Source: Planctomycetota bacterium (GTDB lineage Bacteria > Planctomycetota > UBA1135). From it: a stretch of 64,000 bases of DNA. Below are positions 1-64,000 of the stretch, piece by piece (positions within the stretch are counted from its first letter, which is position 1; each line of letters starts with the position of its first letter). The position numbers were made by a program, and so were the translations under genes. Under the pieces are notes generated by a model. It searched no databases, was not told the origin of the DNA, and was given only the letters and a program-made list of their open reading frames with translations. Where the stretch lies: positions 180 through 64,179 of the forward strand of contig JASMMA010000014.1 in assembly GCA_030748415.1 (NCBI GenBank). Direction: 5' to 3'.

Positions 1-54
1 AGCCTCTTAATTATCTATGGCGTCACCTGAAAGGGATGCGAGACTATATTCAAC

Positions 55-1356
55 ATGGTTGCCACCAGCCTCGCTCTCGCGCTTCTTGCGGCAGTACTAC
101 CTGCTCAAAATACTGGAGATAAATTCCATGTGGGGGACTCCTCCCCCTCGTTGATGCTACTGGAGCAATTGGGAAACCGAGGTGTTCCCGCTGGACAACG
201 GCAAGAGATTTGGAGTCGATTGGCTGATGCAGGGGGACCGCTTCCATTTGGGGACGTGTCCTCATTGCGGTCTGATGTGCGTGCTTCTTGGCTCCCTGAC
301 TATGTTCGCTGCTTGGGTCGTACTTCCCATGAGGCGGTTCCTCTGCTGGAGCGATACTTGGATTCTCATCTTGCACCAATCCGTGCGGAGGCCATCTTTG
401 CTATCCCGCAGCTGGGCGGGTCGGGCGGTGTGAATATTGCACTGAGGGTGTTGCGTGATTCCGAAGAAGAGAACATAGTGCGAGTTGCAGCATTGCGTGG
501 ATTGTCTAGAGCCGGGTCACCATTCTCTCGTGTTGAGGCGGCGCGGCGACTCAAAACTGCGGAGGGTCCCTTGCTTCTTGAAGCAGTTGCCACTTTGGCT
601 TCGCGGCCCAACCCCAGCGACATTCCCTACTTGATTCCTCTTATTCAAAGGGCACCCAATTCGCGTGCCGCAGGCGAGGCGGTTCTTCTTCTGCAGAAAC
701 TTACCGGATATCGCATCGGGCGAGATGCGCGAACCTGGACATACTGGATGCGCCGATACCAAATTGAAGGGAAAGCATTTTGGCGAGAGCCTCAACCGGG
801 CGAAGGAGACTTAAAAACTTTGACCTACTTGGGGATCCCTATTCTTGGAGATAGGGTTGTTTTTGTATTGGACTCTTCTGGCTCAATGGCCTCTCCAATG
901 CAAGAACGAGCCCCTCTCACGCGTGGCGAGTTTGCAGTCCAGGCTCTAAACGAGTTGATTCCTCGCTTACCTGAGACGGCACTCTTTTCACTCTCTTTTT
1001 TCGAAGAAAAAGTCTACGCGCTTTCTCGAGGTCTGGTTTCCCGTACACCTCAAGGGTTAAGCACTGCAAAGCAGTGGCTTCGTTCTCGCCGTTTCTCTGG
1101 CGGAACAAATCTATTTGGTGGGCTCGAGCGGGCATTTGAGTTTGATGGCGTCGAGGAAATCATTCTCCTGAGCGACGGGGCTCCCTCTGCAGGAGATGTC
1201 CTCATCCCATCCAAAATCCTCTCTAAGATTCGAAGGCTAAATCGCTGGCGACGGATTCGGGTGAGTTCGATTGGGATTGGTGTAGGAACGAGCGAGCGAA
1301 CATTCCTTGCTCAACTGGCCGAAGAAAACCAGGGTGACATCCAATTCCACCATTAG
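55..1356 (+). CDS. Secreted HEAT-repeat + vWA domain protein
   Basis: Signal peptide; HEAT-like repeats (IRAEAIFAI, VRVAALRGL) ending in ARTWTYW; vWA MIDAS motif VFVLDSSGSM plus GGTNL and ILLSDGAP. Confidence 0.85.
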   Translation: MVATSLALALLAAVLPAQNTGDKFHVGDSSPSLMLLEQLGNRGVPAGQRQEIWSRLADAGGPLPFGDVSSLRSDVRASWLPDYVRCLGRTSHEAVPLLERYLDSHLAPIRAEAIFAIPQLGGSGGVNIALRVLRDSEEENIVRVAALRGLSRAGSPFSRVEAARRLKTAEGPLLLEAVATLASRPNPSDIPYLIPLIQRAPNSRAAGEAVLLLQKLTGYRIGRDARTWTYWMRRYQIEGKAFWREPQPGEGDLKTLTYLGIPILGDRVVFVLDSSGSMASPMQERAPLTRGEFAVQALNELIPRLPETALFSLSFFEEKVYALSRGLVSRTPQGLSTAKQWLRSRRFSGGTNLFGGLERAFEFDGVEEIILLSDGAPSAGDVLIPSKILSKIRRLNRWRRIRVSSIGIGVGTSERTFLAQLAEENQGDIQFHH

Positions 1357-1365
1357 AATGCTTTC

Positions 1366-2409
1366 ATGAGAGCAGTTCGCGTTCATGAACATGGTGGTGA
1401 GAGAGTTCTTCTTCTTGAAGAGCTTCCCATTCCAGAACCAGGCCCAGGGGAGGTGCGGATTCGAGTTGCTTGGTGTGCCCTCAACCATTTGGACACCTGG
1501 GTTCGGCGAGGTGTACCTGGACACCGGTTCCCCCTTCCATTAATCCCGGGTTGCGACTTCAGCGGGGTGATTGATTCTTGTGCTTCTGATGTGACCGATT
1601 GGCCCCAAGGAACCCGCGTTTGCGTGAACCCGGGCCTTTTCTGTGGGAGTTGTTCTTGCTGCATGGCTGACAATCAGCATCTATGTCGAGGCTTTGGAAT
1701 CTATGGTGAAACGACCCATGGCGGAAATGCTGAATTCGCAGTCGTAAAAGCTGAGAATCTTCTTCAGGTTCCAGATTCATTCCCATTGGACAAAGCAGCC
1801 GCCTTTCCCCTTACTTATTTAACTGCCTGGCGGATGTTAGTGGGAAGGTGCCAGATTCGTGAAGGGGAAAAGGTTCTCATTCATGCAGCGGGTTCCGGAG
1901 TATCTGTTGCAGCAACTCAAATTGCTCGCCACTTTGGTGCAAGAGTCATGGTGACTGCAGGAACTGATGAAAAAGTAGAAAAGGGAATCGCAAATGGTGC
2001 CGAGGCCGGTTGCAACTACCAAACCGAGGACTGGAAAAAGTTTGCCAAGGAATGGGCAGGCGGGTCCAACTTGGACATTATTGTGGACCATGTGGGCATG
2101 GACACGATTCCGGCGGGCATTTGGTTGCTTGCCAAAGGCGGGCGCCTCGTTACTTGCGGAGTGACATCTGGCGCAGAGATGAATCTCCACCTTGCCCCAG
2201 TTTTCTTTAAGTCGCTATCGATTCTGGGTTCCACTATGGGGACCCCGAGAGATCTTTCAAATGCGGCAGAACTCATCTGGACTGGCCAGCTGAGCCCTGT
2301 CCTTGATTCTTCCTTTTTAATGGCAAATGTCCAAGAGGCCCACCGCAGGATGGGAGAAAGGGCAGTCTTTGGAAAGATACTGCTCGAAGTCGACAGCAGC
2401 CTCGGCTGA
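1366..2409 (+). CDS. Zinc-binding alcohol dehydrogenase / MDR family oxidoreductase
   Basis: Structural Zn motif CGSCSCC..C; PLIPGCDFSG; HAAGSGV nucleotide-binding loop; C-terminal FGKILL. Confidence 0.9.
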   Translation: MRAVRVHEHGGERVLLLEELPIPEPGPGEVRIRVAWCALNHLDTWVRRGVPGHRFPLPLIPGCDFSGVIDSCASDVTDWPQGTRVCVNPGLFCGSCSCCMADNQHLCRGFGIYGETTHGGNAEFAVVKAENLLQVPDSFPLDKAAAFPLTYLTAWRMLVGRCQIREGEKVLIHAAGSGVSVAATQIARHFGARVMVTAGTDEKVEKGIANGAEAGCNYQTEDWKKFAKEWAGGSNLDIIVDHVGMDTIPAGIWLLAKGGRLVTCGVTSGAEMNLHLAPVFFKSLSILGSTMGTPRDLSNAAELIWTGQLSPVLDSSFLMANVQEAHRRMGERAVFGKILLEVDSSLG

Positions 2410-2422
2410 GCCTACCCTCAGG

Positions 2423-3190
2423 ATGAACTCTAACCCGATACCACCCATGATTAGTACCGTCGCACTCGCTTTCTTTCCCGCCGCCCTTTTCGCACAAGAA
2501 GCTCCCGCCGTCAAAGTGGAGCCCCGAACCGAGCTCGAGTTTGCCCAAGTTGCGACTTGGCCCGGCTCCAAAACCTCTCAGACATTGCTCGGGGTCGGCG
2601 TGCGCGATAAGACCTTTCTACGAGTCAAAGTTTATGCGCTTGGGCTCTATGTGGATCCTGTTGGCGCCGCCAAAGCTTTGGACAAGTGGCAGGAAACCTC
2701 TGTAAAAAAGATGCAGAAAGACAACAAGTTTTATGATGCTTTGCTGAATGGAAAATTTAGCAAGACCATGCGTTGGGTCTTTGTGCGTGATGTCGATGGT
2801 GAAGATATTGCCGAAGCTTTTGAAGATTCTCTCGAGCCACGCTTGAAAACTCTTGCTAAGAATGAGAAAGGAAAGAAGGGCTCCGAGGCGAGAGCCGCTG
2901 CTGCAAAAACGGGCCTCAAGACCTTGAAGTCGTGGTTTACCGAAGAAATTGAAGATGGCCAGGAACTTGTTTTTGCGTGGCACCCTGGCGGAAAGTTGAT
3001 TGTTCAGCTAGAGGGGAAGCTAATCGGGGAACTTACTTCGGAGCATGTATCTACTGCCCTGTTTGATACAGCAATTGGTGAGGACACCGTTGCCGAAGAT
3101 GCGCGAGAAGATTTCCCCACAGGAGTCTCCATGATGTTCGAGATTGCGTCCCAGAGGCTTCATGTGAAGAAGGGCCCTCCGGAGAAGTAA
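2423..3190 (+). CDS. Secreted chalcone isomerase-like fold protein
   Basis: LLGVGVRDKTFLRVKVYALGLY is typical of the CHI-like family; signal peptide ending LFA-Q; start 2423 or 2447. Confidence 0.75.
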   Translation: MNSNPIPPMISTVALAFFPAALFAQEAPAVKVEPRTELEFAQVATWPGSKTSQTLLGVGVRDKTFLRVKVYALGLYVDPVGAAKALDKWQETSVKKMQKDNKFYDALLNGKFSKTMRWVFVRDVDGEDIAEAFEDSLEPRLKTLAKNEKGKKGSEARAAAAKTGLKTLKSWFTEEIEDGQELVFAWHPGGKLIVQLEGKLIGELTSEHVSTALFDTAIGEDTVAEDAREDFPTGVSMMFEIASQRLHVKKGPPEK

Positions 3191-3205
3191 GCGCCCTCAA
3201 GACCC

Positions 3206-3496
3206 ATGCTCACCTACCTTCTGAGCTTTTGTTTATTCCTGATTGCCGTCTCTGCGATGGCGGTGGGGGTGATTTTTGCAGGGAAGCGCTTGTCGGGCTC
3301 CTGTGGCGGAGTGAGCCCCGATGGGGATGAATTAGGTGATTGTGTCTGCTCTCGAAAGGACCAAGAACTTTGCCCGTCCGAAGACGAAACGGGCCTCCTT
3401 GGCATGGCCGAGATGGGTTACCCGAAGCGGGTTCTCAAGGAGCCTCACAGGGATGCGGGCCCCGATTCCGAACCTGAGCCTCCGCTAAGCGTTTAG
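3206..3496 (+). CDS. nqrM: Na+-NQR maturation factor NqrM (DUF539)
   Basis: TM helix followed by MAVGVIFAGKRLSGSCGG and three further Cys; the nqr operon and apbE lie nearby. Confidence 0.85.
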   Translation: MLTYLLSFCLFLIAVSAMAVGVIFAGKRLSGSCGGVSPDGDELGDCVCSRKDQELCPSEDETGLLGMAEMGYPKRVLKEPHRDAGPDSEPEPPLSV

Positions 3497-3579
3497 CCCC
3501 AAATTCTGTTCCTGAATGGGGCACCTCCGCCCCTGAAATTGCGTTATCGCTGGGCTTGCGCCGCTATACTTCCGCTCCA

Positions 3580-4431
3580 ATGGAATACGGAAAACTCCCA
3601 ATCCCCACCGTAGCCGCCACTTTGGCGGCCCTTTTTCTAAGTTCTACCCTATTTGCCCAAGGATGGCCCGGTGATGAACCCAGCACCACGCCAGAGTCTG
3701 GCTCTGGCTGGGGGAATAGCGCCGATGACCCTTGGGGCGACTCCCCGACATCTGAGTCAGAAGCAGCCCAAGATGACCCTTGGGAAACTTCTGAGCCAAC
3801 TCAAGATGAAGCAACTTCAGACTCTGGCTCTTCTTGGGGTTTCCAAGATTCGCGGCCAAGTTCAGGCCCCGAGCTCTCTCTCACCGCCCCTAAAATGGGT
3901 GGCTCTTGGCGGGTCGCTGGCTACTCCGGTAGCGATTTCACACTCAACCTAGAAGATTTTGGTTTGAACCTTTCTGCCGAACTCGAAATTGGTTCCGAAT
4001 CTTCATCAGGCGATTCCGAATTTGGTTTCGCCGGTGGAGTTGGCTTCCACCTCCTGGATGGTGAGATTGATTTGGGGCTTTCGCTTACAGACCCAGACCT
4101 GTATTACCGTTCTTACTTCCGATCTGCTACATCCACATCCCGCGCCTTTTGGGAGGTTCGAACGAATATTGCCCAATCAATTGACCTGAACTTTGGAGGT
4201 TCTTCTGGAGTAGAGGATTTGCGCCTTCGCCTTGCTGCCGGAGCCGGATATTCCCACTCCATTAGTGAAGATGTCTCCTTGGAAATCCGAGGGCACTTCC
4301 TTTACCTCAACCTCCTTGATGGCTTTGAATACCAAATACTAGGCGGCCTAGATGACTTCCATGGCGATGCGAGTACTTGGGATTCCTTCGGGAGCCAATC
4401 TCTAGAATTTGGCCTCGCTGTCCGCTTCTAG
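3580..4431 (+). CDS. Probable outer-membrane beta-barrel protein with acidic low-complexity N-terminus
   Basis: Signal peptide (LFA-Q); amphipathic beta-strand pattern; C-terminal LEFGLAVRF. Confidence 0.6.
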   Translation: MEYGKLPIPTVAATLAALFLSSTLFAQGWPGDEPSTTPESGSGWGNSADDPWGDSPTSESEAAQDDPWETSEPTQDEATSDSGSSWGFQDSRPSSGPELSLTAPKMGGSWRVAGYSGSDFTLNLEDFGLNLSAELEIGSESSSGDSEFGFAGGVGFHLLDGEIDLGLSLTDPDLYYRSYFRSATSTSRAFWEVRTNIAQSIDLNFGGSSGVEDLRLRLAAGAGYSHSISEDVSLEIRGHFLYLNLLDGFEYQILGGLDDFHGDASTWDSFGSQSLEFGLAVRF

Positions 4432-4463
4432 GTACAAATTTTCCCCTAAAACAAATAAAAAAA

Positions 4464-4868
4464 ATGAAAAAATTACTCATTCTTCCCCTTCTTCTGGTTT
4501 CCTGCGCGACCACGCACTCCGGTTACGAATCAGGGCGCACATTCCCCGTTGACGCGAACTCTTTGCATATGAATATCAATTATTCACAAGAGGCCTCTTA
4601 TGGTGAAGCTAGCGAAACTACGATTCTTGGCTTGATTAAGCTTGGTCCATCTGATTTTGCCTACGGCGGTGGGGGACCTGGCTTAGGCTTCGCCTCACTC
4701 CTTGGTGCCGGAAACTCGGTTGATTCTGCAGCCGTTGCCGATGTCTTGAGCAAGTCTCAAGCAGATGTTTTGGGTTTCCCTCTTTTCCGAAAAAGAGTCA
4801 CTAACTTTTTCCTCTGGAAAACTGAAACTGTTCAAGTGAAAGGATATCCCGGAAAAGTTGTCCGGTAG
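4464..4868 (+). CDS. Small lipoprotein of unknown function
   Basis: MKKLLILPLLLVSC lipobox; C-terminal TETVQVKGYPG. Confidence 0.65.
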   Translation: MKKLLILPLLLVSCATTHSGYESGRTFPVDANSLHMNINYSQEASYGEASETTILGLIKLGPSDFAYGGGGPGLGFASLLGAGNSVDSAAVADVLSKSQADVLGFPLFRKRVTNFFLWKTETVQVKGYPGKVVR

Positions 4869-4919
4869 TAGCCTGCAACAAGAACTCAGGCATTTCTGTT
4901 CTTCAAGTTTTGCCTTCAC

Positions 4920-4952
4920 AAAGAAGCCCGCAATTTATTTGTGGGCTTCTTT
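4920..4952. terminator. Bidirectional intrinsic terminator
   Basis: AAAGAAGCCCGCAA-tttat-TTGTGGGCTTCTTT hairpin between the convergent lipoprotein gene and apbE. Confidence 0.8.
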
Positions 4953-4975
4953 CATTTCATGAGCCATCTTTGCGA

Positions 4976-6037
4976 TTAAAGAGATGGCCAATTGGTCGAC
5001 GCTTGGTTTTCGAATCCCTCCTCAACGCGCAGAATCAGCAAAGCTTCGGTTTCGGGAAGAGATTCAATCAGTTTCATTCCTTCTTCGGCACCTAGGACCA
5101 TTACGGTGGTGGCGAGGGCATCGGCAGTCATGCAGTCCTTAGCGAGAACACTGACCGAGGCTAGATTGTGCTCAATGGGCCGTCCGGTGCGTGGGTCAAT
5201 GGAGTGGGAGATGCGCTTTCCATCGAGCACGCGGTAGTTTCGATAGTCTCCGGATGTGGCGAGGGCTTGGCCACTCATTAGGGGGACGGTGATTTGGGAA
5301 GAACTTCCAAAGCTGGCATTGTCGTTGGGTTGCTCAATAGCAATCTTCCACGGAGAACGATTGGGTTTCGTTCCATGAACGAGGAGTTCGCCGCCCACTT
5401 CCAGCATGAAGGAAGACGCACCCGCTTCTTGAAGGGCAGCAGAGGCATAATCAGCTCCAAAGCCCTTGGCGATGGCAGAAAAATCTAGCTGCACTCCATT
5501 GAGGTCCTTTCTAAGAGCTGGGGGGGATTCTTGAAATTGAATGTGCTCCCAGCCCACCAGTTTTCGAACTTTGCGGAGTTGTTTTTCAGTTGGAGCTCCA
5601 GGTTGTCGCTCAGTGGGGCCAAAGGACCACGCCTCAACTAGGGGCATAACAGTTGGGTCGAAAGCACCCTCACTTTGCTCAGCCCAAGCGAGAGCTTGAA
5701 GAGCGACCTCCAAAGTTAAGGGTGAGACCGGAACCCACCGGCCGGCCGGAGCTCGATTGAAAATAGAAAGATCAGAGTCCGGTTTATAGGTGGACATGAG
5801 TCCATCAATCTCTGCCAATGCTAGATTGGCCGCCTCCCGGTAGAGCTCAGCAACTTCTGGGGCAGGAGCGGTGCGAACTCCACTAGGAAGTTTGGCGTGC
5901 CATGTTGTGCCCATTGTGCTTCCGGTAAGTTGGACATCTAGATTTGCTGAAGTTTCAGAACCGCAAGAGGGGAGCAAAAGCAAACAGGTGGCTATCCAGC
6001 CACCTGCTCGAGTCAAAGTCATGAGAGAAGAGCGCAT
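4976..6037 (-). CDS. apbE: FAD:protein FMN transferase ApbE (lipoprotein)
   Basis: LPSC lipobox; GSTMGT, FDPTV, LDFSAIAKGF, ATSGDYRNY, SHSIDPRTG, ADALAT; directly after nqrF. Confidence 0.97.
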   Translation of the reverse strand: MRSSLMTLTRAGGWIATCLLLLPSCGSETSANLDVQLTGSTMGTTWHAKLPSGVRTAPAPEVAELYREAANLALAEIDGLMSTYKPDSDLSIFNRAPAGRWVPVSPLTLEVALQALAWAEQSEGAFDPTVMPLVEAWSFGPTERQPGAPTEKQLRKVRKLVGWEHIQFQESPPALRKDLNGVQLDFSAIAKGFGADYASAALQEAGASSFMLEVGGELLVHGTKPNRSPWKIAIEQPNDNASFGSSSQITVPLMSGQALATSGDYRNYRVLDGKRISHSIDPRTGRPIEHNLASVSVLAKDCMTADALATTVMVLGAEEGMKLIESLPETEALLILRVEEGFENQASTNWPSL

Positions 6038-7275
6038 TAACCTCCGAAGTCATCCAAGAAGATATCTTCGCGCTCCACTCCAAGGTTTACAAGCATGTCA
6101 ATGACCGCCTTGTTCATCATGGGTGGACCACACATGTAGTATTGGCAGTCTTCAGGAGCGGGATGATCTTTGAGGTAGTTCTCTAGCAGCACCTGATGAA
6201 TGAACCCGGTTGGGCCAGACCAGTTATCTTCAGGGAGGGGGTTATCCAGGGCCAAGTTCCACTCAAAGTTTTCAAAATCGCGGGCGATACCGTCGAAATC
6301 CTCAATGTAGAAAGCCTCTCGTAAAGAGCGGGCGCCGTACCAGAAGCTGACCCTGCGCTTCGACTCCTTCATCGTGCGGAAAAGGTGCATCAGATGGGAG
6401 CGCATTGGGGCCATGCCCGCGCCGCCTCCAATGAAGACCATTTCACGATCGTTGTCTTTGAGGAAAAACTCACCATAAGGACCAGAAATCGTGACCAGGT
6501 CACCAGGCTTCTGGGCAAAAATGTAGGAAGAGCCTTTCCCCGGAGGAATCCCTTCAGGGCCACGAGGTGGGGGAGAAGCAATCCGAACATTTAGCATGAT
6601 CCGGTTCCCTTCAGCCGGGTAACTCGCCATGGAGTAGGCGCGTTCACAAGGCTCGTCAGTGACCGAGTGATAACGCCACATGTCGAACTTGTCCCAATCT
6701 TCGCGATACTCATCTTCAATGACATAGTCCGCATATTTGACATCGTGTTCAGGGATTTCAATCTGAATGTAGCCCCCTGATTTGTAGTCAATACTTTCCC
6801 CTTCGGGTAGTTGCACCACAAACTCTTTAATGAAGGTGGCCACATTGTTGTTGGAGATGACTTCGCACTCCCATTTCTTTACGGAGAAGATTTCGGGCTC
6901 CACTTCGATGGCCATGTCTTCTTTCACCTTGACCTGGCAAGCAAGCCTCCAGCTTTCTTTGGCGTCGCCACGAGAAATGTGCCCTTCTTCAGTGGGCAAA
7001 AGGTCGCCGCCGCCATCGTGCACTTGCACGCGGCACTGGCCACATGTGCCACCGCCCCCGCAAGCAGAAGGAATGAATAGTTTTTGCTCTGAAAGAGTCG
7101 TCAGGAGGGTGTTTCCGGCCAAACAAGACATGGCCTTGTCGTTGTCCTCGTTCACCGTAATAGTAACGGGGCCGGATTGGACCAGTTTTCCTTTTGCCCA
7201 AAGAAGGAGGGCAATCATTGCCATGACAACGATAGAGAACATGAGAACGCCGAGTCCGATGGTGTTGTAGTCCAT
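6037..7275 (-). CDS. nqrF: Na+-translocating NADH:quinone reductase subunit F
   Basis: [12 protein letters not shown] 2Fe-2S motif, [22 protein letters not shown]-terminal DDFGG. Confidence 0.98.
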
Positions 7276-7286
7276 TTTTGTGACCT

Positions 7287-7898
7287 CTATAACTGGATGC
7301 CGCTAAACAGCATGAAGCCCATGGCCATCAGGCCGGTAACCATGAATGTAATCCCCAACCCCCTGAGAGCAGGCGGAACATTGGAATACTTCATCTTTTC
7401 GCGAGCGGCGGCGAGGGCCACGATGGCCATCCACCAACCTAGTCCGGAGCCGAGTCCGTAGACCGTGCTTTCGGCGAGGTCGTATTCCCGCTGCACCATG
7501 AACAAGGAAGCACCAAGAATGGCACAGTTCACAGCAATCAGCGGTAGGAAAACGCCCAATGCAGAGTAGAGCTTGGGGGCAAACTTATCGACCGTCATTT
7601 CCACAATCTGAACCATGGCCGCAATCGTGGCAATGTAAGCAATGAAACCCAAGAATGAGAGATCGACCTCTGCGAGTTCCGGGCTCACCCAGCCAAGCGC
7701 ACCTTCTTTCAGGAGGTAGGTGTAAATCAGATTGTTCAAAGGAACGGTAACAATCAAAACGAAAGTGACCGCAAGCCCTAATCCATTGGCGGTGTCCACT
7801 TTCTTGGAGACGGCCAAGAAAGAACACATTCCAAGGAAGAAGGCAAGGGCCATGTTCTCGACAAACATGGACTTGAGGAAAATGTTAAAGAGTTCCAT
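7287..7898 (-). CDS. nqrE: Na+-NQR subunit E
   Basis: [36 protein letters not shown]. Confidence 0.97.
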
Positions 7899-7902
7899 CT
7901 TC

Positions 7903-8526
7903 TTACTCCTCCTCGTTTAGTTCGGGGCTCACCGTGCGTTGAACCCAAATGATGAATCCAATCAAAAAGAAGGCACCTGGCGCAAGAACCATGAGTCCGT
8001 TTGGTTGGTACCAACCACCGTTATTGACTGTTTTCAAAACTTCAATTCCAAACAAAGTTCCTGAGCCTAACAGCTCACGGAAAAACCCGACCGCAATCAA
8101 AATGGCAGAGTAACCAAGAGAGTTTCCAAAACCATCAATTGCGGAAGGAATCACGGGGTTCGCCATTGCAAAGGCTTCGGCACGTCCCATCACAATGCAG
8201 TTTGTAATGATGAGACCAACATAAACAGACAACTGCTTTGAGATGTCATAAACGAAGGCCCGCATAACTTGATCTGCAACAATAACCAAAGAGGCAATGA
8301 TGGCGAGTTGAACAATAATCCGCACACTGCCGGGTATTTTGTTTCGAATCGCTGAAATCGCCATGTTGGAACCAACTAGAACAAAAGTAAGGGCCGCCGA
8401 CATCACGATGGATGTTTCCAGCTTTGTGGTTACCGCAAGGGCAGAACAAATTCCCAGAACTTGAAGAGTGATGGGGTTGTTAATGTGGAGCGGATCCACC
8501 AGGATTTTTTTAGATTTGCGATCCAT
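7903..8526 (-). CDS. nqrD: Na+-NQR subunit D
   Basis: [33 protein letters not shown]; start at MDRKSKK. Confidence 0.97.
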
Positions 8527-9284
8527 TATTGGGCCCCCTTCTGTGCTGTGATGAAGGGGCCGTAGCCATCTTCTCCAAACCAAAGGGCAATCATGTGTCC
8601 AACAGCGCGACTGGTAATGGTGGCGCCAGAAAGTCCATCCACCTCGTGGGTGGAATCTTTGACTTGGCCTTTCTTCACCACAGTAAGAAGTGGCGTGTCA
8701 CCTTGAGGGTCAATGAGTTTCCCATTCCAGAGCGCTTTCCACTTTGGATTGTCCACTTCGCCACCAAGCCCCGGGGTTTCGCCGTGAGCGTAGTAGGTGA
8801 TTCCTTTTACGGTGTTCAGGTCAGGTTCAATGGAGATGTATCCATAAAGAGTGGACCAGAGTCCGTTCCCCCAAATGGGAAGAATCCAGCACTCTTTTCC
8901 CGCAGCTGTGACTTGGTAAACCTCAAGAGTGTTCGGGAGGCTTGAAACCCGAGCGAGATTGGAGAGACCCACCTCAGCTTGGTCGGGATCTTTGGCCGCC
9001 TTCACGACATCGTAGGTTCCAAAATCAATTTCCCCTTGAATAGCGCCAGATTTGCGATTCACTTGGAATGTTTTGATTTTCCCGAATAGTTGGGTCACCT
9101 CTTCTCTTGAAACAGATGAGTTTTCTGAAAGGCCGGCGACCACCAAAATGTTCCGCTGCTTGTCGAGTCGTTGGTTTTCGATTTGCCGGTCTTTCAGGCC
9201 AACGGCAAAACTAGAAACAACCAGCGAACAGACGAGGCAAACGAGAAGGGCAAAGCCAGCGGTGTACTTGTTACTGAACTCCAC
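8526..9284 (-). CDS. nqrC: Na+-NQR subunit C
   Basis: [21 protein letters not shown]-attachment motif DGLSGATIT. Confidence 0.97.
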
Positions 9285-10434
9285 AACGAACCTCCCGGCG
9301 TTTGATGTTAGCTTTGACTACGTAGTAATCAATGACTGGGGCGAAAATGTTCATGAACAAAATGGCGAGCATCATGCCTTCGGGATAGGCGGGGTTGAGC
9401 ACCCGCACGAGCACACAAAGAAGGCCAATGAAGATACCGTAAATCCATTTGCCGCGATTGGTTTGAGCGGCGGACACGGGGTCGGTGGCCATGAAAACAG
9501 CACCGAAAGCAAAACCACCCACCACAAGATGCCAGTGCCAAGGAATGGCCATGTAGTGTTCGGGGGAGGGGGCGAAGGCGTTGAGTAGGAGACTCATTCC
9601 GACTAGACCCAAAAGAGAGCCGGCCATGATGCGCCAGGAGCCAATCTTGGAGAGAATCAAGACCGCGGCACCTATGAGGCAAGCAAGGGTGCTGACCTCT
9701 CCTAGTGAGCCTGGAATCCGGCCAATGAAGGCGTCCATCCAGTCCAAGTTCGCAAGGGCAGCTGCGCCATCGTTGTAGAACTCCGCAAGCGGGGTGGCGC
9801 CGGAAAAGCCATCCACCCATTGGTCGTTGGCTGCGACCCAAACTTCATCACCGGAAATTTGACCCGGATAAGCAAAGAAAAGGAAGGCGCGTCCGGTGAG
9901 AGCGGGATTCAGAATGTTCATTCCGGTTCCCCCAAAAATTTCCTTTCCGATGAGGGTTCCAAAACCAATTCCAAGCGCAACTTGCCACAGCGGAATGTTG
10001 GGTGGCACGATGAGAGGGAAGAGTAGAGAGGTGACCAAAAAGCCTTCATTGATTTCGTGCTTCCGAACCACTGCGAAAATAGTTTCAATCATGCCACCAG
10101 CTGCCATCGTCACGATGTAAATGGGCAGGAAGATGAGCAATCCTTGAAGTGTGGCCGCTAAACACTCAACAGAGTCGGGTGAGGCACCAGCAGCAACTTG
10201 AGCCTGAAGGCCTGCGTTGTAGAAAGACCACAGGGTTGCAGGTATGAGCGCAACAACCACCGTCATCATGGCTCGTTTCAGATCGAGACCATCGCGGACA
10301 TGAGGACCAGTATGGGTCGCTTTTGCAGGGGTGTAGAGGAAGGACTCACCAGCTTCAAAAAGTGGGTGGTATTTTTCGAACTTGCCACCCTTTTCAAAAA
10401 AAGGAGCCAGCTTGTCAAACATGGAGCGCAACAT
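9271..10434 (-). CDS. nqrB: Na+-NQR subunit B
   Basis: HVRDGLDLKR, KEIFGGTGMN, FMN site SGATPL, FMATDPVS, PEGMMLAIL. Confidence 0.97.
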   Translation of the reverse strand: MLRSMFDKLAPFFEKGGKFEKYHPLFEAGESFLYTPAKATHTGPHVRDGLDLKRAMMTVVVALIPATLWSFYNAGLQAQVAAGASPDSVECLAATLQGLLIFLPIYIVTMAAGGMIETIFAVVRKHEINEGFLVTSLLFPLIVPPNIPLWQVALGIGFGTLIGKEIFGGTGMNILNPALTGRAFLFFAYPGQISGDEVWVAANDQWVDGFSGATPLAEFYNDGAAALANLDWMDAFIGRIPGSLGEVSTLACLIGAAVLILSKIGSWRIMAGSLLGLVGMSLLLNAFAPSPEHYMAIPWHWHLVVGGFAFGAVFMATDPVSAAQTNRGKWIYGIFIGLLCVLVRVLNPAYPEGMMLAILFMNIFAPVIDYYVVKANIKRREVRCGVQ

Positions 10435-10435
10435 C

Positions 10436-11773
10436 TCAGCCCTCCCTTTCGATTTGGGTCAACATGTCTCGCAACAACGATGTAACTTCAGTTTTGGATT
10501 GGTCCAAATACTCGCAAAGAGCTAGATCTTCTTCGGCAACTTCCAAAACACCTAACTTTTCGGACATTTCTAAATCGCCGGAGGCGAGGGCCTTAATGAG
10601 TTGAGTCGGCATGATGTCCATGGGCATGACTTCTTCCCATGAACCAATCGGAACAATCGCACGGTGGCTCCCGTTCATGTTGGTGTCGTACTTGTGCTTT
10701 TTTCGGAAGAGTTTGCCAAGAGCCGTATGAGTGAAAGTGTGGCGAGAGCCGATGGGGTTTGCCCACCCAACAAATTCCTTTTCGGGGGCATCGCTTAGCA
10801 CGCACATTTGATTCGCGCGGGAACCCAGGAATCCAGTGGGGGAATCTGGGTCAGCTAAATCGCCGGAGAGAGCCGAGCCTGACAAAACACGCACCTTTTC
10901 AGTGATGTTATGAGCCTGAATAAGCTTAATCGTGCAGGTGCCACGGCGAACGCGAGCAAGTGCGGGCTGGTTCATTGCCGGCCCAACAACAGCCACGACT
11001 CGGGTGGTCGGAAGTTGGCCGGTTTGAACTAGGTGGCCGATTTCAGCGACTTCCTGGTAGCCAATGTTCCAAACGCACTTGTTTTGACCGACAGGGTCTA
11101 GGGCATTGATGTGCACACCAGCATTTCCAGCAGGATGGGGGCCGGTGAATTCATGTTGCTCAACTCCATCGACCAGCATGGCGGACCAATCTTCTCCTTT
11201 GCCAGTGCAAAGGAAAGTTTTTGGTGCCAATTTTGTAAGAACACCTAGGCCAGTTTTGAATGCATCTTCGCGTCCAGCTAGAACCGCCAAAGGTGGGGCA
11301 GCTAATGGATGGGTGTCTGCTGCCGTAACAAAAAGTGAAGCGGGGTCAGCAGAACTCTCAGCAACTTTGTCAAAGGGCCGTTGCCGCAACAAAGTCCAAA
11401 GCCCAGAGCGTTGGAGATTCTTTGCAATGGAATCGCGATCGTTCCAGGATAGGGTTCCCCAATCTTCTTGGGCGTCGCCATCGAGATCTACGACAACGGA
11501 AAGAACCATTCGGCGGAAGCCACGATTGACTGCGGAAACGGTTCCAGCGCCGGGTGAAGTGAAAAGGACATCGGGGTCGCGTTTGTCGCAGAAAAGAGGC
11601 GTGCCAACTTTGACAGCGTCGCCTTCTTGGACGAGCATTTTGACTTTGATGCCGTGGGCTTCCTGGGGGAGGGCGGCAACTTGGGGTACCGACGGCGCAT
11701 CTCGAATCTCGGTCGATTCAAGGCCACCGTGCAGTGGGATGTTGAAACCCTTGCGGATGGTATGGACACTCAT
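10436..11773 (-). CDS. nqrA: Na+-NQR subunit A
   Basis: IRKGFNIPL, FTSPGAG, RQRPF, GPHPAG, EEDLALC; start at MSVHTIRK. Confidence 0.95.
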   Translation of the reverse strand: MSVHTIRKGFNIPLHGGLESTEIRDAPSVPQVAALPQEAHGIKVKMLVQEGDAVKVGTPLFCDKRDPDVLFTSPGAGTVSAVNRGFRRMVLSVVVDLDGDAQEDWGTLSWNDRDSIAKNLQRSGLWTLLRQRPFDKVAESSADPASLFVTAADTHPLAAPPLAVLAGREDAFKTGLGVLTKLAPKTFLCTGKGEDWSAMLVDGVEQHEFTGPHPAGNAGVHINALDPVGQNKCVWNIGYQEVAEIGHLVQTGQLPTTRVVAVVGPAMNQPALARVRRGTCTIKLIQAHNITEKVRVLSGSALSGDLADPDSPTGFLGSRANQMCVLSDAPEKEFVGWANPIGSRHTFTHTALGKLFRKKHKYDTNMNGSHRAIVPIGSWEEVMPMDIMPTQLIKALASGDLEMSEKLGVLEVAEEDLALCEYLDQSKTEVTSLLRDMLTQIEREG

Positions 11774-11841
11774 CAGAGGCTGGGGGTAAGTGGATTTGCA
11801 CCTTTCCCCACTGAGGGTGGGGGGAGGCACTTTGGGGCTGG

Positions 11842-11847
11842 ATTGTA
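11842..11847 (-). promoter_or_regulatory. Candidate -10 hexamer (TACAAT) for the nqr operon
   Basis: TACAAT on the minus strand about 70 nt upstream of nqrA, in the divergent nqrA/htrA gap. Confidence 0.35.
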
Positions 11848-11889
11848 GTCACGCCCGCCCCCTTTGATAACCTGTGAAACGCAAAACCC

Positions 11890-12930
11890 ATGACCATTCT
11901 TCGCCCCATTCTTCTGTTCGTTTTTCTGGTCGCCATTTTGTGGATTCGGCCCGCCACGACCCACCTTCCTGAGGGTCCTAGTTCCTTGGAAAACCTATCC
12001 CAAGCCACCGAAGAGCTGGCCTCGGATGCCCTTTTGGCGACGGTGTTTCTGCGGGTGGACCAGGGGGCCGGTTCGGCTGGCCACGGGGAGCAACATGGGG
12101 CTGGGACGGGATTCATCCTGGATGCCATGAGGGGTTTGGTGGTGACCAATAATCATGTGGTGGGGGATTTAAGCTCCCGCATGCGGGTCACTTTGAATGA
12201 TGGCCGCCAGTTTTACGGCGATCCCGTGGCCGCAGACCCGAAAACTGATCTCGCGGTGGTTCGAATCCCCGAAGGAGTCGCGAGGCGGCAGTTGCGGTGG
12301 GGCTCCAGCGACCAAATGGTGCCCGGGAGTTGGGTCATGGCCCTAGGAAACCCCCTTGGGCTAACGGGCACGACTTCCTTGGGGGTCGTTTCGGGGCTGA
12401 ATCGTGAGCTGGGATTGACCCAGGATTCCTATGAGGATTTTCTCCAGCACGATGCCTTTATTGACCATGGCTCCTCGGGTGGGCCTCTTTTGAACATGCG
12501 CGGCGAGGTGGTGGGGGTGAATACCGCCATTGGCGGCTCCCTTCAGCGCGACGCTTGGCAGGGCATTTCCTATGCCGTCCCCGCCCGCATGGCGAGCCGA
12601 GTCGTGGCCGATCTCATCCAGCATGGGAAGGTGCGGCGAGGTTGGCTGGGGGTGGCAACCAGCGATTTAGAGTTTGGCGATGCCCGCAATCAAGGGATGG
12701 AGTTCCCCGGCGGAGCAATCGTGACCAAGCTTGTGAAAGATTCACCCGCCGCCACAGCGGGTTTGAAGAAGGGCGACATCATTCTTGAGCTAGACGGCAT
12801 GCGCATCCGCTCCGCCGCCCACCTCCGCGCCCGAGTTGGCACCGTCGCCCCTGGCAGCATCGCCCAATTCAAAATCCGCCGCGGCCGCTCCACTTTGGAT
12901 TTAAAGGTCGCGATTCGAGAGAAGGAGTGA
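11890..12930 (+). CDS. HtrA/DegS-like trypsin serine protease with one PDZ domain
   Basis: GTGFI, TNNHVV (His), DLAVV (Asp), HGSSGGPL (Ser); RGWLGV linker; PDZ SPAATAGLKKGDII. Confidence 0.93.
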   Translation: MTILRPILLFVFLVAILWIRPATTHLPEGPSSLENLSQATEELASDALLATVFLRVDQGAGSAGHGEQHGAGTGFILDAMRGLVVTNNHVVGDLSSRMRVTLNDGRQFYGDPVAADPKTDLAVVRIPEGVARRQLRWGSSDQMVPGSWVMALGNPLGLTGTTSLGVVSGLNRELGLTQDSYEDFLQHDAFIDHGSSGGPLLNMRGEVVGVNTAIGGSLQRDAWQGISYAVPARMASRVVADLIQHGKVRRGWLGVATSDLEFGDARNQGMEFPGGAIVTKLVKDSPAATAGLKKGDIILELDGMRIRSAAHLRARVGTVAPGSIAQFKIRRGRSTLDLKVAIREKE

Positions 12931-13145
12931 GGGCTTGGGTGAAGGTGGCTAATTAGGAATCCCTAAGGCAATCGGAATCCATATATATAGATTGATTTCA
13001 TTTCAACAATGGAGTAAAATTTAGGCACATCAAGACTCACGCGAGGGTTCCGGCCCGTTGACCGTGGGGGCAACCTGATTCGTTCAAGGTGCCAATGCCG
13101 GATTCGATGCGGTCGCCCGCCGTTTGATAGGGCAGCAAAACGAAC

Positions 13146-13559
13146 ATGAGACATTCCTACTTAACGGACAAGAATTGTCCAGACTTCCTTCGTGACTGGA
13201 TGATTCGCAAAGACAACGAATACACAGGCAAGCTGCACATCCACATGCGCATGCACGCCTGTTACTGGCGGAAATTTCCCATCTCCGCAGATTGGAGCCA
13301 AGAAAAAAAGATTGCTACGGCCCTGGAGCATCGCGGAGCTTGCAAATTTACCTGCGTGATTCCAATTTCTTCGCTCTTAAGACTCTATGTGCTCAGCACC
13401 GAATGGTGCGTTTCTTGGTTTAACCAGTATGGAGCCATGACTCACCATCAGGATCCCTATGACGACGCTATGCACAAGTTGCTTCGGACATACGCCGAAG
13501 AAAGTGGACAAGTCATCTTGGAATCCGGCCCACTACCCGAACTCGAACAAAAATCATGA
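13146..13559 (+). CDS. Hypothetical protein
   Basis: 137-aa ATG-started ORF filling an otherwise empty gap; no recognisable motif. Confidence 0.45.
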   Translation: MRHSYLTDKNCPDFLRDWMIRKDNEYTGKLHIHMRMHACYWRKFPISADWSQEKKIATALEHRGACKFTCVIPISSLLRLYVLSTEWCVSWFNQYGAMTHHQDPYDDAMHKLLRTYAEESGQVILESGPLPELEQKS

Positions 13560-13737
13560 GCTAGGGTTTAACTTCGCAAAGAGGAAGGCATCTTGGTATC
13601 GACCTTCATGGAGGATGAGGCCTTTGCTGGTGCCTTCCTTTTTGTACCCGGCTTTTACAGCGACTTGCTGGAGCGGAGTATGAGAGTGGGTATGAATCTT
13701 AAAATTGAAGAGCCCTGTACATCGGCGCTAGAAATGC

Positions 13738-13771
13738 GAAAACCCCGCGACCCGAAAGCCGCAGGGTTTTC
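13738..13771 (-). terminator. Intrinsic terminator downstream of the TatD/EboB-like gene
   Basis: Minus strand reads CCCUGCGGC-UUUCGG-GUCGCGGGG-UUUUCGCAUUU; the G-U pairs form only on the minus strand. Confidence 0.7.
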
Positions 13772-13861
13772 ATCCCCTGGAATCATTCCCCTGGAGAAAA
13801 GAATGGGTTTGATTGCCAACCCTCTTTAGGGCTTGGCCCAAGCGAAGTAACCCAATAATTG

Positions 13862-14680
13862 CTAGGCGAAGACCTTTTCTTCCCCTTCAGGGAGAGCAAG
13901 CCGGTCAGCACCGTAAAAGGCCACAGGATTATCCCAGACCAGTTTCTGGATTTGGGCAGGGTCGCCGCCAAGCCGTTCAATATGGGAGGCAGTCTTCACT
14001 ACTGCCATCGGATCGGACTTTCCCCAATCGCCAGACGAGTTTACGGTCATGCGTTCGACACCGAATTCAAAGAAGATGTTGGCGAAGCGCTCCTTGGTGA
14101 GCTTGGTTTCAGGATACACCGTGTGGCCCGCCCAATAGCCGGCATCCAGAATCATTTTGGTCGTTTCTTCGGTGGAGTGATCCACTACGGTTTTGCTTTT
14201 GTCTACACCCATGTCATTCAGAACCGCAATCGTGCGCTCGGTACCCCTGGCTTTATCGCGATGGGGAGTATGCACCATGATGGGTAGGTCAAAATCCATT
14301 GCCATTTTTATTTGGGAGATAAATGCCTTCTCTTCAGCATCGGAAATGGAGTCGTAGCCCAGCTCGCCCACGGCAACACAACCGGGGTGTTGCAAAAATT
14401 CAGGCAACATTTCCAAAACTTCTGCAGCAAGGGATTCATCGTTGGCTTCCTTGGGATTAAGACCAATGGTGCAGCGATGTTCGATTCCAAAATTGCTCGC
14501 GCGTTCCCGCTCCCATTCCAGAATAGTCAAAAAATAATCCCGAAAAGTGCCCACGCTGGTGCGCGGTTGCCCGAGCCAAAAAGATGGTTCCACGACAGCG
14601 CGAACGCCAGCCTGGTACATGTTTTCGTAATCGTCAGTCGTGCGGGAAACGCAGTGAATGTGAGGGTCGAGGTATCGCAT
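13862..14680 (-). CDS. TatD-family metallohydrolase (EboB-like)
   Basis: DPHIHCVSRTTDDY, EPSFWLGQPRT, GLNPKEAN, HTPHRDK, DWGKSDP match the EboB subfamily as I recall it. Confidence 0.85.
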   Translation of the reverse strand: MRYLDPHIHCVSRTTDDYENMYQAGVRAVVEPSFWLGQPRTSVGTFRDYFLTILEWERERASNFGIEHRCTIGLNPKEANDESLAAEVLEMLPEFLQHPGCVAVGELGYDSISDAEEKAFISQIKMAMDFDLPIMVHTPHRDKARGTERTIAVLNDMGVDKSKTVVDHSTEETTKMILDAGYWAGHTVYPETKLTKERFANIFFEFGVERMTVNSSGDWGKSDPMAVVKTASHIERLGGDPAQIQKLVWDNPVAFYGADRLALPEGEEKVFA

Positions 14681-14718
14681 GGATTTGGGAAAGTCTAACG
14701 GGGGAAATGGGAATTAGT

Positions 14719-17187
14719 TCAACTGTCCTCAGAGGATGCTTGTTTTTCCTTTGCTTCCCCCTTTTGGTCCTTTTCGTACCGATCGAGTGCCTTTTCAACC
14801 TGGTCCATGACGCTTTCTGCAGACCAGCCGCCTTTGCCGCGCTTGCCGGCGGGCAGGCCGGTAAGGAGGGAAATGCCCTCGTCCACGGTGCGAACTGCCC
14901 AAATGTGAAAGCGACCCGCTTTGCATGCTTCCAGCACCTTGTCCTGAAGCATGAGGTTATCTATGTTAGCGGCCGGAATTAAAACGCCTTGTTTCCCCGT
15001 GAGTCCGCGGGCGGAACACAAGTCAAAGAAGCCGGTTATTTTTTCGTTGACCCCTCCAATCGCAAGAATTTCTCCGGTCATGCTTACTGCACCCGTGACT
15101 GCTAAATCTTGGCGGAGTGGAATTCCCGAAATGGCAGAAAGTAATGCGTAAACCTCGGTAGAGGACGCAGAGTCACCATCAATGGGGCCATAACTTTGGT
15201 CAAAGGCGAGCGTCGCCTTGATGGGCAAGCTGCGTTTTTGGCCGAAGCGATTCCGAAGAAAGGCCTCGAGCAATAAAACACCTTTGTTGTGAATCGGACC
15301 GCTCAAATCTACATCTCGTTCTACATTGATGCAGGAATCGTCGCCCGCCGAAACCGATGCACTAATGCGGGCCACGCGGCCCGAATTTAAAGGACCTAAG
15401 TTCACGACGGTCAAGCCATTGATGCTCCCCACTCGGGTTCCCGAGGTTGCGATTTCAAAAATGCCATCCAAAACGGAACGCCGGCTCCATTCGGTTTCCA
15501 CATCATGTTGATGGCGGAATTGTTGCCGCCCTAAATCAACGGCAGCTCGGTCAATGCGGCGCTTTTTGTTTTTACTTGCCCAGTAAGAAGCTTCGCGGGC
15601 GTAGTCAAAAAGGTCATGAACGCAGGCCGAGATACGATTTTGGCGACCCGCATCATTGACCGCCCGTTCAACAAGAGCTTGGAGACCCGAAGTGGAAAAG
15701 GGGAGCAACCCGCTTTCCGAGGCGAGGTCTCGAAGGGCGCGACAAAGGCGGCCCACGTTTCGGCGTTGAAGGGGAAGGTTGTCATCAAATTCAGCTTTGA
15801 CTTTGAAAATGTCTCTAAAGTCAAAATCCGAATCGTGAAGAGTGTCGTACAAGTCATTGTCGCCAACTAGGACAACTTTCAGGTCAAAGGGGGCAGGCTC
15901 TGGGCGGACGCCTGTGACCCCTAATGGGGAGATACTTTCAAGGGCATGGATTTCCAAAACATGGTTTTGGAGGCACCGTTTGAGGACTCGCCAAACTTCG
16001 GCCTCTTTGAAAACATCGCGTGCATTGAGGACCAAAACGCCCCCGTCTGCGGCGAGCAAAGACCCGGGTCGAACCGCAAGGTGGAAAAAACCAGGGCCTG
16101 CCCGCAACCTGCGCCGCTCAACGACACCAAAAAGATTAGAGTAATTCGGGTGGAGTTCGAAAACAGTTGGGCAGCCTTCTTCGTTAACCGTGCGTACAAC
16201 ATTCACTTCAAAAACTTCTAAGCCAATGGGTTCACTGTCTGAGCCAGAATCTTCATCATCATCTTCGTGTCGGCGAAAAAGATGAAGGTTGTTCAAGGCA
16301 AATCCAGCACAATCGCCCTGCCAAGCTGCGAGTTCTTCATCAGCACCAAGTTCTTCAGCTGCGGCAATGGTGAGGCCACGAACCAGGTCTTGCGTGCGAA
16401 GTTCATCAAGGCGCTGCACTTCTCGGCTCAAACGGAGACCGATTAGCCGTGCCTTATGACTGGCCTTGGAAAGTTGGACGCGAAGACCTTCTCTTGTAAG
16501 AGCCATCCGGCGCAACTTTGCATCTGAAGGGCGCTCCTTTTTGTCCAGAGAGGCCGCCTTTTCAATGGAGATAGCTTCTTCCCCAACCGGAAGGAAAAAG
16601 TCGGGTCGCGTGCCTTGGTCATCTTCGACTTGAACCAGAACCAATCCAGCTGTTTCGGCGCGCTTGGAAAGGCGTCGGAAAAGTTGCTCTTCGGCAACGG
16701 CGTAGCGCCGAAATAGTTTGTTGCGTCGGTTGAGATGTTCTTCCGTTTCGAGGGCGCGAGGGATTTCGCGTTGTAGGGCAGCAACCCAATCCTGCATGGC
16801 GCTTGCAAGTTCAGGGCCGCCACCAGCAGGCAAGGACATGTGTTGGGGGCGAACAGGGTCTGCAAAGTTGTGCAAATAAACGTGGTCCTGCAGGCGAGGG
16901 CAGGAAAACCGAACGCGATCCAGAAGGGGGCGCAGGTTGTCAAACTTTTCTCCACCCTCCAGGCCGGCAACAAAGATGTTGTAGCCCGGAGAATCCACAG
17001 CTAAGCCCATTTCTAAAGCTTCCAGTGCGCGGTCTTGTCCAATAAAGGCAGAAAGAGGATCGCTGGAGCTTTTTGTATTTTTTGCCTTGGGAATCCAGGA
17101 AGCAGGGCAATTCCAGCGGAGTTCAGATGGGCGAATTGTGCGGGGGGAAGGGGATACCTTTGCCTTCTTTGGGGAGCGAGCTGCCAT
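14719..17187 (-). CDS. Lon-like protease, LonC/AAA_32 type
   Basis: IGQDRA, PGYNIFV, PGSLLAADGG, FKVKAEF; Ser-Lys dyad DGDSAS...IGGVNEKI; coiled-coil insertion. Confidence 0.92.
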   Translation of the reverse strand: MAARSPKKAKVSPSPRTIRPSELRWNCPASWIPKAKNTKSSSDPLSAFIGQDRALEALEMGLAVDSPGYNIFVAGLEGGEKFDNLRPLLDRVRFSCPRLQDHVYLHNFADPVRPQHMSLPAGGGPELASAMQDWVAALQREIPRALETEEHLNRRNKLFRRYAVAEEQLFRRLSKRAETAGLVLVQVEDDQGTRPDFFLPVGEEAISIEKAASLDKKERPSDAKLRRMALTREGLRVQLSKASHKARLIGLRLSREVQRLDELRTQDLVRGLTIAAAEELGADEELAAWQGDCAGFALNNLHLFRRHEDDDEDSGSDSEPIGLEVFEVNVVRTVNEEGCPTVFELHPNYSNLFGVVERRRLRAGPGFFHLAVRPGSLLAADGGVLVLNARDVFKEAEVWRVLKRCLQNHVLEIHALESISPLGVTGVRPEPAPFDLKVVLVGDNDLYDTLHDSDFDFRDIFKVKAEFDDNLPLQRRNVGRLCRALRDLASESGLLPFSTSGLQALVERAVNDAGRQNRISACVHDLFDYAREASYWASKNKKRRIDRAAVDLGRQQFRHQHDVETEWSRRSVLDGIFEIATSGTRVGSINGLTVVNLGPLNSGRVARISASVSAGDDSCINVERDVDLSGPIHNKGVLLLEAFLRNRFGQKRSLPIKATLAFDQSYGPIDGDSASSTEVYALLSAISGIPLRQDLAVTGAVSMTGEILAIGGVNEKITGFFDLCSARGLTGKQGVLIPAANIDNLMLQDKVLEACKAGRFHIWAVRTVDEGISLLTGLPAGKRGKGGWSAESVMDQVEKALDRYEKDQKGEAKEKQASSEDS

Positions 17188-17209
17188 TGGCCCATCCTAC
17201 GATTGCGGC

Positions 17210-19315
17210 TTAACGAAGGCGCAGTTGCTGGTTTTGAAAGCCTAGAAGAGCAGCTTTTGCAGGACCGATAGAGTCGGTTGCTCCAAGGGACTCAAATGCC
17301 CGAAGAGCTTCGCTTTGGATTGCGACAGCTTGCCTCCAATCGCCTAGAACCGCGAACGCCGAAGCGCGAAGCTCCATTAAGTTGGGGTCTTGATAAAGGA
17401 CCTCTCCAAACACGCTCAAAAGTTGGAGCGCCTTTTGGCCGTTCCGGATTTGGGGGTCGGGACAAGTAGCGTAAAGCCCAGCCATGCTCAAGCGAGCAGG
17501 AAGGAGTTCCGGCTGAAGTTCGAGGGCCTGTTGAAATGCTTCCAGAGATTTTCTTGGGTCCTCTTTCTCAAAGAGAAATCCCATGTTCAGCCAAGCCGGT
17601 GCAAAGTCCGGACGAAGCTCAAGCGATTTTTGGTACCAAGATTCCGCCTCAGGGATTTGGTTCAGTGCTGCGCATATATTGCCGATGCCAGATGGGGATT
17701 CCCAATCGGCGGGTTCCAGTTCGACGGCCTTAAGGAAGGCCAGCTTTGCTTCTTCGAGCTTTCCGTTTTCAGCGAGGGCCACCGCCAGACTCCGTTGCGC
17801 GTAGGCGCTTAGAGGTTGAGAGTCAGCGGATTCCTGAAGAATGGAAAGACCTTCTTTTTCTTGTCCAGCACGGCGCAAGGCATGGCCGAGGCTGGGGCCG
17901 GCATCAGGGAAACCAGCGACCCAAGATTTGCGGTAGGAATCGATGGCCGAAGTCCAATTGCTTTCTTGTTCGTGCAAGGAACCAAGCTTGTTCCAAAATG
18001 CGGGCCGAAATGAAGTCGCATCGCTTTGGAAAAGGAAAGGGAGAAGAACGCCCGCTGAAACCCAGGCTGCCCCGCTTCGGAGTGGAGTTCGAGCATTGCC
18101 GGAATAAAAAAGCCAAGTCCCAAGAACGGTGCAAATCGGAAGAGCTGCCATTCGGTATCGCGGCGAATAGAAAAAGATGATGACCGTCAGGAGTGGAATG
18201 CCCATGCAGAGAAATTCGGCAAAACCGAATGAGCCGCGCCGCCGTAAGAAGAAAGCAGCGAGTAATGCTGGCACTAGGAGGAATGCGCCGAATCCCACTG
18301 GGCCTGGAGCGGAAGAAAGATTGGCCTCTTTTTCAAGCCGGGCTTGGTAGATGTCCCCGTACCCATATTCAGTAAAGAAAAACAGAATTTTTTTGCCGAC
18401 CGATGCAATAGATGCGAAAGGATGTTCAGCCCAAGATTGAAGACCGCGCTTGAAGAAGAAAGTGGAGGTCGCTGACCAAGAGGTTTCCCCGGTTTGTTCG
18501 GCAACGAAGTGAAGAGCGTCCAGGTTTTGTTTTTGCCGTTCGCCGCTAACCTCGGATACGGGGCGGTACAGACCGTCCGATGGATAACTGTTTCCGTGTG
18601 CGAACGTTAGCCCTGCTTGACCACTAATGGGAATCCACTCACCGCAAGCTTGGTAGTTATGTAGGGATATTGGAAGAAGGAGGAGTATTCCCATTCCAAG
18701 GGCGCGAAACGATGCGCCGCGGCCGAGTTTTCGGTGAAGCCATATGGGAATGGCTATCACCGCAAGAAGGAAGGGGGGATTTGCAAGTGCGTTGAGCCCC
18801 GCTACCAAGCCCAGCCGATAGGGTCGCAGAGAGGGGGAGCTGAGTTGAGACCAAAGCAAAGTTGCAAGGAAGAGTTGAAGGGTTCCATTCAGAACTCTCC
18901 CCGTCACGAGCCACGGGTCGGGCAAAAATAAGAAGAACGCGGTTGCCAACAGTGCGGCGTGGTAGCTGGATTTTTCCGGCAAGGATTTGGAATAGAAACG
19001 GAACGCGGCTCGGCCCAATAGAAAAGCAGTCCCGGCCCAGAGGAAAGTTTGGATAAGGAAAAGGGAAAAAAGGTCCCCACCCAAACCTCGAACAATCGCC
19101 ACCAATCCAAGGTAGAGCGGGGCAGAGAGGAAGGGGGTAGAGAGCTGAAAACCATTCTCCCAAAGAGCCAGACCGTCCGTCCAGGCAGCAGCAGCATCCT
19201 CTATGGGGATTCTGGTGAAAGGGTTGTTTTCCCATTCTTGGGAGAGCAGCACCCACCGAACAGCCACCATCAGGAGGCAAATCCCCAAAAAAGGAAGGCG
19301 GTGGTTCTTTTCCAT
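17210..19315 (-). CDS. Polytopic GT-C (ArnT/PMT-like) membrane protein with C-terminal TPR repeats
   Basis: Many TM helices, PFLSAPLY, GLTFAHGN, PRYRM; TPR repeats (AFLKAVELEP, YQKSLELRP, FQQALELQP). Confidence 0.75.
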   Translation of the reverse strand: MEKNHRLPFLGICLLMVAVRWVLLSQEWENNPFTRIPIEDAAAAWTDGLALWENGFQLSTPFLSAPLYLGLVAIVRGLGGDLFSLFLIQTFLWAGTAFLLGRAAFRFYSKSLPEKSSYHAALLATAFFLFLPDPWLVTGRVLNGTLQLFLATLLWSQLSSPSLRPYRLGLVAGLNALANPPFLLAVIAIPIWLHRKLGRGASFRALGMGILLLLPISLHNYQACGEWIPISGQAGLTFAHGNSYPSDGLYRPVSEVSGERQKQNLDALHFVAEQTGETSWSATSTFFFKRGLQSWAEHPFASIASVGKKILFFFTEYGYGDIYQARLEKEANLSSAPGPVGFGAFLLVPALLAAFFLRRRGSFGFAEFLCMGIPLLTVIIFFYSPRYRMAALPICTVLGTWLFYSGNARTPLRSGAAWVSAGVLLPFLFQSDATSFRPAFWNKLGSLHEQESNWTSAIDSYRKSWVAGFPDAGPSLGHALRRAGQEKEGLSILQESADSQPLSAYAQRSLAVALAENGKLEEAKLAFLKAVELEPADWESPSGIGNICAALNQIPEAESWYQKSLELRPDFAPAWLNMGFLFEKEDPRKSLEAFQQALELQPELLPARLSMAGLYATCPDPQIRNGQKALQLLSVFGEVLYQDPNLMELRASAFAVLGDWRQAVAIQSEALRAFESLGATDSIGPAKAALLGFQNQQLRLR

Positions 19316-19398
19316 CTACTTTTCTACGAATGAAGTGTATCCTCGCTTGAGCCTCTCTTAGAATGTCCTAAAAAGGTGGAAACCCGAAAACCATAAAC

Positions 19399-19992
19399 AT
19401 GACTTACGAACTTCCTGAACTTCCTTACGCTTCTGACGCCCTTGAACCTCATATCAGTGCTGAAACTTTCAGCTATCACCATGGCAAGCACCACGCCGCA
19501 TATGTGAATAAGCTGAACGAAATGACTGGTGGCGATGACTCAAAAACGCTAGAGGAACTGATTCGCACGGCAGATGGCGGGCTCTTCAACCAAGCTGCCC
19601 AAGTTTGGAACCACACTTTCTACTGGTCTTGCATGGCCCCTGGTGGGGGCGGTGCCCCTTCAGGCGACCTGGCCGATGCGATTACTCGAGACTTTGGTTC
19701 TTTTGATGAATTTACGACTCAGTTTAAGGCGGCAGCGGCTGGTCAGTTTGGCTCAGGCTGGGCTTGGCTTTGCTGGAATGGTTCTGCCCTGGAAATTTGC
19801 ACAAGCGCCAATGCTGGCAACCCAATGACCGATGGTAAGACTCCATTGCTCACCTGCGATGTTTGGGAACATGCCTACTATGTTGATTTCCGCAACGCCC
19901 GCCCAAAGTACTTGGAGACATTCTTTGAAAGTCTTGTGAACTGGGAGTTTGTGGCCGCCAACTACGCAACCTGCGCCGCGGCGACGGCCTAG
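19399..19992 (+). CDS. sodB: Superoxide dismutase [Fe]
   Basis: LPYASDALEP, HHGKHH, AAQVWNH (Fe-type), GQFGSGWAW, DVWEHAYY. Confidence 0.97.
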   Translation: MTYELPELPYASDALEPHISAETFSYHHGKHHAAYVNKLNEMTGGDDSKTLEELIRTADGGLFNQAAQVWNHTFYWSCMAPGGGGAPSGDLADAITRDFGSFDEFTTQFKAAAAGQFGSGWAWLCWNGSALEICTSANAGNPMTDGKTPLLTCDVWEHAYYVDFRNARPKYLETFFESLVNWEFVAANYATCAAATA

Positions 19993-20018
19993 TTCACTTC
20001 CAATCTGTTGCGTCGGGA

Positions 20019-20846
20019 TTAAAAAGTAATCCCGAGCGCAGCGTAAGGACCGGTGAGGGCGAGTTCCATGTCCATGGTACCCATTCCAAAGTCGCCTTCT
20101 TTGACTTCAACATTCAGGTCAATGTCGCGGTATCCGACCAGCAATTCCGCATTGTCTGTTAGTGCATAGTTGAGGTTTAGGTCCAGGTCCCAATAGTCCA
20201 CGACAACATCTTCGACATCAATGGAGATTCCTGAGTATTCACCCCCAAAGCGGAGGCCGGTAATGGGGATGTCAGCATCGAGACGAATGCCCCCCATGGG
20301 AACGAGGAGGTCTTCGTTTGAAATCGCGGAAACGGTGTCGCCTTGATTGATCGTGCCAACGCTTTCGGCGGCTTCAATTGAGAAGGTGTTAAAACCGAGT
20401 TGGTCAACTCCAGCAAGAAGGCCCACTCGAACAACTCCAGAGTTAAAGATATCCAAGCCAAGCATGAGCTTTTGAACCTGGAGGTCCATGGTCGTGTTAA
20501 CGGCTAGGTCATCGTTCCAAGGTTGGCCCATAAATTCTCCGGTCACGGCCATATTTCCACTGTGGATTGAGTCAACTCCGAACTGAGAGTACACGATTTC
20601 TAGAGGAGCAAAGCCAATTCTGGCACCACCATAGAAGACATTCTCAGAGCCGGACGGGATATCCAGGCTTCCTTCCGTAATGTCTCCATTTTGATCTAAA
20701 GTCAAGTTGTCAAGAGCTCCACTCGAATCCGATTGGAGCATCCCGCCAAAGGCGTTGATATGGGCGCCGCTCCAGGCGGCATCGCCGGGCAGGGCGCATG
20801 CAACTGTAAAAAGAAAGGGAAGCAGGAGTAGGTGAATGTTTTTCAT
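20019..20846 (-). CDS. Outer-membrane beta-barrel protein
   Basis: Signal peptide with TVAC; amphipathic strands; VGYR; C-terminal GPYAALGITF. Confidence 0.7.
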   Translation of the reverse strand: MKNIHLLLLPFLFTVACALPGDAAWSGAHINAFGGMLQSDSSGALDNLTLDQNGDITEGSLDIPSGSENVFYGGARIGFAPLEIVYSQFGVDSIHSGNMAVTGEFMGQPWNDDLAVNTTMDLQVQKLMLGLDIFNSGVVRVGLLAGVDQLGFNTFSIEAAESVGTINQGDTVSAISNEDLLVPMGGIRLDADIPITGLRFGGEYSGISIDVEDVVVDYWDLDLNLNYALTDNAELLVGYRDIDLNVEVKEGDFGMGTMDMELALTGPYAALGITF

Positions 20847-20863
20847 GTTTGATTTGAGGAGGG

Positions 20864-21769
20864 TCATTCCAGGAACCCGTTCAGGAAATCATAAAGCCGC
20901 TCCCCTGAATCTTCACGGAGGATTTCGGAGCTTCGGCGAAGAGAAGCGGCGCAAATTTCGCGGCGAAAATGAGGATCAATTAATTGTCGGTCCAGTATGC
21001 GAGCAAATGAGTGCGAATCCTTGGAATCGCCAAGAGGCCATGCCCCTTGAAGAGTTTCAGGATATGCGCCTGAGTCCATGGCAACCCCACACGCCCCACA
21101 TTGGAGGGCCTCGATGAGTTGAGATGGGTTATGTGCACCTTGTTTGGGGGCAATAACGGCCTCCGCCGCCGAATGAAGGGCATGGATTTGATTGGGGCTC
21201 AATTTGGGAAGGCATAAGAGCCCCGGAATTCTGTTCGCTTGTGAGACTTCTTGGGGAAGGACGAACTGCATGCCAGCGATGGGGGCTTGGCTGGATTGGA
21301 ATGCCTGAATACTCACAGGGATGGATGGGTCATGTTCATTTCCGGGTAGGTGAAAAAAGAAAGGGCGATTGATTCCAAGTTCGCATAGGATTTTTGCATA
21401 CTCGTTTTGCTCAAGAGGTCGAACTTCGTTCCGTGGAGGGGAATGAACTAAAATCGAATCTTCCGGAAAACTCGGAAAATGAAAGTTGAACCGCTCTAGA
21501 GAATATTTAGAGGGCAGAACGACACCAGAGGCCCGTTGCACGGATCGGATAATGCGTTCGGAATGGTGTCGCGATTCTCCATGATCAAGGGATTCGAAAG
21601 AATCCAAGCAGAGGATTTTTGGGGACTTGCCTAAACGAGGGAGTTTAGGTTTGAAGGAAAGTACTAGGTCGCAACCCCAACTTTGGGTTTGAAGTTGAAA
21701 TCCTCCCCTTTCTAGACATTCCCGAAATTGGCTTGCAGGTTCCGATCTTCCGGAAAGGGCGATTTTCAT
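20864..21769 (-). CDS. Glycosyltransferase, GT4-like (divergent, short)
   Basis: LIEALQCGACGVAMDSGAYPE resembles the GT4 EAxxxG motif; PSKYS; 4-bp overlap with the kinase gene. Confidence 0.65.
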   Translation of the reverse strand: MKIALSGRSEPASQFRECLERGGFQLQTQSWGCDLVLSFKPKLPRLGKSPKILCLDSFESLDHGESRHHSERIIRSVQRASGVVLPSKYSLERFNFHFPSFPEDSILVHSPPRNEVRPLEQNEYAKILCELGINRPFFFHLPGNEHDPSIPVSIQAFQSSQAPIAGMQFVLPQEVSQANRIPGLLCLPKLSPNQIHALHSAAEAVIAPKQGAHNPSQLIEALQCGACGVAMDSGAYPETLQGAWPLGDSKDSHSFARILDRQLIDPHFRREICAASLRRSSEILREDSGERLYDFLNGFLE

Positions 21770-23157
21770 TTTGTGAGAAAAGGAATCATGGCTTGCCCTC
21801 TTTTTTGAAGACGAGCCGCAGTAGCGAACTCAAGGTGAGGAAGAATGGATATGCCGTACTGTTTTAACCCGAAGAGGAGATCGCGAGCAGGGACAGTTTT
21901 GTAAAGACCCACATGAAGGGCGGCCAAGTCCTTCGCGGCCTCGGTGGGGCGTAGCTGTCTGCGAAGAAAACGATTTCGGTCGTGATCGATCAGTACGAAT
22001 CGGTTTTCAGTTGAAGCATCTTGGTTAACAAGAATGTTGCTGGGTTTGAGGTCCCGGTAGTACACACCGCTTTGATGAAGACGAAGAGTGAAGGCGCCTA
22101 GCTCTTGGAGGAGCTTTCGCCGCTCTTTTTGTGAAAGTTCAGCAAGTGAATCTTGAAGCCTAGGGAGATGAGATAAATCTTCCAATAAGAGGAAGGAGCC
22201 CACCGATGAATCAGACCAACAAGCAAGTGGTTTGGCCGCTTGGATATTGCGGCGTTGAAGCGACTCAGCGGCAAATAAGGATTTGAGCGCTTTTGAAAAA
22301 CCAAATGCATTTCGGAGGTCCAAGCGCTTTGTGGGTCGGTAGTGCTTGTAAACAGCTGAAGAGCTATCCGGGAGAACGGCCAGGTGTACTGAAGATGGAG
22401 ATTCCGCTTTGTCCTTTAGTAAGGTCCTTGTTTGAATGGTCTGGGTGTCAAACGAATCGATTCTCCAAATAGCTGGATGGGTCCCATGGGCTTCTCTTTT
22501 TGCTCGGCGATCCAAGTTGCACTGATGCTCGCGGAATCTAACCCAGCCGGCCTTTTCCATTTCAGGAGGCGCAATGTTTCCAGAGTAGGCGTTGGAAAGA
22601 GTGAGGAGGAGTTCGGTTGGAAGGGGATTCAGCCTTGAAAGAAGGTGCCCAAAATCAAGGAGTCTCGCAGTTGATGAGGAAGATGAGCGAAGAGTTTTAA
22701 GGTCGGTTAAAAAAATGTCCTCGTTATCGTGAAGGAGATTCCAAATATGCAAATCACCATGGACTAGATTCGAAGAGTGAAGTTTTGAGACAAGAGCGCC
22801 GAGTTTCTTAAGCAGGCGGGGGTTTTGAATTAGTTTCTCTCGGTCTAAGGAGCTTGATTCGCCATAATCAGTCAGGAAAAGTAAATAGTCATCAGCATTC
22901 TGCACGACCGCCCATGCTTGAACGCATGGGACGCCTTCTTCTTGAAGGAGCCCTGAGTTCTGAAACTCAAGAAGGGCGCCTTTGCGAGCTTTATTGCCCG
23001 AGCCGAAGTTTTTCATGAATAGAGTGTTGCCCCAAGGGCCATCGATAAAAAACCGAAAGTACTTCCGCCCTCCTGAGCCTTCCCCCAGATTTTTCGAAGA
23101 ACTCAGCTTTTGGAGGTAATGTCCCTCAAATGCATTTGCGGCGCAGATAATTTTCAT
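21766..23157 (-). CDS. LPS kinase (Kdo/WaaP/InaA family) with two tandem kinase domains
   Basis: Two catalytic loops: LHSSNLVHGDLHIWNLL..LTDL and LHQSGVYYRDLKPSNIL..LIDHD. Confidence 0.8.
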   Translation of the reverse strand: MKIICAANAFEGHYLQKLSSSKNLGEGSGGRKYFRFFIDGPWGNTLFMKNFGSGNKARKGALLEFQNSGLLQEEGVPCVQAWAVVQNADDYLLFLTDYGESSSLDREKLIQNPRLLKKLGALVSKLHSSNLVHGDLHIWNLLHDNEDIFLTDLKTLRSSSSSTARLLDFGHLLSRLNPLPTELLLTLSNAYSGNIAPPEMEKAGWVRFREHQCNLDRRAKREAHGTHPAIWRIDSFDTQTIQTRTLLKDKAESPSSVHLAVLPDSSSAVYKHYRPTKRLDLRNAFGFSKALKSLFAAESLQRRNIQAAKPLACWSDSSVGSFLLLEDLSHLPRLQDSLAELSQKERRKLLQELGAFTLRLHQSGVYYRDLKPSNILVNQDASTENRFVLIDHDRNRFLRRQLRPTEAAKDLAALHVGLYKTVPARDLLFGLKQYGISILPHLEFATAARLQKRGQAMIPFLTK

Positions 23158-23160
23158 GCC

Positions 23161-24990
23161 CTATTCAACCAGAAGATCACCGTAGCCGAGTTGCTCCAGG
23201 AGTTCTTTTCTGTTTTCTGTCAGGTCAACTTTGCCAACAGTAGCTTTTAACTCCTCCAGAATGAATTGAATTGCAACATCAAACCCCTTGGGTCCTGGTA
23301 GAGAGGATGGCCAATTTTTCTCTTTAGGATCATTCTTAAGGTTTACGAACCCACTTCGTGAGGGAATAGGGGTTCCAGATTTGTCCAGCTCAGTTATCCA
23401 CTTCCAGTCGCCTTGGCGTATGGCGATTCGGTTTGTGTCTCGTGCGACATGGATTCTTCCAACGCTTGGATTGTCCAACAAATTGACTCCATCAAAGTCG
23501 AGGCTCGAAATATCAAAGCCGCATCGAGCAAGGAGGGTGGGGGCAATATCTTCAAGAAAGGCCTCGTCCAACTTTTTATGAGGAATACCGGGTCCATGTA
23601 GAACAAAGGGAACTTGGAGCACTTCTTCAAATACATGTTTCCTGTGGCCAGTAAGGTTGTGCTCCAAAAAGAACTCACCATGATCACCGGTGATAGCGAT
23701 AATCGTGGGCCTTTTTTTTGCTTGGATAGCCTCAAGCACTTTCCCTAATTGTGCGTCGAGGAAGTCCACTTCTTCCAGGTAAGCGGGAAAATCAATTCCC
23801 AACACTGTGCCGGAATTAGCATTCCTTGGCCGAGTCTGCGCAAACTCGTCTGGAGCGTTGTAGGGGTCGTGCGGGTCCATGTAGTGAAGGAAAAAGAAAT
23901 ACGGGCTCTTGAAAGTAGAAAGGGCTTCTAAAGAATTCAGTGCCTTGTCAGTTGTGCGATATCCAAGACCAAGGTCCTGTTCTTCAGCTGGGAAGCGAGT
24001 GCTGCCATCGCTATAGAAAGCAACCTTGGCGATAGCTTCAAGGTCCTTGGTACCAGTTATCCACCCAATTAATGTTAGTTTTTCAAGGGCACGAATGATG
24101 CGGATATGGTGGCTTTCGAGGACGACCTCATCTGAATAATGGTCAAAGCCCATACTGGGTCCAGTAGGTCGAGCTAACAAACCATTGCTCACGACGGCCG
24201 AAGTGTTCCAGCCCCCTTTTTGAAAGTACTCAGGCAGGTAAGTGACAGAGGTTGGAAAGGCATATGAGTTGTCGAGTAATCCTAGCTTTCCAGTTCCCAA
24301 TCCCGTGAGCATTCCCGCGTGTCCGGGGATGGTTTGATTGGAGGGCGAAATTGCGGCTTCAGCCCAGAGCCCCTTCTCAATGAGGGAGATAAAGTTGGGG
24401 GTATGGGCGCTATTTGGCCCGAGCATGGCGTCTGCACGAATGGTGTCGATTGAAATCAGAACAACATCCGGAGTCTGTTCGGAAACTTGCTTGTCCGATT
24501 CCGAGAACCCAACCTGAGCAGTCTCTGTGTTTATGCTCGGAACCCATCCCCAAAATGCAGCGCTCCAAAGGAAAAGTGAAGCTAGGAGTATGCCACCTGA
24601 AACCATTGGCTTGATGGAGAGTTTTCGGTTCAGGATTGGAGCGAATAGAAAAAGTGGGATGGAAGCCCAAATGCCGGAACTTGGATTTCCGGACCAGTTA
24701 AAAAATTCCTGAGCAGTAAAGGAGATGAGAGGGGCGCAACCCAAAGCGGTGCCCGCCCAAAAACCAGTTGATGGAGCTTGTGGTTGCTTTCTTCGAAGCA
24801 GGCAATAAACCGAGATTAGAAGAGCTAATACGAGCCCTGTAAGAATATTCCCGCCTACACAAACTGAAATGCTATCTCTTAGTCCAAAATCCACATTGAC
24901 CGCCCTTGAGCCCATGCCGCCAAGGGATTGGACAACACCCATGAGCGCAAGGCCGGAGAGGAAAAAAAAGATGAACTTAAGGATGTTCAT
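23161..24990 (-). CDS. Membrane-anchored sulfatase-fold (alkaline phosphatase superfamily) protein, Thr-type
   Basis: About 5 N-terminal TM helices; ISIDTIRAD, QTIPGHAGMLTG, HYMDPHDPY, GDHGE, C-terminal LGY. Confidence 0.85.
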   Translation of the reverse strand: MNILKFIFFFLSGLALMGVVQSLGGMGSRAVNVDFGLRDSISVCVGGNILTGLVLALLISVYCLLRRKQPQAPSTGFWAGTALGCAPLISFTAQEFFNWSGNPSSGIWASIPLFLFAPILNRKLSIKPMVSGGILLASLFLWSAAFWGWVPSINTETAQVGFSESDKQVSEQTPDVVLISIDTIRADAMLGPNSAHTPNFISLIEKGLWAEAAISPSNQTIPGHAGMLTGLGTGKLGLLDNSYAFPTSVTYLPEYFQKGGWNTSAVVSNGLLARPTGPSMGFDHYSDEVVLESHHIRIIRALEKLTLIGWITGTKDLEAIAKVAFYSDGSTRFPAEEQDLGLGYRTTDKALNSLEALSTFKSPYFFFLHYMDPHDPYNAPDEFAQTRPRNANSGTVLGIDFPAYLEEVDFLDAQLGKVLEAIQAKKRPTIIAITGDHGEFFLEHNLTGHRKHVFEEVLQVPFVLHGPGIPHKKLDEAFLEDIAPTLLARCGFDISSLDFDGVNLLDNPSVGRIHVARDTNRIAIRQGDWKWITELDKSGTPIPSRSGFVNLKNDPKEKNWPSSLPGPKGFDVAIQFILEELKATVGKVDLTENRKELLEQLGYGDLLVE

Positions 24991-25084
24991 TTTATGGAGT
25001 CTAGCTTCGCCCCAAGGGGTTTCCCAAGTAGAATGAAGCTCGCCCGATTCCTTGCTGGAGCCCTGGAGTAGTAGGCGAGCCCTC

Positions 25085-25909
25085 ATGAAATTTTCCGTTG
25101 TGATTCCGACCTACAATTCTCCAAGGGAGTTGGAGTTTATTTTGTGTTCTTTGGGTCGCCAAACAAGGCTCCCCGATGAGGTTCTCATTGCAGACGACGG
25201 TTCTGGAGAAGAAACCAAAGCCCTTATCCAAAGCTGGGTCGAAAAACTACCATTTCCAATTCGCCATTGTTGGCATGCTGACCGTGGCTTCCGAAAATCT
25301 CGAATCGTAAATGAGGCCGTTCGTCAATCGACGGGCGACTTTCTTTTGTTTATTGATGGCGATACATTTCCCCATCGCCGCTGGATTGAGGACTATGTCC
25401 GTGCAGCTCCCAACAACACAGTGCTTTGCGGTCGTCGAGTGAAGTTGGGGCCAAAAATATCAGAAACCATTTCCTTCCAGAAGATTGAGGCTGGCGCTTT
25501 TGACTCTCTCAATTCCGCACTCTTGTTTTCTTCCATAATGGGAGATACGAAGCGATTGTCTTTAGGGATTCGTTTGCCTTCTTTTCTTTGTAGGGTTTTG
25601 CATCCAAGAAGTAGAAAGTTGATGGGGGTAAATTTCGGACTTTCCCGCGAGGCATTTTTTGCAGTAAATGGTTATGACGAAGAATGGAAGGTATATGGTT
25701 GCGAAGATCGAGGCCTTGAACTTTGCTTGAGGAATTCCGGATACACGCTGACCCCTTTATTAAACCGAGCGGTTGTTTTTCATGTTTACCACCCAGAGCG
25801 CCCACGCTCTGCTGAAGCTCACCGCTTAATCCGAGCGCAAGAGGGGTCCTGCAAAAAGCGTTGCGTGGTTGGGATTGAACGAACCACAGAATTCGCCACC
25901 GATGAATAA
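25085..25909 (+). CDS. Glycosyltransferase family 2
   Basis: FSVVIPTYN, IADDGS, FIDGD, AVNGYDE, YGCED, HVYH. Confidence 0.93.
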   Translation: MKFSVVIPTYNSPRELEFILCSLGRQTRLPDEVLIADDGSGEETKALIQSWVEKLPFPIRHCWHADRGFRKSRIVNEAVRQSTGDFLLFIDGDTFPHRRWIEDYVRAAPNNTVLCGRRVKLGPKISETISFQKIEAGAFDSLNSALLFSSIMGDTKRLSLGIRLPSFLCRVLHPRSRKLMGVNFGLSREAFFAVNGYDEEWKVYGCEDRGLELCLRNSGYTLTPLLNRAVVFHVYHPERPRSAEAHRLIRAQEGSCKKRCVVGIERTTEFATDE

Positions 25910-27819
25910 TGAGTCGCGAGTGCGTTAGGATGAAACGAATGTTACGAGGATTGCTTGCAGGAGCTGGTTGGTTTGCCCTGGTCGATGGCGGCTTTGGGCT
26001 TGCATTCCCCCAAGTTTTAATGAGAGAGGCTCTAGTTCTCGCATTGATGGGCGCCCTCCTGGCTGCAACCGCCTTCCGTTTAATTTTTGGGTCCCTTTTG
26101 CCCCGCTTGGTTAAATCCGAGGCGGAAACTTTCTGGGTAGGCGTGGGCCTTGCGTTACCACCTTTCCTCTCAAACTGGATTTCCCCCTTTTATCTGAGTC
26201 TCTTGGCCATTCCTGCGATGGTCATCTTCGCGCCACGGCTCAGGGCAATTCTCCCCTTTCAAAGGGTTTCCTTGGTAGCTGCATCAGCGCCCTACATCAT
26301 TGGGTTGCTCCTTTTCCTAGCTCCCTCCTCATTGGAAAAGCCAGCTGATATTCAGACCCATCTTTCTTTTCCAGAGAATCATGAGCCCTTGTTAGGCCCC
26401 AACGTACTTCTCGTTTCGGTGGACACTCTTCGGGCTGACCGGGTCCTTGAACTTGCAGACCGCCTTCCTCATTTGACGGAACTTCGAAATAGGGGGTCTT
26501 GGGCTTCTTTTGGGTTGGCAACTTCGAACCAAACATTGCCATCTCATGTTTCAATGTTGACGGGCCTTCCTGTTTTGCAGCATGGAGTTAGGGACAACAG
26601 AGATAAGCTTCCTCTTCAAAACATACCTTTCTTAGCAGAACGATTTCAAGAGGCCGGCTGGAACACGGCTGGAATTGTGATGAATGGTTTTTTGAGAGGG
26701 GACTCAGGATTTTCTCAAGGCTTTGATCTTTACGAAGACACGCTCGCTCGGCGTCCTGGCATTCATGGTGCTGCCCGCCATGCAACTCAAGCCCACTCCT
26801 GGCTTGGTTGGATCAGCCCATTTGCACTGTCTCGAATTTGGTTTCCGTATTTACTGCCGCCACCCACCGAAGACTCCCAGGCAATGGCAGATGGCAACAA
26901 TGCTCTTGGTCATGCAAAGGCAATCTTGAATGAGCTAAATGGAAGAAATCAGCCATGGTTTATGTTCTTTCATCTTTTAGATCCACACTTCCCTTATGCA
27001 CCACCTTCTCCTTGGTCAGGCTCTTTTTTCGAAATTGAGTCGATTCCTGAATCCTTGCGAGAAAACACTGCTGGGTCCTGGGACCTTATGAGGTTTCTTG
27101 AGAAAGATATCCGCTTGGTGGAAGTTGAAGGGCAAACTCCTGAGCAAGCGTCGAGGCACCGTGATGCTCGGGTCGCCGCTCGTGCCCTCATGGACTTATA
27201 CGACGAGGAGATTCTATATGTTGATTCTCTCATGGGAGAACTCATAAAGGCTGCATCGCTGGATGTGCGTCCCACTGTTATTCTTTTCACATCCGACCAT
27301 GGGGAACATTTTGGAGAGCATGACCTAATTTTGCACAGCCGTGGAATGTATGAGGAGCTGCTTCGGGTCCCCTTTATTGTTGTTGGCCACGGAATGAAGG
27401 GTGGGGAAATGTCGATTACACCACATCTGGAAGATGTTGCCCCCACGCTTCTCGGCCTTGCCGGACTTTCAACCGATGGCTTTCCTGGGCGAGACCTTAG
27501 TCAAACCTTGTCGCTAAAGGAGGACAGACAGCGAGCCCACATCGAAAGGGCAGGAATGGAGTTGACCATTCGACATCAAGAATGGAAGCTCCATGTTCGC
27601 CTTCGACTCCGTGGGAATGAAGCCCTAGAGCTATACAACTTGAATGAGGATCCCGGTGAGGCTCGCAACTTACTCCAATTCAATGAAGAGAAAGTCCAAG
27701 AATTGATGAAGATGGTTGAAACCGCTTTATCTCATTCATCGGGCTCGTCGGAACGCAACTCGAACCCTGAACAACAAGCTCTATTGGAGCACTTGGGATA
27801 TGTCGAAGAGGGGAGCTGA
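25909..27819 (+). CDS. Membrane-anchored sulfatase-fold protein, Thr-type
   Basis: N-terminal TM helices; VSVDTLRAD, QTLPSHVSMLTG, DPHFPY, SDHGE, C-terminal LGY. Confidence 0.85.
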   Translation: MSRECVRMKRMLRGLLAGAGWFALVDGGFGLAFPQVLMREALVLALMGALLAATAFRLIFGSLLPRLVKSEAETFWVGVGLALPPFLSNWISPFYLSLLAIPAMVIFAPRLRAILPFQRVSLVAASAPYIIGLLLFLAPSSLEKPADIQTHLSFPENHEPLLGPNVLLVSVDTLRADRVLELADRLPHLTELRNRGSWASFGLATSNQTLPSHVSMLTGLPVLQHGVRDNRDKLPLQNIPFLAERFQEAGWNTAGIVMNGFLRGDSGFSQGFDLYEDTLARRPGIHGAARHATQAHSWLGWISPFALSRIWFPYLLPPPTEDSQAMADGNNALGHAKAILNELNGRNQPWFMFFHLLDPHFPYAPPSPWSGSFFEIESIPESLRENTAGSWDLMRFLEKDIRLVEVEGQTPEQASRHRDARVAARALMDLYDEEILYVDSLMGELIKAASLDVRPTVILFTSDHGEHFGEHDLILHSRGMYEELLRVPFIVVGHGMKGGEMSITPHLEDVAPTLLGLAGLSTDGFPGRDLSQTLSLKEDRQRAHIERAGMELTIRHQEWKLHVRLRLRGNEALELYNLNEDPGEARNLLQFNEEKVQELMKMVETALSHSSGSSERNSNPEQQALLEHLGYVEEGS

Positions 27820-29434
27820 GATTACTCGCCGTTCAGCTTTTTTAACAGGAGCAGTTTTTGGCATTCTTTTGGCGTTGGCTGAAGGGATTGGAATTTTAAG
27901 TTGGAAATCGCTCTCTCATGGCGCGATTTTTTACGGAGGCGTCTTTGGTTGTGTTTGCATTTTGCCTCGAAAATTCCTCCCTCGAATTCCGCCAGTGCTC
28001 TTAAAGTCAGTTGCCACACTTCTCTTGTTTTTGGTGGCTATGGGAGTGTGGGGGAATGGAGCTTGGCAAAGGGAAGCCAATCCAGAGCACCCCGATATTC
28101 TCCTCATAACTTTAGATACAACTCGTGCAGATCGGTGGTACGAAGTTTCCAAATCTTTCGGCGGCGATGGTTTTGATGAGGGGAGTTTTCAATTCCCGAT
28201 TACTTACACACCCACGGGGCTCACCGCTCCTGCTCACGCCAGCTTATTCACGGGCCTACACCCACACCAACATGGTGTTTTGAATAACGGTGGCAACCTC
28301 TCCGGAGGCGTCAGTTTGCCGAAATCTCTTCGCGGGGCTGGTTTCTACACGATGGCGGCGCCATCAGTCATCCATCTTGATCCCGCATTTGGCTTTTCGG
28401 CCGGCTTCCAAGAATTCGCACACGTGGAAGAGGGTGTGAGGGGCAAGTTTCGAGACCTGCGCCATTTCCGTTTGATTCGCCCTCTCTTTGCGATGTTTGG
28501 AGCTGGTCAAGTTACGAGGCCTGGTGCAGAAACTTTAAGTAAAGCGCTCCAACTTTGGGAGTCCGCACCTCCGAATCGCCCACGGTTTTTGTGGACACAC
28601 CTTTTTGAGCCCCATTGGCCCTACGAACCCCCCTCCAAGGAGTTTTTGCAAGCCTCTGATATGCAAGCTTGGGAAACGGGGCCCTCTCCGGGGTACCCTG
28701 CTTCCGAAGTGCGGACATGGCAAGTTGCTTACGATGCCGAACTTCTTTATTCGCGGAAAATTCTCGCTGGCTTCCTAAAGAGAATCCAAGAAAAACGAAC
28801 GGCGACCGCCCGCCCCCTATGGGTTTTCTTTACCGCCGACCACGGCGAAGCTTTAGGTGAGCATGGCGCGACGGATCATGGAGACCTTCTATACGAAGAA
28901 CAGATTCGTGTTCCTTTCTGGTTGAAAATACCAGGAGTTCAAGCCGGATCAAATCAAACACCAATTTCTCATGTTGATTTTTTTCCGAGTTTGATAGACC
29001 TTCTCAACCTTGAACCTCAAGAGAATCTTCCGGGCCGCTCTTGGGCGCCGGCGTTGTTCGGGCATCCCATTCCGGAGGTGCCTGTTTACGCTGAATCACG
29101 GCACGCATCCTTTGATAACGCAATGTGTCGTTATGCAAATGTGAAGCTTGTCCGGAACTTAGTCGTTTCGTCCGAGCAAATGAAGCGGAAACCGCGTCCA
29201 TCTCAAGGTGTCCCCGAATCAGTTTCTTGGCTTAAGCCCTGGGAAGCCTACGACCTGATGAACGATCCCCTTGAACTTTCGCGCATGGAAGGGAAGCCTG
29301 CTCCGCCTGCCGACCAGGTTGCGAGTTATTTGAATTTCTTTCTTCGGGAAAGAGGGGAAGTGCCGTCTGAATATGGCAGGAATCGCATCGCCTCAGACAT
29401 CGTAGATGCCTTGCGAGAGTTGGGTTACTTCTAA
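27800..29434 (+). CDS. Membrane-anchored sulfatase-fold protein, Thr-type
   Basis: N-terminal TM helices; ITLDTTRAD, LTAPAHASLFTG, EPHWPY, ADHGE, C-terminal LGYF. Confidence 0.85.
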   Translation: MSKRGAEITRRSAFLTGAVFGILLALAEGIGILSWKSLSHGAIFYGGVFGCVCILPRKFLPRIPPVLLKSVATLLLFLVAMGVWGNGAWQREANPEHPDILLITLDTTRADRWYEVSKSFGGDGFDEGSFQFPITYTPTGLTAPAHASLFTGLHPHQHGVLNNGGNLSGGVSLPKSLRGAGFYTMAAPSVIHLDPAFGFSAGFQEFAHVEEGVRGKFRDLRHFRLIRPLFAMFGAGQVTRPGAETLSKALQLWESAPPNRPRFLWTHLFEPHWPYEPPSKEFLQASDMQAWETGPSPGYPASEVRTWQVAYDAELLYSRKILAGFLKRIQEKRTATARPLWVFFTADHGEALGEHGATDHGDLLYEEQIRVPFWLKIPGVQAGSNQTPISHVDFFPSLIDLLNLEPQENLPGRSWAPALFGHPIPEVPVYAESRHASFDNAMCRYANVKLVRNLVVSSEQMKRKPRPSQGVPESVSWLKPWEAYDLMNDPLELSRMEGKPAPPADQVASYLNFFLRERGEVPSEYGRNRIASDIVDALRELGYF

Positions 29435-29461
29435 TGCGCCGTGTTGCCTTAAACTAAAGGT

Positions 29462-30853
29462 ATGGGAAATACCTTCCCCGCATTTGCAGAGCCCAAGTTA
29501 GGGGATTTGGTCATTAAGATTGCCAAAGCCTGTCAACAGGCGGGTGGGCGAGCCTTTTTGGTTGGCGGGGCTGTCCGGGACTCATTGTTAGGGCTTGCAC
29601 CGCAAGATGCCGACCTTGAGGTTTATGGCCTCCAGCCTGATGTTCTCGAAAAAGTCGTTGCCCCATTTGGCAAGATACATTTTGTGGGCCAGCAGTTTGC
29701 TGTAATTCATCTAGCGACCGGGTTCGGGGACCTGGAGATTTCCCTTCCCCGTCGAGAGTCCAAAACTGGTCCCGGACATAAAGGTTTTTCTATTCAAGCT
29801 GACCCGGAATTGAACCCTGAAGAGGCTTCTGCCCGTCGGGATTTTACGGTTAATTCAATGCTGCAAGATCCCATCACAAACGAGATTGTTGACCCATTCT
29901 CGGGTCAGCGTGATTTGAAGGCTGGCCTTTTGCGACACGTTTCGCCTGCATTTTCAGAGGACCCTCTTCGAGTTCTTCGCGCTGCCCGATTTGTTGCCCG
30001 CTTTGCATGGAAAGTTGCACCTGAAACAGTTTCCCTTTGTTGGGCGCAGGACTTGTCTGAACTTCCCGTGGAACGATTCGAAAAGGAATGGCGCGGTCTT
30101 CTTTTGCGCGGTTCTTTTCCTGGCTTAGGTTTGCAATGTCTTGCGGAGCTTGGCGCACTCCGCTGGTTTCCCGAATTGGAAGCTCTGCGAGGAATCCCCC
30201 AAGACCCTGTATGGCATCCGGAGGGCGATGTGTTTCGCCATACTTGTCTCTGTTTGAATGCAGGGGCTCACATTCGCGATGAAATGGAAGACCCTTGGGT
30301 GGAGATGTTAGGAATCCTGTGTCACGATTTAGGGAAAGCTGAAACTACCAACTTTGAACGCGGCCGTTGGCGATCCCCAAACCATGATGTTGTGGGCGGT
30401 GAGTTGAGCCATGCACTTTTTAAACGATTGAGCCATCAAGAAGGCATTGCCCCGAAAGTTGCCGCGTTGACTCGAGATCATTTGCGCCCAACGCAGTATT
30501 TCTTCGCTCCCAAAGTGGGGGATGGTGCCATAAGGCGACTTGCATTGCGGGTGGACATTTCCGCTCTGATTCGAGTTGCATGGTCAGATGCTGCTGGAAG
30601 AGATTGTTCAAACATGCCCCAGTGGAAGGACTGGGAACCCGGTCGTTGGCTTTTGAATCGCGCCGCCGATTTGGGTGTAAAAGATTCTGCCCCGCAACCG
30701 TTTTTGCTTGGGCGTGACTTACTGGAGCTTGGGCTCCAACCGGGTCCAAAAATTGGAAAAATCCTCAACGAAGCCTTTGAGTTGCAACTGGATGGCAAAC
30801 TTCCTGACCGAGAATCGGCACAAGTGTGGCTTGCAAAGAAATGCGCCCGTTGA
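29462..30853 (+). CDS. cca: CCA tRNA nucleotidyltransferase with HD domain
   Basis: LVGGAVRD, DADL, RRDFTVN, EDPLRVLRAARF, HPEGDV, CHDLGK. Confidence 0.92.
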   Translation: MGNTFPAFAEPKLGDLVIKIAKACQQAGGRAFLVGGAVRDSLLGLAPQDADLEVYGLQPDVLEKVVAPFGKIHFVGQQFAVIHLATGFGDLEISLPRRESKTGPGHKGFSIQADPELNPEEASARRDFTVNSMLQDPITNEIVDPFSGQRDLKAGLLRHVSPAFSEDPLRVLRAARFVARFAWKVAPETVSLCWAQDLSELPVERFEKEWRGLLLRGSFPGLGLQCLAELGALRWFPELEALRGIPQDPVWHPEGDVFRHTCLCLNAGAHIRDEMEDPWVEMLGILCHDLGKAETTNFERGRWRSPNHDVVGGELSHALFKRLSHQEGIAPKVAALTRDHLRPTQYFFAPKVGDGAIRRLALRVDISALIRVAWSDAAGRDCSNMPQWKDWEPGRWLLNRAADLGVKDSAPQPFLLGRDLLELGLQPGPKIGKILNEAFELQLDGKLPDRESAQVWLAKKCAR

Positions 30854-30854
30854 G

Positions 30855-31634
30855 TTATCGGTTTTTAAGCGCCTGAAAGGAAAGTCGGGCAACTATCGAG
30901 CGGGGGAAAAATCGAGTTATCCAAGTCAGGAAAAAGTTGTGCCCACCATGCACAAAACTGATTCGTTTTCCCAGAAGGCGGAAACTTTGCTCCACAACAT
31001 CTTCGGGACTCGCTGTGCCGCCGGCAACAGATCCTTGAACACCGGCAACGCCATGGAATTCAGTATCCGTGTGGCCGGGGGAGACCACAAGAACATCCAC
31101 CCCGTGAGTTCGCATTTCCATGGCAAGGGATTCTCCCAAAAGAAGGTCAAACCCTTTGGTTGCTCCATACACCGACATAGGAGGCGTGGGCAAGTAGGCG
31201 GCAGCGCTTGCAAGGACTACCATTCCGCCGCGTTTTCTTTGGGCCATTGGCGCCAAGAGCAGGCGACTTAATCGAGCTGGAGCTTCACAGTTCAAGCGGA
31301 TCATTTTTGAGATGTTGGAATCTTTTTGATGAAGAAAGGGGGCCAGGTAACCAAAGCCAGCGTTGTTTATGAAGAGTCCAATCTCCAGCCCCTGGGTCTT
31401 CTCTTCCAAAGTGTCCACGGCAGAATCTAAAGTTAAATCTAGGGGAATACAAAGGGTGGAAATGCCATGATTGGACTCTAGTTCTTCAGCTAGTTCTTGA
31501 AGTCGCTCCTCGCGGCGGGCAACCAGCACAAGGTTGAGGCCCATTTTTGCCATAGCCTTTGCATAACTAGCGCCAAGGCCAGCGGAGGCGCCGGTAATCA
31601 AGCCCCACGGACCATACTTTTTTTGGAATCCCAT
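30855..31634 (-). CDS. SDR family oxidoreductase
   Basis: TGASAGLG, NNAG, YGATK, PGHTDT. Confidence 0.93.
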   Translation of the reverse strand: MGFQKKYGPWGLITGASAGLGASYAKAMAKMGLNLVLVARREERLQELAEELESNHGISTLCIPLDLTLDSAVDTLEEKTQGLEIGLFINNAGFGYLAPFLHQKDSNISKMIRLNCEAPARLSRLLLAPMAQRKRGGMVVLASAAAYLPTPPMSVYGATKGFDLLLGESLAMEMRTHGVDVLVVSPGHTDTEFHGVAGVQGSVAGGTASPEDVVEQSFRLLGKRISFVHGGHNFFLTWITRFFPRSIVARLSFQALKNR

Positions 31635-31666
31635 GGAAGAATCATACTCATCCCCATAAAGAGTAA

Positions 31667-31696
31667 GAGCGCCACACCCCCCCAGGCGCAGCGCTC
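31667..31696 (-). terminator. Strong hairpin, probable terminator of the upstream structured RNA
   Basis: Minus strand GAGCGCUGCGCC/GGUGUGGCGCUC 12-bp stem (three G-U pairs) followed by UUACUCUUUAU. Confidence 0.55.
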
Positions 31697-31697
31697 A

Positions 31698-31823
31698 TTT
31701 CCCTCTTCATATCCCCGGAGAACCGGGTGAGCCATCCTCAGGCTCACACCCATGCTTACGAGCAAAAGCACCAAGCGTAGGTGTTTCTTTCAACGGCTTT
31801 TTGACGAGGGACTTGAGGGGAAA
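31698..31823 (-). ncRNA. Candidate structured ncRNA, 6S RNA-like
   Basis: Hand-folded: end-to-end closing stem, purine-rich 5' bubble, 3' bubble hairpin GAGCC/GGCUC, terminal stem ACACCUA/UGGGUGU; shorter than typical 6S RNA. Confidence 0.4.
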
Positions 31824-31853
31824 CTTCCAAAAAAGGGAAAAGCACCCCTCTTA

Positions 31854-32019
31854 GACACTGACCCGATCGGCTGGGTCACTCCCCGGGATAAGTTCATTCA
31901 GGCAAAGGACCTAGAGAAGAAAAAAGCTCACGGGCTAGGCCTATTCCCTTTTTCCTTCCTAAAGCCATATTGAACCAAGACTTGGAAAGAGAGGTGACCC
32001 AGCCGATCGGGTCAGTGTC
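31854..32019. repeat. 166-bp inverted-repeat element (MITE/REPIN-like), copy A
   Basis: Perfect 26-bp TIRs GACACTGACCCGATCGGCTGGGTCAC (28 bp with flanking TA); each TIR is itself a TGACCC/GGGTCA hairpin. Confidence 0.85.
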
Positions 32020-32022
32020 TAG

Positions 32023-33285
32023 TTAGCGGATTAGAAGTGATACGTAGTTGGACATTTCCCGCTCTCTTGGCAGGAAGACCTGGATGTGGAGGCGTTTCCC
32101 TATGAGGTGGGGGTTATAGGGAACCGTAAGGATGACATTCGTTTCGCCATTGGGGCCGAGTCTTCCTCGCCGCCATTGAGCCGAATTGAGGTCCACGTGA
32201 GAGGTTCGAACATCACCCGGCCATAGAGTAGATAGGGGGGTGGGGGATTGGACTAGCGATGCGGCAACCAGAACTGATTGATGGGCCCAACTCTTCAATG
32301 CACGAATTTTGATTTGGGTAGGATTGCCTACGCCAACGGAAGAATCACAATTCACCCAAAGGAACGGGATTTTGCAAAGGTCCCTTGGGTAACCAATAGG
32401 GTTACTGTTTGCTAAACCGTCATCCAAATCCCAGAGCAGGCGCCACGGTGCCGCCCCACCAGGGGGAACCATGATGATGGAGCTGTCCCAGGAGTCAGCA
32501 ACGGCCATGAAGCCATATCGGAGAGGGATGACATCTACTGGGTGCTCTAGCAGGCCACCCCATGCAATTTGGTTCATGGTTCCATCCCTGAACACTCGGA
32601 CTACCCCCATTCGATCCAGACCACCACCAACATTACCAAAACCATCGCTGACCAGGATTGACCCGTCATCATCAATACTTAGGCCTTGAGGTTTTGGGAG
32701 GATATTTATGTCAGTGGCAATAATGCTTCGGTTTCCAAGGCGATCGACTTTGTGAATAAAACCTGGTTGAGAACTTCCACCTAAATAGTTGGGTGGCTCG
32801 GAAACGATAAAGCCCCCGTCGTAGTCCAAGGCGATGCCAACAGAGGGGTCATAGGAGTAGGACGGGGGCGAGAACCACGACACCTGTCCGCTTGGATTAA
32901 TTTTTGCAAGTCCAGCAAAGCCATCTGCAACAATGAGATTGCCTTCAGTATCTCTACAAAACTTAAAGTTATCTTCTAGGGGTTGGATGTTGAGCTGGTA
33001 AGCAGAGTTGTTGGTGAAATCAATGCTCCAGATTCCATTGTTTGGACCCCATTGGCTCTGGTAGTTTGAAACTAGAAGAGAGCCGTCATTGTCAACAAGG
33101 ATGGCATCGGGATATGTGATGGGCGAAGGGAGGGTATATTGATTGGTTGAGCCATCTGGGTGAAGAATGCAAATCTTAGGAGAGGTATATGAATCACTTG
33201 GATCTGCTATCACGATATCTCCAGGAGAGAAGATTGAATTTTGGGGAAGTAGAGGTGCGAAAGAGAGTAGGAGAAGGGTGAACAT
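32023..33285 (-). CDS. Secreted beta-propeller (NHL/SMP-30-like) protein
   Basis: Signal peptide; repeated P-x-G/D-I-x-x-D-x-D-G-x-L/I-I/L-V-S/A-D blades; C-terminal beta-rich domain. Confidence 0.65.
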   Translation of the reverse strand: MFTLLLLSFAPLLPQNSIFSPGDIVIADPSDSYTSPKICILHPDGSTNQYTLPSPITYPDAILVDNDGSLLVSNYQSQWGPNNGIWSIDFTNNSAYQLNIQPLEDNFKFCRDTEGNLIVADGFAGLAKINPSGQVSWFSPPSYSYDPSVGIALDYDGGFIVSEPPNYLGGSSQPGFIHKVDRLGNRSIIATDINILPKPQGLSIDDDGSILVSDGFGNVGGGLDRMGVVRVFRDGTMNQIAWGGLLEHPVDVIPLRYGFMAVADSWDSSIIMVPPGGAAPWRLLWDLDDGLANSNPIGYPRDLCKIPFLWVNCDSSVGVGNPTQIKIRALKSWAHQSVLVAASLVQSPTPLSTLWPGDVRTSHVDLNSAQWRRGRLGPNGETNVILTVPYNPHLIGKRLHIQVFLPREREMSNYVSLLIR

Positions 33286-33412
33286 AGTGAATGGACGGTT
33301 GCAAATACCGTACCACGAAAGGGAAGGCCCGTGTTGGAGGTTAGCGTTTCCTTTTGGTAACGGTAGCCTCTTTAGGGAAGGTAATTTTTCTTCATTTCGT
33401 TAGATTGGAAGG

Positions 33413-35410
33413 GTGCCGGACCGACCCAAAGTCTCCCACTCTTCCTCCACCGATGCCTGCTTAGCAGCCCCATTGATGGAGTTACCGGGCGTGGGCGCCA
33501 AAAGAGTGGCCAGTTTCCAAAATGAGCTTGGAATAACAAATGTGGGAAAATTGTTGCGTCTTCTGCCCAAAGCGTATGCCCAACCTGGGGAAGTTTGCGA
33601 AATCGCCAAACTTTCACAACTTGAAGGGGAAAGGGTCCGTGTTCAGGGTAAGGTCGAAAAATCTTGGGTTCGTGGTTTCGGCCGGAGGGCCGTTGTCTGT
33701 GTTAGGTTAATTTCGGGCGATGCGAACTGCACAATCCCTTGGTTCAATCAGCCCTATTTGCGAAACGCATTTCCCGCAGACCGAGAACTTTGGGTTGAGG
33801 GATTGGTCTCACTCAAGCAAGGGGTTCAACTCCACTCTCCGAAACTTCTGGATGAAAATGATTTCCATAACGAAGAACCTGTCCCTCAATACCAAAAGGT
33901 AGAGGCATTATCTGGTAACTTTATTCGAAGGACCATCCTGCATGCATTGGATTTAGTTGCAGATGTTTCGGACCCCATCCCCGAGAATCTTCGAGCCCTT
34001 GTTTCTGTCCCTGAGTTGAGGGAAGCATTTCGGTTGGTGCACAAACCTTCCAAACTTTCTGAAGTTCATACAGGTCGCCGTCGGCTTGCTTGGGGTGAAG
34101 TGTTAGCCAGAGAAGACCGCCGTTTGCGGAATGTTGGCGGTGCTAGCCAATCGAGAGCCAACGCCGAGTTGGAAGAAACAGTTTGGGAACGCATTCTTGC
34201 TAGGTTTCCGTTTCAACTAACGGAAGATCAAGTAAAAACTTTGCAACTACTCCGAGGTGATTTGGAATCGGGCAACCCCATGCGCCGCCTGCTTCACGGT
34301 GAAGTCGGTTCCGGAAAAACGGCGGTTGCATTTGCGATTTCCCTAGCAGTTGCTGCCAAAGGAAAGGGAGTTGCACTCTTGGCCCCAACTGAAATTCTGG
34401 CACGACAGCATTTGGATACTTTTCGTGTCTGGCTCAAAGGTGCTGAGTTGCCGGTAGTTGGCTTTCTAGGAGACGATGATGCAAAAACTCGGATGGCCGC
34501 TCGCGAACTTATTTTCGATAAGGGCTCTCAGCCTTCCATTGCAATTGGAACGCATGCCCTCCTTTCGGAGTCCGTTCAATTCTCAAACTTGGGACTAGTT
34601 ATTTTTGACGAGCAGCACCGATTTGGAGTTCGTCAAAAGTCAAAGTTGGTATCCAAAGGGGACAACCCTCATGTGCTCACCATGACAGCAACCCCGATTC
34701 CACGAACCTTGGCCTGGTCGCATTATGGAGCTTTGGAACCTTGCGAATTGCGTTCCCGACCTGGGACAAGTGGAGAAATATCAACGAAGGTGCTTAACTT
34801 GAATAAATGGGAATGCTGGGCGGAAGAACACTTGCCCAAATTGGAAAAAGGTGAATCCACTTTTGTTGTGGCTCCTCATATTGAAGGGCCAGATGGGCTT
34901 CTTGCTCTTAAAGACCAGCTCCAAACACAAATATGGCCGGGCATTCAGATGGCCGTCATTCATGGCCGCCTACCCGGCGCTGAAATCCAAAGCCGTGTTG
35001 CCGACTTCCGAGCTGGGCAGGCTCAAGTTCTTTTGGGGACATCTGTTGTTGAGGTGGGGCTGGATATTCCCGCAATACCCTGGATGGCTGTTCTTCAAGC
35101 TCAGCGTTTTGGTTTGGCCAGCCTGCACCAGCTGCGCGGTCGATTGGCCCGAGGACCTCAGGCCGACAAAGGAACTTGCATTCTGTTTGGAGAAGAGAAA
35201 TCCCTCCCACGGCTCCAAAAACTGGAAACTTGCGCCGACGGATTTGCTGTTTCCGAGCTTGACCTTGCCCAAAGAGGGCCAGGCGCCTTTTCGGGAACGC
35301 GGCAGCATGGCAGGAGTGACTTTCAAATCTTCTCACCTGAACTCGACGCAGACCTTGTGGAGGCCCTCCGGCATCCCGAAGTTCGTATCTGGCTCCAAAA
35401 CAAGAACTAG
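33413..35410 (+). CDS. recG: ATP-dependent DNA helicase RecG
   Basis: WFNQPY wedge domain, RLLHGEVGSGKT, APTEILARQH, DEQHRFGV, MTATPIPRT, LHQLRGR. Confidence 0.96.
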   Translation: MPDRPKVSHSSSTDACLAAPLMELPGVGAKRVASFQNELGITNVGKLLRLLPKAYAQPGEVCEIAKLSQLEGERVRVQGKVEKSWVRGFGRRAVVCVRLISGDANCTIPWFNQPYLRNAFPADRELWVEGLVSLKQGVQLHSPKLLDENDFHNEEPVPQYQKVEALSGNFIRRTILHALDLVADVSDPIPENLRALVSVPELREAFRLVHKPSKLSEVHTGRRRLAWGEVLAREDRRLRNVGGASQSRANAELEETVWERILARFPFQLTEDQVKTLQLLRGDLESGNPMRRLLHGEVGSGKTAVAFAISLAVAAKGKGVALLAPTEILARQHLDTFRVWLKGAELPVVGFLGDDDAKTRMAARELIFDKGSQPSIAIGTHALLSESVQFSNLGLVIFDEQHRFGVRQKSKLVSKGDNPHVLTMTATPIPRTLAWSHYGALEPCELRSRPGTSGEISTKVLNLNKWECWAEEHLPKLEKGESTFVVAPHIEGPDGLLALKDQLQTQIWPGIQMAVIHGRLPGAEIQSRVADFRAGQAQVLLGTSVVEVGLDIPAIPWMAVLQAQRFGLASLHQLRGRLARGPQADKGTCILFGEEKSLPRLQKLETCADGFAVSELDLAQRGPGAFSGTRQHGRSDFQIFSPELDADLVEALRHPEVRIWLQNKN

Positions 35411-35422
35411 ACCTCTTCTAGA

Positions 35423-38377
35423 ATGGGCCCCGGCCCTCAGCCCCCTCCTACCTTGCATCTTCTGCTTTCATTCCTCTTCTTTGCCCTTTGCGCAATACCT
35501 GCCTGGGGTCAGATTGAATACCCAGACCCTCTCCCAGAGCCAGCTCCAGTGGAAGAAGCTGAGCAAGAACCTGCTGAGGAAATAGCTCAGCCGGAGCTTG
35601 AGCTCCCCAGCCATTGGGACGGGCACTCAGGCCGTTTGGTTTCTGTGTGGACTGCCTTTGAAGATGAAGAAGTCCACTCTGAAGCGGTTGTACGGAAGTA
35701 CCTCTCCCGGTTGCGGGAGTTTGGGTTAGCGCGTCCTCGTGAAACTGCGCTGCACGCATTAACCTCATTGCATATGCCCACAGTGGAGTTGGGGGCAAGG
35801 CTTCTAGAATCCGTGGGTGAAGCCAATGATGCCCATTTGCTTGTGGATATGGCAGGCTCCATTGGCGACTTGAAGGTTGCGGGTTTTTGTCTGGAGGCTG
35901 CTGCTCGGTTGCAACAGGGTGCCCTTCCTGCTCGTGCCATTCGTTTGCTTTCTCACCCTCGCCGAAGTTTGCGGCCGGGAGTGGAGTCGCGGCTCGCTCG
36001 AAAATCTGACCCATCACACCTACCCGAGCTTCTTCGCCTTCTTGAGTTCGGCCGCGATGCTGATTCTCGCCTTCGCGCAGCCCGACTCATTGCCCCCTTC
36101 GCGAATGAAGAGAAGGCACAAAGCGCCCTGAAGGCTGCCCTGCGAGACTCATCCGTTGCTGTCGCTTTTCAGGCCCTTTCCCATTTGACGGGTATTTCAG
36201 AGTCGGCTCCTTTTGAACCGAACCTTCCCGCGGTTGAGAGCTTGCTAGAAAACTCTGCTGCTGGGCTTGAATTGGGCTACTACCTTTTTGCGCTCCTTGC
36301 TATGCAAAGAGAGACAGAGCAACTTTTGATTGGCCCCGAGCATCTTCCGTTTCTTCGAACAGGGATGGGTAGTGGTGATACCTTTGTTTCTGGAACTGCG
36401 GCGGCTTGTCTTGCCGAATATGAGTTCCGAGGTGGAGCTCACCCTTCCTCCGGAATGGACGATATTGAAATTTTGCATCGATTAATCCGCTCGATTGCCG
36501 GCTCTTCTTTCTACCCTCAGTATTCCAGGTTTGCACGCTTGGGAGAGCGGAGCCTGATTCGTTTTTCTGGTGTTGACCTGAGCAAAGAGGGTCGAGCTTC
36601 TTGGCTAACCTGGTTCGAGCAAAATAATCAGGACTTCAGGGGAGTGCGGTCTGCTATCGCATTAAACCCTTCAAATCTTTCAGCTCTTTCTTTTCGTTGG
36701 GCAACTGGCGGAAAGAGCCGAATGTTTTTAGGAATTGATGCCCCATCCACCGGTCAAAAAGACGATGAGGTCCGCTGGCTCGGCCCCATGGATCTTCGTA
36801 GGCTTTATGAGGCCTTAGATAGGGCGGGCGTTTTTTCTAAAGATGCAGTTCCAGGAGTTCACGGCAATTCTGAGGGGGATCTCCGCTTCAGCCTTGAACT
36901 TCAAGCGGGCCCCCTTCGTAAGCCGATGTCTTTTTATGGGGCTACTCAACCGGCATGGTCGCACAGCCTCCTTTTGGTTTTAGACGATTTGTTCGAGTCC
37001 CTTGAGTGGCAAAAACTTGCTCCCGTGGCCAATGCCCGCGAGTTTATCCTTGAAAGATTGCCTGCCTGGGACGGCGCGACCGAATTGAAGGCTCTTCAAT
37101 TCAAACTGGGAATCACTCGCGACCGTATGGCCTCCACGGATGATGATTTACTCCTTGAATGGTGTGAGCACTTGTCGAATCAAAGTGGAATTGGCGGTTT
37201 ATGGAATCAAGAGCTTGGGCGGGCGTGCTTGTCAGAATTTTCAACTCGACAGCATCATTCCGAGTTGGTGGATTTTCTCATGTGGCTTGCTCTTCACGGA
37301 GCTTCTTCGGACATGCTTCCTGAATTTCTAGGCGCGGTCACTGAGCTTGACGAACCTCTCCGTTCCAAAGTTCTCATGGAAGGGTTATTGGAATTGGGCC
37401 CTGAAGCTTCAAAGACTTCTCTCATGGATGAACGCTTGGTTGTTCGGGTCGCAGGTGCACGAGCATTGGGCCAAGCCGGCGCTGTTGGGCGTGAAGCCCT
37501 TCTGGAAGCCCTTAAAGATTCCAACGCGCTTGTTGTTCGAATGGCAATTCGTAGCCTTGGTGAATTGGGTGACCAAGATGTCGTAGCCAGCCTATTGCCG
37601 TTCGCCGAGCCCTCTCAAATCCGGGCCATTCGGCGTGAGGCAATCCAGGCTTTGGGCGCCCTAGGCGATGCGCGCGCCTTTTCTGCTGTTTCAGCTGCCG
37701 CGCTTCCTGAAGAAGATGCCGGCCTTCGCCTTGATGCGGTAAGAGCCCTTGCTTTGCTTCCAGGCGATGAAGTTGACCAAGCTTTTATCCGCCTCCTTCC
37801 AGAATACGCTGGTGGAATTCTCGAACGAGATTTTTCCATCGCCTTGGAGAAAAGAGGAATATCGAAAGCGATTCTGGTTTACTCGACCCTTTTGGAATCG
37901 CCGGAAGTGGCTTCCAAACGCGTAGCCATTTTGGCTGGTCGCCTAGGCATTCCTAAATCTGCAAGCGTATTGATAGATTTACTGCCCGAGAGTCCTCGCG
38001 ACCCAGAAATTTTGCACGCCTTAGCCAGTTGCACCACAGTTGATTTCCGCAACATGCCTGACCCTGCCGGTGTTTGGGCTGCGTGGTGGTTGGAACATGG
38101 ACAAGAAGAACCATTCGAGTGGCTTTCCCGAACTGCTACCAGCTACGGGTACTCTTTAAAGGCAGTCGAAGATTCCGATGAGCCAACGACGGCACACATT
38201 CAGGCTCTAATCCAGTTGCTACAAGATGGGCCTCGGCATTTACGCGCGCCCACCGCCTACCAGCTTTTCATCATGACCGAACGCAATATGCAGCCGGTTG
38301 GCTGGGAAACCTCCGACGCGGCAATTTCGCGCATTGTTTCGGAGTGGGAGGAGTGGCTATCGAGTCGCAAGGGTTGA
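35423..38377 (+). CDS. Large exported HEAT-repeat protein
   Basis: Signal peptide; HEAT repeats (VRVAGARALG, VVRMAIRSLG, IRREAIQALG); W-x-x-W motifs. Confidence 0.8.
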   Translation: MGPGPQPPPTLHLLLSFLFFALCAIPAWGQIEYPDPLPEPAPVEEAEQEPAEEIAQPELELPSHWDGHSGRLVSVWTAFEDEEVHSEAVVRKYLSRLREFGLARPRETALHALTSLHMPTVELGARLLESVGEANDAHLLVDMAGSIGDLKVAGFCLEAAARLQQGALPARAIRLLSHPRRSLRPGVESRLARKSDPSHLPELLRLLEFGRDADSRLRAARLIAPFANEEKAQSALKAALRDSSVAVAFQALSHLTGISESAPFEPNLPAVESLLENSAAGLELGYYLFALLAMQRETEQLLIGPEHLPFLRTGMGSGDTFVSGTAAACLAEYEFRGGAHPSSGMDDIEILHRLIRSIAGSSFYPQYSRFARLGERSLIRFSGVDLSKEGRASWLTWFEQNNQDFRGVRSAIALNPSNLSALSFRWATGGKSRMFLGIDAPSTGQKDDEVRWLGPMDLRRLYEALDRAGVFSKDAVPGVHGNSEGDLRFSLELQAGPLRKPMSFYGATQPAWSHSLLLVLDDLFESLEWQKLAPVANAREFILERLPAWDGATELKALQFKLGITRDRMASTDDDLLLEWCEHLSNQSGIGGLWNQELGRACLSEFSTRQHHSELVDFLMWLALHGASSDMLPEFLGAVTELDEPLRSKVLMEGLLELGPEASKTSLMDERLVVRVAGARALGQAGAVGREALLEALKDSNALVVRMAIRSLGELGDQDVVASLLPFAEPSQIRAIRREAIQALGALGDARAFSAVSAAALPEEDAGLRLDAVRALALLPGDEVDQAFIRLLPEYAGGILERDFSIALEKRGISKAILVYSTLLESPEVASKRVAILAGRLGIPKSASVLIDLLPESPRDPEILHALASCTTVDFRNMPDPAGVWAAWWLEHGQEEPFEWLSRTATSYGYSLKAVEDSDEPTTAHIQALIQLLQDGPRHLRAPTAYQLFIMTERNMQPVGWETSDAAISRIVSEWEEWLSSRKG

Positions 38378-38925
38378 GGAGTTTTCTTCTTCTGGTTTGT
38401 TTGTTGACCGTGGCTGGAGTTCTGGTTCAGCAAAAATTCGACGGTGTGCTTGCGGTAGAGGAACACGCACGAATTATTGAGGAAGCCACCGAAAAATCAG
38501 GATTGAGAAATCCGTGGCTCCTTTACGGGGTTGTTTATGCAGAAAGCCGTGGCAATGCTGATTCCATATCTTCAGTCGGAGCTATGGGGCTTGGGCAATT
38601 AATGCCTGAGACTGCTCGGGAATTGGCAACGCGCTACTCAGTCGATGGCCCACCCTATTCTCCGAAAGATAACCTCCTTTTGGCAGCCCACTATCTTTCT
38701 GAGTTATTAGCGCAATTTGATGGTGATCAAGATTTGGCTCTTTTGGCCTATCGTCAAGGTCCGGGAAAAGTAAGCAGAAGAATTTTGGAATGTGGGGGGA
38801 TTGAATCCTACAAGGATGCCATTCGAACTCGGAAACCATCCCCTTGGGAATACAGAACTCAGGTCTTAAGGTTTGCCGAGCGATTTGAATCTCGCCAGAA
38901 GTCCAAGAGACCCAGCCAAAAATAA
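38374..38925 (+). CDS. Lytic transglycosylase (SLT domain)
   Basis: AESRG, SSVGAMGLGQLMPETA, ALLAYRQG; N-terminal TM; TTG start overlapping the upstream stop (alternative start 38344). Confidence 0.9.
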   Translation: MRSFLLLVCLLTVAGVLVQQKFDGVLAVEEHARIIEEATEKSGLRNPWLLYGVVYAESRGNADSISSVGAMGLGQLMPETARELATRYSVDGPPYSPKDNLLLAAHYLSELLAQFDGDQDLALLAYRQGPGKVSRRILECGGIESYKDAIRTRKPSPWEYRTQVLRFAERFESRQKSKRPSQK

Positions 38926-38926
38926 A

Positions 38927-39280
38927 ATGCCACTTGCCAAGAAAATTCTCTTTGTTTGCCACGCACAACGCCCGCCTGCGGTTGGAGAATCATGTGGCAG
39001 TCAAGGCGCCGCCGATTTTCTTCAACGGGCGACCGAAACCTTGCAAGCAAAGATGCTTTGGGGACCTCTGCGCGCATTGGCGAGCGGCTGTTTGGGGACA
39101 TGCGATCGCGGACCTTGGGCGGTGGTTTATCCCGACAATATTTGGTACCACGGTTTTACTCCAGATGATGCCGAAGAAATTGTGTCAGAACACTTGGAAA
39201 ACGGCCGACCTGTTGACCGCTTGGTTTTTTCTGAGGGCGAAATGGGAGAGATGCCTCAAAGCGAAGGCTTCGAAGTCTGA
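38927..39280 (+). CDS. Thioredoxin-like (2Fe-2S) ferredoxin
   Basis: FVC..SC..GCLGTCDRGP.AVVYPDNIWY..EHLENG. Confidence 0.92.
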   Translation: MPLAKKILFVCHAQRPPAVGESCGSQGAADFLQRATETLQAKMLWGPLRALASGCLGTCDRGPWAVVYPDNIWYHGFTPDDAEEIVSEHLENGRPVDRLVFSEGEMGEMPQSEGFEV

Positions 39281-39352
39281 GGCGCAAGACTACACTGGGG
39301 TAGTCTTAGAAATTTCCAAGGCATCAAATTACCCTTCAATCAAGGATTCCCA

Positions 39353-40033
39353 ATGGTTCGCGTAGGAGTTTGTCTGTCCGGTTGTGGCGTTTACGATGGC
39401 GCTGAAATCCATGAGTCTGTTCTGACTCTTTTGTCACTTGCCAAAGCTGGCGCTGATGTTGTTTGCTTTGCTCCAGATAAAGAACAATTGCATGTTGTTC
39501 ACCACATTTCTTGTGAGCCAGTTGAGAATGAAAACCGAAACATCCTCCAAGAATCTGCCCGAATTGCTCGTGGCGACATTCAGCCGGCAAAGGAGCTTAA
39601 TTCGAAGGATTGGGATGCCCTCATTTTTCCTGGTGGTTTTGGCGCTGCGAAAAATTTAAGCGACTTTGCTCTTAGGGGTGCTGATTGTGAAGTGGATGAA
39701 GTTATTTCTCGCTTGATTCAGGAAACTCACGCAGAGGGAAAGCCTTGCGGATTTATTTGCATTGCTCCAGCCATCTGCGCTGCAGTTTTTAGGGAAACGA
39801 GTGTTTGTCCTGAACTTACGATTGGCTCAGATGAAGGGACTGCCGAAGCTCTGGAAGCTATGGGGGCCAAACACATCATTTGTCCTGTTAATGACATTCA
39901 CATTGACGAAACAAACAATATTTTGAGCACACCTGCGTACATGCTTGCTGAAAACATAGCCCAAGTGGCAGAGGGCATTGAGAAGTTGGTCAAAACTCTA
40001 GTTGAAAGGGCCTCCTCTCAGACTGCAGCCTAG
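39353..40033 (+). CDS. elbB: ElbB glyoxalase (DJ-1/PfpI family)
   Basis: LSGCGVYDGAEIHE, ESARIARG, PGGFGAAKNL, CIAP, STPAYM. Confidence 0.95.
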   Translation: MVRVGVCLSGCGVYDGAEIHESVLTLLSLAKAGADVVCFAPDKEQLHVVHHISCEPVENENRNILQESARIARGDIQPAKELNSKDWDALIFPGGFGAAKNLSDFALRGADCEVDEVISRLIQETHAEGKPCGFICIAPAICAAVFRETSVCPELTIGSDEGTAEALEAMGAKHIICPVNDIHIDETNNILSTPAYMLAENIAQVAEGIEKLVKTLVERASSQTAA

Positions 40034-40039
40034 AAACCT

Positions 40040-41548
40040 ATGTTCCTTACATCACTTTTATTCGCGGTACTCCCGCCTCAGTTTGCCGGTTTTGAAGAGC
40101 AAGACGCCCTTTCATATGAGATTGATTTGTCTTTTGATTATGAGGAAACATTCGTAGAAGCAGATGTAAATATGCGCTTCCAGCTTCAATCTTCCAGCGA
40201 CCGAATTTGGCTCCACTCCACTGAAGGAAAAAAGTGGTCCATGGAATTTTTTAATGCGAAGAATCAAAAATTGGAGACTCTCCGCAATGGTCAACTTTTA
40301 GAGGTTCTCCTCGGCGGTGAATTACCCAAGGGTTCTATCGTTGAGTTGCGAGTTCATTTATCAGGCACCCCTCCTGATGGCCTATATTTTGAAGAGGGGC
40401 GACATGGGGAGCCCGTTCTCTTTACCGACCACTTTTCTTCCCGAGCGCGTGGCTGGCTTCCATGTGAAGACCATCCCTCTGACCGGGCTTCATTTTCCGT
40501 TCATGTCAATGTGCCAAAAGGTTGGGAGTTCATTTCCAGTGGATTGGATGAAGATGGCGATGGGGTTTGGAAAACAAAAACAGACCTTCCGACCTATATG
40601 CTTGCTTTTGCGGCTGCGCCTTGGGCGCGGATTGAGGAAAAAGGGGACCCCCGCCTGATTCCCCACTTTATTTACAAAAAAGATAAACCACGGGCGCGCC
40701 TTGGGCTAAAGCATCACGCCGAATGGATGCAATCTATGGAATCTACCTTTGGTCCTTACTCATGGGAGAAGTATTGCGTAGTTCAAGTTCCAACTCGATG
40801 GGGTGGGATGGAGAACGCTGGGAATACTTGGATCATGGAACGGCTATTTGATGGTCGTGACCGTGGAGTTGGCACGCTTGCCCATGAATTTGTTCACATG
40901 TGGTTTGGGAATGCCGCCGGTTATGGCGAATGGTACGAGGCCTGGTTGAGCGAAGGCTTTGCAACTTATTTTGGGCCTTGGCTTCACGCTCAAGTGGGCG
41001 GTCCGCCTCTGCGCCGTTCTATGGAGGGTTCGCGCCGCCGCTGGCGAAGCTCAAGTTGTTCCGATATTCGGCCTATTCGATGGAAGGAATTTGAGGCACC
41101 GGACGACTTTTTTAGTTCTTCTGCTCCAAACACTTACCAGAAGGCCGCATGGGTCCTCCATATGCTCCGAGGGGAGTTAGGAGATGGTGCCTTCTTTGAA
41201 GGCATTTCAAACTACTACGCATCGATTTCTCCAGGGATTGCCACAACTCCACAGTTTATTGAAGCAATGGAGGCGTCAAGCGGGAGAAAATTGGGCTGGT
41301 TCTTCGAGCAATGGCTCGACCGTCCGGGTTGTCCCCAACTTTCAATTCGGTGGGAAGGAGAATCTGTTTTTGTTGAACAGCTCCAAGAGGATTTGTTTCG
41401 CTTTCGGCTCCCTCTTCAATGGACAAATGGCGAAGGCAAACGCCAGAAACAAGTATTCGAGGTTCGCCAACGGACGCACAAGTTCTCTCTTGGCAGTAAA
41501 GTGTCCGCTCCGGCTGTGGATCCCGATGTAGAACTTTTATATCGTTAG
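40040..41548 (+). CDS. M1 family aminopeptidase (exported)
   Basis: GGMEN, HEFVHMW..WLSEGFATY, YQKAAWVLHML. Confidence 0.93.
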   Translation: MFLTSLLFAVLPPQFAGFEEQDALSYEIDLSFDYEETFVEADVNMRFQLQSSSDRIWLHSTEGKKWSMEFFNAKNQKLETLRNGQLLEVLLGGELPKGSIVELRVHLSGTPPDGLYFEEGRHGEPVLFTDHFSSRARGWLPCEDHPSDRASFSVHVNVPKGWEFISSGLDEDGDGVWKTKTDLPTYMLAFAAAPWARIEEKGDPRLIPHFIYKKDKPRARLGLKHHAEWMQSMESTFGPYSWEKYCVVQVPTRWGGMENAGNTWIMERLFDGRDRGVGTLAHEFVHMWFGNAAGYGEWYEAWLSEGFATYFGPWLHAQVGGPPLRRSMEGSRRRWRSSSCSDIRPIRWKEFEAPDDFFSSSAPNTYQKAAWVLHMLRGELGDGAFFEGISNYYASISPGIATTPQFIEAMEASSGRKLGWFFEQWLDRPGCPQLSIRWEGESVFVEQLQEDLFRFRLPLQWTNGEGKRQKQVFEVRQRTHKFSLGSKVSAPAVDPDVELLYR

Positions 41549-43476
41549 TCTTCCTCTTCGTCACCATCAAGGTAACCAAGAGAAGAAAGTGCGGCAGCTA
41601 CATCACCGGACAACTCAGTTTTTCGGGAAGATTGAACACGGTCCTCAACGGTTTTGATTCGGTATTCTTCCAGCAATGATTTGAGTCGAATTGCTGTTTT
41701 ACTGTTAGTGTCGAGTGGGTTTTTCTCGAGAGGATCTTGCGCTAAATCGTAAAACAGCCAAGTTGAATCTTGATCTTTTTCAGAGCTCACGCGAATTATT
41801 TTGTGGTCCCCGAGTCGAAGGGCTTGCATGGGATGAGCCCCCTTCGGGCGTTCAAAGAAAACAGGAAAAGGGTCGAGAGACGAGCCGCTTGTCAGGAGTG
41901 GGGTGAGGGAGCGGCCATGAATGGGGAAAGTCAGCGGGTCACCTGTCCACTCGGAAATCGTTGGGAGCACATCTACAAGCTGAACTGGGGTCTCTTGTCG
42001 TTGAGCAAGAATATTGGGGCCCCGAATAATAAGTGGGACGCGAATCATTTCCTGGAATAGAGAATGCCCATGCTTCCATTGTTCATGGTCATAAAATTCT
42101 TCTCCGTGGTCAGCAGTGATGATTAAAAAATCTTCCGGGCCCAAAATTCCGCGTTCTTCGAGGGTGGATATGAGGTTTCCAACCTCAGAATCGCAGTAAC
42201 GGATTTCAGCATCATAGTGCGCCAATAAGTCGGTTAGGCCAGCTTCAGGTGGCGCAGGAAAAATGGAGCCTTCAAGGGGCCGCGGTGGGGAGTCCATCTC
42301 GGAGCCAAAATCAATTCCACCCATCACTTCATGGATTCCAGGCACGCCTTCGGGCTGCCAACCAGTTGGAGCGTCGTAGGGGTCGTGAGGGTCAATGTAT
42401 TGAACATAAAGGAATGTTGGAGTGTTGTCTTTTTGGTCGTCCAACCAACCCATTACCTGCCCATTCAACTTCTTTGCTTCAGAACTTCGCGTTTTATCAC
42501 CACCTTTTTCCGAGCCACCTTGGAGTTTGGCGGCTAACTTTGGAGCGGTTGCTACGAGGCCATGAATGAAATCTCGGCGCAAGTTGTTGAGAGCGCAGTA
42601 ATTTCGCAAAGAGTAAGAAACATCCGTCCAGAAAAAATCGAATCCTCGGTTAAAGCCAAAGTTAGGAGAAACCTGAGCGTTTGCAGAGAAGGCAGCAGTC
42701 CGATAGCCCCGGTTTTGAAGCAGGGTTGCAATGGTTTCGAGGCCATCCGGCATCCGGTCATACATGGTGACTGTGTCATGGCTCGTTGGATAAAGGCCGG
42801 TCATCAAAGAGGCAACCGATGGTCGAGTCCAAGGCGCTTGAGCATAAGTGTTCTCAAATAAAGTTCCTTGCTCAGCTATTCCATCAAGGACAGGGCTAAT
42901 TGGAGAAAGTGTTCCGGGTTGAGAGTAGCCGTAGCAGGAAAGATGGTCGGCGCGCAAGGTGTCAATAAGAAGTACAACAACATTTGGTGCATCTTCGGAG
43001 GCCGTTTGTTTGGAACTTGTTTCGCCTGTTGTTTGGTCAGGAGCGAAAAGAACCATTGCAACGGCAAGGAAGCCAGCGAGAACACCTGAACGAACTTCGA
43101 TTCTCTTCGGTAGTTTTCGAAGAAGATAAACCAAAATAACCGAGGTGCCCGCAGCGGCAATCCAAGCAGGCAATCCGGTCTCCATGAAGCCGCTTCCTTT
43201 GCCTAGCCAGTGTGAGCCAAGGAAAAGGAAACCGAGGCCCAAGGAAAGGGAAAAAGCTCCGCGAAGGCCAATCTTGGAAATCAACAAGCGGAAAAGCGCG
43301 ACAAAAGCACCAATGACCACCCCGTAGTTGATTCCGAGCTTGAGGGCTTCCTTAAAAGGGCTGGCAAAGCGAAGGCCATGAATGTGAAGGACAAGTCCAC
43401 CCTCGGCAAAGCCCAGGAGGATGCCAACAAAGAGACCAACAAGAAGGCCCAAGAGTGCTCGGCGGATGGATGCCAT
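41545..43476 (-). CDS. Membrane-anchored sulfatase-fold protein, Thr-type
   Basis: About 5 TM helices; LIDTLRAD, WTRPSVASLMTG, YIDPHDPY, ADHGE, C-terminal LGY. Confidence 0.87.
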   Translation of the reverse strand: MASIRRALLGLLVGLFVGILLGFAEGGLVLHIHGLRFASPFKEALKLGINYGVVIGAFVALFRLLISKIGLRGAFSLSLGLGFLFLGSHWLGKGSGFMETGLPAWIAAAGTSVILVYLLRKLPKRIEVRSGVLAGFLAVAMVLFAPDQTTGETSSKQTASEDAPNVVVLLIDTLRADHLSCYGYSQPGTLSPISPVLDGIAEQGTLFENTYAQAPWTRPSVASLMTGLYPTSHDTVTMYDRMPDGLETIATLLQNRGYRTAAFSANAQVSPNFGFNRGFDFFWTDVSYSLRNYCALNNLRRDFIHGLVATAPKLAAKLQGGSEKGGDKTRSSEAKKLNGQVMGWLDDQKDNTPTFLYVQYIDPHDPYDAPTGWQPEGVPGIHEVMGGIDFGSEMDSPPRPLEGSIFPAPPEAGLTDLLAHYDAEIRYCDSEVGNLISTLEERGILGPEDFLIITADHGEEFYDHEQWKHGHSLFQEMIRVPLIIRGPNILAQRQETPVQLVDVLPTISEWTGDPLTFPIHGRSLTPLLTSGSSLDPFPVFFERPKGAHPMQALRLGDHKIIRVSSEKDQDSTWLFYDLAQDPLEKNPLDTNSKTAIRLKSLLEEYRIKTVEDRVQSSRKTELSGDVAAALSSLGYLDGDEEED

Positions 43477-43493
43477 TAGGGGATTCTAAACAA

Positions 43494-45410
43494 TTAGGCG
43501 AGCCGAGATTGAACCAAGTTTTCGAGCCCCCCGGCAATAATGAGTTCTTGTGCGGTTGGACCCAAAGCGGAGAAGGGGAAGAAATGTTCCGCCAGGTGAA
43601 TGGTACCCGTTTTGAAGTCCAGCTTGGCCCGTAGAGATGTCCGGATGGTTGGAGCAGAGTCTAGGCCTTGTTTCCGAAGCCATTCGACTATTTTGGGGCA
43701 ATCGACTAGGACAATCCCATTATTGAAAGCATTTCGCTTGTAAGTTGCCGAAAAGGAGCCCGCAATCACCAAGGGGATTCCTCGAAATTGAATCGCCGTG
43801 GCGGCTTGTTCCCGGCTGGAACCGGTTCCAAAATTGAACCCGCTCACCAGTAGGTCGCCTTCCTGGGCAAGTTGTTGAAACTTCGGATCATAATTCTCCA
43901 TCGCGACGGCAGCCATTTCCTCAGGGCTCATGTCTTCGCGGTAAGTGTATTTTCCTGGGTAAATTCCGTCCGTGTTGAGGTTGTCTGCATCACAGAAGAG
44001 GAGTTCACCTTCAATGGAGGTAGGAAAGCCCTCAAGGATGGGCGTTTCAGTTGCTTCCGGGTTGGGTTGAGGCGGAATCGAGAGTTGGCGATCAGGGCCG
44101 GAGCCTTGGAGATTATCCGGTGCACAAATATGTCCAGCGATTGCGCTTGCGGCAACCACAGCAGGGGATGCGAGATAGGCTTCCGAGTCTTTGGAACCCA
44201 TTCGACCTTTGAAGTTACGGTTCGTTGCAGAAATACCAACCTCACCATCTTCAAGAAGGCCCTCGCCCATCCCAATGCACGGGCCGCAACCGGCAGGGAG
44301 CACCTTCGCGCCAGCCGCCAACAAAGTAGCCCAATCACCTCGTGATTCGGATTCGCGCTGCACTTCAGTCGAGGCGGGTGCAAGGTAGAAGCCAACCTCG
44401 TCAGCCACGGACTTGCCTTTCAGAACATCAGCGGCCTCAGCTAAATCTTCTACCCGCGCGTTGGTGCAAGATAAAAGGTATGCCTTGTTGATTTTGCGTT
44501 TTTGGGTTTCGACATCCGAGACCTTCTCCATAACTTTGACGGTATGGGGGCCACATATGCATGGAACAACGCTATCAAGGTCCAACTCAATGACCTGGGC
44601 ATATTGGGCGTCTTCGTCCGCTTGAAGGGGAGACTTTTCAAGCTCATCAATAGCGGAGGATTTCAGAGCGGGATGAGTTCCCTCGCGCTCTCGATACCAC
44701 GCAACCGTTTTTTCATCACAGGGAAAAATGCCCGTCAAAGCGCCCCATTCCGTGGTCATGTTTGCAATCGTAAGCCGCGAAGCAATATTCAAATTGGAAA
44801 CTCCCGACCCTTCGAAAACAAGAGCGTGATTCAGGACCTCATCCTGGTTGTAAAGGCCGCAAAGGGAAACAATGACATCTTTACCACTGACTCCTTTTCG
44901 GAGTTTTCCTCGAAGAACTACCTTTGTCACAGGGGGGATTTGCCACCAAGTTTCACCGGTTGCCCATAAAGCGGCTGCGTCGGTGCGGACGACGGGCGTT
45001 CCGAGAGCGCCAATGCCCCCGTAAACATTTGAGTGAGAGTCGGAGGCGACCACCAAGGTACCAGGCCAAGCGTAGCCCTCTTCAATCATGATTTGGTGTC
45101 CAATGCCACGGCCCGCAGGATGAAAATCAACCCCCATTTTTTGGCCAAATGCCTCGATGTTTGAATACTTTTTCAGGTTATTTTCAGAAGTATCTTGAAC
45201 ATTGTGGTCCAGCGTGAAAACGGGTTGTGCAGGATTATTGACTTCCGTTGCACCCAAGCCCTTAAATTTCAACATCACAGCGGCAGTGTTGTCATGGGTC
45301 ATGACATGCCGTGGACGAACGGTTACAAAGTCACCAGTTTTAACGATTTGCCCATTTGGTAATCCAACAGCAAAGCGTTGGACAATCTTCTCCACTAGGT
45401 TTTGTGCCAT
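43494..45410 (-). CDS. lysF: Homoaconitase, single-chain fungal LysF/Lys4 type
   Basis: QNLVEKIVQ, MTHDN, ASDSHSN, TGETWWQIP, SCTN, CGPCIG, NRNFKGRMG; fused swivel domain NTDGIYPGKYTY, GSSREQA. Confidence 0.85.
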   Translation of the reverse strand: MAQNLVEKIVQRFAVGLPNGQIVKTGDFVTVRPRHVMTHDNTAAVMLKFKGLGATEVNNPAQPVFTLDHNVQDTSENNLKKYSNIEAFGQKMGVDFHPAGRGIGHQIMIEEGYAWPGTLVVASDSHSNVYGGIGALGTPVVRTDAAALWATGETWWQIPPVTKVVLRGKLRKGVSGKDVIVSLCGLYNQDEVLNHALVFEGSGVSNLNIASRLTIANMTTEWGALTGIFPCDEKTVAWYREREGTHPALKSSAIDELEKSPLQADEDAQYAQVIELDLDSVVPCICGPHTVKVMEKVSDVETQKRKINKAYLLSCTNARVEDLAEAADVLKGKSVADEVGFYLAPASTEVQRESESRGDWATLLAAGAKVLPAGCGPCIGMGEGLLEDGEVGISATNRNFKGRMGSKDSEAYLASPAVVAASAIAGHICAPDNLQGSGPDRQLSIPPQPNPEATETPILEGFPTSIEGELLFCDADNLNTDGIYPGKYTYREDMSPEEMAAVAMENYDPKFQQLAQEGDLLVSGFNFGTGSSREQAATAIQFRGIPLVIAGSFSATYKRNAFNNGIVLVDCPKIVEWLRKQGLDSAPTIRTSLRAKLDFKTGTIHLAEHFFPFSALGPTAQELIIAGGLENLVQSRLA

Positions 45411-45434
45411 CCGGAAAGGATATCCGCGCCGCCC

Positions 45435-47036
45435 CTAACCTTTAGGGGGAAGCCATTTTTTAGGGGCGATATGAGTGCGGAAGTTTTCTGGAGTTTCACC
45501 GGATTTTGAGGAGATACGGCATGAGAAAGGAGTATTTCCATATTCCTCATCCACTAAAATTAATAAGAAGTGGGGGCCGGGTGAAAGTTGAAAATTCGCA
45601 ACCAACTCCTCAGCGATGGGGGCCGTAATGCGCTGGTCGAAGGCAATTTGTTCGCCATCCAGCCAAACGCTCCAGCCATCTTCCAAGGCCAGCCATAGAC
45701 TGAGCTCCAAATCAGGGGATTCCAAGGGAGCATCGAATATTAAATTTGTGGAGAGTGCCCAAAGTAAGTTGTCCACTCCGCGGCCGGTAACCTCTTCGAG
45801 GTTTACGCCCACGGCGGCGGGCAAGCGAATGTGTTCCCATTTCTTCCTGGCCACCTTAGCCCTGGAGTTTTTCAATTTTTGGGGTTTGAATGGTGGACTG
45901 GCTAACAACTCGTTCCCTTGCTTGGCCTGCCAAGGACCTGCAATCATCCAATCACGAACAAAGGGCACACCTTCCTTAAGAAGTGGCGTTGGTTCATCCG
46001 GTTGCATTTCCTTATCAAGAGCGGAATAAATAGTTGCGAGTTCAGGGTCTTGAGTGAGGGTAGCCCGACGCAAGAAAAGGAGAGCAAAGCATGTGCTCTC
46101 AAGGCTTCGAGTGCCGCCGGTATTCCACCAACCTGAGCGGCGTTGTTCTTTGATTAACCAAGCTGCGCCCTCCTGATACCAATCATGGTCACCAATTAGC
46201 TCCAGCTTGGCAAAGCCAGCATAGCGTTCAATTGCCCAGAGATGGGGGTATTGCCAACTGGGGGTCCATGAACGAACGCCTACTGCGTTTCGGTCAGGAG
46301 CAAAGTGCTCCGCGAGCCAAGATTTCGCCTGGGCCCATTCCCTCTTCTTTTTCTTTAGAATCTTGCGCATTCGGCCTGATTTGGCCCCCAAGTCAGCAAG
46401 GATTTCTAGTGAACCCAACATCGCTGCGGTCATTCCCTGAGAAGGCTGGTGGTGAAGTTCATATTTGAAACCACCCGTTTCTTTGTCTTGAAATCGCCAA
46501 ATCCCTTCAGCGGCTTTTGTGAGGGTTTCTTCTGGGATAGTGAGGCCCATTTCATGGGCGGCTCGAAATCCCAATATTGCAAAGGCTGCATTACTGGTGT
46601 CTAGATGGCTCCATGGATAAGCCCACATGCCCTGGGTTTGGGTTTGAACAAGAAAGTTGAGGTCCTGTTGGGCAGTTTCGAGGAGCTTGGCGTTTGGGCG
46701 AAGAGTTGAGAGCATCAACAAGCGAGTTGATGCGGAATAAACACTTCTTATTTCTACCCCAAGAATGTAGGGGAGGGCTTTTTGAATCACAGGGTCCTTG
46801 GGGTTCACCCCTGATTTGAGGAGCGTGTAAACCACAAGCGATGCCATTCCTCCGGGGTGTTCTTGGGAGTATTGGTCCCAATTCCCATTGCTGGCCTGTT
46901 CATTGCTCAGCCATTCCACTCCGCGGCCAATCGCGTGGTTGACCCGGACCCCCAATGTGACTTCTTCTACTTGGGAAGAAACTTCTGGTTCCTGCAACAG
47001 GGCAACTGCGAGGAGGGCAAGTGGGAAGGCGGACAC
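45435..47036 (-). CDS. Exported prenyltransferase/squalene-cyclase-like (alpha/alpha barrel) repeat protein with C-terminal beta-sandwich
   Basis: AIGRGVEWL.NEQ..NGNW, DTSNAAFAILG, DWYQEGA.WL, STCFALLFLRRAT; WMIAGPW domain. Confidence 0.7.
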   Translation of the reverse strand: MSAFPLALLAVALLQEPEVSSQVEEVTLGVRVNHAIGRGVEWLSNEQASNGNWDQYSQEHPGGMASLVVYTLLKSGVNPKDPVIQKALPYILGVEIRSVYSASTRLLMLSTLRPNAKLLETAQQDLNFLVQTQTQGMWAYPWSHLDTSNAAFAILGFRAAHEMGLTIPEETLTKAAEGIWRFQDKETGGFKYELHHQPSQGMTAAMLGSLEILADLGAKSGRMRKILKKKKREWAQAKSWLAEHFAPDRNAVGVRSWTPSWQYPHLWAIERYAGFAKLELIGDHDWYQEGAAWLIKEQRRSGWWNTGGTRSLESTCFALLFLRRATLTQDPELATIYSALDKEMQPDEPTPLLKEGVPFVRDWMIAGPWQAKQGNELLASPPFKPQKLKNSRAKVARKKWEHIRLPAAVGVNLEEVTGRGVDNLLWALSTNLIFDAPLESPDLELSLWLALEDGWSVWLDGEQIAFDQRITAPIAEELVANFQLSPGPHFLLILVDEEYGNTPFSCRISSKSGETPENFRTHIAPKKWLPPKG

Positions 47037-47090
47037 TCGGAAACTCTAAACGGAGCGGGGGGGATGTGCGTAAACTCTCCCGTAATAGGC

Positions 47091-48665
47091 ATGTTGACCG
47101 CCCTCCTTCTCTCTGCACTCCCCATTTTCCCCGCACAATCTCTTGAATACGGAGATTTGCTTCTCGAATACAAAGATTTGACCCAGCTGGCTGCCATGCC
47201 AGTTGAAGGGGTTCATTTTCGACAGTTTTCCTCTTACGACCGCCAATCAGAGGCCGGGCCCGGGGATTCTGAAGCCTGGTTCGCCAACCAGGATCGGGGT
47301 AATTACCTGAGAAAAGAAGAGCTCAACGGTGAGCCGCTGTTTGTGATGGCTGAGCATATGGGGCCCGGCGTGATTCGCCGCATTTGGTCTGCTAATCCTT
47401 CCGGTGACATTTTGTTTTTTGTAAACGGTTCACAAGAACCCGCCCTTCGAGTTCCGATGCTGTCCCTTTTTGATGGGAGCCACGATGCTTTCCAATCTCC
47501 TTTGGCAACGATTCAAGCCAAGGGTCATACATCTTGGGTTCCTCTCCCTTTTGCTAAAAGCCTGAAGGTATGTACGACCGAGTCGGATCTTTACTACCAC
47601 ATCGGGGTGCGCACTTATCCTAGCGATTTTAAGTTGCCTTCTCTTTCGGACAAACTTCTCTCCGACAACCAAAGTGAGTTGGATTTTGTTAACAACCTCC
47701 TTGCGAGCAGGGAATTTGTATCTCATCCGAGAAGGAGGACGGAGCAGGTCGGTCGTTATCGCCCCAACATGCAACAATCTCTTTGGATTAATGGTCGGGG
47801 AACCGTCCATTTTCTGCGGGTTGTTCTTATGAATCAAGACAAGCTTGCAGATATTGATTCCATACTTAGAAATATGCGAGTTGAGATTCTTGCAGATCGG
47901 AGCAAGGTCCCACAAGTGAACATGCCATTTTCGGAGTTCTTTGGTGCTGGCCCAGGACTTCAGCCTCATTTGGGCTACTTAACTCGAATCAAAGAGGAAA
48001 AGGATGGATCTGCTGAATTCCACTGCTTTCTCCCAATGCCATTCGAAAACGGCATCCGTTTAAATATTTTCAATGAAAGCCGAAGCAAAATCTATATTAA
48101 GACTCAGCTTTATTTTGATACTGAACCGCCTAAGCCCCTTCGACTTCATGCGGGCTGGCATTCCGAGCTGGATGTTTCAACCAGGCCCCATCAAGATTGG
48201 AGTGTCCTTGACGCGGAAGGTCCCGGACGCTTGGTAGGAACCCAACTTTCGATTCGGAACTTGACCCGGACATGGTGGGGAGAAGGCGACGAAAAGATTT
48301 ATGTTGATGGCGAAACTCACCCATCAATTTTTGGAACTGGAACCGAGGATTTCTTTGGTTATGCCTGGTGCTGTCCCGACACTTTCACTCATCCTCTTTT
48401 TGCACAAACTCGATGTGATGGTCCAGACAACTATGGGTGGACAAGCCTAAATCGATTCATGATTGGCGATTCGATTCCATTTATGGAACGCATTCGGTTT
48501 GACCTAGAACTTTGGCATTGGGAAGACCTGAAGGTTGATCTTGCCACGAGTGTTTGGTGGTACGCCCCTCTCGAGGGGACCCATCGTCTTCCACCGATTC
48601 CTGACCCAGATGCCCGCGACCCACGCATGGTTCCTGAAGCCCCTCCAAAGAAGACCCAAAACTAA
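47091..48665 (+). CDS. DUF2961 / glycoside hydrolase family 172-like protein
   Basis: QFSSYDR, GPGVIRRIW, PMPF, WWGEGDEKIYVDGE, GTGTEDFFG; signal peptide. Confidence 0.85.
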   Translation: MLTALLLSALPIFPAQSLEYGDLLLEYKDLTQLAAMPVEGVHFRQFSSYDRQSEAGPGDSEAWFANQDRGNYLRKEELNGEPLFVMAEHMGPGVIRRIWSANPSGDILFFVNGSQEPALRVPMLSLFDGSHDAFQSPLATIQAKGHTSWVPLPFAKSLKVCTTESDLYYHIGVRTYPSDFKLPSLSDKLLSDNQSELDFVNNLLASREFVSHPRRRTEQVGRYRPNMQQSLWINGRGTVHFLRVVLMNQDKLADIDSILRNMRVEILADRSKVPQVNMPFSEFFGAGPGLQPHLGYLTRIKEEKDGSAEFHCFLPMPFENGIRLNIFNESRSKIYIKTQLYFDTEPPKPLRLHAGWHSELDVSTRPHQDWSVLDAEGPGRLVGTQLSIRNLTRTWWGEGDEKIYVDGETHPSIFGTGTEDFFGYAWCCPDTFTHPLFAQTRCDGPDNYGWTSLNRFMIGDSIPFMERIRFDLELWHWEDLKVDLATSVWWYAPLEGTHRLPPIPDPDARDPRMVPEAPPKKTQN

Positions 48666-48667
48666 GC

Positions 48668-50194
48668 ATGACTACCCCCCATGAAGAAACACTTTTCTCC
48701 CTTTGGCGTGAACTCGTGGATGTTTCCTCCGCTTCTGCAGTTTTGGAATGGGATCAGGAAACTTATATGCCCTCAAAAGGCCAAGAGGGTCGCGGACGCG
48801 CCCTGTCCACCCTTGCAGGTATTCGCCACCGATTGGTAACCGCCCCAGAACTTTCCGATGCCCTATCCGCATGCGAAGAGAAGGCCGAACCCGGTTCCGA
48901 CTTGGAGGCCCAATGCCGTGAAGCCCGTCGGACGGTTGACCGTGCAAGCCGCGTTAGCGAAGACTTGGCGAAGGCGCTTGCCGAGGCAACGAGTCAGGGA
49001 CTTGCTAGTTGGCAAAAGGCTCGTGCAGGGTCAGATTTTTCGGTTTTTGAAGAGTCGCTCGGGCGAATTATTGAATTGCGTCGCGAGCAAGCAGAGGCCA
49101 TTGATTCAAGCCGTTCAACTTACGATGTATTGATGGATGAATTTGAGCCAGGTGCAACTGAATCTGCATTAGCTCCTGTCTTTGAAAATTTGTGTGAACA
49201 ATTGTCACCATTAATTTTGGAAGCGGCGAAAAGTCGGCCAGTAGATGAGGCGCCTGCCATGGGGGATTTCCCCGTTGCCGAACAGAAAGCCTTCGGTCTT
49301 TTTGTCGCTGAGCAAATGGGTTTTGATTTTCAAGCAGGAAGGCTGGACGCCACGACTCACCCTTTCTGCTCAGGGTTTCACTCGAATGATGTTCGTATTA
49401 CCTGGCGCCATTTGGAAGGGGATTTCCGGTCTGCTCTTTATGGAATCATGCACGAGGCCGGGCATGGCCTTTATGAACAAGGATTGCCCTCCAAATGGGC
49501 AGGAACGCCGATTGGGGGCGCAGTGAGCTTAGGAATCCACGAATCCCAATCACGGCTCTGGGAAAACCTGGTGGGCAGAAGTCGTTCCTTCTGGAAATGG
49601 GCCCTCCCTCATTTCGTGAAGCATTTCCCCGCAAAAGATGGCCTCACTGTGGACCAGCTTTGGCCCGCATTGCACACCGCACGACCCAGTTTGATTCGTG
49701 TTGAGGCCGATGAAGCAACATACAATTTGCACATCGCAATTCGGTTCGACATTGAGCGGCGTTTGTTCGCTGGCGAAATCAGCGTTCCCGATCTACCCGA
49801 AGCCTGGGACAACGCCTATGAAAAGTATCTTGGCATTCGAGCAGAAAATGCCTCCGATGGTGTTTTGCAGGACATCCATTGGTCGATGGGTGCTTTTGGC
49901 TATTTCCCAACCTATTCCTTGGGAAATCTCATTGCCTGTCAATTGTTTGACGCGGCTGAAAATGAGTTGGGGGACCTGGACGAGGCATTTGCGGTGGGGG
50001 AGTTTGCTCCACTACGCGATTGGCTCGGCGAAAAGGTACACTCCCAAGGCTCCCGATGGAACGCATCGGAGCTGGTTCAAAAAGCCACCGGGCAACCCCT
50101 AACTGCAGGCCCATTTTTGGCCTACATCCGGGATGTTAGCTCCGAGGCTTACGGTCTGGAAAATCCTGCTCCTTCTAGCGGTTCGCGCCGCTAA
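48668..50194 (+). CDS. Carboxypeptidase M32
   Basis: WDQET, HPF, DVRIT, HEAGH, HESQS, IRVEAD, QDIHW, GYFPTY. Confidence 0.96.
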   Translation: MTTPHEETLFSLWRELVDVSSASAVLEWDQETYMPSKGQEGRGRALSTLAGIRHRLVTAPELSDALSACEEKAEPGSDLEAQCREARRTVDRASRVSEDLAKALAEATSQGLASWQKARAGSDFSVFEESLGRIIELRREQAEAIDSSRSTYDVLMDEFEPGATESALAPVFENLCEQLSPLILEAAKSRPVDEAPAMGDFPVAEQKAFGLFVAEQMGFDFQAGRLDATTHPFCSGFHSNDVRITWRHLEGDFRSALYGIMHEAGHGLYEQGLPSKWAGTPIGGAVSLGIHESQSRLWENLVGRSRSFWKWALPHFVKHFPAKDGLTVDQLWPALHTARPSLIRVEADEATYNLHIAIRFDIERRLFAGEISVPDLPEAWDNAYEKYLGIRAENASDGVLQDIHWSMGAFGYFPTYSLGNLIACQLFDAAENELGDLDEAFAVGEFAPLRDWLGEKVHSQGSRWNASELVQKATGQPLTAGPFLAYIRDVSSEAYGLENPAPSSGSRR

Positions 50195-50228
50195 GATTTG
50201 ACCCTCAAATCACCCCCCCCTAAAAAAA

Positions 50229-51344
50229 ATGGCAAAGCACAAAATTGGTTGGATGCCCGGCGATGGCGTTGGGATAGAAGTAATGAACGCAACAAAAACC
50301 GTACTGGATGCGGTTGGACTGGATGCTGAGTACACCCACCTCGATATTGGTTGGGAATTCTGGCGTTCTGAAGGCGACCCTTTGCCCCTGCGGACCATTG
50401 AGGGTCTTCGCGCCTGTGATGCAGCTCTTTTTGGGGCAATTACTTCCAAGCCGAAAGCTGAAGCGGAGGCCGAACTTGCCCCCGAATTTCAAGGTAAGGG
50501 AATGTCCTATCGGTCGCCCATCGTCCGCATGCGGCAAGAGTTTGACCTCTATTCAAACTGTCGCCCTTGCAAGGCATTTGATGGCAACCCTCTTAACTTC
50601 CAAGATGGAATCGACCTTGTCGTTTTCCGAGAGAACACTGAAGGGATGTACACAGGAATCGAATGGAGTCCTGTTGAGGGACCGATTCGTACAGCTTTGG
50701 AATCCCACCCTTCCTTTGAACGATTCAAGTCTGTTCCCCCAGAGAAGATGGCCTTCTCAAGTCGAATCATTACCTGGAAAGGTTCTGAGCGAATCGTTCG
50801 CGCGGCTTTTGAGTACGCAAAGAAACATGGTTACCCCACGGTTACTGTTGTAGAAAAACCCAATGTCCTTCGCGAAACAAGTGGCATGTTCACGGATGCG
50901 GCCAAGGCTGTTGCAAAAGACTACCCTGGAATCGAACTTTGGGAAACCAACATTGACGCCATGGTGATGTGGCTGGTGAAAGACCCACAAAATTATGGTG
51001 TGATTGCAACATCAAACCTGTTTGGTGATGTGGTTTCTGATCTCTGTGCACAACTTGTAGGTGGCCTTGGTTTCGCAGCAGCAGGTAACATTGGTAAAGA
51101 TGTTGCAGTCTTCGAGCCAACCCACGGTTCTGCTCCAAAATACGACGGACAAGATAAAGTCAATCCAATTGCTTGTATTTTAGCTTCACGAATGATGCTG
51201 AGTTTCCTCGGGGAAGCGGAAATGGCGGATGCCGTTGGGAAAGCGATTGCGAAGGTCATCGCTGAAGGAAAGGCCCAGACCTACGACATGGGTGGAAGCA
51301 CAAAGTGCTCCGAGATGGGCGCTGCGATTGCCGCTGCCCTGTAA
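50229..51344 (+). CDS. Isocitrate/isopropylmalate dehydrogenase family, homoisocitrate dehydrogenase-like
   Basis: PGDGVG, YRSPIVRMRQ (resembles fungal Lys12 YSSPIV), RENTEG, NLFGD..SD, FEPTHGSAP. Confidence 0.88.
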   Translation: MAKHKIGWMPGDGVGIEVMNATKTVLDAVGLDAEYTHLDIGWEFWRSEGDPLPLRTIEGLRACDAALFGAITSKPKAEAEAELAPEFQGKGMSYRSPIVRMRQEFDLYSNCRPCKAFDGNPLNFQDGIDLVVFRENTEGMYTGIEWSPVEGPIRTALESHPSFERFKSVPPEKMAFSSRIITWKGSERIVRAAFEYAKKHGYPTVTVVEKPNVLRETSGMFTDAAKAVAKDYPGIELWETNIDAMVMWLVKDPQNYGVIATSNLFGDVVSDLCAQLVGGLGFAAAGNIGKDVAVFEPTHGSAPKYDGQDKVNPIACILASRMMLSFLGEAEMADAVGKAIAKVIAEGKAQTYDMGGSTKCSEMGAAIAAAL

Positions 51345-51421
51345 AGCTCCATCTTTCGAAATTTTGCGCTCTCGGCTCGGCGGGATAGGGCGGTGTGTTG
51401 TATTGTGGATGCACTTTCCTC

Positions 51422-54400
51422 ATGCGATGCCCATCCTGCGATTTTTCCAACGAAGCTTCGGCTGAATCTTGTTCCCAATGCGGAACACCTCTGTCTCGCG
51501 AGCTCCGGACTGCTGAGTCCATCGAGCTTGAAGAGGTAACTGTCCGCTTTGATGACGACATCGGTTTTTCTGCCGGTGAGACACTCGAACCTGTGGGTGA
51601 CGAAGGCCCTGCCGAAGACTCCGATACTGCGGAACCGAGTGCCTCTTCAGAAGAACAGGTGCCTGTCCCCCCAAAGGAGGACAAGATTGGGGACCTTATT
51701 GGCGACCGATACGAGATTCTTTCCCAGCTTGGCCAAGGTGGGATGGGAGCGGTGTTTCTTGCTCGGGATAACAAAACTGGCCTAGGCGGCCGCCAAGTTG
51801 CCATTAAAAGAATTCTCAAGGCGAGCGAAAGAGGTATTCAACGTTTTCTTCGCGAAGCAGAAACGATTGCGCAGTTGAACCATCAAAATATCCGTGCCAT
51901 TTTCGACCGCGGCGAAGATGAATTGGGTCATTTTCTTGTGATGGAGTTTGTTGATGGCGAATCTCTCCATGACCTTGTTGCCCGCGATGGAGTATTAAAA
52001 GATGACCAGTTTGCAGACATTGTTCGTGGCCTTGCAAGGTCCCTTGCATTTGCGCACCGAAAAGGGGTCATCCATCGTGATGTAAAACCAGCGAATGTCA
52101 TGCTTGCAGAAGATGGCACACCAAAATTGACCGACTTTGGTCTTGCTCGCGCCACAGAAGAATCTGAGTTAAGCATGGAAGGTTTTGGAATGGGAACCGC
52201 CGGTTATGCCGCGCCGGAACAGCGGCGCGATGCCAGCTCTGTCGATCACCGCGCTGATATTTATGGTTTGGGTGCAACGATGTACTTCCTTCTCACGGGG
52301 CGTTCCCCTAAAACCATCCGCGAATCGCGGGTTCCCGAACGCTGGCGGCGAATCACTCTGCGCTGCCTCGAAGAGAAGCCAGAGGATCGTTTCTACTCAG
52401 TGGATGACTTCCTTGATGACCTCGCGGCTGGTGCATCAAGCCAATCCTCAATTACTCGTCAAATTCCTGCAGGCGCAGAATTGTTCGACTGCCCTGCTTG
52501 TGCTACATCGAATGCTGAAACTGCTCAATACTGCCGATCATGCGGTGGTGGCCTCTTTGAGGCATGCCCGAAATGTAGCCAGCTAGATCGAGCCGGCGCG
52601 AGCTTTTGTAGTGGGTGTGGCACAGACATCGCCAACTGGAAACTTTCCGAAGAATGTTTTGCTGCTTCTCGGCACCACCGAGACGCATATGAGTTTGTGG
52701 CGGCAATCAAGGAGGCCCAAGAAGCCCTGAAAACAGTCCCAAGCAGGGGAGATGTTCGTGCCTTTCTCGAAGAGGTAAAATGTGAATACACAAAATCGGA
52801 AGCCGCCCGCGATTCGGCTCGGGCCGCAAGCGAGGAGAAAAACTTTGATTTAGCTGAGTCCTCATGGCGAGAGGTACTTGAGATAATTCCCAAAGATGAG
52901 GAGGCGTTACAAGCCATCGCTGGCCTCAAAGAACGAACGCGGTCCGCTGAGTTCTCCGAGCGACATGCCGTCTTGTTGCGCGCAGTAGCTCAGGGTGATT
53001 GGCGCTCGTCTGTGAGAATTCTGCGCACCCTTCGTGCGTGGGCAAGCGATGAAGATGCAGATGAGCTGCAAGCCGCCGAGAATTCCGTTCGTGGGCTCCA
53101 GCTTGCCAGAGTTAAAGATATGCTTCAGCGAGCCGAAGACGAAGCCTTTGAAGGCGATTACGAAGAGGCTTACCACCTTTTAGATCAGGCCCGGAAAGGT
53201 GGCGCAACCGAGAAGACGGTCGAGCCTATCCGAAAGAAATTTTCAACAATGGAAATTGAAGGAAGCCGCGCCGAGCGCTCACGATTGCGAAAGAAGCGAA
53301 TTCGGAAAACTATCTTTACTCTTTTAATTTTTACAGGCGGGACATTCTTTGGAAGTGTAAAGCTCAGGGATTACAACCAAGGGATTTTGGATAATTCTGT
53401 GGCCCTCTTTCTTGAGCAAAAAAGTGACAGTGACTGGAAGGTCGTTACAAGCCAACTGGGAAAACTTCTTCCTGAGCCCTGGGGGCCCCAAGAGCATGTT
53501 GCCCTAGGAAACATCACCCAAGGCATGATGGGCCGAAAGGATGACCAAGAAAACGAGGAACGAGTTCTTTTGCGCGAGCTATGCCAAAATTGCCCCCCTT
53601 CTCTTGCTGGGGTGAAAGAGCATGCAATGGGAATTCTCCAAAGCGAGGCGAAGGACCGCTTTTGGGATGGTGCCGAACCTGAGAAGCTAGCCCCGAAGGT
53701 GAGTGATGGCACGCTGAAATTAAACATTCAATTTGACTCTTTCCAATCATGCGCCGTTAATGGCAAAATGGTTGAAGCGGAACCGAATGGTGAAGACAAT
53801 GCAACAATCATTGATTTGTCTCCTTGGAAAAACGAACCAGGGGAATTAAGGCTTGAGTTCGTTGACGAGGCCGGATTTGTTATTGCAGGCAAATATTTTG
53901 TCAAGTGGGACAATATTCCTCTTGCTTTAGAACAACCAAAGATTTCGGAACCAATTTTCCCTGATACAGATTTTGAGATTCGCATTAAAGCCCAAGGCAA
54001 AACTCTTGTTGATACAGGTGGGATTCGGATTGAAGGTGGCACCAAAACTGATACCAAGAGAGAATCCGGCGAATTATTGCTGACGGTTCAAGCTAGGGAA
54101 TTGCAGCCTAGCGAAACAGAGGCCACTGTTCGATTGTTTGGAAAGGTAGAGGATAGCGCCGGAAATATTTCTGAGGAGTTTTCTTGGAGCTGGGAGATTA
54201 TCGATAAGCCCCTCTATCAAGCTGGGGAGTTCGCTAAGAAAGGCGACTACCCCGAAGCACTCGAAGCATTGAAGGATTGGCAATCAAAAGAACTGATTCC
54301 AGTTAAGGTTCGAAACCAAATCTATTCGATTTCCGATAAATGGAGTCAGCAAATTAATGAGAAGTCGAAGAGCGCGAGCTTGGATGACTACTTCGAACTG

Positions 54401-56575
54401 AGGCAACAAATTGAATCCATCCAGGGGGCATTGCCTGCAATTCTCGAAGTAGTTCCAGGTGCAGAAGATTTAAGTATTCAGCTAGCAGACCAGTCGCACA
54501 ACCTAGCCATAAAGAACGCAGAGGTTCGGTTCGGATCCACCGTTTCGAAGTGGATGGAGTCATGGAAGCCTCCAGACCCTGCGTCAAATACATCTCTTCC
54601 AGTTAGTCTTAAGGACTTTAAAATTCCTGGGGACACATTTTGGGCACCGATAAAACTAGCGGATCCCAAGGCGCGATTGTTGCCCGTTGAGCTCATTCAC
54701 AAACAAACAGGGCTCCCATTTCAACTCGTTCCCGAGGGAACTCTTCGTGATGGAGAACGCCATGCAATCTTGTCACCCTTTTATATGGCAAAAACCGAAG
54801 TGCCCGCAGATATTTTTAATGGGGGTGAAGCCAATAGTGCTGCAAACAAAATCACATGGGCCGAATCTGATAAGTGGTGTAAGGAAAAGGGGCTAGCCCT
54901 TCCTTCAGAGAGCCAGTGGCTCTTTGCTGCCATGGGGGACACCCAGGGGAAAAAACATCCGTGGGGGTCGTTTGAGGAAATTGAGTATGCCAACCTAAAG
55001 GCGCCTGCTGGCGAAACATCTACTTTGAATCAGCTTGATTCCCATCAAAAAAATGCATCTTGGTGTGGAGTCCTCAATATGGTTGGACATGTGGAGGAGT
55101 GGGTTCGTGATGGAAAAGTGGCGCGGAGTGAAAGAGCATTGGAACTCCTTGATGGCACCCGAGATCCCGAATATTTCGTATCGGGCCAGAGCAAGGGGCG
55201 CATTGCTTTAGGAGGGAGTTTTCAGGACGAGCTAAATGTGCTTAAAGAACTCCGGCAGTATTACCTATTGGATAAAAGTGAAAGCTATATTGGTTTTCGA
55301 CCAATCGCACAGGTGGATTTGAGGGGGCCATCCCTTGCGAGAGGCGAAACCATTTCCGTGAATGGGGAACACCCAGCTGGGGATTCGGTAGAGACTGATG
55401 CCCTCACTTTTGGAGAAGAGGTACGCGTTGCTCCGGGAGGTCCCAATTTCCAATTAAGCAAAGTGAAAGATGGCATTTATAAACTTCGCTTCATCGTTCC
55501 AGATTTCGAAGAAGAAGAACCAAAACCTGAAAGCCTCGAAGTCGTTTTCTTTGATACTTTTAAGAACGCCTCAACATTCCAGTTAGAAATTTCAACATGG
55601 AGCATCGATGCCCGGTGTGAAAAATGGAAACGCGAATGGGATTCCTCCGTTCGTAAATCCAACCAGGTAGTCCCCTTTGAGAAGGCGCACAAGGGTTGGC
55701 TAAAACTTGTGAAGGAAGATTTAGAAAAGGAATACATTGACCAGCCGAATTACGATAAGACCCTGAAATGGGCCCAAGAAAAATACGATGCCCGTCTGCG
55801 TGAAATAAAGGAAGATTTAAAGCGTAAAGACGAGGAAGAAATACAAAAGGATACTAAAGAGCAGAATGAGGAGAAATGGGGCCCTAAAGCTGCAGATTGG
55901 CTCGCAAGGGAAACAAAGAAGCAAGACTTCCCAGTCGATGATGACTTTCGGTCTGGTTTTTCGAAAATCAATAATGTCACCGTTCCGCGAAATCTCGATG
56001 GCACAGGGGGGTTCATCCTAAGAAGGGTAAAGCACGAGAAGAGTGGCCTTAAGTTTATTTGGATTCCAAAGTCGAGTGACAGGGGGGGGTTCTATATTTC
56101 GGAGACCGAAGTTTCCTGGAAAGCTTATGGAGAATCGGGGTCCTTTTCCAATGGGCCTAAACGACCCAATTGGCGACATGATGAAAATCACCCAGTTGTG
56201 AACATCAGCCAAGGAAATGCAAAAAAATGGTGCGACCGAATGGGGCTGAATCTCCCAAGCCAAGCTGAGTGGAATTTTTCAGCATCTGGTCCTAAAGGGA
56301 AGCCAAATAAACCTCAGACCGGTTCGGTGAACATAGAAGCCTTACGCGGCCAAGACTACCCATTCTCTTATACATGTCCCGTTACTAACCCAGGGTTTGA
56401 ATGTTGGGCCGGCGGCTTGAACTGGTTCGGGAATGTCGCCGAGTTGTTGCACCCGGATTCCAAGCAAGTCGCAGTTGGGTACAGTTGGAAAAATAAGAGT
56501 CTTCAAAATGTAACGGAACCAGCTAAGTCAGCGAATCATGTTGGTTTCCGTCCGATTGCTCATCCCCGTCCTTAG
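51422..56575 (+). CDS. Transmembrane Ser/Thr kinase with zinc ribbons, TPR-like region and two FGE-sulfatase (SUMF1-like) domains
   Basis: LGQGGMG, VAIK, HRDVKPAN, DFG, GTAGYAAPE; multiple CxxC; TM after KKRIRK; two FY..TEV/LPS..W/GFRPI domains. Confidence 0.9.
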   Translation: MRCPSCDFSNEASAESCSQCGTPLSRELRTAESIELEEVTVRFDDDIGFSAGETLEPVGDEGPAEDSDTAEPSASSEEQVPVPPKEDKIGDLIGDRYEILSQLGQGGMGAVFLARDNKTGLGGRQVAIKRILKASERGIQRFLREAETIAQLNHQNIRAIFDRGEDELGHFLVMEFVDGESLHDLVARDGVLKDDQFADIVRGLARSLAFAHRKGVIHRDVKPANVMLAEDGTPKLTDFGLARATEESELSMEGFGMGTAGYAAPEQRRDASSVDHRADIYGLGATMYFLLTGRSPKTIRESRVPERWRRITLRCLEEKPEDRFYSVDDFLDDLAAGASSQSSITRQIPAGAELFDCPACATSNAETAQYCRSCGGGLFEACPKCSQLDRAGASFCSGCGTDIANWKLSEECFAASRHHRDAYEFVAAIKEAQEALKTVPSRGDVRAFLEEVKCEYTKSEAARDSARAASEEKNFDLAESSWREVLEIIPKDEEALQAIAGLKERTRSAEFSERHAVLLRAVAQGDWRSSVRILRTLRAWASDEDADELQAAENSVRGLQLARVKDMLQRAEDEAFEGDYEEAYHLLDQARKGGATEKTVEPIRKKFSTMEIEGSRAERSRLRKKRIRKTIFTLLIFTGGTFFGSVKLRDYNQGILDNSVALFLEQKSDSDWKVVTSQLGKLLPEPWGPQEHVALGNITQGMMGRKDDQENEERVLLRELCQNCPPSLAGVKEHAMGILQSEAKDRFWDGAEPEKLAPKVSDGTLKLNIQFDSFQSCAVNGKMVEAEPNGEDNATIIDLSPWKNEPGELRLEFVDEAGFVIAGKYFVKWDNIPLALEQPKISEPIFPDTDFEIRIKAQGKTLVDTGGIRIEGGTKTDTKRESGELLLTVQARELQPSETEATVRLFGKVEDSAGNISEEFSWSWEIIDKPLYQAGEFAKKGDYPEALEALKDWQSKELIPVKVRNQIYSISDKWSQQINEKSKSASLDDYFELRQQIESIQGALPAILEVVPGAEDLSIQLADQSHNLAIKNAEVRFGSTVSKWMESWKPPDPASNTSLPVSLKDFKIPGDTFWAPIKLADPKARLLPVELIHKQTGLPFQLVPEGTLRDGERHAILSPFYMAKTEVPADIFNGGEANSAANKITWAESDKWCKEKGLALPSESQWLFAAMGDTQGKKHPWGSFEEIEYANLKAPAGETSTLNQLDSHQKNASWCGVLNMVGHVEEWVRDGKVARSERALELLDGTRDPEYFVSGQSKGRIALGGSFQDELNVLKELRQYYLLDKSESYIGFRPIAQVDLRGPSLARGETISVNGEHPAGDSVETDALTFGEEVRVAPGGPNFQLSKVKDGIYKLRFIVPDFEEEEPKPESLEVVFFDTFKNASTFQLEISTWSIDARCEKWKREWDSSVRKSNQVVPFEKAHKGWLKLVKEDLEKEYIDQPNYDKTLKWAQEKYDARLREIKEDLKRKDEEEIQKDTKEQNEEKWGPKAADWLARETKKQDFPVDDDFRSGFSKINNVTVPRNLDGTGGFILRRVKHEKSGLKFIWIPKSSDRGGFYISETEVSWKAYGESGSFSNGPKRPNWRHDENHPVVNISQGNAKKWCDRMGLNLPSQAEWNFSASGPKGKPNKPQTGSVNIEALRGQDYPFSYTCPVTNPGFECWAGGLNWFGNVAELLHPDSKQVAVGYSWKNKSLQNVTEPAKSANHVGFRPIAHPRP

Positions 56576-56753
56576 GGGAAGTGGCCAACCACTCTTCGGC
56601 GTCTGCAATAGTGAGGAAGTGGGCCTCCTCTTGGCTGTTTTCTCGCACAGCAGTAAACACATTTACATAAACCGTGTCCTTGGGGAGTTTGAGACCAAAC
56701 TCTGGAAGTCGTTTGCGGGGAATCAGTCGGCGTTGGATGGAGGAGTTTGCCAT
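56523..56753 (-). CDS. Small hypothetical protein
   Basis: 76-aa ORF from MANSSIQ containing HFLTIADAEEWL; overlaps the kinase 3' end by about 50 nt. Confidence 0.35.
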   Translation of the reverse strand: MANSSIQRRLIPRKRLPEFGLKLPKDTVYVNVFTAVRENSQEEAHFLTIADAEEWLATSPKDGDEQSDGNQHDSLT

Positions 56754-56814
56754 TCTGAAAATTCTAACCAACCGATTGGTTTTGTGATTCCCCGCGCCGC
56801 TAGGATTTCGCCCC

Positions 56815-58203
56815 ATGGGACACGACACCGACAAAGCGAACACTGAATACATCTCCTATAAACTTGGGCAGTGGGTTGAAGCCCTCAAGTGGGAAGACCT
56901 CCCAGACGAGGTCATAAACGAACTTCGCCGCTACCTGCTGGACAGTATCGGTTGTGCTTTTGGTGGTTCGCGAACTCCTGATTGGGAGATTCTCCGAGAT
57001 ATTTCCAAAGGTGAAGGTGGCTCTGAGAAGTGTGGTCTGCTTGGTGAGGGCGGCAAGGTTGCGCCGCTTCAGGCGGCATTTTTGAATGCCCTTTCAATTC
57101 GTGCCCAAGACTACAACGACATTTATTGGCAACAGGACCCATGCCACCCAAGCGACTGCCTTTCGGCTCCGCTTGCTGGCGCGGAATTGGCTGGCTTGGG
57201 CGGGAAAGAGTTCCTGTTAGGCATGCTCGTTGCCTATGAAATCGAACAGAGGCTCTGCGAAGTGAGTTTCCCGGGTATCCGAGAGCTGGGTTGGCACCAC
57301 GCAACTTTGACGGCTTTTGCCGCCGCCTATGCCGCGGGGAAATCTCTTGGCCTTAATGCCGGAGAACTTCAACACGCTGCAGGGATTGCTGGAGCCGCAA
57401 ATGTCACCCTTGGCGCAGTGACGGCAGGTCATCTCACTATGATGAAGAACACCGTATCACCCATGGCCACTCGAGCCGGTTTAGAAGCGGCCCTTATGGC
57501 CCAACGCGGATTCTCTGGGCCAGCCCATATTTTTGAAGGGAAAGAGTCCCTCGAGCATGTGATGGATTCAGAGTGGAAGTGGGAAATCTTTGATGATTTG
57601 GGAAGCAATTGGCGGATTCTTAAATGTGGAATGAAGTTCTTTCCCACGGAAGCTTTGACCCACGCCCCGATTTCTTGCACGATTTCAATCTGCCAGGAGA
57701 ACGATTTGTCTGCTGACGACATCGCTGAAATCCGAATCAAAACATTGACCAAGGCGGCTGACATTTTGTCCGACCCTGCCAAGTATCGCCCCACCACACG
57801 AGAATCTGCAGACCACTCATTGCCTTACTGCATCACAATGGGCATCATGAATGGGCGAGTGACACCTGACCTCTTTGATGAGGATGTCGTTCTCGACCCA
57901 CGCGTTTTGGACCATATTGACAAGATTAAGGTTTTCGCCGAACCGGAATTTGAGGCCGCTTTCCCGAAAGTCCAACGGTGCCATGTTGCTATTGATACAA
58001 CTGATGGCCGCAATTTCGAAAAACAAATTGACTGGCCTAAGGGTGACCCACGGGATCCACTCAGCGATTCCGAAATTCGCGCCAAATTTGATGCCCTAGC
58101 TCAAGGACTTTCTTCTGAAATGGGGGACCGGATTTGGGAGGAAGCTGCGAAATTGCCTGAATGTTCCAAAGTTGCGGACTTTACGGCTCTCTTGAAGATT
58201 TAA
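56815..58203 (+). CDS. MmgE/PrpD family dehydratase
   Basis: LLDSIGC, DYND, CHPSD, GWHH, GHLTMMK, TRESADHSLPY, PKGDPRDP. Confidence 0.92.
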   Translation: MGHDTDKANTEYISYKLGQWVEALKWEDLPDEVINELRRYLLDSIGCAFGGSRTPDWEILRDISKGEGGSEKCGLLGEGGKVAPLQAAFLNALSIRAQDYNDIYWQQDPCHPSDCLSAPLAGAELAGLGGKEFLLGMLVAYEIEQRLCEVSFPGIRELGWHHATLTAFAAAYAAGKSLGLNAGELQHAAGIAGAANVTLGAVTAGHLTMMKNTVSPMATRAGLEAALMAQRGFSGPAHIFEGKESLEHVMDSEWKWEIFDDLGSNWRILKCGMKFFPTEALTHAPISCTISICQENDLSADDIAEIRIKTLTKAADILSDPAKYRPTTRESADHSLPYCITMGIMNGRVTPDLFDEDVVLDPRVLDHIDKIKVFAEPEFEAAFPKVQRCHVAIDTTDGRNFEKQIDWPKGDPRDPLSDSEIRAKFDALAQGLSSEMGDRIWEEAAKLPECSKVADFTALLKI

Positions 58204-58571
58204 TCTTCTAGTTTTCGGTCCTTTTTAGTTTGGCCTCTGCGTTTTTTGGCTTCGAGGCGCTTGCGGTCGGCGGAGCGAGGGGGTTTTGTGGGCTTTCGTT
58301 TCTTGGGGCGATAGTTTTTGGCCTTGAGTTTTTGAATGAGTCGTTCCCAGGCGAGTTCTCGGTTCTCAAACTGGCTCCTTCGTTCCGTAGAGGTGACAGT
58401 AATCCCGCTCGGTGGATGAAAAATCCGAACTGCGGTCTCAACTTTGTTCCGGTGTTGTCCGCCAGGCCCGCCCGACCGGAAGAAGGTGACTCGAGACTCT
58501 TTCTCAAGAGTGGCGCGGTCGGTGGGCCAGAGGGGAGCCATGGTGGCTGATTCTGCCATATCCTTGTCCAC
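58200..58571 (-). CDS. arfB: ArfB-like peptidyl-tRNA hydrolase (RF-1 domain, ribosome rescue)
   Basis: RSGGPGGQHRNKVETAV, RSQFEN, basic tail RPKKRKPTKP..RLEAKKRR; start uncertain. Confidence 0.8.
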   Translation of the reverse strand: MDKDMAESATMAPLWPTDRATLEKESRVTFFRSGGPGGQHRNKVETAVRIFHPPSGITVTSTERRSQFENRELAWERLIQKLKAKNYRPKKRKPTKPPRSADRKRLEAKKRRGQTKKDRKLED

Positions 58572-58765
58572 CTGGGTTGTATAGAGAATTTATGATTCCG
58601 AATTCCTTTGAAATCCATGATTCTGTTTATTTTCCAGTGCTTTGTGGACACAAGAAGAAGATTAAGTGTTACCCTTTGGGTGCATCCTGGGGAGTTCTGC
58701 TCTCCTTCCCTCTCCCCCAAGAGGGTCCATCCCCACCCGAATTCATCCCCATCCCCACATCTGAA

Positions 58766-58936
58766 ATGGAATCCGAAAGCCCTCCAGTTGAGAGAACGGA
58801 TCTCTTGCTCTGGCTTGCCATTGCATTGTTGTTGCCAACGATTTATGTTTTGGCTTCGACAGTTTGGGATAGTAACGCTGACCAAATCAAAGCTGCCGAG
58901 GCACAAAATGAACTCGAGCAGCTAGTCAGCGAATAG
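58766..58936 (+). CDS. Small single-pass membrane protein
   Basis: 56-aa ORF MESESPP with one hydrophobic helix and an amphipathic tail. Confidence 0.45.
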   Translation: MESESPPVERTDLLLWLAIALLLPTIYVLASTVWDSNADQIKAAEAQNELEQLVSE

Positions 58937-59004
58937 AGCCACCTGACATCACTCGCTTTCTTTCTCTTTAGAGGATGGAGCGAAGGGCCTATCATTTGGG
59001 TTCC

Positions 59005-59940
59005 ATGGTTCACAACGTTGCAATTATTGGTTCCGGTCCTGCCGGTTACACCGCTGCCCTCTACACCGCCCGCGCAGGGCTTTCCCCTCTTCTTTACGAA
59101 GGAATGCAACCTGGTGGCCAGCTAACCATTACGACTGAGGTTGAGAACTATCCCGGATTTCCTGAAGGTATTACGGGGCCCGATTTAATGGATAAGTTTA
59201 AGGCGCAGTGCGCTCGATTTGGGACCACCTTCAAGGAGTTTGCCAATGTGAAGCGGATCGATACATCGGGGCGCCCTTTTGTCATCGAAGATGAAATGGG
59301 TGGCGTTGAAGAAGCACATTCAATTATTGTTGCCACGGGTGCGCGGGCGAAAATGCTGGGGCTGGATAAGGAGAAAGAATTGATGGGATTTGGTGTTTCG
59401 GCATGCGCAACCTGTGACGGTGCCTTTTTTAAGGATGTTGAAATTGCCGTCGTCGGGGGGGGAGATACCGCCATGGAGGAAGCGCTCTACCTCACTCGGT
59501 TTGCTTCCAAAGTTACCATCATTCACCGCCGGGACTATTTCCGAGCCTCCAAGGTTATGCAAGCGCGTGCCGAGGAAAACCCGAACATTGCCCTGAAGCT
59601 TTTTCGGCAGGTGAAGGACATTCTCCATGGGGAAGATAAAAAGGTAACCGGCCTCGTACTTGAAGACCCGAGAGATGGTTCAACGGAAGAAATGTCCTGC
59701 CAAGGCCTCTTCATTGCCATTGGCCATGCTCCTAATACAGATTTCTTGGGAGAGGAATTTGCCAAAGACGAAGTGGGCTACCTGCTCCCGCAAGAGGGAA
59801 TGTCCACAAGCGTTGAGGGGATTTTTGCAGCGGGGGATGTGAGTGATTCGGTATACCGCCAGGCGATTACTGCAGCTGGAGCGGGATGCGCTGCTGCGAT
59901 TGCTGCGCAGCGGTGGCTTGAAGAGAAAGGAATCGAATAA
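59005..59940 (+). CDS. trxB: Thioredoxin reductase
   Basis: IIGSGPAG, GGQL, VENYPGF, CATCDG, GGGDTA, HRRD, AAGDV..YRQA. Confidence 0.97.
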   Translation: MVHNVAIIGSGPAGYTAALYTARAGLSPLLYEGMQPGGQLTITTEVENYPGFPEGITGPDLMDKFKAQCARFGTTFKEFANVKRIDTSGRPFVIEDEMGGVEEAHSIIVATGARAKMLGLDKEKELMGFGVSACATCDGAFFKDVEIAVVGGGDTAMEEALYLTRFASKVTIIHRRDYFRASKVMQARAEENPNIALKLFRQVKDILHGEDKKVTGLVLEDPRDGSTEEMSCQGLFIAIGHAPNTDFLGEEFAKDEVGYLLPQEGMSTSVEGIFAAGDVSDSVYRQAITAAGAGCAAAIAAQRWLEEKGIE

Positions 59941-60105
59941 GACACTGACCCTATCCGGTGGGTCACCCTTTTTTCTAAGTTGTTGTGCTGGAAATAATTC
60001 GGAACACTTTCTTGGCGGGGCTTAGGTCCTTACCGAAAAAAAGTCCTAAAACCCTATAAGAGCAAGCGTTATAAAGAAAGTGGCCCAGCCGATGGGGTCA
60101 GTGTC
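59941..60105. repeat. 165-bp inverted-repeat element, copy B
   Basis: Ends GACACTGACCCTATCCGGTGGGTCAC and GTGGCCCAGCCGATGGGGTCAGTGTC match the TIRs of copy A; same internal spacing. Confidence 0.85.
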
Positions 60106-61084
60106 CAAAGGGGTGGATTAATCCTGACCACGCAGCAGCTTCCCGTGCAAGTGCTCGCCCGTGCCTGATTTCTTCTCGCCGTGCGGCCGATTCCAGAAGA
60201 GCAGCGTGGTGGTTATCCAAAAGGGAGCCCAACTTTCGCCGTAAGGACTGGTCATCGCCAAATAAACAAGAAGCCCCAGGAAACTCCCTATGAGCGGGAA
60301 TATCAGTCGCGAGTATGGGCCTACCCATTAGGCCGGCCTCCAGTAGAGCATTCGGCGCGCCGCCCTCAGATTTGCTTGTTGAGAGAACTACCTGCGCTCG
60401 ACGAAAAAGGGGAGCCAACTGAGCTCTTGGAATTGGTCCGAGCCAAGTTGCAAAGGGGTGTGCTTGGCATAGATTGCGCACCTCTGTGGCAGTTTCCTGT
60501 TCCATCTCTTCCCCCAGTATCCAGAGCTGAAGGAGAGGGCGTCGAGCAACCATGGGGGCAAGAGCTGTAATCGCCCTCGCGGGGTCTTTAATGGACCGAA
60601 TCCCGGTAGGAAGAAGAATGAGCTCCGCGTCAGGGGGAAGGGCGCGGATAATTTCGGGCCTGGGGCCTGGGTGCTCAGGCAGGGGGGACACCGCTTGGGG
60701 AATGACGCTCACCTTGTCCCCGCAGTTTGGGAACAGGTCCCTCACTCGCCTGGCGGCCGCATTTCCCAATGTGACCAATACCTGTGCCTGGGCAACGACC
60801 TCTAGCTCTTCCTCTGAGGGCTGGCCATTGAGGTCTGTACCAGTAAACAGAATGATGACCGGAATGTTTTCCTTCTTCGCAATCGAGACAGCCGTCGGCC
60901 CAGACTTAAACGCATGAAGGGCGATAAGAAGTTCAAAACCATCCCCCTCAAAAGTGGTCCCCTCTGCAGCTTCCAGAGAAACCTCGTGCCCAGACCGTTC
61001 TAGGGCTGAGACTAGGCGTGCTGCAGTGGTGCTATTACCGCGGGGCGCACCGGGAGCGCACGGTAAGAGAATCCCAATCTTCAT
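60098..61084 (-). CDS. Glycosyltransferase, SenB/GLT1D1-like GT-B
   Basis: GNSTTAARL, LIALHAFKS, FTGTDL, IRSIKDP, SKSEGG.PNALLEA. Confidence 0.8.
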   Translation of the reverse strand: MKIGILLPCAPGAPRGNSTTAARLVSALERSGHEVSLEAAEGTTFEGDGFELLIALHAFKSGPTAVSIAKKENIPVIILFTGTDLNGQPSEEELEVVAQAQVLVTLGNAAARRVRDLFPNCGDKVSVIPQAVSPLPEHPGPRPEIIRALPPDAELILLPTGIRSIKDPARAITALAPMVARRPLLQLWILGEEMEQETATEVRNLCQAHPFATWLGPIPRAQLAPLFRRAQVVLSTSKSEGGAPNALLEAGLMGRPILATDIPAHREFPGASCLFGDDQSLRRKLGSLLDNHHAALLESAARREEIRHGRALAREAAAWSGLIHPFGH

Positions 61085-61090
61085 CAGCTA

Positions 61091-62551
61091 TTAGCCAACC
61101 GACAAGTTCACCAAGAAGTCGGTGTTGTCTTTGGACTTATGCATTCGGTTCACTAACAGCTCCATGGCCTCGACAGGATTCATGTCGTTGAGAACTTTGC
61201 GCAGCAACCAAACTCGCTGAAGTTCATCAGCGGTGAAGAGAAGGTCCTCCTTTCGGGTTCCGGAACGATTAATATCAATCGCAGGCCAAACGCGGCGGTC
61301 GGCAAGCTGCCTATCTAGGACAAGTTCCATGTTTCCAGTTCCTTTGAATTCTTCAAAGATGACCTCGTCCATTTTCGAGTTGGTATCAATGAGGGCAGTT
61401 GCCAAAATCGTCAAGGAGCCACCGTCTTCCATGTTTCGCGCGGCACCAAAGAAACGCTTGGGCTTCTGAAGTGCGTCAGCGACCAAACCACCGGTCATGA
61501 TTTTGGAATTTGAAGGAGCTTCATTGTTGTAAGCGCGCGCTAGGCGAGTGATGGAATCCAAAAGGACAACAACATCGCGACCTTGCTCAACCATTCGCTT
61601 GGCGCGTTGAATGACCATCTCGGCAACTTTGATATGCCGTAATGGTGGCTCATCAAAAGTGCTGGCAACGATTTCTCGGTTTTCGCCGGGAACAGTTCGG
61701 CTGAAATCGGTAACCTCTTCAGGTCGCTCATCCACGAGCAAAATAATGAGGTGGCAATCTGGTTGGTTCTGAACAATTGCATTTGCAATTATTTGAAGAA
61801 GTACCGTTTTCCCTGTTCTCGGCGGCGCAACAATCAAACCCCGTTGGCCCTTGCCAATCGGAGAAATCAAATCAACAATTCTCGCCTCAATGAGATCTTG
61901 TTCAGTTTCTAAACGAAGGCGTTCATCAGGGTAAAGAGGAACCAAATCCCCAAAGGGTGCATTGGAGTATTGCTTTTCAGGATCTTCACCGAAGACTGAG
62001 AGCACATCGTGCATGACGAAGAGCGCATTTTCATCTCCAGAAACAGGAGCCAAAACACCGCTGACTTCTTGACCAGAAACCAGGTTATGTTTCTCAACAA
62101 GGGAACGGTGTAGAAGTGCGTCCGTGTCAGCGTTTGGGGTGTAGTCGTTTACACCGTGACGAAGGTAGGCATGGCCCTCTGTCGCGATATCCAAAATCCC
62201 CTTCGTGAAGAAAACTCCAGTCTCTTCCATTTTCTGGTGAACAAGTTTTCTAAGTAGAGCACCGCGTGCCATTCCGAAGGCACCATCGACACCCAACTCT
62301 TCGCCCAACTCTTGAAGTTCAGGAAGGGGAATCGACAGGAGGGGAGTCAGATGGTTGTCGGCCTTCTTTCGCTTTGTTGCAAAGGCCTTAACATTTTTCT
62401 CAGACCAAGCTTCTTCAGGAAGGGCCGGAAGTTGGGAGGGCGGCGGGAATGCTCCCATCCGCTTCTGGGTTTGAGCTCCACCGCCACCTCGGCGGCGGCG
62501 ATTACGGCGGTTGCGGCGGCGGTGTGGCTTGGACGAAGGTGCAGGAACCAT
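61091..62551 (-). CDS. rho: Transcription termination factor Rho
   Basis: [55 protein letters not shown]. Confidence 0.98.
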
Positions 62552-62599
62552 CGAGATTTCCGTTTGGTTGGGACCGCCTGCGGAAAACTCGGCAGAGGG

Positions 62600-63286
62600 T
62601 CAGGTTGGGGAGTCAGGGCCAGTTTCCGGCCAGCGATCCTGGAGGGGCCGGGGGGCCAGGCTAAGAATTGCCCCTAAATGGGGGGCAAGAGCGGAACGAA
62701 GGGCTTCCAGGTTGCCCGTGTTCGCTAGGATAGCATCTGCGCGGTTTTTTTTGGTTTTCAGAGGAATTTGGGCAGATTCTCTCGCTCGCCATTCATCCTC
62801 ACTCCAGCCATGTCGATTGCAGGCACGCTGTTGCCGGTCAGCCTCCGGGACATCCACAAACAAGAGGAAATCGCAAGCTTGATCCAGGCCACTCTCGATT
62901 AGGAGGGGCGCATCCAAAATGGCCCAAGCCGCCTCGCCGGTTTGCTCCAGTGTTCGTAACCTATTGAAAAGAGAAGACCTTACGGCTGGATGGATAATAC
63001 CCTCAAGCTCCCTTCGAGCAGCAGGGTCGTCAAAAACAAGTCCGGCGACGGTCCGACGATCCAGGAGACCATCAGGGCGAAGGACACCCCGGCCCAGGAT
63101 TCCTGCAACCTGCAGGGCCACCTCCTCATTCGCCAAGAGGGCTCCCACTTCAGCGTCAGCGTCTAGCAAGAGGGCCTTTTGGCCCAACATCTCTGCAAGA
63201 AAGCAGGAAACGGTGCTCTTCCCGGAGCCTATTCCTCCTAACAGCCCAACAATTCGCAGACCGGGCCTGGGATTCTCATTTGTCAT
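62600..63286 (-). CDS. coaE: Dephospho-CoA kinase
   Basis: GLLGGIGSGKST, DAD, LEGIIHP, DAPLLIE, RESAQ; start 63286 or 63295. Confidence 0.93.
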   Translation of the reverse strand: MTNENPRPGLRIVGLLGGIGSGKSTVSCFLAEMLGQKALLLDADAEVGALLANEEVALQVAGILGRGVLRPDGLLDRRTVAGLVFDDPAARRELEGIIHPAVRSSLFNRLRTLEQTGEAAWAILDAPLLIESGLDQACDFLLFVDVPEADRQQRACNRHGWSEDEWRARESAQIPLKTKKNRADAILANTGNLEALRSALAPHLGAILSLAPRPLQDRWPETGPDSPT

Positions 63287-63307
63287 CTGTGGCATCTTGG
63301 CTAATTC

Positions 63308-63336
63308 TTGACCCTTCGGCAAGCGGCTCGTAAAAC
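63308..63336 (+). promoter_or_regulatory. Sigma70-type promoter candidate
   Basis: TTGACC-17 nt-TAAAAC about 105 nt upstream of the last ORF. Confidence 0.5.
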
Positions 63337-63442
63337 CTTTGTTCCTTTCAGGACCAGAAAGACCTAAAATCCGTCGCCCACCCGCTCGAGTGTGGTCTTC
63401 CGGAACCAATAAACCCCCATGCACCCTTCCTCAAGCCCCAAG

Positions 63443-64000
63443 ATGAACTCTCGCAATAGCGGAGCCGCTCAGGTCAACGTTATGTGGATGATTGCTTCTT
63501 GCGTCATCCTCGTTTTTGTTGCCATTTTTGCCTACATGAGCCAGCAGCAAGCTGTCCAGTGGGAAAGTAGCTACAACGCCGCCCTTACTAAAACTGCAAC
63601 AGCCAAAATCCTTGCCGATAAGAATTTTGATACTGCTGTGGAGATTTCCAATGTTGTTGGCTTTGTTGCCGACGATGGAAGCCATTCTTCCGTCCAGGCG
63701 ATGCGTGCAGGTTTGGAAAACATCCAAGCAACCTTTCCGGATGCTGTCGATGTTAAAACGGTAGAAGAAGCCGTTCCTGTTATTGTGCGCGAATACTTAG
63801 CGCTTAACGGAACCATTTCTGCGCTGAAGTCACAACTGAATCAAACAAAGAACGACCTGAATGCGAAAGTGTCATCCCATCGTTCTTCGATTTCAGAAAA
63901 AGAAAGCGTTATCCGCGATTTGCGAAAAGAGATGGATGACCTGAACGAGTCTCTTAACGGAACCATTGGTGATTTAGAAAGCCAGCGTGATGGTCTTCGT
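63443..64000 (+). CDS. Membrane-anchored coiled-coil protein (runs off the window end)
   Basis: MNSRNSGAAQVNVMWMIASCVILVFVAIFAY followed by open heptad-rich sequence to the window end. Confidence 0.7.
   Translation, partial: MNSRNSGAAQVNVMWMIASCVILVFVAIFAYMSQQQAVQWESSYNAALTKTATAKILADKNFDTAVEISNVVGFVADDGSHSSVQAMRAGLENIQATFPDAVDVKTVEEAVPVIVREYLALNGTISALKSQLNQTKNDLNAKVSSHRSSISEKESVIRDLRKEMDDLNESLNGTIGDLESQRDGLR

Follow-up and report, generated by a model that had tools for sequence, protein, structure and literature searches.

Palindromic elements of an uncultured marine planctomycete are probable MITEs that share terminal inverted repeats with putatively IS1-like insertion sequences

The stretch of DNA analysed here (the window) comprises 64,000 nucleotides from an uncultured marine planctomycete and corresponds to G000:C5:180-64179, where G000 is the source genome, a 2.46-Mb, 68-contig assembly that is 90.6% complete and in which repeats may be unassembled. 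Within it lie two palindromic elements, and the positions, terminal inverted repeats (TIRs) and internal anchors that the original prediction had described for them were all recovered (Table 1). Copy A (31854-32019) is 166 bp long, and its arms pair perfectly over 28 nt when the flanking TA is included; the variable 9-mer within its TIRs occurs only twice in the genome, both times at its own ends. Copy B (59941-60105) is 165 bp long and has 26-nt TIRs. The TAA stop (59938-59940) of a 321-aa pyridine nucleotide-disulphide oxidoreductase ORF abuts its left TIR, and a 328-aa glycosyltransferase ORF on the minus strand (60098-61084) stops at a TGA (60098-60100) inside its right TIR. Bordered by both stops, copy B thus forms the entire spacer between two convergent genes. 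The window holds four occurrences of the 15-mer GACACTGACCCNATC at up to two mismatches, where 0.28 would be expected; none of 100 shuffles reached that count. Between the anchors the two copies are largely unrelated, as had been proposed, with a core identity of 0.55 against a shuffled baseline of 0.52. The core of copy A is 79-85% identical to five other cores. The whole window gave no match to Rfam at gathering thresholds, and the transposase-family profile matched nothing in it, in agreement with the earlier statement that it holds no transposase. An insertion sequence end with the same TIR (C5:141-165, minus strand) lies 15 nt before the first base of the window; contig C5 starts inside a copy of the element referred to below as IS-B (C5:1-165), the left end and transposase ORF start of which point away from the window.

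Table 1. Coordinates of copies A and B in the window, and of two Y1 transposase gene loci elsewhere in the source genome
Feature	Position	Strand	Details
Copy A left TIR	31854..31879	+	GACACTGAC, variable 9-mer CCGATCGGC, TGGGTCAC; matches right TIR at 26/26 positions
Copy A core	31880..31993		114 nt
Copy A anchors, left half	TAAG 31889-31892; CTAG 31911-31914; A-tract 31920-31925		
Copy A central CTAG	31935-31938		T/A at exact centre
Copy A anchors, right half	T-tract 31949-31953; CCTAAAG 31958-31964; CTTG 31981-31984		
Copy A right TIR	31994..32019	-	Stop of 420-aa minus-strand ORF (32023-32025) lies 3 nt outside
Copy B left TIR	59941..59966	+	Variable 9-mer CCTATCCGG
Copy B core	59967..60079		113 nt
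Copy B anchors, left half	TAAG 59976-59979; TTCGG 59998-60002; central TTAG 60022-60025		TTCGG is a TTAGG variant
Copy B anchors, right half	A-tract ~60036-60042; CCTAAAA 60045-60051; TTAT 60069-60072		
Copy B right TIR	60080..60105	-	Variable 9-mer CCCATCGGC; 4 mismatches to left TIR
Y1 gene locus L097 (G000:C65)	1361-2355		Bracketing inverted repeat of 32 nt, perfect
Y1 gene locus L098 (G000:C3)	1346-2568		Bracketing inverted repeat of 45 nt, 96%

These two copies belong to a larger family. A scripted search of the whole source genome for inverted pairs of GACACTGAC with at most one mismatch returned 39 pairs, 37 of which span 162-168 bp, the others measuring 154 and 192 bp; variable spacing without conserved internal modules, which would have spoken against the original prediction, was not seen. 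The single-TIR pattern GACNCTGAC-N9-TGGGTCA (at most one mismatch) has 111 sites in the source genome and 116 in G007, a genome from a different genus of the same family, against 0-3 sites in each of 39 other family genomes, and a reversed control pattern has none in either G000 or G007. We aligned 38 oriented copies over 168 columns (alignment A1), the 192-bp copy being excluded from all alignments. The TIR is 26 nt long in this alignment, with almost invariant blocks at positions 1-9 and 19-25 that enclose a variable 9-mer, and in 21 of the 38 copies the two TIRs differ at no more than one position. The cores are nearly random in sequence, yet total length and anchor positions are fixed, which bears out the proposal that geometry is conserved over sequence: median pairwise core identity is 0.58 and only 17 of 703 pairs reach 0.75, whereas A37, T59, T142 and G143 are invariant and A52, G61, A108, A109, T129 and T130 are kept in at least 90% of copies. 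Measured from either end, the family anchors are TAAG at about 36 nt and YTAGG at about 59 nt, and CCTAGG marks the centre. A TAA starts at position 35-37 in 40 of 76 arms and TAGR at 58-60 in 49 of 76; of the 27 arms carrying both, 25 have them 23 nt apart, and the central CTAG is present in 43 of 76 arm readings. The elements (154-192 bp) hold no conserved ORF. A three-frame stop-codon cassette was also considered and rejected, since one frame has no conserved stop; a conserved TGA (6-8) and TAA (36) share one frame in the 166-nt copies, and YTAG and the central CTAG share another (A1).

Single-stranded structure in the family is confined to the TIRs. Copy A folded in full gives -41.6 kcal/mol (z -7.7), a stability that stems from the TIRs; folded as single strands, the cores do no better than shuffled sequences (z +1.07 for copy A, +1.03 for copy B). 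The left arm matches the reverse-complemented right arm at 0.549 when both belong to one copy and at 0.543 when they belong to different copies, and RNAalifold on the 38 copies found no consensus structure except the TIR stem. Arm complementarity and fold z-scores together rule out that the core arms are a decayed palindrome or hairpin. Two structural details of the original prediction did not hold for the family. The covariation of an A-tract in one arm with a T-tract in the other applies to copies A and B only: with both arms read inward, the combinations are AA in 8 copies, TT in 3, TA in 5 and AT in 3, and 19 copies have no clear tract in at least one arm. The fixed location of an A/T run, whatever its polarity, suggests that it matters as a feature of the DNA duplex and not through pairing. 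The internal hairpin proposed for each TIR shows no covariation either, in that positions 10-12 vary against fixed positions 20-22 (G20 and G21 in 76 of 76 ends, G22 in 74 of 76), and one TIR class, ACAATC (hereafter class II), cannot form it at all.

The elements of G007 share this architecture. The 16 that were fetched (L099-L114) are 164-166 or 174-177 nt long and carry the same anchors, and their cores are unrelated to those of the source genome (best identity 0.58-0.67). In eight of the 11 longer copies, about 10 nt are added in one arm between one TIR and the nearest TAAG; the remaining three (L102, L113 and L114) are long but lack a right-arm insert. A step of ~10 nt is about one helical turn, a length change compatible with a constraint on phasing. 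In L113 and L114 the core and the left flank are the same, and the right flanks differ.

The same TIR is found at the ends of much longer repeats in the source genome. Twenty-two contig termini and two internal places (C1:108465 and C44:456) start with it and continue into one of four long repeats, counted as five IS-A left, five IS-A right, seven IS-B left and seven IS-B right ends. From these equal counts, the left and right repeats would be the two ends of one element each, IS-A and IS-B. The 24 ends adjoin the N- and C-termini of a transposase: about 100 nt into the left ends stands the ATG of MSF(R/T)PPFCP..., and the right ends encode, on the other strand, the C-terminus ...ETPAMV.G...W.VA.LL.(W/F).FFR.P.F.TL, with a stop that overlaps the TIR. 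A profile search of the source genome yielded six transposase fragments, all at contig ends, and neither a complete IS-A nor a complete IS-B is assembled there. Class II TIRs occupy both ends of 10 of the 38 aligned elements, and the commonest of them, ACAATCGGC, is identical to the right-end TIR of IS-A over all 26 positions. Among the insertion sequence ends seen, none had exactly the TIR of copy A or that of copy B; between copy A and IS-A, 2 of 26 positions differ. Without exception, the seven left ends of IS-B (contig ends C5, C8, C9, C11, C44 and C55, and C44:456) carry a conserved extra ~13 nt outside the TIR-like sequence (GGCCCCCCACCAA or a close variant, with C8 and C11 differing in this stretch), which makes that IS-B end sub-terminal. 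Since the TIRs of the short elements match the ends of insertion sequences in the same genome, the elements are miniature inverted-repeat transposable elements (MITEs) on our reading. We consider it very probable that the family consists of MITE copies with at least two same-genome insertion sequences as partners, each with an IS1-like transposase of ~350 aa. The original prediction had contrasted the elements with a recently copied MITE, and its own refuting outcome, an ordinary MITE whose TIRs match the ends of a full-length insertion sequence, is borne out in its main part; the only target duplication found is TA/TA, at 10 of 39 copies. Compared by eye, the MITE cores show no similarity to the interiors or sub-terminal sequences of the insertion sequences, and the MITEs are therefore not simple deletion derivatives.

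Relatives of the partner transposase occur as single ORFs of about 335-390 aa, with the full-length ones at 335-365 aa, in 21 of the 41 genomes surveyed from one planctomycete family, the nearest full-length one being a 348-aa protein of G007 that is 67% identical to the IS-A fragment. This protein has 496 homologues, mostly unnamed or annotated as 'transposase-like protein'. The closest full-length insertion sequences measured are 1.14-1.16 kb long. Eleven copies of such a unit were fetched from G012, another genome of the survey; they share 96-98% identity and have unrelated flanks, and their TIR is built in the same way, with GAAACTGGC, a variable stretch and TGGAGGT. Pfam assigned no transposase family to the transposase or its fragments, although weak helix-turn-helix (HTH) matches were seen. 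The NCBIfam model NF033558, 'IS1 family transposase', was matched by 24 of 25 homologues at E <=0.01 (best 3.9e-10), mainly over the N-terminal part, and is the sole NCBIfam match of the G007 relative. The first member scanned scored 29.4 bits against a cut-off of 100, and all 24 matching members fall below this cut-off. The alignment has invariant C8, C13, C43 and C46 (CPx3C ... Cx2C) and D130, D217 and D264. An AlphaFold model (pLDDT 84.8) placed the protein, by Foldseek, next to retroviral integrase cores and the Mos1 and ISCth4 transposases (best E 6.5e-5, probability 1.00, TM up to 0.72 on target). As modelled, the partner is a DDE-fold transposase in which a zinc ribbon and a predicted HTH accompany an RNase-H-like fold; as judged from its sequence, it is remotely IS1-like and lies outside the IS1 family by the NCBI threshold. 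Like members of that family (NF033558), it carries a zinc ribbon at the N-terminus, with an HTH next and then a catalytic domain that opens with a conserved ..LDE.E.. motif, all encoded in a short insertion sequence of ~1.1 kb with TIRs of ~25 nt. Unlike them, it is a single ORF without the InsA/InsB frameshift, it lacks a Pfam transposase model, and its score stays at 29 bits. IS1 proper makes an 8-9-bp target duplication, whereas no consistent duplication was present at the 11 G012 copies and none of 8-9 bp was found at these or at the MITEs.

The flanks of the elements carry a short insertion signature. Read into each end, they have Y at -3 (66/78), W at -2 (70/78) and R at -1 (76/78), and a C-rich stretch precedes this triplet, which most often is CTA (17), TAA (11), TAG (10), TTG (8), TTA (7) or CTG (6). 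A TA/TA direct repeat abuts 10 of 39 copies and is missing from 29, and nothing longer was found. Genes around the elements were called crudely, as ORFs of at least 120 aa, and on this basis 45 gene 3' ends lie beside elements: ten of their stops directly adjoin the element, four share 1 nt with it (TA+G) and five are the TGA of GACACTGA, and 35 of the 45 stops fall between -13 and +14 nt. Gene arrangement is convergent at 14 elements, tandem at 16 and divergent at six, with three unclassified. Insertion appears to prefer TA-containing sites (YTA/G, TAR/G), the tolerated ones in a gene-dense genome presumably being mostly stop codons. Contact with stop codons would thus follow from a TA-type target preference together with selection against insertions inside genes.

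The survey of 41 genomes places abundant TIRs in only two, G000 and G007, which belong to different genera. G001, of the same genus as the source genome and ~74-76% identical to it, has three one-mismatch TIR sites and no transposase match. At the site orthologous to that of copy A, it has ~100 nt, with neither copy A nor the adjoining 420-aa NHL-repeat ORF. This place corresponds to window 31835-33305, in which the NHL-repeat ORF occupies 32023-33285 on the minus strand; no second TIR was found beyond this gene at up to three mismatches. Contigs of four metagenome runs from three other studies, examined over 31300-32600, cover the element and contain no empty-site allele, so transposition itself is unobserved. 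Apparent joints in the metagenome contigs at 31878/31992 are the TIRs of other copies. Elsewhere in the source genome (G000:C67:7101-8571), a 410-aa minus-strand ORF with a signal-peptide-like N-terminus has a degenerate element of 175 bp on one side (7101-7275) and a solo TIR in inverted orientation on the other (8547-8571), and this unit could be a composite, that is, MITE-flanked cargo.

Several of these observations might also be expected if the elements were host-maintained intergenic sites, serving as nucleoprotein or transcript-end elements, for example as hairpins at mRNA 3' ends or as sites bound by a nucleoid protein, with only a historical link to insertion sequences. Stop codons cluster at the element borders, 14 of the 36 copies that could be classified occupy the spacer of a convergent gene pair, the TIR blocks stay unchanged across 76 of 76 ends while the cores are near saturation, anchor spacing is fixed with a ~10-nt length step in G007, and the whole element folds well. 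We nevertheless regard this reading as improbable. Sites kept by the host are difficult to reconcile with abundance in only two of 41 genomes, near absence from a same-genus genome and the lack of copy A at the corresponding G001 site; insertion sequences present in several copies end in the same TIR; the stem is not followed by a U-tract; and the contact with stop codons is accounted for by target preference and selection, as set out above.

Transposition of MITEs in trans leaves one property of the family aside, namely that the two ends of a copy resemble each other more than they resemble the ends of other copies. TIR mismatches average 2.0 within a copy and 4.3 between copies, and 9 of the 24 stem pairs have changed on both sides among the 38 copies. 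Positions 10 and 11 are never asymmetric, the pairs being CG in 28 and AU in 10 copies at position 10, and CG in 32 and UA in six at position 11, with none broken. The same variable 9-mer stands at both ends in 18 of 38 copies against 7.5 expected when right ends are shuffled within TIR class, and none of 10,000 shuffles reached 18; in six copies, copy A among them, the 9-mer is unique in the genome to the copy's own two ends. Class II requires eight changes on the core tree, and its monophyly is rejected by the AU test at p = 5e-6, a value weakened by the fact that the group was defined after the alignment was seen. Neither these mirrored private variants nor the disagreement of TIR class with the core tree is explained by simple trans-mobilisation. 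It is implausible that every private variant has a transposase of its own, which implies that some step copies one end onto the other. One TIR might therefore template the other during a step that pairs or abuts both ends, such that new variants are mirrored at once, a proposal that we rate as unlikely. Candidate routes would be a template switch or the correction of mismatches where IRL and IRR abut in a circular copy-out intermediate, pairing of the ends in a lagging-strand fold-back, or quasipalindrome template switching (PMC7202029). Against purely mechanical end copying stands the asymmetry of positions 16 and 18, seen in 10 of 38 copies for each. If ends do template each other, a MITE would evolve like a REPIN, as a long-lived and diverse population with selection on geometry only, and could switch TIR class and with it switch among co-resident transposases.

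Mirrored arms also recall the REPINs themselves, which keep their length and show compensatory arm changes (PMC3116915), and a REPIN-like site was one of the readings put forward in the original prediction. On this reading, the elements would be mobilised as single-stranded hairpins by an HUH Y1 (RAYT/TIRYT) transposase, in the manner of REPINs or 'TIRtrons'. The TIRs beside some Y1 transposases share GGGGWSAS (PMC3733652), and the sequence GGGGTCAG at the ends of CCCC-type copies does fit this motif, so that the proposed likeness of the ends to GGGGWSAS-type repeats stands as far as the motif goes. The source genome also has two Y1_Tnp genes above the Pfam cut-off, and the two-sided changes in the TIR stem are of the compensatory type. 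The link to Y1 or RAYT enzymes, however, fails: both Y1 genes lie between inverted repeats of their own, unrelated to those of the elements (Table 1), and no GACNCTGAC-N9-TGGGTCA site with up to three mismatches lies in the 3.3-kb loci, within 1.5 kb of the genes. The TIR of the elements instead ends repeats that encode the predicted DDE-fold transposase, the cores form no hairpins, the whole doublet with its spacer does not fold as a REPIN does since pairing is confined to the TIRs, and there is no GTAG tag. Mobilisation by a Y1 enzyme is accordingly a very remote prospect. Both Y1 (IS200/RAYT-like) loci resemble the 'TIRtrons' described in PMC3733652 and have no relation to the elements.

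The elements and REPINs (PMC3116915) are alike in several ways: a palindromic doublet replicates, its length is conserved more than its spacer sequence, its arms change in a compensatory way, and the population is diverse, probably long-lived and without a recent burst. The differences are that there is no RAYT association or GTAG, that the ends are those of DDE-type insertion sequences, and that the spacer, here the 114-nt core, is unpaired. It is barely plausible that the elements are instead MITEs of a TA-targeting transposon of the IS630/Tc1-mariner type, despite the TA/TA flanks at 10 of 39 copies, the CTAG-like palindromic flank consensus and the presence of the Mos1 mariner transposase among the best fold matches of the partner, because 29 of 39 copies have no TA/TA, NF033545 has no match in the 90.6%-complete assembly, and the protein beside the TIR has a zinc ribbon and matches IS1, not IS630, in NCBIfam.

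The elements are thus best read as MITEs, most likely moved in trans by a transposase of the IS-A/IS-B type, and the non-coding family acted on in trans that was originally predicted is real as a family, its mobilisation in trans being the part reached by reasoning from the shared ends. In this mechanism the transposase would bind the bipartite TIR and mobilise the MITE in trans. Copy-out-paste-in would be the most likely route, favoured because IS1 proper is reported to form circles with abutted ends (bioRxiv 10.1101/2023.06.07.543989). To stay mobile, a lineage would have to retain its TIR blocks, overall length and sub-terminal anchors, and such a limit would explain how a conserved geometry coexists with nearly random cores. 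The anchors themselves may, tentatively, be where the transposition complex binds or bends the sub-terminal DNA. The elements resemble MITEs in being 100-300-bp, non-coding sequences with TIRs of ~26 nt, present in dozens of copies beside genes, with TA at part of the junctions, a strong single-stranded TIR stem and presumed mobilisation in trans. They differ in that the autonomous partner is visible in the same genome, and in their nearly unrelated cores (median 0.58), fixed length and anchors, and mirrored private TIR variants. New are the identity of the partner, the combination of strict geometry and near-random cores, and the mirroring of the ends; the kind of element is in itself ordinary. 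The family was not found in the literature on MITEs of IS1-like elements or of Planctomycetes and on compensatory TIR changes, which, ISfinder lying outside this search, leaves its absence there unproven.

For the Planctomycetota, the finding concerns first the partner, a large family of 496 homologues with no Pfam model; naming it would improve the annotation of marine members of the phylum and would account for many contig breaks. The elements also provide a clean natural data set on what a transposase needs beyond the TIRs, in length, phasing and anchors, and on the matching of two ends. If the ends of these MITEs are in fact copied from each other, this would be a mechanistic novelty for DDE elements.
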